A stretch of 64,000 nucleotides of DNA from Octopus vulgaris (taxonomy: Eukaryota), in NCBI GenBank assembly GCA_951406725.2, contig OX597825.1:53630001-53694000 (forward strand), written 5' to 3'. Under the pieces are notes generated by a model. That model saw only the letters and a list, made by a program, of their open reading frames with translations. It was not told the DNA's origin and did no database searches. The translations under genes were made by a program, and so were the position numbers. Of this stretch, positions 1 to 64,000 are shown in pieces (the stretch's first letter is position 1; every line of letters starts with the position of its first letter).

Positions 1-110
1 TTGATGTGTGCACTCCAACTGAGATCGTCATCAACAATTACACCCAGGTCTCTGATATTGTTGGAGGCTGTGACCGGTTCCCCTGAAGGAAGAGAGTATG
101 GTTGTTTTAG
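1..110 (-). mobile_element. Non-LTR retrotransposon (CR1/L2-type) RT fragment, cut by window edge
   Basis: Minus-strand translation of 3-59 gives NIRDLGVIVDDDLSWSAHI, the 'KDLGV..D..L.W..HI' motif downstream of YADD in CR1-group RTs. Confidence 0.7.
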
Positions 111-120
111 TGAGGAATTT

Positions 121-945
<825 letters not shown>

Positions 946-1655
946 GAAATATTTTATTAAATATTTCTTTAAGGGTTTCAAATGGAAAACTTAAGGACAG
1001 CAAAACTAAAAACAAATTAAATTAAAAAGAAAAATAACTGCAACGGAAAACTTAAGTTTATGCTGAAGCAAAGAGTTCTCATTTCAAACCCGTAGAAATA
1101 TGGACTCAAATTGTTGTTGCATTGAACCGTAACTTAAAATCTGCAGATAGAAGTTTCTTATATAAAAAATTATAAATGGAAAATTATATTTCACCTTATG
1201 ATAAAAAGGAATATATAATTTGGTCAGGAAAATAGAGTAAACAATATGAAATGAAGTTGAATATAGTGTGTGGATGAACTAAACGATTTGCTAGTTATAG
1301 AACTTATCAAGTAGTACAACATCATATTGCAGGTGACATCATGCTACGAACTTGCAACTGGCCTAATTTAATCAACTTTAAAAGCTACGATGAATATGTG
1401 TACATATAACATGAGTGTTCAAATTTCAACAGATTTCAAGAATGTTATTTTTGTTCAATGACGTTTAACAATATGTTATGAATATTGAAAACTAAAAGCA
1501 CAAAAATATATCTGGGTCTCGTTTTCTCTTAGTTTTGTTCTTGAAATATAGTTCCCGTCTTTCCAAAAGTAGATTACTGCAAGAGGAATTTTCTGAAAGA
1601 CTTTCAACACACACTATCTATTAAATATTAAATTAAGGGTTTCAAATGCTTTGAT

Positions 1656-2012
<357 letters not shown>

Positions 2013-2524
2013 TTAATGAAATAAATTGATTAATTGAATCTGGCCGAATGCTGCATTCACGTGCGTTTGGTGAACAGTGAGTGAATAAGTGTAGAAGTGT
2101 AGGGAGTGAAACAGCCAATACACAGAACATTAGTAGATATTAATGCAATAAAAAAAATATTAATAGAAGCAACGTCATTAGCAATAATATTAACAACAAC
2201 ATTGCAAGCAACAATGATAACAACAGCAGTAGTGCCTTAAAATATAACAAAATAAGAACGGAGAAACCCAAAACACCAATGATTTCAATCAGAAAATATT
2301 ATAATTCTGAAAGGAAAATAAATGGTAAAAATATGAAAATGGAATTTGTGAGTGTATGTGTGTGGGTATGAGTGTGTGTCTGTGTGAGTTTGTGTAAGTG
2401 TGTGCATGAGTGTGTGTGTGCGTGCGTGCATGAGTGTGTGCATGACTGTATAGGCATATATAAAGGTACACGCACACGCACTAAGACACACATACATATT
2501 TGTGAATGTGTACATATATATGTG

Positions 2525-2590
<66 letters not shown>

Positions 2591-2623
2591 CATTCACATA
2601 TATATACACGCACGCACACATAA

Positions 2624-2689
<66 letters not shown>

Positions 2690-2754
2690 TCATACGCACG
2701 CACACATTTATCTTTCTCTCTCACCCTCTCTCTATCTCGCTATATATATATATA

Positions 2755-2791
<37 letters not shown>

Positions 2792-3955
2792 TCGTGTCCA
2801 CTTTCTCTCTCTCTTCGTATACACACACATATATATGTATACATGTATACATATACATGTGTATAAATCTATATATATATATATATGTGGGAGTGTACTG
2901 TGTGTGTGTGTGTGTGTATGTGTGTTTACATGTATGTATATGTCTGTTTGTATATGTTTTCTTCCAATCAATAACTTTAGATACATTAAAGCTAAAGTTT
3001 TGTCAAATGAACAAATATCTACAGGGAGAATTAAAGGAAAAAAGACAAATTAAACACTAAAACAGGAAAACCAAAAAAAAAGCAAAATAACAAGACAATC
3101 TTACAATAATATAAAAGAAGCAACAAACGAAAATAATAAAATGATAATGACAGCAACAGCAATAACTGATAACTACAACAATATTGATAATAAAAATAAT
3201 AATAACCAAGGCTAGCAACAGAAACTTTGGCGATAATAATGTTAAAGTAGTGATAATAATAACAATCGTAATAAGCAAATGAAGAGGAGAAGGAGGAATC
3301 AAAAGAAGTATAACAAGAACAATAATAGAAATAATAATTATAAGAATAATGATGAAAGTAATGGAAAAGAAGTAAAACAACGACAATAACGCAGAGTTGC
3401 AATACAAAAGTTACGTTAAATGTAAGTTGAATAGAGTTTTCGATTAAAGTTTTCCCATGGGAGAACATTATTTAGCATTAGGTAAGGTAATGCACTTATA
3501 GTTCAAGAAATGAGTGATAAAAGTTTTAAGTGTAAAAAAATGTATTTGGTAAATGAAAATATATGGAAATTGTACCAAATGAAAGTTTTGGTATGGTAAC
3601 AGACAATAATGCGTTTAATGAAATAACTGTGGTGGTTAAGGAGGCTGATGGAGGAGAGAGAGAAAGACAGATGGACGTGAAATAAGAGAGTAAAGGCAAT
3701 AGCTTGATGGCAGAATAGAAAAAGGTCGAGGAGAGAGAGTTATGATGTTGAGGATGTTGAGGGTGGTGATTACGATGATGATCATGATGATGACCATGAT
3801 AGTTGTGCTAAAGACGAAGACATAGAAAGGAAGAAGAAATAAGACGAAGAGGAGAAGAAAAACAAAAAGAAAAGCACGAAGAGAAACAATATGAGGAGAG
3901 AACGAGAAAGAGGAGTATGACATTGGAAGGTGAAATAAGAAAATGCTTATGTGTG

Positions 3956-4016
<61 letters not shown>

Positions 4017-4299
4017 ATGTGTATGTGTGTGTGTGTGTGTATTGTTTATTTAATGGACATAGGTTATTGTTTGTGTTAAAAGGAACGATCAAAGAAAACT
4101 GGTGGACATTTATTAAATAGGGTACAGGTCATCGATGTTATGGTGGGGTGTCGGCGCTAGTGGTACTAGAGTTGTGGCGTTGGTAGTGGTGGGAATGACA
4201 TATGAGGACATGAGGACATTATAGGAAACATGTTTATGATAACAATATCAATAATAAAATTACAACGATAATAACAGTAACGTTGAAAACAACAACGAC

Positions 4300-4375
<76 letters not shown>

Positions 4376-4874
4376 GCAACAACAGTATCGATATATGAGT
4401 GAGTCTGTGTGTTTGCTTATGTGAGTGTGTTGGTGCATTAATGCGTCTATGTGCGTACAGTAGATGAGCATTGTAGAAAATTGATATACAAATATAAAGT
4501 AAAACAGAACAAACAAAAAGAAATAAACGGAATGCACGTATGTCTTGTATTGATTTCGTGCTTCTTCTACATCATTTATTGTACATGTGCTTCAACATAT
4601 ATAATAAATTATTTTAGGTATATACAATTAAGTATATATATATATATATACATACATGCATATATATATATATATATACATACATACATGTGTATCCATG
4701 CACATACTTAGTTGTATACATGTGATATATATATACATGTATATATGTATGTTTATATTTATATATATATATACACATATACATATACATATATATATAT
4801 AACTACATATGTGAATATGCATGTATGTATTTGTGTATATATCTACGTGCATAGAAATAGTTGTGTGTCTATGC

Positions 4875-4942
<68 letters not shown>

Positions 4943-5391
4943 AATACTGCTCTGTCTGGGGAGAGTCATTCTCTTTCAGTGATTCAGAATTTAACACACA
5001 CACAGTTAAAATTTCCACTCTTTTACTGTTTTTTTCTAAAATTTTCGTTGCGCCTTGCAACCTTTTAAATAGTTATTGACTCTATCCGTTATTCAAGCTG
5101 CGTTCTTTTTGTTTGTTTGTGCGTGTGTGTGTGTGGGTCAGTATGTATGTATGCATGCTTGCATGCATGCATGCATATAAGTGTGCGTATGCATGTATGT
5201 GTGTATGCGTATGTATATATGTATGTGTGTACGTTTGTATGTATGTATTCTGCATATTTATTTGTTTGTTTGTTCTTGTTTGTGTGTTTTTATGTGTGTG
5301 TATGCATGTGCCTCTGTCTCCTTGTATGTTAATGTCTAAGTGTGTATGTGTGTGTTATGGCTTTTTGTGACTATGTACTGTATATGTATGT

Positions 5392-5438
<47 letters not shown>

Positions 5439-5452
5439 TAATAATAAATAAT

Positions 5453-5702
5453 AAAGCGCCCTTTTAAAGCCTAACCAGGCTCATGGGCCCGGTTTCCCGG
5501 TTTCTATGGCGTATGTATTCCCTAGCTGGACGGGACGCCAGTCCATCACAGCGTTACTCATTTTTGCCAGCTGAGTGGACTGGAGCAACGTGAAATGAAG
5601 TATTTTGCTCAAGAACACAGTGCGTCGTCCGGTCCAAGAATCGAAACCACAGTCTTACGATCATGATGCTGACACCCTAACCAGTAAGCCACGCGCCTCC
5701 AC
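5453..5702 (-). mobile_element. tRNA-derived SINE (CORE/V-like body), copy 1 of tandem pair
   Basis: Minus strand GTGGAGGCGCGTGGCTTACTGGTTAGG (A box) ... GGTTTCGATTC (B box), then TGTGTTCTTGAGCAAAATACTT..CCACTCAGCTG core; highly similar to 5703-5950. Confidence 0.85.
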
Positions 5703-5947
5703 TAAATGCGTATTTTTAAAACCTAGCCAGGCTCATGGGCCCGGTTTCCCGGTTTAATGGCGTATGTGTTCCCCACCTCGACAGGACCCCAGTCCATTGC
5801 AGCGTTACTTATTTTTTCCAGCTGAGTGGACTGCAGCAACGTGAAATGAAGTGTTTTGCTCAAGAACGCAACGCGTCGTCCGGTCCAGGAATCGAAATCA
5901 CAATCTTACGATCATGATGCTGACACTCTAACCACTAAGCCACGCGC

Positions 5948-5950
<3 letters not shown>
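5703..5950 (-). mobile_element. tRNA-derived SINE, copy 2 of tandem pair
   Basis: Direct head-to-tail repeat of 5453-5702 with A/B boxes. Confidence 0.85.
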
Positions 5951-6007
<57 letters not shown>

Positions 6008-6014
6008 ACACACT

Positions 6015-6091
<77 letters not shown>

Positions 6092-7439
6092 TGTACGTAT
6101 TTATGTATATATGCATGTATGTAAGTATATATTTATGTATGTCTGTATATATGTTTCATGTATGTATGTATGTATACACAAATCGCTTGAAATTGAATGT
6201 TACCCGCTGCAATCAAATTCACAACTATGAATTTCAGGTAACAAACTCACGTCCTACGCAAATTTTTTAGTTACACTAAACTATATGCTGTGCAACATAT
6301 ATTGAACACGCAGCTGCCTTTCTTTCATCTCAGTTAACGTACACATACTTATATATAGATACACACACACACACACACACACCTACACACTCACATACAA
6401 ATATATGCATGTATATATGATTGTCTATGTGTAAATGCATATGTATGTCTCCGTATACATGTGCTTAGCATTTCACTATTGTGTATCTTAGAAGCCAGAC
6501 AAATACAAAATATTAAAAGGAAATATTAAACAGGAAACTTAATCATTCACTCCCCTGTGGTTAACGACTTTAATTAATTTATTCATTGATATATACCGCT
6601 GATTAGTAGAATGCAAGATAATATTTTATATTTATTATATCTTCGTTTATCTGGTGAAATGTGTTCACTAGATAAATTCATTTGTATATGGAAATAAAGC
6701 AAAGATCCATGCGGATAACTGCTCAGTTGTCAGTATGACTTCTCTGAATAGACAGAAAGAATCATTTGTAGATTCCAAGATCATCAATTTAAAAGTTAAA
6801 TAAGACATGTACTCTGCACTTCCGCTTTTCGGTAATAATTAATTCTATTGTTCTAATGAATATTTTCACCATTGTACAAGGCTGATCCAAACCAATAGAC
6901 ATATGCCAAGAGAATACGGGGGAACACCCGCAACTACAATGCTATCATTTCATTTTTTTTTGCTTTTTTTATTAGTTTTCTTTTGTTTTGTTTTTTGTTA
7001 AAAGTATAATTTTCAAGTGTCTTCAAACACAGCCAGGCTGAAATAATTAATGTATTCTTCCAAGAGTGAATAAAAAATTCTCAGATTTGAAAGGATGTGC
7101 CCCTTAGATACTAACATGGGCTCCCATATATGGATTCTAATGGCGCAGGGTCCTCTTGCCATCGGGCAAGCTGGCATACTGGCCAGTTCGCCATTGGACA
7201 TATGTATATATCTGAGCGCCTTTTTGTGTATGTGCTTTTACGGATGGTTCTTAACTGTAGAAATCGAAGTAGATAAAGCTGTAAAGAGGAACACGGACGA
7301 TTGGAGTTAAAAAGAAAACCTTTTACACAGAAAAAAGATTTTTTAAATCACAATTTACGTGGGATTATGTATAGCTTTATTTACGGTAATAATCAATAAT
7401 TTCTAAAACTCTATGACGTAAACAACACGCGTGAGCACC

Positions 7440-7990
7440 TTAAAATATATTTTAATATGCTGGTCACTGATAAGATATTTTTGAAAGATTTTATCCTTAT
7501 TTTAGTAGTAAATTTATTACCATTCACTTCGGGACTGGTAACCACTTTATGTGAGTTTCCTTACCGGCTAAACGCGTGTTGAGGCTTGCTACATAATTTC
7601 TGTTTAGATGTATTTGGGGTACTCAAATGTACGTATGACTATACATCTGCTTTTCCCATGGATATATGTAAGTATTCCATTTATTCTTATTGTGTTCCTC
7701 GCTGATGAAGGAAAAATCCGTTTGGATCAATCCAGAAATTCAGAAATCTGTCCGATTCGGAGATAACGGAAATTTTAATATTTGTTATCTTTGAACACGT
7801 TATATAGTTATAGGGGAAAATATTGTATATGGTTAAACGATCTACAGTATATTTTTCACCATATTGGCGTAGAAATATTCTTTTCCCCTTATTTATAATT
7901 GTTTATAATTTTCACATTAAGAGGCATTTTAATATGCTAGCCTCTCATAAGATATTTTGAAAAAATTTATCCATATATTAGAAGTATATG
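7440..7990 (+). mobile_element. Probable degenerate Penelope-like pLTR with partial direct repeat
   Basis: About 65-bp direct repeat (7441-7510 and 7920-7987) enclosing CTGATGA-hairpin-GAAA at 7702-7740. Confidence 0.35.
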
Positions 7991-9311
7991 GGTGTGTGTA
8001 TTTGTGTGTGTGCATGTATGTATATATACATATATATAAATATATAAACACGCAATTGTGTACATGCATATTGTAGCAGTAGTAGTAATAGTAGTAGTAG
8101 TAGAAGTAGTAGCAGTAGTATTATGAGTGGAGGTAGTACTGTTCTCTCTCCCTTTCCCGCTGTTTCTCTCTTTGTTTATGTATTTCTATATGTATCATAC
8201 TTTATATACACACACACACATGCTCATATATACATGCATACATACATACATATATATATATAATAGATAGACAGACAGCCAGACAATCAGACAGATAGAT
8301 AGATGGATAGATATGTACATGTATATATACATATGTATTAGCCTATATATACAAACGTATTTATATATATATACATATGTATATGTTCATCCGACGCGTT
8401 CCTACATAACATGTGTGTGTGTGTGTGTGTGTGTGTTTGCATGTGTGCGAGTGTGTGTGTGTGTGTCACTGTACATTTACGTCTCCATATATATCAATAA
8501 TCTTGCAACATATGAATTTCAACCACAAAGTTTGTACTACGAGAGTAATCTATGATCAGCACCGTTAAATCTAATATTTGCTATTCCCTGGTCAGTATTT
8601 AAATAACGTTATTATCTCCTGTGTTTCTAGTTGCCATGACAATATTCAAGCATTATCATTAATTGAGATGTTCTTATTTTACAGGTCAATATCTTCCTCT
8701 AAATATAGAAATTAACCCTGACATTATCTAAACAACACACTTTAAACTGCTTCCGTTGTATTCCTAGGGTTGCCGTTCAAACTAGAACTAATAAACGTAT
8801 TGCTTGTATCCCTACGTCAATAGCCTATTAAGCTATTGGTTGCATTTGATGTATTCCCCGGACAATATGTCTGTACAACAATGACCCTGTTTGTGGTATA
8901 ACTAGAACAATAGTTGAGAGTGAGCAATTAACCTTCTTGATGTAATTCAATGTAACTGATTCGATAAAGCGTATAATTGCATTGACTGCATTTTCAAAGT
9001 AATGACACGATTAAACAATGATCTACTATGGTTCCATTCTAAAGACCTTATGTAGCAATATGACTGGATAAATACACATTGCTGTGTACTGATTAACCAC
9101 GATGATTTTAAATGAAAAATTGTTTCAAAATACAACTGCTTCCATGAATATACTAAATCTGTGCTACCGACAGCAACATATACACCTCATAATTGTATTT
9201 ACAGGACAATATTTATACAACCCACCTCTATTCTCAACCACCTTCCCCAATCCCGGAGAGTAGGATACTCGAGTAACTATCACTTATATATATATGTGTG
9301 TATATATATAA

Positions 9312-9349
<38 letters not shown>

Positions 9350-9358
9350 ATTGATAAA

Positions 9359-9800
9359 TACGAGGTACAATCCATAAGTTTTGAAATTTTGAATTCATAA
9401 GAGAGTCAGTTATATCTGAATTAGATTATTGTAATTTAAGTATATCATTACTCTATATCTAATAAGTTGATCTGCCAACTTTTGTTATTCTAGATTGGAG
9501 GCGACAACTTAACTCATTGAACACTCGCTACAAAAAACATTTTGTAACAGCTGACTTGATTGCAGAATTTGTTTGAGTCGTGAAGACAATTTGAAAGCTT
9601 GCTATACAAAAAAAGTTGAGTTAAACCGGACATAAAAACTACATGAACTCAGGAAATATTCCAGGCTGTGGAATATCTTGTATGAACCGAGAATCTACTG
9701 TTTGGCGGTACAAGATATCCAGCAAAGCAGGTGCACTGGAAATCTTAAGAATACGACAACAAAGACGCCATCTACATCCACAGCGATGCGTCTGCCCATA
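9359..9800 (+). mobile_element. Degenerate mariner-like transposon 5' remnant
   Basis: TACGAGGT.. TIR-like start; fragmentary 'SCMNR.S..W' and 'PSTST' resembling the mariner HTH/linker region. Confidence 0.35.
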
Positions 9801-10156
9801 CTGTAAACAAAGATCACTTAGTGAACTTTCTAAGGGAGCGTGGGTTTTGATTGTACGTCAAGTTGAAGGGGACGATGAAGAAGACTGTGACTAGGGTCCC
9901 GGATACCTTCACTTTGTAGGTCATGCATGAAGTCAGATGTTCCTACTCTGAAGGGGATTGGAGCTTTGTACTTCTTTTAAATTAATAAATGTCTCTGCTT
10001 CAAATTTTTCAAAATTTCTGTAATGAATCTGGGTATATATTAATACATATTTATATTACTAAGCATATACATGTTGGTATATATATAGCCAGGTATTTTA
10101 TATACATACGTTTCAGTGTGTGGATAATGAGATTGTGTACATGTGTGTGTGCGTGC

Positions 10157-10188
<32 letters not shown>

Positions 10189-10193
<5 letters not shown>

Positions 10194-10735
10194 GCATAAG
10201 GGGCTTGAGGACATAAATTTTTGGGGTCATTGCTGCGTTTTTTACTAACACTGTACAATGTTTGTTTCAGAAAATAATAATGGCAGATCCTCAGCTTCCT
10301 CAAGAAATGTAGAGGGAAGCTGTTATTGTGGTTATAAAGGCTGAGTATAGCGATTTAGAAATACCTCGATTTTTAAATGTTGTTAGATTTTTCGTTTACA
10401 AATTTTGTAAGGAGCTAGAGACAGAAGATGAAAACGTATCACCGGTATGAAAACAGAAAACCCATTCTAAACACCGAAATCATCAGAAACACCTGAATTT
10501 TTCCAAAAAGTTCAACAGATTATTGATTACAATCCCAGAAAATCCATGAGGTCGATTGCAAAAGATTATCCATATGTCAGAAGTGACAGTCAGAAATGTT
10601 GTCCACGAAGACATCATGTATAAATCTTATATGATGGGCAAAGGTCAATTTGTCCCAAAAAGCAAAAGAAAGATCACTACATCAGATCTAAAATCCTTTT
10701 AAACAAACTGAAAAATCCTGCAGATTTGATTTGGT
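10189..10735 (+). mobile_element. Tc1/mariner-superfamily (maT/DD37D-like) transposon remnant, N-terminal transposase pseudogene
   Basis: Frameshifted translation AVIVVIKAEYSDLEI..FLNV..TPEF..KVQQIIDYNPRKSMRSIAKD..MSEVTVRNVVHEDIMYKSY (two HTH region); starts after TA. Confidence 0.75.
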
Positions 10736-10744
10736 TTTTCTCAA

Positions 10745-10908
10745 ACGAGTTTTCTTCGTGATCTCTGACTACTATACCTGGCCTATTGGCCTTAATTTCT
10801 GTATCTGTGTGTATTGGCATATCTCAGATTATGGTTGCTTTCTAGTTTTCTGTGACCTTATCTTTTTTCTGTTGTTATTCCATAGTGTTGGCACAGCTTC
10901 CAGTGTAT
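10745..10908 (-). mobile_element. R4/Dong-clade non-LTR fragment (zinc-finger/REL endonuclease region)
   Basis: Minus translation HWKLCQHYGITTEK..VTEN*KATII*DMPIHTDTEIKANRPGIVVRDHEE; 5' side abuts (TAA)n. Confidence 0.75.
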
Positions 10909-10934
10909 TATTACTATTATTATTATTGTTATTT

Positions 10935-10986
<52 letters not shown>

Positions 10987-10987
10987 C

Positions 10988-11014
<27 letters not shown>

Positions 11015-11018
<4 letters not shown>

Positions 11019-11090
11019 TCAATGCCTGGAATTGAACTCGAAATCTTGGAGTTAGCAGCACGCGCCTTTAACCACTACGCCATATGGGCA
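11015..11090 (-). other. tRNA(Ser)-like Pol III cassette of the PLE-associated family (pseudo-tRNA)
   Basis: TGGCGTAGTGGTTAA (A box), CTGCTAA anticodon-like loop, GAGTTCAATTCC (B box); homologous to 62022-62095 and 62526-62599. Confidence 0.75.
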
Positions 11091-11110
11091 TAATAATAAT
11101 AATAATAATG

Positions 11111-11208
<98 letters not shown>

Positions 11209-11269
11209 AAGAAGAAGAAGAAGAAGAATAGTAGTAGTAGTAATAATAATAATAATAACAACAACAACA

Positions 11270-11420
11270 ACATCGAAAAATACCTTAAGAATTAGAAACC
11301 AGGTTCGAAATTTCCCAAAGACACCTGATGAAGGCTGGTGGGTATGCCAACCGAAACGTTGTGTTAACAACAAACAAGATGAGGACAAACATGCGTCAAT
11401 TGTAAATAGTGTAAATAATG
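11270..11420 (+). mobile_element. Penelope-like pLTR 3' segment carrying a hammerhead
   Basis: Homologous to 61875-62002 (-) and 62620-62720 (+), which adjoin a PLE GIY-YIG ORF end. Confidence 0.75.
11320..11365 (+). ncRNA. Minimal type-I hammerhead ribozyme (C3-G8 core)
   Basis: gacac-CTGATGA-a-ggctgg(8 nt)ccaacc-GAAA-cg-TT-gtgtt; palindromic ACGT stem III, one mismatch in stem II. Confidence 0.75.
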
Positions 11421-11562
11421 AAAACAAGAATCCTTGTAACATTTATACCAGATCACTAGGCTCGAGTTCCATTCCATCATGCTCTGTGTGGGTATTAGAT
11501 TTAATATATCACCCAACTTACCATCACCAACTGGCGTATTGTATGATGTCCATGCTGTTGCA

Positions 11563-11865
11563 GTGGAGGCACATGGCCTAGTGCTTAAAGCAGCGGACTC
11601 GCGGTTGAAGGATCGCGGGTTCAAATCTCAGACCGGGCGATGTGTGTGTGTTTATGAGCGAAACACCTAAGCTCCACGCGACTCCGGCAGAAGGTAATGC
11701 CGAACTTCTGCTGACTCCTTCGCTACAACTTTCTCTCACCCTTTCTTCCTGTATCATACAGTTCACCAGCGACGGACCGGCTTCCCGTCCAGGTGGAGAA
11801 CATATACGCCAAGAAAACCGGGAAACCGGCCCTTATGAGCCACGCATGACTCGAGAAGGAACATG
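11563..11865 (+). mobile_element. tRNA-derived SINE, second family, sharing its 3' tail with the 5.5-kb SINEs
   Basis: GTGGAGGCACATGGCCTAGTG..GGTTCAAATC head; tail CATATACGCC..AACCGGGAAACCGGCCC..ATGAGCC. Confidence 0.8.
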
Positions 11866-12027
11866 CTGTTGGAAGTCCTCGGGTCAGTTCTCTGGTTTTA
11901 AGATAACTCTCTCTCTCTCTCTCACTTTCTCTCTCACTCTTTCTTTCTGCCTCTCTCCTTTCTGTCTCTCTCATTTCTGTCACTGTGTCTCATATATATA
12001 TACACACGCAAATACACACACACACAT

Positions 12028-12158
<131 letters not shown>

Positions 12159-13314
12159 AGTTTTTGGTGATTGTGTGTGTGCATTTGCATATGTGTGCAT
12201 GTCACGGAGGTTCTGAAGCAACCCATAACGCTTTTCTTGTTACAACGATGAATTAAAATATATGCCATACAAAATACTGAGATTTGAGGAAATATGCTCT
12301 GCTTTACAAAGAATATTCTTCCTACATAACAATTCCTATTGTCTTCATAGTAAAAATAGGGTCCAGTCTTGTTCACAGTGCAATATTATGGTATGAACAG
12401 GTTTATTCAGTTCCTCGTATCCGCAAAATATGTTTGTAAATACAACAGTTTAACACAAACTTAGTACAGAAAGTAATACTATTAATCAGAATGTTTGATA
12501 AACCCCGCTGACTCAAACTATGGACATTTTGATAATACATACAAAATAGGCAAAGAAAAATCTTTGTGAAGAACTAGACTATTGAAGTCAATGATGATTA
12601 CCCATGATGCCGCGTTTCAGTTCAGTTGTTCGTGAAAAGATGGTGGAAACTGTTCATGGATTTAATCATGATTTTCTGTGATCTTTCATTTGGAAATCCC
12701 AGCAACCTTTAACGGTGCTCTCCACCAGAAAATATAATGCAATTTTCATTCAGAATATTGTGATACACTCACTCAGTCCCCACCTCTCACTCCCACTCTT
12801 TCGCTTTCTCTCTCTCTTTCTCACATTCTCTCTCTATGTTTCTCTCTCATACTCGCTCGCTCACTCACACACACAGATACACACACAGACACACACACAC
12901 ACACACACTCATATATAGACACTTACGTATACACATACACACACAAATACACATGTACATATGTTCATAAATATATATACATACACAAACATACACACAC
13001 ATATATATCTAATTATACATAGACACACATTTATATACGTCAGAGAATATACATACATACATGGTTGCACACAGAGACGCAGAAACACAAGTGTTTGAGA
13101 GCTGGCACACATACTGTTTATTTATTTATTTATTTATTTATTTATGTATTTATGTATACACATATATGTATTTGTCGTACGTAAGTATATCAATATGTGC
13201 ATATATATACATATACAAATATTACGAGTGTTAACACACACACACACATGTACATATACATATATATTAAGAAAGAGGGAGGTGAAGGACACATTCATAA
13301 ACATACACACACAC

Positions 13315-13351
<37 letters not shown>

Positions 13352-13383
13352 TATGTATACACAAACATATATATATATACACA

Positions 13384-13453
<70 letters not shown>

Positions 13454-13585
13454 TACACATGCATATACATATATATATATAAATATATGTGTGTATGTAT
13501 GTATGTAATGTATGTATATGTTTCTCCGTTTATGAAGGCAGGTATATCTGTTTTTGTGTGCGATATACAAATACACACTTACAGC

Positions 13586-13640
<55 letters not shown>

Positions 13641-14643
13641 TATGAGTTTATGCTACCTTGGTGATTTAATTAGTGCAGGAAATGTTTGTACTGAAAGTTT
13701 GGTCACTTGGGTATAAGAGATCTGTAGTGCCGTTGTTTAGAACTAGTCATTTACTCTCTTCCTCCCCCTCTCCTTTCTCCTTTCTCTAACCCCCTCTCAC
13801 ACTTTATCTCTCTTTCTCCCTCTCTCGTACACTCTCTTTTCCTTTCTTTCATTTAGATCTCCCTTCAAGTAAAATACTGGCTGGTAGGTTGTTTTGCATA
13901 TAGCTCTTGCACATGTTTTTGAAAGACAGGAATTCGTAAAACTGTTGTAACTTGGACGTAATATAATACATAGATATACATATTGTAAACAATATTATGC
14001 TAATAGCGATACGTTCAAATGGATCACATTGTGATGCTAAAATATGGTAAGAGATAAAAATACTTCAGTATAGTATGAGTATACAGGGAAGATCCATGTA
14101 TCGTCAAATCTTTTCGGTGCTACATCGTGAAGTTTGAGAAAAATGCTTGGAAAGTTTGATGTCACACAAAAGAAATATATGGCAATTGAACACAGTGGTG
14201 TGTAACACAGAATCGACACATGGTTACAAATATCATTGTTGTATATTAAGTCCAGAAAGAAAAGTGTGTTTTTGGTGGATTGTCTAAAAAAAAGTATTGT
14301 TCCCCAACATAGCAATCCAATACAGAAATTAGCAATGGCAGATACTGTGTGATATATGACAGATAATAGAGAGAAATTTACGCAAAGAAACAGAAATAAG
14401 AAATGACGTTTAGATATGCTATTGAGAATTTGTTATTTCGACAGGAAATGCAGAGATAAAGCTGCAAAGAAACAGGAACCGAAGATACGAAACTAGTAAC
14501 AGCTGTTACATGGTGGAAGACATCACTCAATTAAACAAAAGATTAATAATATAGTGCACGAGATAACGTCGGCATGCTTGTTGATATAAGTGTAGGTGTA
14601 TATGCATGATGTGGATTAATCTGTTCACACACACAAACAAGCG

Positions 14644-14726
<83 letters not shown>

Positions 14727-15312
14727 GTATATATATATGTATATATATATACACACGTGGGCCATTTCACGCTTAGCCTTGGCTGGCTTCAGGTATATTC
14801 CCACTGTGTTCATGGGTTATTCTATTGCTTTCAAATTGTTTCATCTGATGATTACAGATTTTTTATGCTATGTATTGTTCTCGTTCTTCTATTAAAAAGG
14901 CATAAGAAACAGCTTTAAGGACCCGATATTTATTCGCCGTCCGTTATTATTCATTTGCTTGTAATACACAATAGGGATTCGCAACATGTCGAACACCTTG
15001 GAGGATACGGAACAACGTATGATCTATAAAACGTGTACTTTGGACCAGCTCCTTGGCCTGGAATACTCGCAAGTGTGGTTTTCAATGTGTGCACAACCTT
15101 ACATGTATTTACACATACGCACACACACACAGACACACACACACATGCACACACGCACAAAAATGATCTCACTCAAATATACATAATTGTATATATACAA
15201 ATGTATGTATGTGGCTGTACACACATCCATATATATATATATATATGTGTGTATGTATTTATGTATGTGTATATATATATGAATATGTCTATACATATAT
15301 ACATATATATAT

Positions 15313-15413
<101 letters not shown>

Positions 15414-15707
15414 TTATATATACTTAGCGTAGTTTAAAATACTCCGTGTGACATTATAAAATCGAGATAATTTGGAAAATATTCAAATAATGGAAAAATA
15501 TCCCTTTCAAGTTTAAGTAACAAAATACAAAAATATAGGAATACAGAATATGAAATTAATATAAATATAAAATGAAACATACAAAAATGAATATACCTAT
15601 AGCATATAGTGGATGGATTAAAAAGTATTAAAGAATCAGAATATGAGAATCCAGTATCCAGTTAGGAAGTGAGAGAAGGTAGTGTAAATATGCATATATA
15701 TAAATAT

Positions 15708-16545
15708 GTTAGTTAGTTAGTTAGTTAGTTAGTTAATTTGGCTCAAAAGCAAATAGCAAGGCCATGTAGGAGGACATGGAGTTAAGTACAGGGTGGTGTT
15801 CATGTAAAGAGTTCAGGCCACTTGAGGTCCAGGGAGGCTTTGAACAAAGCGGTCGTCGGCATCTTCACCATCTCGTCTGGCAGCTTGTTTCACGGATCCG
15901 CAACCCGGACGGAGAAAGCTCCTCTCCTTCGATTGAGATGAAATCGTCGCCGGTAGAGCTTTTCGGAATGACCCCGCAGCCGACGCTCTGGAGCAGGAGT
16001 GAAGAACAGCTCTTTCGAGAGGTTACACTTTCTGCTTATGATGTTGTGGGCGAGAATAAGATCACCACGGCGGCGGCGTTTTTCAAGAGAATAAAGGTCG
16101 AGCGTCCTCAGCCTTTCTTCGTAGCACAAATTTTTGAGACCATGAACCATGCGGGTAGCCAGCTTCTGGACTCTTTCGAGATGCTGTATGTCTTTGAGGA
16201 GATAAGGAGAAGAGGCTTGAATCCCATACTCCAGTATGGGTCTCACCAGCGTGACATAGAGTGGTAGGAATATGGCTGCTGTGAGCATTCCGAATGACCG
16301 TCGAATCAAGAACAGAATTCCGCGTGCTTTGTTGGCAGCATGGACGCACTGGGCCGAAGGCGAAAAGGAGGAATCCACCAAGATACCCAGGTCCTTTACC
16401 TGATCGTCCTCTCCAGCAGCAGACGACCCGGCTCGAAATCAAGTTGAGTTGCAGGAGTAGAGCCGACAGGCAGATGACAGCACTTTGACACGTTCAGACA
16501 CAGGTCCCAATCGTTAGACCACTTCCAAATTTGGTGGAGGCATCG
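15708..16545 (-). mobile_element. 5'-truncated CR1-clade LINE (RT C-terminus, 3' UTR, (TAAC)n tail)
   Basis: ORF 15890-16381: ANKARGILFLIRRSF..LYVTLVRPILEY..IQHLERVQKLATRMV..YEERLRTLDLYSLEKRRRRGDLI; KDLG motif upstream; (GTTA)n at 15708-15735. Confidence 0.92.
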
Positions 16546-17708
16546 ACATGAGAGGAGGATGTTGTGTAAGATTGGAACAATGGGAGAAGATACAAGGTAA
16601 ACTACAAAAGGTAAATAAGAAAAGAAAAAGCAATGTGACCTTAACCAAAAGCCATCTTTACAGTTTACCATGTGCCTTTTTCGCATTGTTCTGGCCTAAC
16701 ACAACAAACTTCTTTAAAGTTATACCTCACAATACTTTACCAAAATTACCTTATAAATGCGGGTGGGAGATTATTCATATCATGAAGTCACACATTATAT
16801 TCCAATTATATTATGTTACTGTTATATTATCTTACTGCAAAACATATACCAGTAACATAGGTGCAATAAGGTTTAGGGAATTACAGATTTAGTTGAATTA
16901 ATTTCCAAGAGAGATAGACAGTTTTGTATCAGTAGAAAATCACATCAAAACTGGTTTGAGGTAGAGGAATGTCCTTTTATGATCTAGGCATCTCATTTCA
17001 AGTTCTTGTGTCTTACTAAGCTGGTTACCGGATATGTTAATATATCATATACTTCGCCGCGGCGCAACATACAGCCGTACCTGTTTTGATTATTTTATCA
17101 TTGTACGTATATACATACACATGTGTATGTGCATGTATGCATGTATATATATATATATATATATCAAGCCTAATCATGTATCATCTGCATCACGATTTCC
17201 ATATCAGCTTGCCTGAATTTTTTTATAGTCACTTCATACCCCACAAACTTAGTCTTCGATAAAGGTTTTAAAGTGTAAGTTCAACTTATTTGAGCAAAAC
17301 TACGTGTTCAATCTTTTTTTAAATATACTGAACTTTAGCGACATCAGCGCCAGTTTCGGCTAGGTATTTTTACGTATATCGTTAGCACGGCTGTTGCTCC
17401 TCTTTTCAGTCTCTTGGTATCTATCATTGATAAGGTTAAATCACATAGATATCACATGATCTGGTCGAACAACGAAAGTAGTGGTGATTGCTTTTATGCA
17501 TCAGTTAACCATATGAGAGTTTTCCCTGTTGGTAAAATATATATATTGCAGTATTTGTGTGTTGTAAGGCAACATCCACTTTTAACTGGTGGTTATTTTA
17601 CCTTTAGATATTAAATACTGCCTGTATTGTTCTATTTATTATATATGTATATATGTGTCTGCGTGTGTGTTTCTACACGTGGGGGGTGTGTGTGAGTGTG
17701 TGTGTTTG

Positions 17709-17870
17709 TGTGGAGGTTGTGGCTTACAAATATTGAACATATGAGTGTAGTCTCGATTCCTCCCCGGGTGACGAGTTGTGCGCCTGAGTAAAACACTTTC
17801 CTCTTGCTCCAACTCACTCAACTAGCAAAAGCGAGAAAATCTGCGATGGACCAGCGTGAAATATATGCAC
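17709..17870 (+). mobile_element. Degenerate copy of the CORE/V-like SINE
   Basis: GTGGAGG..GTGGCTTA..TCGATTCC..GAGTAAAACACTT..TTGCTCCAACTCACTCAACTAGCAAAA similar to 5453-5702. Confidence 0.6.
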
Positions 17871-17963
17871 CACAGGAGGTGGAATGCCAGCCCTCTAGAT
17901 CAAAATTTCTCGGGGAAGGATCTTTATATTTTTTTTTGCCTCTGTGCCATATAAATAAATAAG

Positions 17964-18028
<65 letters not shown>

Positions 18029-18041
18029 TTACATACACAAA

Positions 18042-18888
18042 CAGGCATACCTCGGTTTAACTCGTTTTAGTTTGAGTTGTTCCCGATTATACGTCTGCCG
18101 GTCAAACGTTGGTTTTCAAACGTAATATATAGACAAATAAAAAAAAAGTTAAGTCATTTTACTTGACTTTACGCCTTTCCGCCACAAATATCGGAATCGT
18201 AAAATCACTAGAAAATCGTTAAAAGCACATAAAATCATGTTACTGTACAATAATTAAGAATAAAAGCATATAAAATCACATCAAAATATATAGGGTAAAT
18301 GTGAAGATACACAGCATAAAGTAGTGTAGCTTAGGGAATGAAATCATAAAATCATCTGTTGTCTTATTTATCAGTCTTTCGGAGCTCAAATTGCACTGTA
18401 GTTCCAATATCTACCATTAGGCATCATTGTCACTAGTGACTGCCGCGATTGTTTTGAATCCAGATTTGATTACATCTATTTATCGGCTACTTTGTCATTC
18501 TCATTCATTTGTGACTTTATATTTTGCTCCCATGGCTCCTACGAAAATTCATAGTGAAAGTGCTAAGCGTCTTGCTATGGCGCTGGAAGATAAACTGCTT
18601 ATGATAAAACGCAATAAAAAAGATGAAAAATTAGAAGCATTGCACAATCTTTTGGGATGAGTCGGACAACTTTATCGACGATTGAACATAGGAAAGACAA
18701 GGTTTTAACACGGTTTTTATTATACATGTATTTTTGAAAATGAATTCATAAATAAAGCACATAACTGGGAAAGGCTATTATCTGTTTAGCCTAGAGACAA
18801 ATAAATTCGGCCTAACCTGTATACATGTTAATTAGACTTAAGTCATGTCTCCTGGAACCAATTAACGACGTAGGTTCAGGTGTACCTG
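18042..18888 (+). mobile_element. Tigger/pogo-like DNA transposon, internally deleted
   Basis: TIRs CAGGCATACCTCG ... AGGTGTACCTG followed by TA; 18532-18685 encodes MAP..KRLAMALEDKLLMIKR..LGMSRTTLSTI (CENP-B/psq-type HTH, frameshifted). Confidence 0.75.
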
Positions 18889-19397
18889 TATATGTAACTA
18901 AGCGTAAGAAAATAGAAAACTCCCGTACATGGAATATATTATAACGATAATTTCCTTTGGAAAATATGAAATTAGATCAACCTGTTATTAAACACACATA
19001 CACTACACATCACATATATGTGTATGTTTATATGTATATTTACGTTCATATGTATATAACACAAACATATCACGTATATATACATATAAGTGCGTGAGGG
19101 TGCAACTATACCGTTCTGTTGAAAAATATACAGTATATTAATGTATCAATATATATATAATACCATTGACGTACGTGAATACAAAGAAAGACAGGGATAC
19201 TGAGATAAAGAAAGACATACAGAAGTTGTAGACTTTCTTACATTTTTAGTTACTAAGACAGCAAACATAAACCTCAAACTTTCGCTATTTGAAACGCGTA
19301 TTTTATACACGTGGTTTGATAACCAGACTCCAAAGAATCGGTCTTAATTATTTCAGTGGTATACATAAATATGTATGTATGTATGTATATATGTATG

Positions 19398-19454
<57 letters not shown>

Positions 19455-19733
19455 CTATATATGTATGTATGTGTATATATATAGAGAGATAGCTAGATAG
19501 ATGGATAGATAGATAGATAGATGTGTGTGTCCATGCGTGTGTATATATATATATATATATATGCATATATATACATATATATATATATGCGTGTGTGTGT
19601 GTGTGTGTAGACACATACACACACGCACATAACCTCTTTAAAAGCATTTTTATCAACACATCCAGTATTTCCAAATCATAAATCACTACTGAAATTACAA
19701 AGGACTAAACAGCCATTGTTTCAGTTCTTCATC

Positions 19734-19791
<58 letters not shown>

Positions 19792-20066
19792 CTTTAGTTC
19801 TTTCTTCTTTCAACGCCAGAATGTCCAGTTCTTTATTTCTTCATGATATTTACGGTTTTCTTCTTGTTTATGCCCACACGCAAGTTTTATATTTCCCTTA
19901 TATATACACAGAGTATCACAGATAACGACGGCACTTAAGTATTTGAATATGTGTGTTGGTTTGTGAATAGTTGTTTTTGAGAATCCTTACACATATTGGT
20001 GCACTGGTACCGATACGTATGCAAGGCTACGTACATACAAACATAAATATCTGTATATATGCATAT

Positions 20067-20106
<40 letters not shown>

Positions 20107-20382
20107 TATGTATGTATAAAGGAGGGAGTGAGGGAGGAGACGGAAAGAGAGGATAAACATATCACTTACGAACACACATTTATTATACTTAAGTATGAAT
20201 TGTGAACGGACATATATTAATCGTGCTCATATATTTATAATATGTGCATATGTAAATATAATTATTATCAACATACACAGATCATATATCAGCATATATA
20301 CATATTCATATACATATATTTCTTTATTGAATTACATACATGCTGATATATATATATATATATATATATACAGAGAGAGAGA

Positions 20383-20450
<68 letters not shown>

Positions 20451-20629
20451 ATGTATATATATACACTTATACACATACATAGATATATATACACATATAG
20501 AGATACATACATATATGTACATGTATATATATTTATTATATATATATATATACATGCATATACACATATATATGCACGTACATACATACCTGTATAAATG
20601 AACATTTTTAATATGTATTATTATAACAT

Positions 20630-20753
20630 GTATGGATATGCTCGCTTAATGAATTATATATATACATGTTCTTTCGCATACGTATTACTGTATGGATATG
20701 CTCGCTTAATGAATTATATATATACATGTTCTTGTCGCATACGTATTACTGTA
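20630..20753. repeat. 60-bp tandem duplication
   Basis: GTATGGATATGCTCGCTTAATGAATTATATATATACATGTTCTT..CGCATACGTATTACT occurs twice. Confidence 0.9.
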
Positions 20754-21390
20754 TGTCTATTTCTGTATAATTATGCATATTTATGCATATATCTGTTTGT
20801 AAGTATTTGCCTATCTACGAGTACGTGTAAGAGCTTTTACATGAATGTCATTGTGTGAGTATATGTGACCATAAATGCAATCACACACGAATAGTCATAT
20901 GTGTGTTCATGAACACATATATATACACATTTATGGATGTATAGGAATGGACGTTCATACACATTTACCCTTGTTATATTCTGCAATTGTTTAAGTTACA
21001 CTTCTTTCTTAGATATTCAACAGTTCCTTCAGATATGTTTTCGCGCCTATGTGAGTGAGTAATATAGTATCGGTAACTACGTATGCACATGTCATTATTG
21101 TACTATCTCCAGTACCAAAGCGTTACGCTATATGGCTGAACAATTCTCTACGGCCAGATATATGGCCTTACCACTGATGACTTTTATTATTCACTCATAA
21201 AATAACATACCGTCATTCTGAGATTTTATAAGAGAACCTAATCTTTCATGTGTTTATACACGTACACAAAAACACAGCCAACCAAACCTACACGCACAAG
21301 CACACACACATAAATATAACATAGATATGCATATACACTTAAATATAAATGTATGTGCCTGTAAATATATACATATATATGTGTGTATAC

Positions 21391-21440
<50 letters not shown>

Positions 21441-22795
21441 ATATATATATGTACGCGCGTACAAACACTCACACACAATACACATACATGTCTGCATAGA
21501 TGTGTGGTATTTGTATATGTTTATTCATATTCATTATACATAGGAATTTGTTTTAGCTGTGTTACTCGATACAAACAGTTAAACGAATATGTACAAGTCA
21601 ACTCCATTGATATTCTTCGTAGTAAATAATCAAGTTAAATTGGAGAAAATATTGCACAACTAAAGTACATTTGGTACTGACCGTAATCTCATATTAACTC
21701 TTCATTCAAATGTATTAATAAGCCACATACTTCTGAATAAATCTCAAGGTAGCATAGTACTTAAAATTTTCGAACTATAATACTGCTTATCTATTTTAAT
21801 AAAATATTTATCAATATCTATAAAGCTGAAATGCGAAAGTGTTGTTTAATTTCTTGGTTATTTTTCTGATTATGGGATGGGAACAGTAGATGGGGTTAGA
21901 TTGGCGCCAGAATTTACAATGGAGGTACGATGGGGTGACCATTGGTGTGAGGAGGGTTGCAAGTCGCTCGGGCTCCCGTTTGTTTGCCATGGTGAGGAAT
22001 ATGGGAAAAATTGAGTTTTATGGGATAAGCAGGTTGCGCTATTTGAATAATGGTGGCTTTTTGTGTTGCTGCGGAGGCTAGAGGCGGTTGTCTTTAATTG
22101 TAAGTGTAAAAGTTTGGGAGTTTTTGGAAATGAGGGTAAAGAAGAGGGCAATAAAAAGAACCAGGCAAAGAAGACGAACAAAAGAAGAAAGGGAAAAGGA
22201 GACAACACGCACAAAACAACACCAACACCAAAACCCGAGCGAAGCACGATCAAAATAGCTAGTCTATCATAATAAAATGAATATATTCATTGTAAATGAT
22301 TTGCCATATATGTTTAAATTTCTTCATGAATTCACTTACAATATATTATACTACACTGTTGCACCCAGAAAAGGACGAAACACTCTCCAGATTAAGAATC
22401 CGAAAATAATAGAACAAAGAATAGTGATATTTGTGGAAGAACTTTCTAATACAAATCATCTCCTTTTACATGAAGTATCTTAGCACAAAACCAGATGTAA
22501 TTAAGAAATGACATAGGAATGTCAATGTCATAGTACTGATGCTGTGAGAATTTCAGAAGAATTCAAATAATTTAACAATGAATCTAGGAAATGATATCTA
22601 AAGTAAAATAGCCCAAGCATCAATCTATCTTCTTTTATTAATTATATTTCCACACAAAATCCTTTATGAAATCTAATAGCATATTTCTATCGTGGGATTA
22701 AACCTACAAATGATAGGTAAATTATATACTAATACGTAGATGAACCTTCTTTGCAGTAATACCATCGTCTTGTGTAGAAATGTCCATATATATAT

Positions 22796-23189
22796 TCTTT
22801 TACTTGTTTCAGTCATTTGACTGCGGCCTTGCTGGAGCACCACCTTTAGTCGAGCAAATCGACCGCGGGACTTATTTTTTTACAAACCCAGTACTTATTC
22901 TATCGGTCCCTTTTTGCCGAACCGCTAAGTGACGGGGACGTAAACACACCAGCATCGGTTTTCAAGCAATGCTAAGGGAACAAACACAGGCACACAAACA
23001 CACACACATACATATGTACATATATACGACAGGCTTCTTTCAGTTTCTGTCTACCAAATCCACTCACAAGGCATTGGTCGGCCCGGGGCTAAAGCAGAAG
23101 ACACTTGCCCAAGATGCCACGCAGTGGGACTGAACCCGGAACTATGAGGTTGGTTAGCAAGCTACTTACCACACAGTCACTCCTGCGCC

Positions 23190-23190
<1 letters not shown>
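22796..23190 (-). mobile_element. tRNA-derived SINE, third family, copy 1 of tandem pair
   Basis: Minus AGGCGCAGGAGTGACTGTGTGGTAAG..GGTTCAGTCCC..TCTTGGGCAAGTGTCTT; internal CA/TA microsatellite. Confidence 0.85.
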
Positions 23191-23239
<49 letters not shown>

Positions 23240-23648
23240 CTCTTTTACTCTTCTACTTGTTTCAGTCATTTGACTGCGGCCATGCTGGAGCAACGCCTTC
23301 AGTCGACCAAATCGACCCCGGAACTTATTCTTTGTAAGCCCAGTACTTATTCTATCGGTCTCTTTTGCCGAACCGCTAAGTGACGGGGACGTAAACACAC
23401 CAGCATCGGTTGTCAAGCAATGCTAGGGGGGACAAACACACAAACACATGCACACACATACATATACATATATATACATATATACGACAGGCTTCTTTCA
23501 GTTTCTGTCTACCAAATCCACTCACAAGGCATTGGTCGGCCCGAGGCTATAGCAGAAGACACTTGCCCAAGAGGCCACGCAGTGGGACTGAACCCGCAAC
23601 CGCGTGGTTGGTTAGCAAGCTACTTACCACACAGCCACTCCTGCGCCT
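23240..23648 (-). mobile_element. tRNA-derived SINE, third family, copy 2
   Basis: Direct repeat of 22796-23190 separated by (TA)n. Confidence 0.85.
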
Positions 23649-23671
23649 ATATATATATATATATATATATA

Positions 23672-24055
23672 CTAGCAGTATCGCCCGGCGTTGCTCAGGT
23701 TTGTAAGGGAATTAACTATAAAGCATTTTTAGAGAGTTATAGCCAAAAAATAGCAAAAAAATGGAAAAAAAATGATGGTAAATTTTTTTGAGAGTTAAAA
23801 AAGGTGGAGTTGCGTCCCCTAGACAGTTTGCGGTTTGTGTTTCGTTTTCTCGACCCCATGTCGAATTTATCGATTTTTTTCAGAACTGGGGGAACTTTTC
23901 AAAATTTTCGCTGCGTTAGTTTTGAATTATGACATTGGGCTATGTGTGTGTCAAGTTTCATCAGAATCGGTTGAAAGCCGTGGTCAGGGTGAGGGTACAA
24001 GAAAACAGACACACAGAAACACGCACAGACAAACTGCCGTTTATATAGAGAGAGA
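23672..24055 (-). mobile_element. Non-autonomous Helitron-like element
   Basis: Minus strand 5'-TC(TCTCTATATAAACGGC..GTCTG repeats) ... GAGCAACGCCGGG subterminal hairpin ... CTAG-3', inserted between A and T. Confidence 0.75.
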
Positions 24056-24621
24056 TTGTTATATTTCGGAATGGTCATTTTGCCAGTTTAGCCAATAAAA
24101 ACACACGCACTATATATTTGGTGTTACTTTGCTTCAGTGTTATTTATTTTTTACATTAATCTTAATCTTATTTCGGCCAGAGTTCTTTCGTCACACTCCT
24201 GTGACCGCATCACTGGTCCTTTGTTTTCTTCTCACTTATTTGTGTCTCTCCTTACTAACCGTCAGCCATTTTGTATTTCTATTGTATGTCTTCATTTGCG
24301 CATGCTTATATCTCTATGTGCGTTTATGTTTATTTAGTGTGTGTATGTGGGGGATGCCTGTAATATTTGTATCTTCTGTTTATATATGTTCATGTAATTT
24401 GTAATTTTATATGTTCATGTAATTTGTATTTTGTTTTTTGTTCTTTGTTTTGCTTTTTTTGTTTTTTTGTTTTTTGTTGTTAGTTTTTGTTTATTCTTAT
24501 TTTGTTCATGTGTTTACATCCACCCATTATTATCATTATATATGCTTGTATGTATGTATGTATAACAACAATACTAGTAATAATAATAAATTGAATCGAA
24601 ATACACAGATAAATAAATAAA

Positions 24622-24660
<39 letters not shown>

Positions 24661-24671
24661 ATATGTATATG

Positions 24672-24724
<53 letters not shown>

Positions 24725-25268
24725 TCGATTCAATTTATTATTATTATTACTAGTATTGTTGTCATACATACATACATACATACAAGCATATGTAATGATA
24801 ATAATGGGTGGATGTAAACACATGAACAAAATAAGAATAAACCAAAACAAACAACAAACAACAAAAAACAAAAAAAAACAAAAAAAAATACAAAATACAA
24901 ATTACATCAACATATAAAATTACAAATTACATGAACATATATAAACAGAAGATACAAATCTTACAGGCATTCCCCACATACACACACTAAATAAACATAA
25001 ATGCACATAGAGATATAAGCATGCGCAAATGAAGACATGCAATAGAAATACAAAATGGCTGACGGTTAGCAAGGAGAGACACAAATAATTGAGAAGAAAA
25101 CAAAGGACCAGTGATGCGGTCACAGGAGTGTGACGAAAGAACTCTGGCCGAAATAAGATTAAGATTAATGTAAAAAATAAATAACACTGAAGCAAAGTAA
25201 CACCAAATATATAGTGCGTGTGTTTTTATTGGCTAAACTGGCAAAATGACCATTCCGAAATATAACAA
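24056..25268. repeat. Large near-perfect inverted repeat (about 550-bp arms, TA-rich spacer); probable PLE pLTR fold-back
   Basis: 24056-24602 is the reverse complement of 24723-25268 with few substitutions and indels; mirrored ORFs in the ORF track. Confidence 0.9.
25105..25149 (+). ncRNA. Hammerhead-like motif with non-canonical core (mirror copy 24175-24219, minus)
   Basis: ggacca-GTGATGC-g-gtcaca(ggag)tgtgac-GAAA-gaac-TC-tggcc. Confidence 0.45.
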
Positions 25269-25324
25269 TATCTGTTTCAACACACGACTTCACATAAAAA
25301 ATCTTGCACAACAAATATTTAAAC

Positions 25325-25367
<43 letters not shown>

Positions 25368-26298
25368 TGTAAAATGTTTGAATTTAGATTCGTCCTTTAT
25401 TTTGGTGGTATCCAAAAGAGATTTCTAATAATGATCTTTCATATTTGGTTGGTAGTTTACTGGCATAAATTTGCGAATATGAAAATAATACTTGTATTTT
25501 ATGCATTGCGAATTTATGGAAAGGAACTGAACAATTTAGTCAAAAATGGAGAAGAGAAGGTGTTGAAATATATAAAAGAATTTTAATTCATTCAGACAGT
25601 CGTTCATTAGAGAGATATAAAAATCATACAAATTTATGGTTGAATTGAATTAAATTAAATTAATTATATATCAATGTACTCTTCAGTGCAAGAAGTATAA
25701 GCAAAATTTTCATAAAACTAGCTTGAGAAAGGAAATAGCAGAATAGAAGCTAGGAGATTCATATTTATCCTTATGAGAAAAAGGAAGGTGAGGTCAGTTA
25801 TGTATTATGTATAACTAAATGGTACAACAATTATTTGAAAATATAAGTAGAAGAGTTTTCAAAGATGTTCTCTCTATAAATGAGTTGAAAGATTAGAAAT
25901 TCAAACTCCAAATAAGTCACGTAGGGCAAAAATTGTACAGAAATGTCCAATCGACAGGCATGGCTATATTTGAATTAAAATATGACCTGACGGTTTAAAA
26001 CAATACTTAGTGTGGTGTATATTTTAAAAAAACGTTAATACATGAGAATGAAGTTAATCTATCAATGTGGATCGATACAGGCCAAATACCCCGAAAGTAG
26101 TCAGTGGACGCTTCAACCAGCATGAGGAAGGTGATGTACTCTCCTGGCCGAAGGTCGTAATTTGTAATGGACAAAGGCTTGTGTGTCACATAGCTGGCTA
26201 GAGGCGATGGCTTGGAGCTAATCAACGGCAGCACTCGTCCCTATTCTTCTGGACTGCCATGTTAGCTTGGCGATAATTATTAATACCCAGTACTGCTG

Positions 26299-26331
<33 letters not shown>

Positions 26332-26406
26332 CTGCCTATATATATATATATAACTCTCCATATATATATATATATATATATATATCTATATATATATATA
26401 TATATA

Positions 26407-27660
26407 GGGAGAGTTTACGAAAAAAACAAAACACGAAGACAGGTGGTGTACAAAACAAACAGATGTATTAGTATAACGCTCGGGAATAGAAAAAAGTCTT
26501 TTACGTTTCGAGAGCCTACACACTTCTACAGAAAGGGACACAGAAAAAACAAGGAGAGAAACAAATGTGTGTAGTGGCTAACGATCTATCATGGAGACTG
26601 ACTCGGACAGAAGGGTCACACACGAGAGGGGAAAGTAGGGGAGATAACAAAGTAAAGATGACCCCCTCCAACACGAAGGTGCGTGTGTGTATGAGAGAGT
26701 ATGTATGTGCGTGTGAAAGAGGGCTGGTGGTCTGAACGTGTGCGTGTATGTATGTGTAGGTGTGAAAATGTGGGGATGGGTGTGTGGATGGTGTGTTGTG
26801 GTGTGATATGTAATGTTGTATGCTGTAGTTTGGTGTGGTGTGATGTTGTTGGGAGGTGGGGGAGGCGAGAGTGGGGAAAGCACGGGTAGGGTGTGGGTTC
26901 GGCTGAGGGTTCAGGTAGAGTTGGGATTTGTGGGTAGGTAGAGGGTTGGGGTAGAGGTGGGGTATGTGGGAGAGGGTGTGTGGGATAGGGAGATGGGATG
27001 GGGGATGGGAAGGATAGGGAAGTTGGAATAGGAATGTGCAAGGGTGAGTGGGCTTACTGGGAGAGCGGAAGGTGGGTATGTGAGGAGAGAGAGGAGGAGA
27101 GAAGAGAGGAAGAGAGTAAGAGAGAAGAGAGAAAGAGAATAAGAGAGAAGAGAGAAAGAGGGAAGAGAGATAGAGAGTAAGAGAGAACAGAGAAAGAGAG
27201 TTGAGAGAAAGAGAGTAAGAGAAAAGAGGGAAGGAGAGGAGAGAAAGAGAGAAAGAGAGTAAGAGAGAAGGGGGAAAAAGAGTAGGGGTGAAGAGAAGTA
27301 GAAGTGAAGAGAAGTAGGAGTGAAGAGAAGTAGGAGTGAAGAGAAGTAGGAGTGAAGAGAAGTAGGAGTCGGGGCATGAGAGGAGAGTTGGGTGGGAGGA
27401 AGGAGGAGGGAGGGGAGATAGAGGAGAGAAGAGAGTGAGGGAGCAGAGAGAAAGAGAGAAGAGAGAAAGAGAGTAAGAAAGAAGAGGGAAAGAGAGTTGG
27501 GGTGAAGACATGTAGGAGTGAAGAGAAGTAGGAGTCGGGGAGGCAGTTAGATGAAGAGGGGAGGAGAGTTGAGCCCAAATGACGTAGAAGAACGAAGAGA
27601 GAAGATTAATTCCTGTTCAGGGCGCAAACGGGAGTCCGGATGGCCTAGTGATGGATATAT
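26407..27660 (-). mobile_element. Penelope-like element 3' end (GIY-YIG C-terminus, long 3' UTR, HHR-like motif)
   Basis: Minus ORF end GHPDSRLRPEQELIFSLRSSTSFGLN matches the PLE 'R..E..LIF.L....P.GLN' terminus; cttt-CTGTAGA..GAAA-cg-TA-aaag at 26498-26535; inserted in (TA)n. Confidence 0.7.
27287..27369. repeat. 16-bp minisatellite (GAGTGAAGAGAAGTAG) x ~5 in a purine-rich tract
   Basis: Directly visible. Confidence 0.85.
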
Positions 27661-27814
27661 GGGTACAGGGCATCGCCAACTGTGTAAACAACATGAAATA
27701 CGAAAAAACCGATTTAAATACGCAAACAACGAGAGAAAAAGTGGAGAACAGGACAAGTAATTACAAAAAACGCCCCTTCATTATTTGTCGGCTGTCTATC
27801 TACTCCTCATTTCC

Positions 27815-27845
<31 letters not shown>

Positions 27846-27846
27846 C

Positions 27847-27922
<76 letters not shown>

Positions 27923-28021
27923 TCAATATAGGGTGGCAAAAAAAAATTTTGTAGAATTCTTTTGCCACCAGCGGCCTAGTAGGAAAAAATTAAATAGTCA
28001 TAGACCATTTTTAAGTTCAAC

Positions 28022-28183
28022 ATCAACAATCAAGGAACGGCCATAATAGGCCGTTCACCCACTAGAAATAACAGCCAAAGCTTCAACCGCAAATAAAAGA
28101 ATTAACTTTTATTTGCGGTTGAAGCTTTGGCTGTTATTTCTAGTGGGTGAACGGCCTATTATGGCCGTTCCTTGATTGTTGAT
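28022..28183. repeat. Perfect palindrome, 78-bp arms with 6-nt loop
   Basis: 28022-28099 is the exact reverse complement of 28106-28183. Confidence 0.95.
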
Positions 28184-28254
28184 ATATATATATATATATA
28201 TATATTGAGAGACCAAGCTCTATATATGTCGAACTGAGTGATTAATGTCTTCCT

Positions 28255-28395
28255 TCTTTACGTCCAAAATTCATATTCTGCCGAACCCGACTTTACCTTT
28301 CATCCATTTAGAATCGTAAAAATAAGAACCATATGAGATCCCCCCCCCCACTGTAATTTCTGGCCTTGTGCCAAAATTTGAAACGAATATTTTAT
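28255..28395 (+). mobile_element. MetaSINE/MESC-like SINE fragment
   Basis: GCCGA..CGACTTTACCTTTCATCC...AAAATAAGAACC core; tail GGCCTTGTGCCAAAATTTGAAAC. Confidence 0.6.
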
Positions 28396-28682
28396 TGCTA
28401 TCTGTGTAATAATCAGCTGGTTCGTTTGCCCGTTAGACAATAGCTATAGAGATGGAGGGGAAGTGAGTCAGAGACAAAGAGTAAGGAGTGAAGAAAGAGA
28501 GGAAAAGTAGAGAAAGATAACTAATATCAATACACTTAGGCCAAATAGCCACGTGATCACTTGAAGCCAGAGGCACAGAACGAGAGAAAAAGCCGAAAGA
28601 AAAAGGAGAAAGAAGTGTCATGCAATGGGGGTAGGGAAGGAATACTTATTACGAAGTTAGAAAGTTAGCTGAAGGGAAAGGT

Positions 28683-28733
<51 letters not shown>

Positions 28734-29597
28734 CAGGGGCGGCAGTTATATTGAGAGAGAGACAGGCAGATAGCGGTGGTATTTTGATATTGAAAAGTAT
28801 TTTTTCATTGAAGTAATTATTTTCATTGCAACAACCTGATATGCATAAGTGCATTAACTTATCGTCTTCTTGCTTAAAAAATTTTAATTTGCCTATAAGG
28901 GTTAATTACCCTATACTCTGGATTCACAAGAAACACGGTTGAAAACTGCCTGAGAAAGGCTGAACAGATATAGAACAGAGATCGGAGAGCAACAGCGAGA
29001 AGTTATAATAAAAAGAAGAAAAACACAACACCGACGGAGATGAGAGGAAATTAATGTAGACAAACATTAAGAATATTTAAAGAAAACTAAACTATGAATG
29101 CCATAAAAATACAAACCATCCTTTGTTTCTTAAATAGGCTGCCTTAATTTTCCCTATGCGATGGAATTTACTCTGGTCCTACTAGTATGATAGTTATACG
29201 TTGTAATTTCGAGAGGTTGCAAGAGTGTGTTCGTGGTCACTAATTTGATGGTTCTAGCGTTTTGCGGCCTTGTTGATTTGTTTGGAAAATAATAAATCCA
29301 TCTTTCTTCTGTTGCGTTGGAGTAAAATAGATATTTGATTTTTCAAGGTCTCATAATGTTCTTTTCTCTTTTAAGCGTGACATTTAGAATGTTTACCGTT
29401 GTTAAGCTCACATTTCAGTGGAATTTGTTCAATGACCAATTGTTCATTTCATGATGTTGTTAACTGTGTCCCCTATAGGCAATCATATTCAATAACCTGC
29501 TAGGGCGCAGGGTAAGGAATCTAAATGTTTCGTAGATCACTGCCGGAGCAAAATGATTGCTTAATTCAACCCACTTATCACACATAGAATTGATTTA

Positions 29598-29803
29598 AAA
29601 TTTTGGCACAAGGTCAGTAATTTCAGGGTAGGAGTAACTCGATAACATCATTCCCGATGCTCAACTGGTACATATTTTATTAATACCAAAAAGATGAAAG
29701 GCAAAGTCCACATCGACGCAATTTTAACTCAGAGCATAATTACGGACGGAACGCTGCTAAGCATTTTCCCCGGCGTGCTAATGATTCTGCCAGCTTGCTG
29801 CCT
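29598..29803 (-). mobile_element. MetaSINE/MESC-like SINE
   Basis: Minus GGCAGCAAGCTGGCAGAATC..GACTTTGCCTTTCATC..TAAAATATGTACCAG; same family as 28255 and 63681. Confidence 0.7.
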
Positions 29804-30967
29804 AACGAAAGTATTAATATTGCTAGGATAATAGCGACATTAAATTTGACCCATTCGCTCATCTTGATTCAGCGGATATCCATGTTTAAGCGAAAGAATC
29901 TCCTGGCATGTATAATAATCTGCAGATGGCTTAACGCGATATTTGTATGACCTCTCGTGAAATTAATGTCTTTTAGGTAACTCTGAGTGATGGGGAGGTG
30001 ATAATAATCAATGACAGAATTGGTTGAGTTTTCATTTTGAATCTCATTCAACGCAAGATTAAAGAACTAGTGTTATTCGAAATGTTCATATTTGTGAACA
30101 GATTTTTATCATTGTTTCTTATAAGATCGTTTTATTATCAATGCTAAACACCCCTTCACAAAAATTGCTAACTTCACATTCGACTGAGATTTTGAAATTT
30201 CATGCATTCCTTTAATTTTAAGAATACAGCGTCTTGGGGGCTGTCATTAGTTTGACTTTGATATCATATTTTCAGGTTATTTATTGTGTTTCTTCTTCTA
30301 TTTCACTGTACATTTTGTTTGCAATTATGAATCGAATTTATAGTTTAAAATGCCCTCTTCATGTATATGTGAATTCGTTCCTTCTTTTATTAAGCATTTA
30401 TATATAAAAGCCCCTGTTATACATGTATTTAATCTTTTCTTTCCGAAGAAGCATTTATATGATTTAAACCCGGTATCATTTTTATGATTTAAACCGCGTA
30501 TCATTTTCCACAAGTACGGAATTATTGACTACGCTTGTGGAGAAGTAGGCTTTCCATCACTTTAGTTTTCAATATTATTCCCTGTTTTTGTCAGATACTT
30601 TAGTGAGAAGGACTGGAATAATTGTTCTCGAGTAGTTTATTTCGATTGTTTAATATACATCTCAATAGACGTACTAGACGTAACAGAAGTTGATTCAGTG
30701 CAGTTCTTACACACATAACTATTAGAAGATTAGAAAATTCCTTTTACCTAACACTACGAGCCTTGTGAGACATCAGTAAATATTAATGATTTGTAGGTAC
30801 GTGGTATTTCGCTATACAGTCATAATATACTATAAAGTATATTAAATATTTTTATATGTGAGTATCAGCTTCTACTGCGTTAGCAGTACGCTTTACATTA
30901 TTTTGTTAAGATTATATCTACAGATATTCTATAGATATTATTGCCAGCACTGATTTTTGCTGCAACG

Positions 30968-31264
30968 TTTCGTATACGAGACGACAGATGTAAACAAACA
31001 ATGCGATCAAAGATGAAAAGTGGGTAATGGGCGTAGTATATGCCATCTTCCAAAGGTTTTTGCCCCTTTTTCAGCTTGTGTGTCGAATAATTTTACGCCG
31101 CTGTATGTTGTGGCTCTTTAAGCACTGTGTTCGAGAATGATGAATGGGTTAGATGGATGCTGATGAAAGGGCGAACATCCATGAAATATGACATATATGC
31201 CCATTACCCGTCTTTCATGTATGATCTCATTGTTTGTTTACATCTGACGTCTCATATAAGAAAA
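30968..31264. mobile_element. MITE-like element with about 70-bp imperfect terminal inverted repeats
   Basis: GAGACGACAGATGTAAACAAACAATG..GGGTAATGGGC versus GCCCATTACCC..CATTGTTTGTTTACATCTGACGTCTC. Confidence 0.65.
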
Positions 31265-31265
31265 T

Positions 31266-31312
31266 GATGTGTGTGTTTCAGGTGTTTAAATAACACCTGA
31301 AACACACACATC
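31266..31312. repeat. Perfect 21-bp hairpin
   Basis: GATGTGTGTGTTTCAGGTGTT-taaat-AACACCTGAAACACACACATC. Confidence 0.9.
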
Positions 31313-32854
31313 GGATAATGTATTGAGAGATATTCTAATTAGAATATTAAACATTTTCATAGCTGAAGGTTTGATGAGCCCACACTGACCTAGGGTTAAA
31401 TATTAAAAACAAGTTAGAATTAAAACTCAAATGTCCATCCCGACTGAATATATATCAGAAATTCAGTACCCTAATCATACAGCCAGTTTATATATGTATT
31501 GCAAATAGTTTACCAATGGTGTGGTGTCCTCAGATTGTTTTCTTTTCTATGCATAGAGATTTGTGTAATAAGATGATTCTCAAGAAGAGATAATATAAAC
31601 TATCTATTGACTATTCACCTTTCAATATATATATATGGTGTATGTGTGTGTGTGTGTGTGTATTTAGGTGTCACCACGTTTGTATGGATGCATGTATTCA
31701 TATGGATAGATAGATAGATGGATAGATAGATATTCGTATATATACACATGTAATGAGATTGTGCTAATGAAAAAAGACATTGAATGAGTACACGATTACA
31801 CTCACGACCATACAAACAGTTTTCGGTAAATAAATGTATGAATATATATATATATATATATGCGTGTGTCTGTGTGTATATGTATGTATGTGTGTATATA
31901 TATACACACTTATATATATATATATATTTATATGTGTATACACATACATATATAAATGTAATAACACGCACATTGGCATACACACAGACACATTCGTATA
32001 TGTGTATGTAAGCATGTAGTTATATACATATTCATGTCTACTTGTACAAAGAACATAGGAATTAAATATAGTATTTATTGGTGTAAAGAAGTTACGAATG
32101 ATTTATTCAAGGTCACCGAGGGAGAAAGCCTTTTTATATTTAAATAGAACGTTTACAAAAAATGTAGCTAAAATAAACTTAGTATACATTAAAGTAAGCC
32201 GGGAGAAATTTCTTTGATAAAATAATATCCCTCAAAGTTTTGCTTGTTGATTTGGAATGATTTATCTCAGTATAAATTATTAATTTATGTCTAAGTTGAA
32301 ATGGAAACATTATTCATTTTTATGACATTTCGGTTATTCAAATTTTTGCATCAATATTTTTTTTTAATATTTATATTGGCATGAGTTAAGTAGTTTTATA
32401 AATGGCATCAGTAAATGTCTTTCTATTCCACCTCGTCTTCTTTCAAGAGTGAATATCAAAACAAACTAGGTTAGTCTATATATCTAACATTCAATATTTT
32501 CATCGTCGACCAATTTCTATCTTTGAAAGTTGCGATATTTCCAACATAATTTCCTTCCTAGAATATCTGCTTAGATTTTCTATATTTAGTCGAGTTGCAG
32601 ACTCTTGAATAAAGCAGACAGTTGGCACCTTTTACATAAGACTTCTGAACTTACTACTTATATACCATTTCCACCAATCCCACCAGAAAGCACCTTGCTT
32701 TTTTTATCTCCTCCCATTACCACTATACTTTCAAATCACTCATGCTCTAGACTGAACATGTAACCATAAATTATTTTCCAGAACGTCAAAGTTAAAGAAT
32801 TCCCTTCAGAATTCTCTCTCTCTCTATATATATATATATAGAGAGAAGTGGGGG

Positions 32855-32926
<72 letters not shown>

Positions 32927-34498
32927 CATATGTCACAGCGTGATGATGTCTTTGCTCCGAGTATCAGGAGTATTAGGATTATCAGCAATTGGTTATTCGA
33001 TATTCCTACTAGATTTATGTATCAATCATATACCCACTGATCATTAAAAATCCAAATATAACAAAACAACAAATTTACACGCATCAAACCGTTAATTTAG
33101 AAGATGTTTGTCTTATAATATAGAATAATAAAGATAATTTACTTTTATGGTAATAGTTGGTTTTCTTGTGGTTAGTTTTATCACAATTCTCAGATCTCAT
33201 CTATATTACCCATTAATCTTTTATTCTGTTTAATCTAGTTCTGTATTCGTGAATAAAGCAAGAAGTTGGCATCGTTACGTATAGTCCTGTACAAGCAACT
33301 TATAGAGCATATTAACAAATTTCAACAGAAAGACTATTTTCTCTTTCCTACCACTCTATCTCATCGTATTGATTGTGAACTAAACATGTCAGCCATTCAT
33401 ACTTTGCCAGAAAAGCAGCGGTGCAGAGATTCCCTCCAGACATCAGTTTCTCTATAGTTCCCTTCAGGAAATTCTCTTGGTGCTACAAAGTTCCATTATA
33501 AAACATATATCCGACTGAAGTTTCACGGAAAGCATGTGGTAATGACAAAATGAGTAGGTATCAGATGAAAGCAGACTCATGGATTCCAGTCTGATATATT
33601 TGCAATTGTTGGTTTGCGAAGATTCATATAAGCTTGGAGAGTTTAGGGGTGGTTCTTTTTGCATAATCTGTAAAGACTATTACTACAGAAAAAGATAGGA
33701 TGTAAGCAATGCAATATTTTAATTTGTCAATCTGAACCTGTGTAAACTAATTGTGAATTGGGCTTCCAAAATTGAAACATAATTCTCACGAATGACGTCA
33801 TCTGCCAACCTTGAATATAGCGTTTAATCATGCATGAGAGTACGAAGAATAAATGACCTCTAATATCTCAAATGGATCAGTCATTGTTTATGAATACATT
33901 TTATTGGAATATTAAAGTGTAACCACAAGTGCCGTATATTTTCTAAAGATAGAATTAATGGGTGGAATATTATTTCTCTAACATTTGCACTGTTGAGGTT
34001 CACTACATCTACTTTCAAAAGACACCGTTATGGAACTTTTATTAAGAAGATATTCCGAAATTTTTGAAAGGCACCGAGATTCTACATGTCTAGCCAATCA
34101 CTATACCAATATGTGTACTTAATCTTCGAAAAAATACATTTTAATCTTCGTCCTTGTTAATAGTATTTAATCTCAATAAATATTTTGAGTTATAAATCCA
34201 TGAGCTTTCGACACCAATGCCAGTCTTAGTGGCTTGTTTTAAAATTGTATTTTGCTGTCTTAAACAGGCTTCGTTCACATTTAATCAATGCTTCATTTTC
34301 TCTCGTGTTATCGAAAATGCATGAACGTCACATTAATATATATTTTAGCAAATGAAACAATCCTGTCACGCTACACTCAATACACTGTACTGAGAACATT
34401 CTATTCGACAAAGGTTACTTTGGAACAACCTTGAGATTTTTTACGATATATATATACATAAATACATATATATATGAAAATATGCATGTGTATCTATG

Positions 34499-34566
<68 letters not shown>

Positions 34567-37314
34567 CTACATAGCTGCACATAATACAAACATGCATATA
34601 CACACACGCGTGCGCATGTTCTACCGTGTATTCGAATTAAAGAATGCTCATGAAATACGCTTTCTATGGATGCTTGAATGACTTCTGAGTTTCATATTTC
34701 TCTCCTTTTATTGTTGCACTTAATCTGTATTATGAAAACGACAGATACAGAAACACATATGCTTATGCACTCATATATGTATATATATATGTGTGTGTGT
34801 ATGCATATATATATATATATGCATTATAAACATATGCATGTATATGTGTGTATACATATATATACATATGTGCATATACACAGAGACAGACATACACACA
34901 TATATACATACATATATATCCACTTATATATACACATGTATATGAATACATATATATATGTATATATACACATATATATATCGTGATGTATGTATATATA
35001 TATGTGTGTGTCTGTGTGTGTGTGTTGTGTGTATGAATGAATATATATACGTATTCTTAATTGTATATCAATTCATCTTTCTATAAGAAACGACTGATGC
35101 TAAAAATTTGCAAAGCCTTGACCACATTTCATCTATTGTCATTTATCAGACTGGAAGAAATTGTGGCTCCACGCATTGAAAACGTGATCTTCAACTCTGT
35201 CCTGTATGTGGACTTTTGTAGAATTTTCGTTTCACTTCTATAAATTTTTTGATGTTGTTTCAACGTATTTGTTTTTGCAGTTTCATTGATATTTATTTTC
35301 TATTGTTCCGTGAAATACGTGTGATTGTAACTTGCCTAGCAATTGTCTGAATATTCTTCAAGAAGCCGTTCATCCATTTTCTCATTTTTATATTTACAAA
35401 GTGTATATTAACGATAAAAAACAAACACAAACAAATGTATTATTTTTTGCTCCTTTTTTTCAATTATATATTTATAAAGATATTGATACACTAAATATTG
35501 GCTGTCAAGCCAATCCAGTCTTCTGTATCTTAAACGTCTTAACAATGTGTTATATTTACCTCCAGACGGCTTAGTATTATGTGGATCAAATGCTGAGCAC
35601 TCTTTTCTTCTTTTTTGCACAGCAGGAAGTAATGAATACAGCACTATAATTCAAGGAGATAGTTATTGTTTCACCTCAGTCCTTCCATTGCACAAGTCGA
35701 TGACTATACGAAACTTTTGATTATAGCTTTAAGTATTGGACGTTTAAATGTCACGCGATTTATCCTGTTTACAGTACATTTTGCCAATGATATTATATGA
35801 GCTGTCAATCTTTTGGATCATTATCTGAAACCGTGTTCAGTCTACCATTAATGGTTTTTATCCATTTTCCTCCAAAGACTGGGAAGCAAAACTGATTTCC
35901 TTTAATCGAATATAAAATTCTGACTACGTATCATTCTGCTAAGATGTGGATTATTGCTGGATCATTGTGCTACAATGTAAAGTCTAAGTCGACGTTATTA
36001 TTTTTTACACCTATTCACTGGAACATAGTTTGTAAAATTCAGATGGATGAAACAAATATTCATCCTTACTGTGATTTAAAACCAGAATTAAAAAGTTTGT
36101 AACCATGTATCACAGCGTACATTTCCCAGACTTACCACGAAACGTTTCAGAGTACCAAACTATGTATTTTATAGATTTTACAGAAGGAATCCGCACAATC
36201 AAATTTTGAGCAGCCTAGATTAAAATGATTGTTACTCTTTTTATAAAGACCGAACGGTTCGGGATAAGCAATTTAGGTGTCATTGGTCTGTATTCAGCTG
36301 CCAATAATAATTCTCGCTGTGGCTAAATGGATTAAATTTAAAAAATCGAGTTTAACTGGCCGTAAAATATTTATTGCTATAAGAGCATCTTATTGCTGTA
36401 AGAAGACTCACCATAGCACATTTTTCAATGGTTGTATTGATATATCAAGCGCTAATGTTGATATGCAGCTACAAGAAAATGTCCCCGAGCTACTAGAAAA
36501 TGACCACTTCAAAATTAATTTTTCTTTGGCTCTTCGTTTAGAATGATTCTAGGAAATTCGCTAGTATACACACTGGACATTTGTATGAGTAGATGCTTTA
36601 AAATGATGTTTTTAAACTCTCTAGTTTTTAAATATTTTGAAAAAACAAACTAAAGACATGGTGCTAAACGTTTGATTGTTACGTCTTAAACCTCATTGTC
36701 TCTGTTCCACACATTTTTTCCATTCTCCGCAATCTCTTCATCCATCTCTCTATTTTTCGGTCTCTTTACCCATGAATACACTCGTACATACGCACATAAA
36801 CACAGACATATACACACACACACACGCACACACACACACACACACATTATATATATATGTCAATATGACAATGTTGTTAGAACACCTACATTACTAGAAA
36901 TAAGAGCTAAAAGATCTAATGCTGTTAAAGCACATAATTGTATACATTTGTAATATGTACTGCAATCGTTCGAAAACACCGGACGAGAGTTCCCTATACA
37001 GCTCAGTCTGGTTCGGTTCATTCCATAGCCTCATTAGCAGGGACCGCTCGATTCGGACTAAATTCCTTCTTAGTACATATGTAATCACCATAGAAATCTA
37101 TGGATGATTTAACGAATCGCTAACGTGTATAAAAAACATTAATATAGACACCCGTGTTAAATGTGACATTTATAGTTTAGTGACAATTATGAATTTCCTT
37201 TATGGTAAGACATTGCATACGGCTGTCTATATTAAATTATATATATATACATGCATATATACGTACATACATACATCTATGTATAAACACACATACATAC
37301 ATACATATATACAT

Positions 37315-37384
<70 letters not shown>

Positions 37385-37429
37385 ACAGAAAAGAGGAGTT
37401 TCAATTATCCCCACGTGGTGAGTTGTAAT

Positions 37430-38215
37430 GTATATAAGAAATTAAAAAAGGAAAACACCCAAATACGCACACTTACATAGTTTTAATATAATTTTTAATA
37501 TATCGACCGGTTTTGCTATTGCTATTCATGATATTATGTTTTACTTATTTGAATATATATTTTTTCTCGGGATGCGGACACCACTATATTGGACAAACAA
37601 GTATGACCTTGAGAAATACAACCGCTCTACATAAAGAGCAAATGCGTTTCCCGCAATGCAGACAAATTCCTCTCAGTGAACATATAGAAAAATGTGCAGG
37701 TAACATCAAACCAAATTTCACAGTCTTCTACCTTTCTACCAGTGCTGAGACACAATCTCTCAACTAGAACGTTTAAGTAAAGAAACTTTTTTCATTGAAA
37801 AATACACAACACATCTTAATATGCACGCATAACCAACTTTTACTTTTTACATATTTCAATTCACGATTACATCACTGTACATAAATCCGCTCACTAAACA
37901 AGGCTTTTGAAACTTGTCTGTACACATATATATTCCCCTCCCATTACCGAAAGCTGAACAGTTATCTCCCTTACACACAACAATAACAGTAATAACGACA
38001 ACCAATTACCTCCCTTTATTTATCTACTTTTGAAGTCATTCACTCGCGAATTTCATCACACACAACATGGACAAAATTTCTTCTTAAGAAAAATATATAT
38101 TCAAATAGGTAAAACATAATATCATGAATAGCGATAGCGAAACCGGTCGATATATTAAAAATTATATTAAAACTATGTAAGCTTGCGTATTTTCCTTTTT
38201 TAATTTCTCATATAT
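37430..38215 (+). mobile_element. 5'-truncated Penelope-like element with inverted upstream pLTR
   Basis: 37566-37800 encodes GCGHHYIGQTSMTLRN..HKEQ..IPLSEHIEKC (GIY-YIG endonuclease); about 130-bp inverted arms 37430-37565 and 38090-38215. Confidence 0.85.
38119..38153 (+). ncRNA. Minimal type-I hammerhead with A3-U8 core (mutated mirror copy 37500-37534, minus)
   Basis: atatc-ATGAATA-gc(gata)gc-GAAA-ccgg-TC-gatat; palindromic ACCGGT stem III. Confidence 0.65.
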
Positions 38216-39055
38216 ATATATTTAAATTAAATTAGAGATAAAACCAATATTTAATAACTGTCTGGCACAGTTTCATAAGATTTAAAGGTAACACATTGCA
38301 CATCGCTGTCTATATTAATGTTACACACACACATATTTATTTATTTATTTATTTAAATAACTGTCTAACATGGTTTGATTGGACTTAAATCTTTGTGGGT
38401 CAGTAGAACGCGTCCCGCACCTCCGATGTTTCGGACTGTTTTCGCCAGTAACTGCACATATTCCACCAACCTGCAGTATCCATTAACAGCAAGAACGAAC
38501 TATTTTACTGTTGTAACCAGATATACGATCCTTGTTTTGGCTGTACTACCCACATGAACAGGGTATTCAATTCTTGCATATAGTATAGCGTAGAGTCTAC
38601 CAATCTCAATTTGAAACCAAACAATCAAATTTGGTTACTCTCACTTAAAGACTAATATATTTCATAATCCAGTAAGTGATGACTGACTTGCTGAACCGTG
38701 CCAATGTTCTAGCCAACTTTGTTGTGCAATGCCCAATACAGTGAACTTCCCCAAAAGGAGCGCTACCATCCAGCCAACATCATTCTGGGAGCCTAAATAT
38801 AAAAAGAAACAGCTAGTGTCGCTTTTATAGAATTAACACCACGTCACATGAGCTATAAATACCTCATACAATAGGCTTAAGATTTGGAAGGTATATTGAA
38901 TTTGTTTGAAATTTCTGACACTTCTACTATTTGGTATGATGTACGCATCCTCCAAACTTTTAAGTCATGTGAAGACGCTAAAACTGCAATTAAAAAATAT
39001 ATTTAACTCCTACCAAATATGTGATGTGCTAATTTCACTTATTCAATCACTCGTA

Positions 39056-39089
<34 letters not shown>

Positions 39090-40020
39090 GGTGTGGCTGT
39101 GTTTTTCTGTGTGAATCTGTGTTTGTGTATAAATCTGTGTGCGAAAAGATATACATTTGTGTATATGTATGTATGTCAAGTATTCGAGATATGTTTGTTT
39201 GCTTTTATTCCTTCAGTAAATGGACACAATCCCTGAATGTGAAGACAAGAACCTAGTAAAAATAAACTGGTGAAGTTGCGAATTCGAGAAGAAATGCTTA
39301 GAAACAGAAACGTAACAACAGAAAGTGGTTGAAAAGTTGATGATTTCGAAGAATAATTTACAAAGCGGGCTAATCTGGAAAGAATAGTGAACATTATTTT
39401 GGAAGCGGGCTATATTGTTGGCATGGTTATGCTTTTAACTTTTGTGTTCATTAGTATACGGCGTGTAATGTATGTACTGCTTCTATTATATACTCTGAAT
39501 TTATACATATTTACACACACACACATACACACACACGCACGCAAGCACACACACACTCACACACACGCACGATCTCACACACACACACAGAGGGTATGTA
39601 ACATCTATACCAGCTATGCTAGAAAGGAGAGTCAACTGTCGAAAGCCACATATTTCTCACTATAAACAAAACACGCACAGTTATCTTATTTTCTAAATTT
39701 TACTGACTCATTATTGTTCCTTTTAAAATGTGGCGGGGACATTTAAATGAACAGTGTAGTGGATATATTTTGAAAGCATTATCATTTGCAGTAAACTAAG
39801 CTGACGATATTGAGTTTTTGTCATTATGTTGAAATTAATTGATACTGAGATGACTACACTTTTCTTTGTGATTTTGCTAAGATAAAGACTCTTGTTTTAT
39901 TCGTTTCATTAATCGAGCGTATTTTGTTTATAATGAGAAATATGTGGCTTTGGAGAGTTAGCTCTTCTTTCATGCATGCAATGTGTCATATTATATTATA
40001 TCATATATTATAATATGTGT

Positions 40021-40437
40021 ATCCTTTCGGTTTGAACGGCAGTTTTTAACATAATTTCTAGGTAACTAAAACATTTTAAACTTCGTATACTGGTAGAGTG
40101 TGTTTATAAGACATCTTTTTCTCTTGGCTTTATTAAGAAAATTCTATAGTTTGTAAGATATTTGTTGTGTTTTCTTCAATTTCTGCAATTTCAACCAATC
40201 AATGATGTCCATTGAGGTTAAAAAACATTCTATGCCGTATGAATATGTCCCTCGTTTAAGAAACAAATTGGGCTTATTTACATTTGTGAAGAAAAAAAGA
40301 TACCCTTCACCCACCCCTAACCCTAACTATCCTTAAAATAGATTGAAATTCAATAGATCGATACTGGGGTCATAATTATGGGTGACAATTTCATATGACA
40401 GCGCTAGGAAAAACTGCCGTTCAAACCGAAAAGTTCC
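40021..40437. mobile_element. MITE / non-autonomous DNA transposon
   Basis: TIRs CTTTCGGTTTGAACGGCAGTTTTT and AAAAACTGCCGTTCAAACCGAAAAG. Confidence 0.8.
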
Positions 40438-41337
40438 TAATATGTTACAATGTTTTACATGTTAGATACAAATGTAAGCAATTTCTTACTAGACACTCTT
40501 TAGACAGAGGAATTAAATAGCATTATTTAGTGTTTCTGTCTGAAGAACTTCAAATCGCATAAATTCCTTATATGTCTATCTAATATGTACAACTTTGTAA
40601 ATCCTGCTAGCAAACGAATTGCGGGTACTGGAGAATAAATAAGAACAGAAATCCGATTTCCTGTTTTGTTTTCTATTTTTAGCGATACTCTCATATCGAC
40701 GTGGGTACGGTACATAAAAGCACATACACAGATCGTTGCAAACGGAAATCGTCCTTCATGGGCGACCGAACCATCATGTCAGGTGCTTTCATTCTATTGC
40801 TCATCATTAGTACGAGGCGTCCGGCACAGCATGCTTGTCAAATCTCGTTACTATGATATAGAGAATATCGATATATTTTTGACCTCTGACTGGTATGCGA
40901 TAACCATACCCCTCACACTGATGATCTCCAGTAGAATGAAATCACGGGATATGGATGCTTCCGTTGTTATGACAGACGATTCTCCTCTGTTACTATCTGT
41001 GTGTTTTATGCAGTGGACGCCTATATTAGAGGATCTCTCAAGAGTAGTAATGTACTATTCAGTCTTCCAAATGATAGTAGCAAAGAAAACGCGTGTAACA
41101 AAGAATAAATGATAACAAAAAATCTGATTTTTTCTTTTTACTGATATTCTCATGTAGGCTAGGGTACATAGAACCGTACTTCATGGTCGCCCCGAACCAC
41201 CATGTCAGGTGACTTCATTCCCCTGGTCATCATTAGTACGAGATGTATTAAAAAGTTGAATATAAAAAAATACCTTTTTGTAGATATTCTGCTTCCGTCG
41301 CCAATTGAATTATATATATATGTGTGTGTGTGCGTGT

Positions 41338-41435
<98 letters not shown>

Positions 41436-42589
41436 ATGTGTGCGTTGAATGTAGGAACGGATAGCAGCCATTTCTAACAGGCAAACATCCAGTACTGAGG
41501 ACACGAATGCACTTAGAATCCGGCTGGTCTACTGATTTAGCTATGCTGGAATGGGAGTGGTTCGCTCCGTTACTCGCAATAAAACAGAGACAGGTTGTGT
41601 GCAGTTAACCAGCGGGAAAAGATGTTTTCCTTGGGTTAAAAGGCAGTAGCAAACTTTGCTCTGCATAGAATAGCCATGTAAAAGGTATAAAGACATTACG
41701 GTATATATATATATACTTTTCTTCAATTATTGGGGTTTGAATGGCAGTTCGATAGAAGAGAATGAATGTTTACCACTGGTCGCTAACCTGCGATAGGTCG
41801 GGAAATGTCACACGATATAGCAGTCTGATGTTGATATTTCGGCGACAACAATTAATTGGAAAATACCGCATGCTCAAAAGGAAATCAACCGCCGGGTGAA
41901 CAGGAAATCGACCACCTGGTAGTCAAGAAATCAGTCGTATATTTGGGGGGAAGTGTCAGTAAATGTCGGGGTGTATATATGTACATGTATATGCCCATAT
42001 ATCTGCGTGTATGTATCCTTAAATATACGATTGTGTATGCGGGCTTAGAATTGCACTCACAGACCCGTGTACGCACACACACACACACACACATGTACAC
42101 ACATGCACACATACAAATGGATACACGCACACCCGCGAGGACACATGCACACGAGCACACGCACGCGTGCGCAAACAAGTGTGCAAGTGTACATACATGC
42201 ACACGCATGTATCCTTACATGGATGCCCGCACATACACGCCCGCGCACACATCCGTGCGCATGCATGCGGTGGGCATATGGATATGCGGTCCCTCGTATG
42301 TGTGCCTGTATGTCTGTACATGTACAAATATATATATATATATATATAAATCGATAAATAGGAGTAAGATACAAGGATACAAGTTTAAGAAGTTTGTAAT
42401 CTTCAAGCCGCCCGTGCCAGGTATAGAAAACAAAAAGCGTACTGTCAAGTATAATAACAATTTTTGGGCGCCAAAGTTTACATACGTTACTGCATATCAA
42501 AGTTACGAGGAAATTCGAGAAGCTGAAAATGTCTGTATAGGTCACGGTTAGCCACTAGAGTTGCCATGAATGCAGATAAATACCCTAAC

Positions 42590-43810
42590 GAAGGAGATGA
42601 ACAGGTAAAATCGAGGCTACATATTTTTCCTAGCTGGCAGATACTCTGATGTAATAGTTACTCAGTGAGAGATAATCTACAAGCTACACATCTGGCCGAG
42701 GATACTTTAACTAGACAAATGTTATTTTGTCGTTTGTGAATTACACAAGTTAACACAGGATTTAATCACACAAGTTAATACACCGTAGATACAATTTCAA
42801 ATGAGTGATGAAGCCGGAAGAATGGAATAAAAATGTGTGAAGAAATAAAATGGTCAGTGAGAAGAATGAAACGAAGAGGTCAAATATTTGGGAGTGAGTA
42901 TAAAGTTGTAGTTGTTGAGAATAAAGAAAACGGACTGGGGAAGAAGCAGAGACTTAGTGAAGATGGTGAGGTTGCTGGATTTAATATAGATATTAAGCTG
43001 GACCCTTTTTACTATATCAACAATAAAGAAATACATTGGCGCACACACGTACATACAATATAGAAAATAAATGTTGGAAGAAATGAAATGGTCAAGAAGA
43101 AAGAATGGGATCGAATATTCAGGAGTGGGAATCGAGTAAAGTAGTTGGAAAGAAGAGCGGGAGAGGGGAAAGAAAAAAGGGATGATAGGAGTAGAATATT
43201 AGTTTTAGTCTTTAAGTTGAAATAATGGTTGTGCATACAATGCTTGGATGGGTAAAAATAACGGTGTATGGGAGGTGCTGGTGAAGTTGGTCGCTTACTA
43301 CTTCCCAGTATGTTTACGCACTCACGCACTCAGTCATTTACATACATCCTCCCTTCGTACCCATAGATTTTAATTTATGCAAATTTACTGTCGACTTAGT
43401 TAAGTGGTCGTAGCCTAATATCTATAACAACCTCTCTTTCCCCTTAAACCAACTACCTTAAGCACAGTCAATCACCTAATTTCTTCCCCGCTTTACTTAA
43501 CCCTCAACAATGGTATATGATTCCCACACCTAAATATCTGATCACTTCGTTACATTTTTCTTACTGACATTTTTATTTCTACATACATTTGTTTTTTACA
43601 CTGTTCTTCCGGCTTCATCACGCATTTGAAATTTAATCTACGGCATGTTGACTTGGTATTCCTTAATTACAATGTAACCTTCGTATGATTAAGGTGCCCA
43701 CGGTAGAAGGTGTAGCTACCTGAGTATCCTCGTTGAGTAATTATTACCTCATAGGATCTGCTAGCTAGAAACCTAATGCAGCATAGGTTTTTACCTATTC
43801 TACACGTTCA
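42590..43810. repeat. Old diverged inverted repeat (about 350-400-bp arms)
   Basis: For example GTGATGAAGCCGGAAGAA at 42806 versus TTCTTCCGGCTTCATCAC at 43604; CTAGCTGGCAGAT versus ATCTGCTAGCTAG. Confidence 0.65.
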
Positions 43811-43834
43811 ATTTGAATTTATATATATATAAAC

Positions 43835-44060
43835 ACGGGAAACGTCTTTAGAAGAGAGGGCAATAAATAAATAAATTGGACAGACTGGACACCGCGACCA
43901 GAAAAATAAAGAAGGGGAAGTTTATGCAGAAACTGGAATGAAGACTTCCTTAACTTCTTCGGCGCCCAAACATAACTGAGGAAAAGATAAGAATGATTGA
44001 TGGTTAGAACATGAGGAGGCCTGGAGAGAAAACGCTCAGATAGTGGACTAAACATGTGGA
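43835..44060 (+). mobile_element. Degenerate RTE-clade LINE 3' end
   Basis: TDWTPRPEK*RRG..NWNEDFLNFFG resembles the RTE C-terminal 'W.P..KR.RGRP..RW.D' motif. Confidence 0.45.
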
Positions 44061-44130
44061 AGGATGATGATATAGCTTGCATAAGGTTATAAAATAACTA
44101 CACATATACACACTCGTTATATATATTTAT

Positions 44131-44186
<56 letters not shown>

Positions 44187-44324
44187 CGGAGATGTACTCG
44201 CATAGCAAGTAATTTGATCTGAGATCGTGTGCTGAAACGAAAACAATTGCAGCGTGGGAGGTGTTTATAAGCCATTTAAGAAACACACAAAAAGCCGTTC
44301 GATTCACTCCAACATTTAAGTTAA

Positions 44325-44374
44325 TTTGTCAAAATATTTTCGTCGCTAAAATCCGCGACCTGTTCACTGACAAA
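44325..44374 (-). ncRNA. Mirror copy of the G3-C8 hammerhead
   Basis: Same motif on the minus strand with a 7-bp stem I (tttgtca/tgacaaa). Confidence 0.8.
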
Positions 44375-44403
44375 GTCCGTGCTGCATCTCATGCAGCACG
44401 GAC

Positions 44404-44451
44404 TTGTCAGTGAACAGGTCGCGGATTTTAGCGACGAAAATATTTTGACAA
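44404..44451 (+). ncRNA. Minimal type-I hammerhead ribozyme with G3-C8 core
   Basis: ttgtca-GTGAACA-g-gtcgc(ggatttta)gcgac-GAAA-atat-TT-tgacaa; perfect stems I and II, palindromic AATATT stem III. Confidence 0.8.
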
Positions 44452-44532
44452 ATTAAACTTAAATGTTGAGTGAATCGAACGGCTTTTGTGTGTTTCTTAA
44501 ATGGCTTATAAACACCTCCCACGCTGAATTGT

Positions 44533-44577
<45 letters not shown>

Positions 44578-44935
44578 CATATAAGCATATGTTGACATGT
44601 ATATATGCATATATACATATGTGTGTACGTCCCTCATATCTGCGAAACATTGTGAGTATATATATGTATATATATGACTTTTCGGTGGTACAGAAGTATT
44701 TTTGGCTTTTTTTTTTAGCGATGTAGTACCCTTGTGTATATGTATATATTTAATATTTTATGTATATATTGTATTAATTTGCCTGTACGGCTGATAATTC
44801 GCTTGCCACTCCTGATGGTATTTTAATAATGCCATCCCTATATATATATATATATATGTATGTGCGTGTGTGTGTGTGTATCTGTGTGTGTATATATATG
44901 TAGTAGAGGGAGAGAAAGAGAGAGAGATATATCAA

Positions 44936-44970
<35 letters not shown>

Positions 44971-45393
44971 TTATATATGTGTGTATTATGTGTCTATATA
45001 CGTACGCATGTATGTATGTATGTACGTATATATACAGTTTGTATATATATATATGTATATTTCATTAGGATATTAGATACGAAATATATCATTCATTTAG
45101 TATGATGGAGATATTATATCCTTCAGTCTATAAAGATTTAAATACCATTCCAGATGAAGCTGTTATAAATATAAACATAACATTTATTGAAAATATCTAC
45201 CTATCTGATTAGCTGACGGATAAATATCGAAACAAATTGATGAAAAAGCGAAAATCTCAAAAATATTAATGATAATGGAAGAAAATTACTATTGGAAATT
45301 TTAGCTTTTTACGATAATTACGATATTTATTTCTTTTTACTGTATTTTTCATTAATTTTCTGTCGATTATTATTGTTTTTACTACAACAACTA

Positions 45394-45497
<104 letters not shown>

Positions 45498-47504
45498 ACT
45501 ACTACTGCTGCTACTACTTTATTGTAATTATATATTTTCCCATATTATTTATTATTTATTGTTGTTGTTATTATTGTTGTTGTTGTTGTTGTTGTTGTTG
45601 TATGTCATAGTAAATACATTTTAATTTGAAATGAATTCTAGAAATGATTAATGTAAATGTGTAGTTGCATTAGTAAATGGAAAAATCAAATACTATATCA
45701 GTATGTACCAAAAATTTACTTAGATGTTTTGAATTCAATCGACAAGAATCGATGCAAATGATAAGGGTAAGTAAAACGTTTAAGTTGGAATTGATAGAGA
45801 TTAATCAATACGTAAATTATGCCCATCCCGTGGATTCTCTTATACACTGAATCTGTCAATATCGTAGTAAATAAATCTTTATAAAACGTGCAACAAAGTT
45901 GTAACGTTCTTTTATGTAATCGCTCTCTGAAGAAGTTCAAGATTCTGAACCGACAATACCGGTTGCTTCTTTTAACTAACCCTTTAAGAGAAATCTACCA
46001 TGAAAGTTCCTTTTAGCGGGAATGGATACAACATTTTTCAGATCTCACTATGGAATTATTCGATTCAGACATGGGACACCCATTTAATGAAATTCCTACA
46101 CATTGTATCGTTATCTTTAGAAGACATGGTCATGGCTTCAATTCGTTTCGCAAAGCCAGCTGTGCAACAGCAATGAAAAAAGAAACCGGAGTTCGTCTTG
46201 CTTGAAGAGGATCGTTTTCTGCGGTGGAAGATATGGACCACATCCAACTAGCTAACATCTGTTTTCACTTAGTCAAATATAATTACCTAGACGTGCCTTG
46301 CGTCCTTCTACAAACTGTATAGCAGGTGAATAAATAGACTATTTATCAAAAAATCACAGGTATAGAAGGTGTTACTAGTCCTGAGACAAATTCGTAGAAA
46401 CTCTCAGCTAGGGTCGATCTAAGCAGTCCGAAAATGTCATGACGATATTAAATGATTTATTGTAATTGGAGGCTGCAATATAAAATTAATTCTAATTGCA
46501 GATATTATATCAGCCTGTAAATTTATCAGACTACTCTCTTTTCACGTATGTATGTATACATATATCTATATACATACACACACACACGTATATATACATA
46601 TATATATATACGTAGATACATACATTCTTATAAATATATATATATATATATACATTTATATATATATATACATATATGTACGTATTCACACACATATATA
46701 CATATATATGTATGTATATATGCATCTCTCTCTCCCTCTCTCTCGCTCTCTCCATATGTATATTAAGAAAGCTTTTGTGTTTAAACAGTTTACTTTAAAA
46801 TGTTCAAAATAGGTAGTAAAATAAATTCATAATTATTTACAAGTTCATCAAAAATCATAATTTCATATAAGCATATATACAGAAAGACTTTGTAGGCAGT
46901 ACTTGATAGGAGAAATCGTGTATTGCTTAGTCAAAACTTCATTAGAAACCATATTGAAATATTTACACAGAATGTTCAAAGAATATTAGCTATTTTAAAT
47001 ACAAAAAAAAAGTATATCTGTTTACTTACACAGAATAGAAATGATGTCAACAATTTAAGGGGTTGAAGAAATTATAACAAATCCTTGATATCATTATTTC
47101 GTGATTATATTTCTTTTCTGTTTAAGTCGGACCATTTTGTGTGTAAACATGTATACTTTTTTTTTTGTAATTGAGGTTTTTAATATTGTTTGTATATCGA
47201 CCTTACTTACCCTTACATTTACTCCTCCATCCGCTCAAGTTTAAAGCCCATAAGTACTACTGAGCGTATTCTATACTGAAAATTTGTGATTCTCACCTCT
47301 GGACTAAAGAAATATCTCAAGCACATTCATCAGGCACAAGCCACATATCATGACGAAAGTTGAAGAAAAGAAGAAACGCAAGAAGGCTCAGAATGCAGCA
47401 AATATAATTATATATATATATATACAAAGGATCAAAGTGAGTTACCTGTATCTAGACAGAGGTCCATTAGGCCGCTTTCTTGAATTCTGTAGCTTATATA
47501 TTCC

Positions 47505-47680
47505 CGTGATGTATGATGGCCTGTCGCATGGTTGTACAATCTTACCATTTGACTGGACTCGAAGAACGTGAAGTGCCGTGTTTTACTCAAGAACACAACA
47601 CTTCTCTTTGTCCAGGAATCGAAACTACAAGCTTACGATCATGATTACAGCCCCCTAATCACTAAGTTATGCACCTGCCC
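47505..47680 (-). mobile_element. Degenerate CORE/V-like SINE copy
   Basis: CTCAAGAACACAAC..TCCAGGAATCGAAAC..CTTACGATCATGA matches 5703-5950. Confidence 0.7.
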
Positions 47681-47986
47681 CCATATATATATGTGTGTGT
47701 GTCTGTATGCACACACACACACATACACACGGTCAAAACTTTGAAGTCACTGTAAAACCTTTATGTTATGAAAATATATGCTTACATCACTCTACTGAAA
47801 CATATTGATTGATCATTCAGCTTCATGATTGAGTGTTTTATACATAACTTTACATAAAAGGAAACATTAATATGCGTGTGGGCGTTTACATTGATATGTG
47901 CGTGTGTAAATGTGTGTCTGTGCATGTTCATTCTCTGTGTATGATTGTCTGTGCGCATGAGAGAGAGAGAGAGTGTGTGTAACTGT

Positions 47987-48057
<71 letters not shown>

Positions 48058-49953
48058 TGTGTATGTATTTCGAAACGAAAAACACATGTGATAATCGCAC
48101 ATGTTTCCGATCTTCATTTATTTCAAATAGTTTTATAAAAGGTAGGGTTTGGTTAATGAAAGGTGTGCGATACATATGGTGCCTTTATCTGAAAATAAGA
48201 TTAAAATATGCTAAAAGCAAGCTGAGTAGAGAGATAAGAGTGTAGAGCGAATCACTTGGAATGATGTTTATCAATTTTAGAAACTATAATTGATATTCTA
48301 TATTGATCAATCGCTTCCATCGACCTCCATTGAGCAAAATTCATTATTAAAGTAGTTTACGTTTCATAACGCACAGGCAGCCTCCCATCTTTAGGCACTC
48401 ACCCATATAAATAACTACATTTATATACATACACCGACACAAACACATACATACATAAATACATACATACATACATAATGCATACATATACATAGCTCAC
48501 AAGTACACGTATATATTTATGTGTGTGTATATATATGATTAATATGTATATATGTGTTGATAATTGTGTGTGTGTCTGTGTTTGTAAGGTGGCATCTGTG
48601 TGCGTGTCTGAATGTATGCGTATGACAGTGTGCTGAATGAAAAACTTGTACCTCGACTTCGTTCCCTCAATCTACTTACTGATGCGTGTGTTTTCTGTGA
48701 TAAATCAAATCTTATCAGTAAAATGAATCAGGCCTACTTAGTTATCCTTAAATGGATAATGAAACATCACATTTCTAAATGATTTCATATTATTGTGACT
48801 ATATGTGGTCTAGAAGCAGAGAAGGTAAAGAGTAATATTAAATACCTTGGCAGATATAATTACTTTCTGCTATACTCATAATACAGAAGACCCCCACTTA
48901 GCATAACACAACGTGGGTCGATAACATATATACCAGCATTTTAAACAGGTGTCAAATAGCCTAGTTTCATTCTAAAATAATTTTATTTTGTGCCCATAGA
49001 AGGAAATTTTTATCATTTTTCTAATGCAATTTGCAAAGACGGATTTACTGAAGAGCACTTAGTTGAATTTACATGTAATGAGATATAGTATTTTTCCGAC
49101 AACATCTATTTTACTCGAGGTTTAGAACCAAAATACTTTACGCAATGAAATGTTTGAACTTCTACTAGGATCGATATAACATTTATCCACAGAAGACATT
49201 AAAAGAAGCTGCATTCATACACGGTTCACTGTTCGATTAAATTCTATCTCGAAAACGACTGGTTTTCTTGCACTCATCATATAGTTTATTATTTCAATTG
49301 TCGGATAAAAAAAGCTTCAGGTCTGCTTCTACTACACCTAGGAAAGGACACGTTATTTTCTTTAAAATACTTCTTGTATTTTCAGAATAAATACTTTGTG
49401 AGAGGTACAGCCTGCGAAAAATAATTGATATTGCTTTGGGGACAATATAGTCTCCTCTCCATTTAAATTCGACAAAATATTGAAAATACGCAGATATATA
49501 CATAGAAAGCCTTATAATTTTATGTGTTATGTGTGTAGGTATATAATTATATTTGTTATACTAAGGTGGCTTTAGTCGCCAACAGAAAATAAATTTGCAA
49601 TACATTTGGTTAGATCCTACAGTATATGCGTGGAGATTAACATCAATGTGTATTTCAGTTATGTGCGTATACTTGATTACGTAACATGTGACTTAGAGAT
49701 TGGCGGGCTCCTAAAAAAAACCTGTCTCGTTCCAGCCTGGATTAACGAATGGAGAAGTACAAGAAGTCAAGGAGGGCTACCGGAAAATGGGCTGCTGTTG
49801 GTCAAGGCAGGTTACATGATGTTGTTAGAAGTTCGGTGATACCAGATTCGTTAGAAAGAAACATTTCTTCTAATGCGGTACAATACAGGAAGCCAGTGGC
49901 GTTTTGGTGTCTGAGAGTTGGCAAAAGCAAGGCTGGTGAGTGAGTGTATACGT

Positions 49954-50310
49954 ATACGAGGGAAAGTAAAAAATTATCCATAATTTTGCCATAATTACGT
50001 TTGCCATAACATAACTTTATCATCGTCACACTGCCTTCTGCGCATGAGTGCTTATAGTTGGTACTTTTGTGGTCAAGAGGTTAGAGCCAGATCGAAAATT
50101 TTCATCGACAATAGGATTCGGCGTATAGTGCAAGTGGCTGGCTTCCGTTTGTTGACCAGTAAAGTACTGTATCTTGCATTGTTGATCCTGCACCCCTTTC
50201 GCCAGAGAAATGAGATCACTGTTGTTTGTTTTCTTTTGTACACATTGCTAGTGAAGCGGCCATGATTACACTCTAAAGCCAGAAGAAATGGCACCATCAG
50301 ACTCAAACTA
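49954..50310 (+). mobile_element. Mariner-like 5' terminal fragment
   Basis: TACGAGGGAAAGTAAAAAATTATCC resembles mariner TIRs; no transposase recognisable. Confidence 0.35.
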
Positions 50311-50361
50311 TAGAACCAACTATAGGTACACATGTGCAGGAGGCAGTGTGATAATAATAAT

Positions 50362-50393
<32 letters not shown>

Positions 50394-50406
50394 TAATAAT
50401 AATAAT

Positions 50407-50464
<58 letters not shown>

Positions 50465-50519
50465 TGTTATGGTGAAACTGCGGATAGTTTTTATTTTTAC
50501 TTCTTGTATATTTAAAATG

Positions 50520-50710
50520 TACAGAAAGCAACAGACTAAGGCAGGTGAAGTAACAGCAAACAGGTGTACTAGTTTGAAGCTCACGAAAAATGGAATAGGG
50601 TTTAACATTTCGAGCCTACGCTCTTCGACAGAAAGGATTCAAAGGTAAAAAAGGGGAGAGAGTGCAAAAAAGCGTAGAGAGAAAAACGTGTAGGTAGTAA
50701 CGGTTCAACA
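50520..50710 (-). mobile_element. PLE pLTR fragment related to 26407-26600, with HHR-like motif at 50601-50635
   Basis: cttt-CTGTCGA-a-gagc(gtag)gctc-GAAA-tg-TT-aaa on the minus strand; flanks align with 26435-26590. Confidence 0.6.
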
Positions 50711-50789
50711 TGCTGAAATGCACACACACAAACATATATGAAATACTAGATGAATAATTACACATAACTATGGGTGTTTTTGAGTGTAA

Positions 50790-50843
<54 letters not shown>

Positions 50844-50854
50844 GCCAATGTGCT

Positions 50855-51760
50855 GAAAAATAAAACTTGGATCGTCTAACCGCGTATTCAAAATTTGGTT
50901 AGTCCGGAAACACATTTTAGAAATAGCGCAACGGACGTAATAAAAATGTGTAGGAAACGAATATGAAAAGACACGTGCGGAAATCAACGGGGCGGGAGGA
51001 CTTGGGAAAATTCACTTTTAGGAAGATGTTGTTTTTTTAAATGAAATTTTACGTAAATAACTTTCAACCGGCATAGATTAAGATTATAAAGGAATTTGTG
51101 GGAAATCTTTTCCGATAGGTGGGGCGAGGACTTCGGAAATTCACAAGACTGAGTTTTTCGCACATAACTGTCTATCGTGGACAGTGGGTATAAATCCAAA
51201 TATTAAATATTCCTCTGAATATTGACGAACTTTTTTCTTTCTTGCACAACTCGTTTTATACGTTTTTGAACCGCATAACGACAGATTCTGCGCCCTCGAC
51301 TTTGGGAGATCATAACTTTCAGAAAAATGTATATTTCTAATGAAATTGTTTACAAATATGTGTTATACGATGTAGATTCCGAATATATAAAATTTGTGGA
51401 GGAAATTGTTTTAGGAGGGGTTTAGGTGGGGAATTTCGGAAATTGCACCGGAGACCAGTTTAATTTCTCAGGAAAACGGATATTTTTTTAATGAAATTCT
51501 CTACAAATATACCTCGGACTATGTAGATTCCGAGAACATAAAAGTTTTGGAAAAAAACAATTGGGGGCTCTTTTTGAGAACTGTCCCCATTCGCGGGTGT
51601 TTCTAAACAAGTCGTCCGTATTTGTTTGTTTTTTTCTCCATTTTTCAACAATTTCTTCAAAGAGACTTCAGTATAAACTTTCGAGAATTATGCTAAAAAA
51701 GAAACAAAAATATTCCGTGAATCGTCTTAGCTGGAAATGCTTTTATATCAATGATGGATG
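50855..51760. mobile_element. Unclassified non-autonomous element with three internal sub-repeats
   Basis: AATGAAATT..ACAAATA..GTAGATT..ATAAA unit recurs at about 51040, 51340 and 51490. Confidence 0.45.
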
Positions 51761-52619
51761 TTTTTTCTTACCATTTTGCTTACTTCACAAAACTGATTGT
51801 TGGGGATATAAAATGACCTGTTATTTTCATCACTGTTCATACATATACGTGTGTGTGTATGTGTGAGTGTATTTGCGTTACCAGTACCATAAATCTCTCT
51901 CTATCTATCTGTCTGTCTCCCTCTCTCTCTTCTCTCAATCTCTTTCTCTCTTTCTGCCTCTTTCTCTTCCTTTACTGAAGCTACCCCTTACTTCACTCCA
52001 TTTCAACCCATTTCACACCATTCAGTTATTTCATCCCTCACCCCCAACGCCATTTATTGCCTTATCAACACTCTGCAGCACAAAAGTTTTCTTGTGTACC
52101 TAGATTTTTTTGTCGCTAGAGATAAAAGAGTCACTATTTTTAGACACATCCGTAAACATAAGTCTCCAGTTTATTTCTCCATAGGGAATTAGGATGGTAT
52201 TGCTTTCAGTACTGACCAGTTCTGTACTACGTGCACGCATGCACGCAAGCACACACATACATACACACACCACATACGCGTTTGTAATTACCTACACGTT
52301 TTCACATACCACTAAATCGAAGGAAATAATCTTATTCCATCTTATTCCATTTAGTAACGTCAGATCTTCTGAATATGATGAAAATGACCTGTTGTCACTA
52401 AAGTGTCAAAAACTTTGTAAAATTGTCCACAGAAGGGGTGTAAAGAATTTTCTAAATACCTCATTCTTGAACTGCCTCCTTTCTCTTATTGGTATACTAA
52501 ACATTGTGTACAAAAGGTATGAATTCAACATAACTCTACGCATGCCTCACCAAAATATTACCATGTTCCACTGGTGGGGCATGCGCCCCACGTTGGGAAT
52601 CATGGAAATAGGGAGATAA

Positions 52620-52940
52620 TGTGTGGGACCTTGGGCAAATGGCTTCGACTATAGCCTCGGTCCGATCAAAGCCTTCTGATTGGATTCCTAGAAGGAGAGA
52701 AGCCCGTCGTATATACACATATGGGTGTGTGTATGTAATTGTGTGTCTGTGTTTCTCTACCAACATTGCTTGGCAACCGATGTCGGTGTGTTTATGTCCC
52801 CGTAACTAACAATTCCGCAAAAGAGACCGATAGAATAACTAATAGAGTCATAGGGTCAATTCGGTCGAATAAAGCGGTGCCTCAGCATTGCCGCAGTCAA
52901 ATGACTGAAACGCGCAAAAGAATAAAAGAATAAAAGAATA
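52620..52940 (+). mobile_element. 5'-truncated SINE of the 22.8-23.6-kb family
   Basis: CCTTGGGCAA..CTATAGCCTCGG..GAAGCCCGTCGTATA..GCCGCAGTCAAATGACTGAAAC, (AAAAGAAT)n tail. Confidence 0.75.
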
Positions 52941-53007
52941 TGTATTCCCATATATGGTGTTATTTATATGCTTGATCATATATACCATAAATATACATTC
53001 ATGTATA

Positions 53008-53046
<39 letters not shown>

Positions 53047-53087
53047 ATATCTATTTATCTATCTATCTATTTATCTATCTATCTATT

Positions 53088-53172
<85 letters not shown>

Positions 53173-54465
53173 ATATATATAAACGTAAGTAATTGGGATT
53201 TGGAATCCGGTCAGTACCTTAATAGTATTCTGATGTAATCCAGATCTGGCTAACCGCATCGAATGAATGGTAACGTACAGGATTGTTTAAGATACGCTAC
53301 GCGGTACTTCATCAATAGGCAACTCTTGAGTCCGCTTCAATGGATTTCAAACAGAGTACACAATTAAGATATCATAAAGCAGAATAGAGGATTATACATC
53401 TTAAAATTCTGCTTATTATAGCATTATTCTCTTTAAATTCACATTACACACCATTCTGGCACGTGTTGCAGCTGCGTAATTGTTTTATGTCCTTTGATGT
53501 AGCATTTACGTGAATTTGGTTAAATCGTCTTCAATACATATTCATCTGGGGCAGACATTCCTATGCATCTTGGTTCAAGGTTGTAATATCCTTGGGGATA
53601 GATAAAACGAATTGAGGAATTCAGTGTCAGATTGACCTTCATATTGTATACTGAAGTTGGGAGATCATAAAATCTAAGGTTGCATAAAAGTAGACGTAGT
53701 TTTGACATACGATACAACAATAGCTCTCGTGCCATCTATACATAGAATGACCTCTTTAGAATTTATGGGAATAGATTATTATAGATACTTAATAGCAGAA
53801 GAAACCTTAATTATGTCAGGACGCATTCACCTCACTAAACACTCATAAGGAACAGAAACTGATACCGTATTAGGTTAAGAGAAAGACTAAGAGGAATCAA
53901 AAGGAAGAGGAAAAAAAGGGAAATAAAAAATAAAGAAGAATGAGGTTTATGTAATATCGTTGAAATTTAGCTAGAATAAATCTACGGTTACTTTCACTAG
54001 GTCAGCTTACAGGAAATGCGATCTACGTGATATCCTATTAAAATACTTATTTGGAATGTACTTAGATGCTTTTCTAAAAGAAAGAGCACATTTCAGCGCT
54101 TATACTTTTCCGTGATTAAATAAACTGTTATTAGAAGTAAAGATATGGATAATTTCTTCTAAGCATACATTGCAGTTTGAGTTCCCAATACTATATAGGA
54201 TGAATCTCTACTAATAATTGCCCATTTAATAGTATAGTTAGTGTCCTTTTCCATTAAATACCAGAGGATTCCACTTAAACTTTCGCAATTCATTTCCTCT
54301 CTGTTTTTGGAAGAAGAAAGGTGATTACGAGATCTCTTCTTAAGTCAGTAGAATATGGTGCTACGTAATTATTAGAAATGCTATCAGCCATTACGGACGA
54401 ACTTTGCTCTTACAATTACAATAATACTTTTATCTCTATATTTTCTACTGACACACGTATTATGG

Positions 54466-54496
<31 letters not shown>

Positions 54497-56719
54497 AATA
54501 AACATATACACACATAGATGCACAAATATATACATGTGTGTGCATGTGTGTGAGTGCAAGTGTATGCATGCATGTATGTATGTGTGTATGTATTTATATT
54601 CTACTGTTGATTACAACGCGGGTTTCAAACGCTGTGGTAACAGCTGTCGTATACAAATCTAATCGTACCAACAAATATGAAGATTTGTTTGGTGACGAAA
54701 TTTACTACTAGCAGGATATTCATTAGAGTAATATAGCGTAGCTAACAACATAGAATAGTGCTATAACGTAGTGGAATATAGTGTTACATATAATGGCTAT
54801 TTAAAACAGATTGGTACATTATTTTTATGCGGTAATAGAGTGGCAGTTTGGAGTACATAAATTAGTGTTATAAAATATACAGTTGTACAGTATTTATGTA
54901 GCATAATAGAATAAATTGTTGCATTAGTAGTCCTGTTGAGTAGCACGACATCTAATTACACAGAATGAGTAGTAAGGAAGAGTAAATTATGAACCTGACA
55001 ATATAGTGCATTTACAGAGTGTAGAAAATATTTTGTTAGCATAGAGTAGCAACGAGATTTAGGAAGGAAAACTTTTATCATAGAATAGCGGAAGAGAGGA
55101 GTAAGTTAGCCGGGTGCATAGAATAATTTTTATAAAAGAATGATATAGGCATTTATATGAGTAGCAGTAATGTGCAATAATGTAACTACGTGTATAGGAT
55201 TGTTGGAAAAGCAGTATAGTATATGGTTACGAAGTATAGCAGAAGAGAATGGTAAATGTTTACAAGGAGTACTGGAAATGGTGGTTAATAAATAATAAAT
55301 GTGGTCCAAGAGGTTTCCTATCCATGGTTCCATGAAGCTGGATATAGCCAAACTAATTGTTAAACAAGACAAGAAACAAATATCCCACTAGATGTGTCAT
55401 TGTTCTCTAACCAGTTACAGAATGAATGATGAAAGTTACTTCTGCACTACAGGCTCATTCCCATAATTGTGAAATACATACAAGAATTTGGTTCCTATTT
55501 ATCGCTTCGTGAACTGAGCTGTAGTAAGATAAATGCCTTCATCAGTAGGGAATTGTACCAGGTGAAGGCACTGGAAAAACAACAAACGATTTTCTAATAG
55601 GTTGATATCTAACAGAACCAATTAATCACCAGATGCGGAATGCCTGTTTGAGATCGTGTAGATTGCGACAACGTTGAAAATGAGGATTATGATGATGATA
55701 ACGATGATCACTTTGAGGACAACAACCTCGATGGTGATGGTGATGGAGTTTAGGATAATTATAGAAAATTTTAACTATGATGGCTATGATGATAATGGTG
55801 GTGATTAGCAAAATTGTAATTATTGCTCGCGTAAACGATTATAGGTGAACGTGTCAAAAAATTGCTGTTTATGATAACAAGGGCGTGACAGTCAGAGAGA
55901 ACAGCGAAAATATTAATAATTTGGGGTACTTCCAAAATTACCCAACTTCTCCCACCACCTCCCCGATGACAACCCAGTAAATTGAAGCTGTCACTTCTAA
56001 ATGTCCAGTGAATTGAAAACTCAACGATATCAAATGTTGCTGGAAATTATGGTTAATTTGTTAAGTAAATTGAAACAGACAGTAAAATCACAATAAATCT
56101 ATTAACATCTCATAGAAAATCTTCAACCAATTAAAATGATTAAACCTGTTGAGTAGCAATATAGAGATGAGTAGCGAAGTGGGAAATACGTTTGTGATAT
56201 GTGAGCTCTTTGATAACCTTTATTCTATTCTATTTCTGTTTTCTTGCTGCTTTTGTTTAACCCTGGGTTTATCATTCAACAATGTCTCTTCAGTTGACAA
56301 ATGCCTCTTCGGTTGTGACAAATCTATCTTACTTTTACATCAATACTATAAATAGAAAACATGATATCATGTAACCTTTTTAAACATAAAATTTAGAGAC
56401 CTGGGTTAATGTCATTGACATTTGAATGCTATTTCTAGCATTATGAACATTCAAGTAAGTTTTCGGCCATCGTCTCCAGCCATTTAAAAAAATTCTCTGA
56501 CTTTTGTATTACTCAGGTTTAAAAACCATGAGACAAGTGAGTGCAATTTTGATAATTCGTAGACTGTTGTATTCTTGTTTTTGTTATTTGATTCGAGACT
56601 CAATTGGTCGTTCCTTTCTATAAACAGAAGCGCTCCACTCTTGACCATCTCGCTATTTTCACAGGTATAGTTTGTTTAGGATTACCTTATTCAATACGCC
56701 CTTCATTTTCAAAATTGTA

Positions 56720-58622
56720 CATAAAGAAGTTCTTATGGCCTTCTACCATGCCATATATTTCCCCACAGATAAATATAATACTGTACAAACCTACTTAAAC
56801 TGGAGACAGAAACACCCTGAAGTAAAACCCTACATAGACAGTAACAAACTTGCCAACGTCAGAAAAAACATTATAAAACAATTACTGACTGAAGTAGAGA
56901 TTGACCAAATTATATACGCAGTAACATGCCCACAAGAAGCCTTCTTGGCAAGAGCGTATCCAACGACAAATTGAACTACTTAGGTCTGACATTGAATGTT
57001 TGAAAAACCTTAAGGTTGACAAGACTACCAAACATACAGAAACCCAAAAATTAAAGAAAAAATATGTGAAAACTATACTTGATATTGATGCCACCATAGA
57101 AACCATCAAGCAAAAGGTATCTGCTAAAGCTGCGAGGTATGAAAAGCATTTTAGATTCTTCAAGGACAGCAACATGTTCAAAAACAACCCCAAAAAGTTT
57201 TACAGGAAGATAGGAAAAACAACAGTTACTGTAAAATCTGTACCATCAAAAGAAGAAGTACAGGGATTTGGGAATAAAATTTGGACAGAAGAAAAAACAC
57301 ACAACGAAAAGGCCCCTTTGATTGATAGAATATCTACAGACTTGGACTCTTTAGAGGAGCAAAAGTGGGAGGGTGTCAAGGTAGAAGATATAAAATCTGC
57401 ACTCAGGAGGTCAAGCAAATGGAAGTCCCCAGCAAAGGATAAAATTCCTAACTTCTGGTTGAATGCCTCCCAGAGAGCCATGTACTGCTAACAGAACTGT
57501 ACAATGATGTTTTGCAACACTCTAGTAGGATGCCTCCTTGGCTAGTTATTGGTTTAACATTTCTGCTTCCAAAAGGTGAAGAAATAAATGAACCAAAAAA
57601 CTATAGACCCATAACCTGCTTAACAACTATGTATAAAACGCTAACATCTGTCCTGACGGAATATACCTATAGTTCTTTAATAGACAGCAGCATATTCCCT
57701 AATGAACAGAAAGGATGTAAACGTGGATCTTATGGTTGTAAAGATCAGCTACTCATCAATATGATCTTAGAAGATTGTCACAAACGACACAAAAACTTGA
57801 CAATAGCGTGGATAGACTATAAAAAAGCTTTTGACAGCCTAGCACATAGCTGGATTAAGAAATACTTGGAAATGTATAAAATAGCGCCTATTCTGCGAAA
57901 ATTTTTGTCTGTAAGTATGCGATCATCGAGAACCTCACTAACTTTGAACAGTGACAATGAAGCTCTAAATGCTGGTGATGTAAAAATTTCATGTGGCATT
58001 TTCCAGAGTGACTCACTATCACCACTCCTCTTTTGTTTAGCCTTAATACCTCTCTCAAAATTGCTCAATGACGCACTGTACGGATATAAAATGTTTGATA
58101 AAAATATAAATCCTCTCATTTACATGGATGATTTAAACTTCATTGCAAAAAATTACCAACAACTCAAGGGCTTACTAGCGATTGTTAAACAATTCAGTGA
58201 TGCCATCAGAATGCAATTTGGCCTCGATAAAGATCTTGAAATAGAAATCAGCAAAATGTGGAACTTGAAGACTAAAACAATACCTGTTGTCATAGGTGCC
58301 CTGGGAATGATAGCAAAAGAGGCTGATTGATACCTAACTCAGATACCAGGAAACTCCAAAATGGCAGAAATTCAAAAGATAGTGCTCATGGGAACTGCTC
58401 ATATCCTAAGCAAAATAATTTCTATGCAATCTCAAGTTTTAAAACAAACATAATTTCCGTATGGTTTTTTTAGACATTCACTAGTACAACACTATGTACA
58501 AAACCAAATATATTGCACACTAAGCATAACACCAACATGAACTTCTAAGTTGTTGTCTCTTGAGGTCTCTGGGTGAGACTTGCAGCCAACTTGTACAAAT
58601 GTAAAGCAAAATTCAAACATAG
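56720..58622 (+). mobile_element. R4/Dong-clade non-LTR retrotransposon, internally deleted pseudogene ending in (TAA)n
   Basis: ORFs 57000-57491 and 57512-58330: WKSP.KDKIPNFW, NYRPITCL, EQKGCKRGSYGCKDQLLIN, AWIDYKKAFDS, GIFQSDSLSPLLFCL, YMDD, then REL tail DLEIEISKMW..IPVVIGALG. Confidence 0.92.
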
Positions 58623-58639
58623 AATAATAATAATAATAT

Positions 58640-58677
<38 letters not shown>

Positions 58678-58791
58678 GTGATGACGACGACGATGACGAC
58701 GATGATGATGATGATGATGATGATGATGGTGATGACGACGACGATGACGATGACGATGACGACGACGACGTCGATGATGATGATGATGATG

Positions 58792-58841
<50 letters not shown>

Positions 58842-58842
<1 letters not shown>

Positions 58843-59371
58843 GCTGCTCTGATGCAGTACGAGGCTTTTCTTCTTAACTGACTGGAAGTGTCAGCATCTA
58901 CATTGTTAGGTCTTGATATGAAAGATGGGTTACAGCAAATATTGTGCTCAGTACCACAGATTTGCGTGTCAGTTTTTTTTACCTTAACCAGTTGAGCACG
59001 TCTTTGGTGGCTGACGATATGCGCATCTCTCATCACGAGCAGAAGTAGTGGGGGAGCATCATAGCCATGTGTTGAGAGGAATTATTTGGAGTTCATGGAA
59101 ACATGGGTGTTTCGTTCATCATCATTAAACAGCTTTTATTCAAGGACCGCTCGAGCGGGATGGACTATTCAACCTGAAGTAAATTTTAATTGGTCCCCAC
59201 TTACAAGGTCATGCGCTGATTATCTTGATATAAGATCACCATGTCATGCATATATGAGTGTGATGCATTAGCCTAGTGTACCCTTATCGGACGCGTAGTC
59301 ATGATGGGTATATTGGGCTTCGTATATATTACTCCCGTGTCATTTTGATGGCATGCACTATTCTCTCACTA
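58842..59371. mobile_element. Unclassified about 530-bp interspersed element flanked on both sides by (TAA)n
   Basis: GC-richer non-coding block between two pure TAA tracts. Confidence 0.45.
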
Positions 59372-59439
<68 letters not shown>

Positions 59440-59865
59440 GTGCTGCGTGTGTATAGCAGCAGCACCATCTCAGATGTGACAGTTATACGGTGTTTTTGAA
59501 TTCAATTGAGCCGTGGAGAATGTCAGTAGCTCTTGGAGACCTATGTGTCGTCTAATAAAGGATTTTAAAAAGTAGTGTGTATATAATTCTTAAATTAAGG
59601 CGTCTTCCCATATACGGCACTTTCTGTCAATCTACTCCAAGAAAAATAGAACACCAGATGTTTATAGTTGTTGTTCTTCCTCTGAAAAGCGAAATAGAGA
59701 CAGAAAAAACTTTAACCTATAGAAGAACGTCAGTTGTAATGTAATTGCCTGACAAACTATTCAGATTAATTTGAGAGCAATAAAGTGATCTGGTAGGAAA
59801 TTGTTAAGAAAAAATATGGCAGTCTTAGAGTACTTCGTTACACCTTGGTATATTTCTTCTTCAGA

Positions 59866-60207
<342 letters not shown>

Positions 60208-60934
60208 GAATATGTACTTACATATAAGGCCAACGATGGTACGGACGTCGCTATATATATTATTTTATGTAGAAAAATACAAACTGGGACAAGAACGTAA
60301 AACATTTAGAAGATGATACAAAAAACACGGACATTCGGCTGATTAATCTTGAGATCGTTCCGATCCGCCCAGCCCCAAGAAAAAACTAATCTACGAGCAT
60401 TAGATTTCTTGGAAGAAGGATCGAATGTATACGAAACAGGGACAGAAAAACGGACGATGCCACACGAATATAAAATACAAAAAACAATAATGGTAAAAAC
60501 AGGACAAAAACTGCGTGTGTCTTACGACTAATAAACAGTACAAGTTTAGCTGCCGCATTTTGAAAACATGCCTTTATCGGCAGACGAAGACAATAGATGT
60601 TCTCACGGCGCTGGTCGAAGGCCAAAAGGCTGATTTTGACCAGCCGTCACGTGACAGGAGAAAGAGAAAAGAAAGGGGGCAAAGGAAACAAAGAGAGAGA
60701 GAAAGGATTGAGGTACAAGGGGTGTTTAGAGCTGTGAGATATATTCTTACCTTGTGAAGATTAGCTTTCAAACTATGTTTCATTTATCAGCTGTTGTATC
60801 TCTTTATACTATTTGTATGAATGTATGTTTTTATCAGAAGTAATCTGCTTGTAAATTTGTGTTGCAACGCCTAATGAGAACAAGGAAACCTACACACTGG
60901 TTTTCTGACTATGTTTGAAATGAATACATACACA

Positions 60935-61029
<95 letters not shown>

Positions 61030-61036
61030 TTATACG

Positions 61037-61699
61037 TCTATAATAATAAATGGCAAGTTTGTGTGTTTATGAATTTGTTATTTTAATTCCTCCGAAACTA
61101 TCCAACAGACCTTGATGAAACTTGACGCGTGTGAGGGGCTTATGCCCATGCGGTCACTTACGCACTGTAAACTTTTTAAAAATCGATTTATAAACACCAT
61201 CGATTTTTAAAAGTCGTAAAAATTCAACATTTTCCGCACAAGCCACCGTGACATCAATTTGACGAAAAATGCCGGAATTTGACCAAAAATGTTTCATGGG
61301 TATAAATAGACAACTTATTAACGGCAATCTATTTAGCATAAGTTCATTCTTCATTTCAATGCAAATTGTTTGGATTTGCTGAGAATCATTATTTCAATAC
61401 GTTGTTTTAATTCCACAACGTTTCAGGTTCTGATTAGGTAAGACCATTTTATTTCTCAAGCAAAATTTAGGCATTTTGCGCACTAGCCGTCGTAACATCA
61501 ATTTCACGAAAACTGCCCCAAAGCGTAAAATTTCGCCATTTTACGCACATGCAGAAAAATGACGACGAAACGGGTTCGCTACCAGACTCTGCACATTTTT
61601 TCGTCAAGCTGGTCCTACCTATTAATATAGATTTAAAGTGTTTGAAAAATTCGAAATTTGACGGAAAATGTTTGATTTATTACCGTGTACTTCAACTAG
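61037..61699 (+). mobile_element. Non-autonomous Helitron-like element
   Basis: 5' TCTATAATAATAAATGGC..CTCCGAAACT..TTGATGAAACTT; 3' end ..GTACTTCAACTAG followed by T. Confidence 0.55.
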
Positions 61700-61874
61700 T
61701 GTTAACATATACATATATGTGTCTGCGTGTAAAGACATACTATAGAAATTTACATACTACAACAGATTATTACATCTTATAAATGAAGGCAGTATGATTA
61801 ATTCAATTCCGGAGTTGAAGCTATTATAACGTAGATCAATGTAATCTGGTATTGTTAATGGATCATGAGTGATA

Positions 61875-62316
61875 CATTATTTACTTTTGATGGATATTTG
61901 TCCTCATCTTTTTTGTAGTTAACACATCATTTCCGCTGATATACCTTCTAGCATTCATCAGGTGTCTTGGACTGGCTTCTCAGTCCTTAGGTATTTTTCG
62001 ATATTATTATTATTACTATTCAGGTCGCTGCCTGGAATCGAACTAGGAATCTTAGGGTTAGTAGCCCACGCTCTTAACCACTTCACCATATGCCCGTGGG
62101 CAATTTTTGAGTGAATCTTAATATTTTCCTATCCTTCCTTAATACCGGTTCCCATATGCTATTCGTATTTGCACTCGATCTGCATAGGAGGTTGTTGTGT
62201 CCTAGTATATATGCTGCTTGTTTTAGTTTTCGTATTTCCAGTGGTGTTCTCTGTCTATTATTTTAACTTCATCCCAAAGGAGGAGGAGGTCTCCATTTTT
62301 CCATATATGATCACTA
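61875..62316 (-). mobile_element. Penelope-like 3' end: GIY-YIG C-terminus, tRNA-like cassette, (TAA)n, HHR
   Basis: Minus translation SDHIWKNGD..LWDEVKIIDREHHWK/RKLKQAAYILGHNN..NSIWEPVL; tRNA-like 62022-62095; acac-CTGATGA..GAAA..gtgt at 61921-61966. Confidence 0.8.
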
Positions 62317-62332
62317 CCCCCCCCCCCTGTTA

Positions 62333-62735
62333 GATGAAGTTAAAATAATAGACACAGACCACCAGTGGAAATACGAAAACAAAAAGAAGCAGCCCATATA
62401 CTAGGACACAACAACCACCTAAGCAGACTGAGTGCAGTTACGAATAGCATATGGGAACCAGTATTAAGGAAGGATAGGAAAATATTAGATTTATAAGCGC
62501 TAAGATTCACTTCACAATTGCCCATGGGAATATGGTGTGGTGGTTAAGAGCGCGGGCTACTAACCCTAAGATTCCGAGTTCGATTCTATGCAGTGACCTG
62601 CGTAGTAATAATAATAAAAACACCCCCAAAATACCTTATGATGAAGGTTGGAAGGTATATCAGCCGAAACATTGTGTATACAACAAACTAGATGACAAAT
62701 ATCCGTCAAATGCACATAATTCATCATCTCTTAAA
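62333..62735 (+). mobile_element. Inverted second copy of the PLE-tRNA-HHR unit
   Basis: DEVKIIDTDHQWK/RKQKEAAHILGHNNHLSR..NSIWEPVLRKDRKILDL* (stop 62494-62496); tRNA-like 62526-62599; TGATGAAGGTTG..CAGCCGAAAC at 62639-62670. Confidence 0.8.
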
Positions 62736-63249
62736 TCTGGAACTATTATTTATTTATATAAAATAAAGTTAAAATGAATTTTTTTCTTTTCGTTTATTAT
62801 TAGGCATAATCACTTCGTCGTAGAGGAAATAGCTTTTATCGTGTGTTGACTTACATTCTTTCCCTGACGGTATATCTAACATAAACGGTGCAAAATATGT
62901 GTCAAAGTGATGGAAACATATTGGAATTCTCAGTTGATCAAGCTAACACCAACTAGTGTTTAAAAGGTCGTATTCATTTCGCACAGAGTTACAATATCAC
63001 AGCGATATATACAAGGCCGTCGTGTACTTCAGTGATGTGATCAATGAGCAGAATGTAGTGACAGAAACATGAGATAAAATGTATGACTTCTAGACTTCTA
63101 TAAAGGTGAAGTGACCCACAAAAACCAGTGATTCTTAAACAGTTGGCCGAATCCCTTTCATAATTCTCTAAGAACCATACTGTCGAAGACCTATACTATT
63201 TCTGTGAATTTTTCGATTTCAATAACCAAGCTTGAATTTACAAACACAT

Positions 63250-63294
<45 letters not shown>

Positions 63295-63680
63295 CATAGA
63301 AATAGAAACCGAGTTACAGAAAAATCAAAAGGATTTAATCATAGTTTATTTTTAGAAAAAAAACTCGATAAATGACGTATATAAGTTATCTACAAATACT
63401 TCAAAATATAAATTATTATATTTAGTCTTTTAGATTATGAATCATTTGATTTTAGTCAAAGTTTCATAACCAGAAATAGCACGAAACAAAACAATACATA
63501 CCATTCTTTTTCATATATTTCCTGTTCTAAACTCGACAACTCCAATATAACAACTAGTAAAACGTCGGCGTGAAGCGTTGCAACACATCACTTTCATATA
63601 GCAATGAACGTAGAATTTCTTCAACGTTATTTTATATTGAGAAAATTTTCCTATTCCACCAGGAAATGCAATATTATATA

Positions 63681-63862
63681 CGGCGAGCAGGCAAAATCGT
63701 TAACACGTCAGACAAAATGCTTCGCGGTTTTCGTCCGTTTTTACGTTCTAATTTAAAATTGCGCAGAGGTCGAGTTCGCATTTCATCATTTTGAGGTGGA
63801 TAAAATAAGTACCAGTGAAACTTTGGGGGTCGACGTAATCAACTTTTCCGCGACCCGTAAAA
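63681..63862 (+). mobile_element. MetaSINE/MESC-like SINE
   Basis: GGCGAGCAGGCAAAATCGTTAACAC head; GAGGTCGAG..TTTCATC..GATAAAATAAGTACCAG core. Confidence 0.65.
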
Positions 63863-64000
63863 ATTCTAGTGAATATGCTTAGTGAAGATTCTAAAATATG
63901 CGGCGTTTGGGGGTTGTATAAAATGTTCAACTATTGATTAGGTCATTAAATGGTATATGCATTTAAATTGCAAAGGAGACCAGTTTCAAAAATGCATTTG

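Follow-up and report, generated by a model that had tools for sequence, protein, structure and literature searches.

A tRNA-derived, promoter-like head is a fixed part of the pLTR in a family of Penelope-like elements of Octopus vulgaris

Introduction

The closest described systems are the canonical Penelope-like elements (PLEs) with a C-terminal endonuclease, represented by PAc, a Poseidon element of Anolis (PMC11167929), and Penelope of Drosophila virilis (PMC2377424). According to the portions of these sources available to us, they share with the octopus family described here a single ORF for RT with a GIY-YIG domain at its C-terminus, partial tandems forming the pLTR, inverted 5'-truncated arms, two 3' ends (tail), a hammerhead ribozyme (HHR) overlapping the ORF start and a promoter region in the pLTR. 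PAc nicks ATT motifs on both strands and begins reverse transcription internally at two sites bounding the tail (Frangieh et al. 2024; PMC11167929), and its HHR lies at the ORF start, with uncleaved RNA being copied (PMC11167929). The promoter of Penelope is TATA-less, LINE-like and accompanied by an intron, and the available part of that source mentions no tRNA-derived origin for it (PMC2377424). The octopus family differs from both in that its pLTR begins with a tRNA-derived head carrying an A box and a B box, where the 5' ends of its copies pile up.

Several other systems resemble parts of this arrangement, as far as the available text of each source goes. HHRs in pLTRs are known in metazoan PLEs (PMC4209133), and tandem retrozymes derived from pLTRs have been described (bioRxiv 10.64898/2026.07.22.740005). 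These non-LTR retrozymes and non-autonomous Chlamys elements such as MRC1 (PMC8557442) are, like the stand-alone ("solo") copies of the octopus family, short, non-coding, related to pLTRs and moved by PLEs, but they are defined by tandem units, and no tRNA head or Pol III promoter is mentioned in the text available. Sm-alpha of Schistosoma is a Pol III SINE with an HHR (PMC6765202, PMC8490949); Sm-alpha and Sj-alpha have, as here, a Pol III-type promoter followed by a hammerhead, but Sm-alpha is non-coding, is often in tandem and cleaves as multimers, whereas here the cassette lies in the pLTR of an autonomous PLE and the solo copies are not in tandem. An octopus repeat annotation contains Penelope and many unclassified SINE families, and its library may contain this family, although the part available does not describe this layout (PMC13282606). 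Related earlier background is found in parts of PMC7761336 and PMC6962438.

Finally, tRNA-derived SINEs have the same A/B-box head with a microsatellite behind it and 5' ends a few bases in, but the 3' end and insertion marks of this family are PLE-like, with no TSD and no separate lineage. Octopus examples of such SINEs include OK, OR1 and OR2.

Results

An inverted pair of PLE 3' ends

Within the window (the whole 64,000-nt stretch of Octopus vulgaris DNA analysed), the locus at 61870-62744 is an inverted pair of 5'-truncated PLE 3' ends. The two arms, 62316-62726 (+) and 62290-61870 (-), are divergently oriented and 77% alike over 439 alignment columns, and both run in the order GIY-like peptide, tRNA-derived head, (TAA)n, HHR motif and tail.

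62316..62496 (+): 5'-truncated PLE ORF end (C-terminus of the GIY-YIG region, frameshifted), stop at 62494-62496; family copies reach the RT
62520..62600 (+): head of tRNA origin, with the inferred RNA 5' end at its first G (62520), an A box at 62533-62543 and a B box at 62576-62586
62604..62618 (+): (TAA)n spacer; this copy has lost most of the linker found after it elsewhere in the family
62627..62676 (+): hammerhead motif of the minimal type-I kind, here with damage
62677..62744 (+): PLE tail, ending near the distal one of the family's two 3' ends
62110..62310 (-): inverted arm, PLE ORF end, native stop lost through a 15-nt deletion
62018..62101 (-): inverted arm, head of tRNA origin whose A box begins at 62088 and B box at 62045
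61920..62017 (-): inverted arm, (TAA)n followed by a shortened linker and a hammerhead motif with damage
61870..61919 (-): inverted arm, tail, ending near the proximal 3' end

The original prediction, made from the sequence alone, had given both copies the same order; the layout is indeed common to both arms, except for the native stop, which the deletion has removed from the minus arm. The type-I hammerhead that it had proposed is present as a motif in both arms, but each copy is damaged, the plus arm by a 3-nt insertion at the start of the core and a change in helix III, the minus arm by changes in helix II. The upstream peptide, read there as a GIY-YIG C-terminus, is the C-terminus of a PLE: RVT_1 lies upstream in family copies, the matching clusters are of the HTH_animal/GIY-YIG kind, and the plus-arm peptide at 62395-62487 is identical at 15 of 27 positions to the C-terminus of an 806-aa relative. 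Elsewhere in the window, positions 24038-25286 form a long inverted repeat whose 454-nt arms are 93% complementary and 341 nt apart.

The head and HHR had also been reported to recur at 11015-11420. Head and HHR/tail are both found there, but they lie on opposite strands and in a different order.

11012..11089 (-): head between two (TAA)n runs
11259..11420 (+): linker, then a hammerhead with an intact core and a weakened helix II, then tail

We infer that this is a single insertion with an internal inversion at a (TAA)n run. Nearby, at 11560-11870 (+), a further SINE-like element of tRNA origin also has A and B boxes. Its resemblance to the family head is weak, its tRNA-like head at 11574 (+) scoring 54, compared with 119-142 for the family heads. 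The segment at 10270-10750 (+) resembles by eye a decayed Tc1/mariner transposase.

A canonical EN+ PLE family

Exact patterns searched through the 2.8 Gb genome gave 421 matches for the head start, 1,500 for the B box and 2,232 for the HHR, with 0 for each reversed control, so the family far exceeds chance. Scaling such counts by the exact fraction in unselected samples (11/94 for the HHR, 10/92 for the head) gives an estimate of roughly 19,000 HHRs and 14,000 heads, and divergence from the commonest letter is about 6% across the family.

This is a canonical EN+ PLE, with an RT ORF, a C-terminal GIY-YIG region, a pLTR formed by partial tandem, an inverted arm and a tail. Copies extend upstream into the RT (RVT_1, E=2.5e-10 in L140) plus an N-terminal region, and relatives with a single RT ORF are 806 and 768 aa long. 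Family stretches, including L138 and L045, gave no direct Pfam match to GIY-YIG; the top ESM Atlas clusters for the C-terminus (0.96-0.97) are 90-98% HTH_animal and 13-19% GIY-YIG, the relative P0107 is annotated as a predicted GIY-YIG endonuclease, and the Y-I-P-C-x-C...E-H...H motifs align. Of 1,538 candidates, 611 proved to be relatives of the C-terminal 300 aa, with identities of 57-69% for the best, and one protein named from Octopus sinensis is 77% identical.

At 16 of 30 ORF-start loci, the sequence immediately upstream, on the same strand, is HHR and tail; it is by such a partial tandem that the pLTR of PLEs is formed (PMC8557442, in the part available). An inverted arm stands upstream of 48 of the 92 B-box-anchored copies, and in 80 of 83 copies a 9-nt tail repeat varies by complete units. 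Five copies span the region from linker to ORF. In two of them a linker ATG keeps its frame across the HHR and on into the ORF (one with a single stop, the other shifted by an internal deletion), and the other three are frameshifted. As separate observations, loci L015, L016 and L121-L124 on contig C17 are near-identical duplicates of the same PLE copy with its flanks, and L247 holds, in a 3-kb stretch, a cluster of seven tRNA genes or pseudogenes of the Cys type, one of them called as Ser(act).

The head is fixed in the pLTR

A search with the GIY region only found a head match after 25 of 30 loci, about 22 nt downstream; four further copies retain its start before deletion or decay, and at least the head start is thus kept in 29 of 30. 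In L052, the GIY 3' end is joined straight to the linker with no head, either a deletion or an ancestral empty site. A search with the RT only, which returned 30 loci (three breaking off before the GIY region, four near-duplicates), found the head in 25 of the 27 that reach the GIY region. The original prediction had taken the head for a family feature, and both selections bear this out. Independent SINE insertion at this locus is ruled out by the fixed position of the head and the lack of a TSD; in 13 copies without an inverted arm (12 solo and one GIY-linked), the longest word shared by the two flanks averaged 4.9, compared with 4.7 in mismatched pairs.

The commonest letters of unselected heads spell out intact A and B boxes. 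Among ten tRNAs of this genome the best match was Arg(TCG), with a score of 62 against a shuffle maximum of 43, followed narrowly by Ala (59) and Arg(TCT) (58). The head is not a foldable tRNA: ARAGORN called 0 tRNA genes there, and Rfam reported neither tRNA nor HHR at the gathering threshold or at E<=10, where its matches were miRNA models lying on the inverted repeat. For three HHR copies and three head copies, folding as single strands gave z-scores near 0.

Copies begin at the first G of the head

The 5' ends were read in 92 B-box-anchored copies, from the first 90 listed of the 1,500 B-box matches, all on contig C1 and with a few duplicates. Sixty-five begin within -12 to +12 of the first G, 19 at +14 to +50 and eight beyond -100 in the ORF, and none of the 92 begins at -13 to -100. 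Truncations within the ORF are evenly spread, with 29 GIY-anchored ends over 1,400 nt and no wall. The commonest single boundary is +6 (10/92), not 0, and two copies that run into the ORF (L196 and L211) begin at +4. Heads linked to an ORF made up 8 of the 92 B-box-anchored copies, 9 of 30 heads extending to the first G in a second sample, and 6 of 19 copies with a head among 30 that were HHR-anchored.

Junctions between a tail and an ORF provide additional evidence. In 30 of the 54 such loci, four ORF-to-head joins fall exactly on the first G with no fold-back (L472, L480, L488 and L496), two of them after A-rich runs, and two further ORF-to-G joins are likely but mutated. The ORF fragments of the four exact cases end at varied places and are probably jumps onto truncated, A-tailed RNA ends. 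The 5' wall and the four exact chimeras therefore put the RNA 5' end at a point 13 nt ahead of the A box. On the evidence of these copies, a defined RNA start at the tRNA head appears well supported. Pol III usually starts about 13 nt before the A box.

The main rival to a defined RNA end is a truncation hotspot, in which no RNA ends at the head and a short palindrome causes cDNA fold-back or truncation on a long PLE RNA. Such a palindrome does sit at the head start, the wall coincides with it, many junctions there are fold-backs, seven of the 65 wall copies (-12 to -8) are fold-back palindromes mimicking upstream sequence, and inverted arms are normal in PLEs (PMC8557442, in the part available). 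Many wall junctions and the four ORF-to-G chimeras, however, show no fold-back, and RT would already have copied the hairpin on reaching the wall, when its stops would usually precede a hairpin; we consider this explanation quite unlikely. A 5' end made by RNase P, cutting the tRNA-like head from a long transcript, would account for the commonest boundary, since +6 is the position aligned to tRNA base 1. It is very improbable, given that no cloverleaf was detected and that the exact joins are at 0, six bases upstream.

Solo copies resemble short products of the PLE RNA

Stand-alone head-HHR copies, which the original prediction had proposed to look for, do exist, begin at the head and outnumber the ORF-linked heads. 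Of the 92 heads, 71 are followed by linker and HHR, and none of these runs into the ORF. Their 3' ends are bimodal, 37 lying at reference positions 139-158 and 29 at 182-201, about 45 nt apart. The copies start at the head, not at the HHR cut site, and retain 50-110 nt past that site. A direct-repeat unit within 450 nt upstream was found in 0 of the 92, and direct neighbours are rare (L103, L453). At L103:650-1700 there are three direct linker-HHR-tail copies without heads and with unrelated sequence between them. Solo heads (186) and GIY-linked heads (105) share their commonest letters, their tails diverge by 5.6% and 6.3%, and the letters that differ lie at CpG sites selected by the B-box pattern.

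A self-propagating, PLE-dependent SINE, whose solo RNAs are made by Pol III and re-copied in trans without circles, would be in keeping with the excess of solos over ORF-linked heads and with the presence in solos of both boxes and no shared T4 before the tail end. It is nevertheless an unlikely reading: solos have no letters of their own and diverge like GIY-linked copies, the PAc template needs about 55-60 nt beyond the RT start sites (PMC11167929) that solos are missing, and the chimeras show RNAs running into the ORF. The separate SINE lineage suggested earlier thus finds no counterpart in the commonest letters or in divergence.

The earlier suggestion of a short RNA that cleaves itself and circularises fared no better against the start at the head, the 50-110 nt kept past the cut site and the missing upstream units. 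In its retrozyme form, with the short RNA copied as a circle, it could draw on an HHR that is intact and minimal by commonest letters and on the existence of pLTR-derived tandem retrozymes; the absence of direct upstream units (0/92), copy ends that fall at head and tail instead of the cut site, and the inability of minimal HHRs to cleave as monomers (PMC4209133, in the part available) make it extremely improbable. Because the solo copies have the alleles, the age, both 3' ends and the inverted arms of the PLE and were seen in no tandem arrays, we read them as short PLE RNA products. From these features, solos look like short products of the PLE's own RNA and belong neither to a separate SINE lineage nor to a circular retrozyme.

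The hammerhead motif

The commonest letters of the family give an intact minimal type-I HHR core with GUU as the cleavage triplet. Pairing of its helices is found in 91.5% of cells, compared with 21-56% when the frame is slid, and covariation is not above that of shuffles. The core, helices I and II and a palindromic helix III are those of a minimal type-I HHR, with putative self-cleavage. In the available part of the source, the minimal type-I HHRs of metazoan PLEs share with this family the conserved core, an extra base between positions 9 and 10.1, G10.1-C11.1, a short helix I, a palindromic loopless helix III and dispersed single motifs (PMC4209133); the family differs from them in its GUU triplet by commonest letter, and activity of this variant is putative. 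A spliced intron across the HHR was also considered and rejected, as the frame would break and no such joint appears among the RNA joints listed. RNA-seq gave no circular joint at the cut site among the 15 joints listed out of 56.

Evidence bearing on Pol III transcription

The sense strand has no T-run shared by the family: TTTT (T4) is the commonest word at 0 of 2,522 columns and AAAA at 37, and in three tiles covering the pLTR and ORF no T4 site is common to 30% of copies, compared with 37 A4 sites. Over the 2,522 columns, 5.7 T4 are expected with independent letters and 2.9 or 2.0 under Markov models. A pooled third-position null over 639 codons expects 4.8 (P(0)=0.003); when codon usage is kept, 0.1-1.2 are expected per stretch, none of which is significant, and GGGG is also absent from these columns. 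The control PLE ORFs (39 distinct and mutually related ORFs from 79 metagenome loci, after short and redundant ones were dropped) contain 113 T4 in 52,689 nt (O/E 1.02), while 30 copies of the family contain 16 in 40,296 nt (O/E 0.19). Four of the 39 controls have no T4, including, over their aligned part, two of the six longest, which have no head. The T4-poor sense strand is suggestive but not decisive and would fit Pol III reading of the ORF.

Three RNA-seq runs from 2026, of which about 6% each was used and which may be of related species, gave a coverage of about 3,000-fold over the pLTR and about 10-fold over the ORF start, with the two strands equally represented, and 69% of the reads continue into unrelated flanks. 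No pile-up of starts or ends was listed for these reads, and they show no discrete transcript. Reads from both strands that run into flanks fit passive transcription, a pattern compatible with the presence or the absence of a Pol III RNA. The family has decayed (~6%) and may no longer be transcribed.

A Pol II origin of the RNA 5' end, from a TATA-less pLTR promoter with the head as a relic of a SINE captured long ago, has a precedent in the internal, LINE-like TATA-less pLTR promoter of Drosophila Penelope (PMC2377424, in the part available), and a capped RNA would explain translation from the in-frame linker ATG. It would, however, leave as coincidences both the T4-poor sense strand and the layout of L332 (below), and its distance of 13 nt between the start and an intact A box is the one that Pol III usually keeps; we regard a Pol II origin as unlikely. 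The tRNA-derived head is, on present evidence, likely the Pol III promoter of the PLE pLTR, with short copies arising by RT of the first few hundred bases of the RNA, a reading to which we give a probability of roughly 0.6. That Pol III made the RNA start at the head is likely to the same degree.

Under the Pol III reading, the polymerase would begin at the first G, which lies 13 nt ahead of the A box, and would cross head, HHR and tail to enter the ORF. AT-rich DNA would be nicked by the PLE protein, and RT would begin inside the RNA at either of two tail sites, which has been shown for anole PAc, run off at the first G and sometimes fold back on the short palindrome or jump to another RNA end. 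A start at the first tail would give a solo head-HHR-tail copy, and a start at the later tail of a tandem would give an ORF-bearing copy; the HHR would have been uncut in the RNAs that became copied. As RT from the first tail of a head-starting RNA would already yield a solo copy, neither a SINE lineage nor a circle is needed. Other copies, read through by Pol II, may supply the protein in place of an uncapped Pol III RNA.

A similar layout in a second PLE

L332 is a distant PLE in a perfect head-to-tail tandem with a 2,791-nt unit, 36% identical to P0127, a close relative of this family. An A box and a B box lie 87 nt after the aligned ORF end, followed by a short (AAT)n and a minimal HHR, and the whole segment, which stands between ORFs at L332:2741-3075 (+), is repeated one unit away. 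T4 occurs twice in each unit and T5 not at all. Once L332 had been seen, a strict A/B pattern was set; it matched 1 of 55 control loci and 5 in 100,000 resamplings. In a quick tree with no named reference proteins, where it sits on a long branch, L332 was not sister to this family. About 40 nt after its HHR, at 268-283 and 3059-3074 (+), is a look-alike of the histone-type 3' stem-loop (Rfam Histone3, 15.9 bits, below the cut-off), which holds one of the two T4 runs of the unit.

A more far-reaching proposal is that Pol III transcribes the whole ~2.9-kb RNA for RT and endonuclease from a captured tRNA promoter, that the ORF has been purged of T-runs and that this arose at least twice in PLEs (in this family and in L332). 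We consider it possible but doubtful.

Discussion

A PLE whose pLTR has a fixed tRNA-derived A/B-box, promoter-like head is new, and this head is real and family-wide. No PLE with a tRNA-derived pLTR promoter was found in the literature searched, with subscription papers, Repbase and Dfam lying outside the search. To our knowledge, Pol III is the polymerase of non-coding SINEs, and Pol II or read-through is assumed for autonomous retrotransposons. This line between Pol III SINEs and Pol II autonomous elements would be blurred by a PLE that has a tRNA promoter in the pLTR, and SINE-like repeats could be shed directly by a PLE through internal initiation of RT. In addition, automatic annotation could label some of the roughly 14,000-19,000 copies as SINE and others as Penelope. 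The case of L332 suggests that more PLE pLTRs with A and B boxes exist, and a defined RNA start bears on two questions of PLE biology, namely where transcription starts and what role the hammerhead has.
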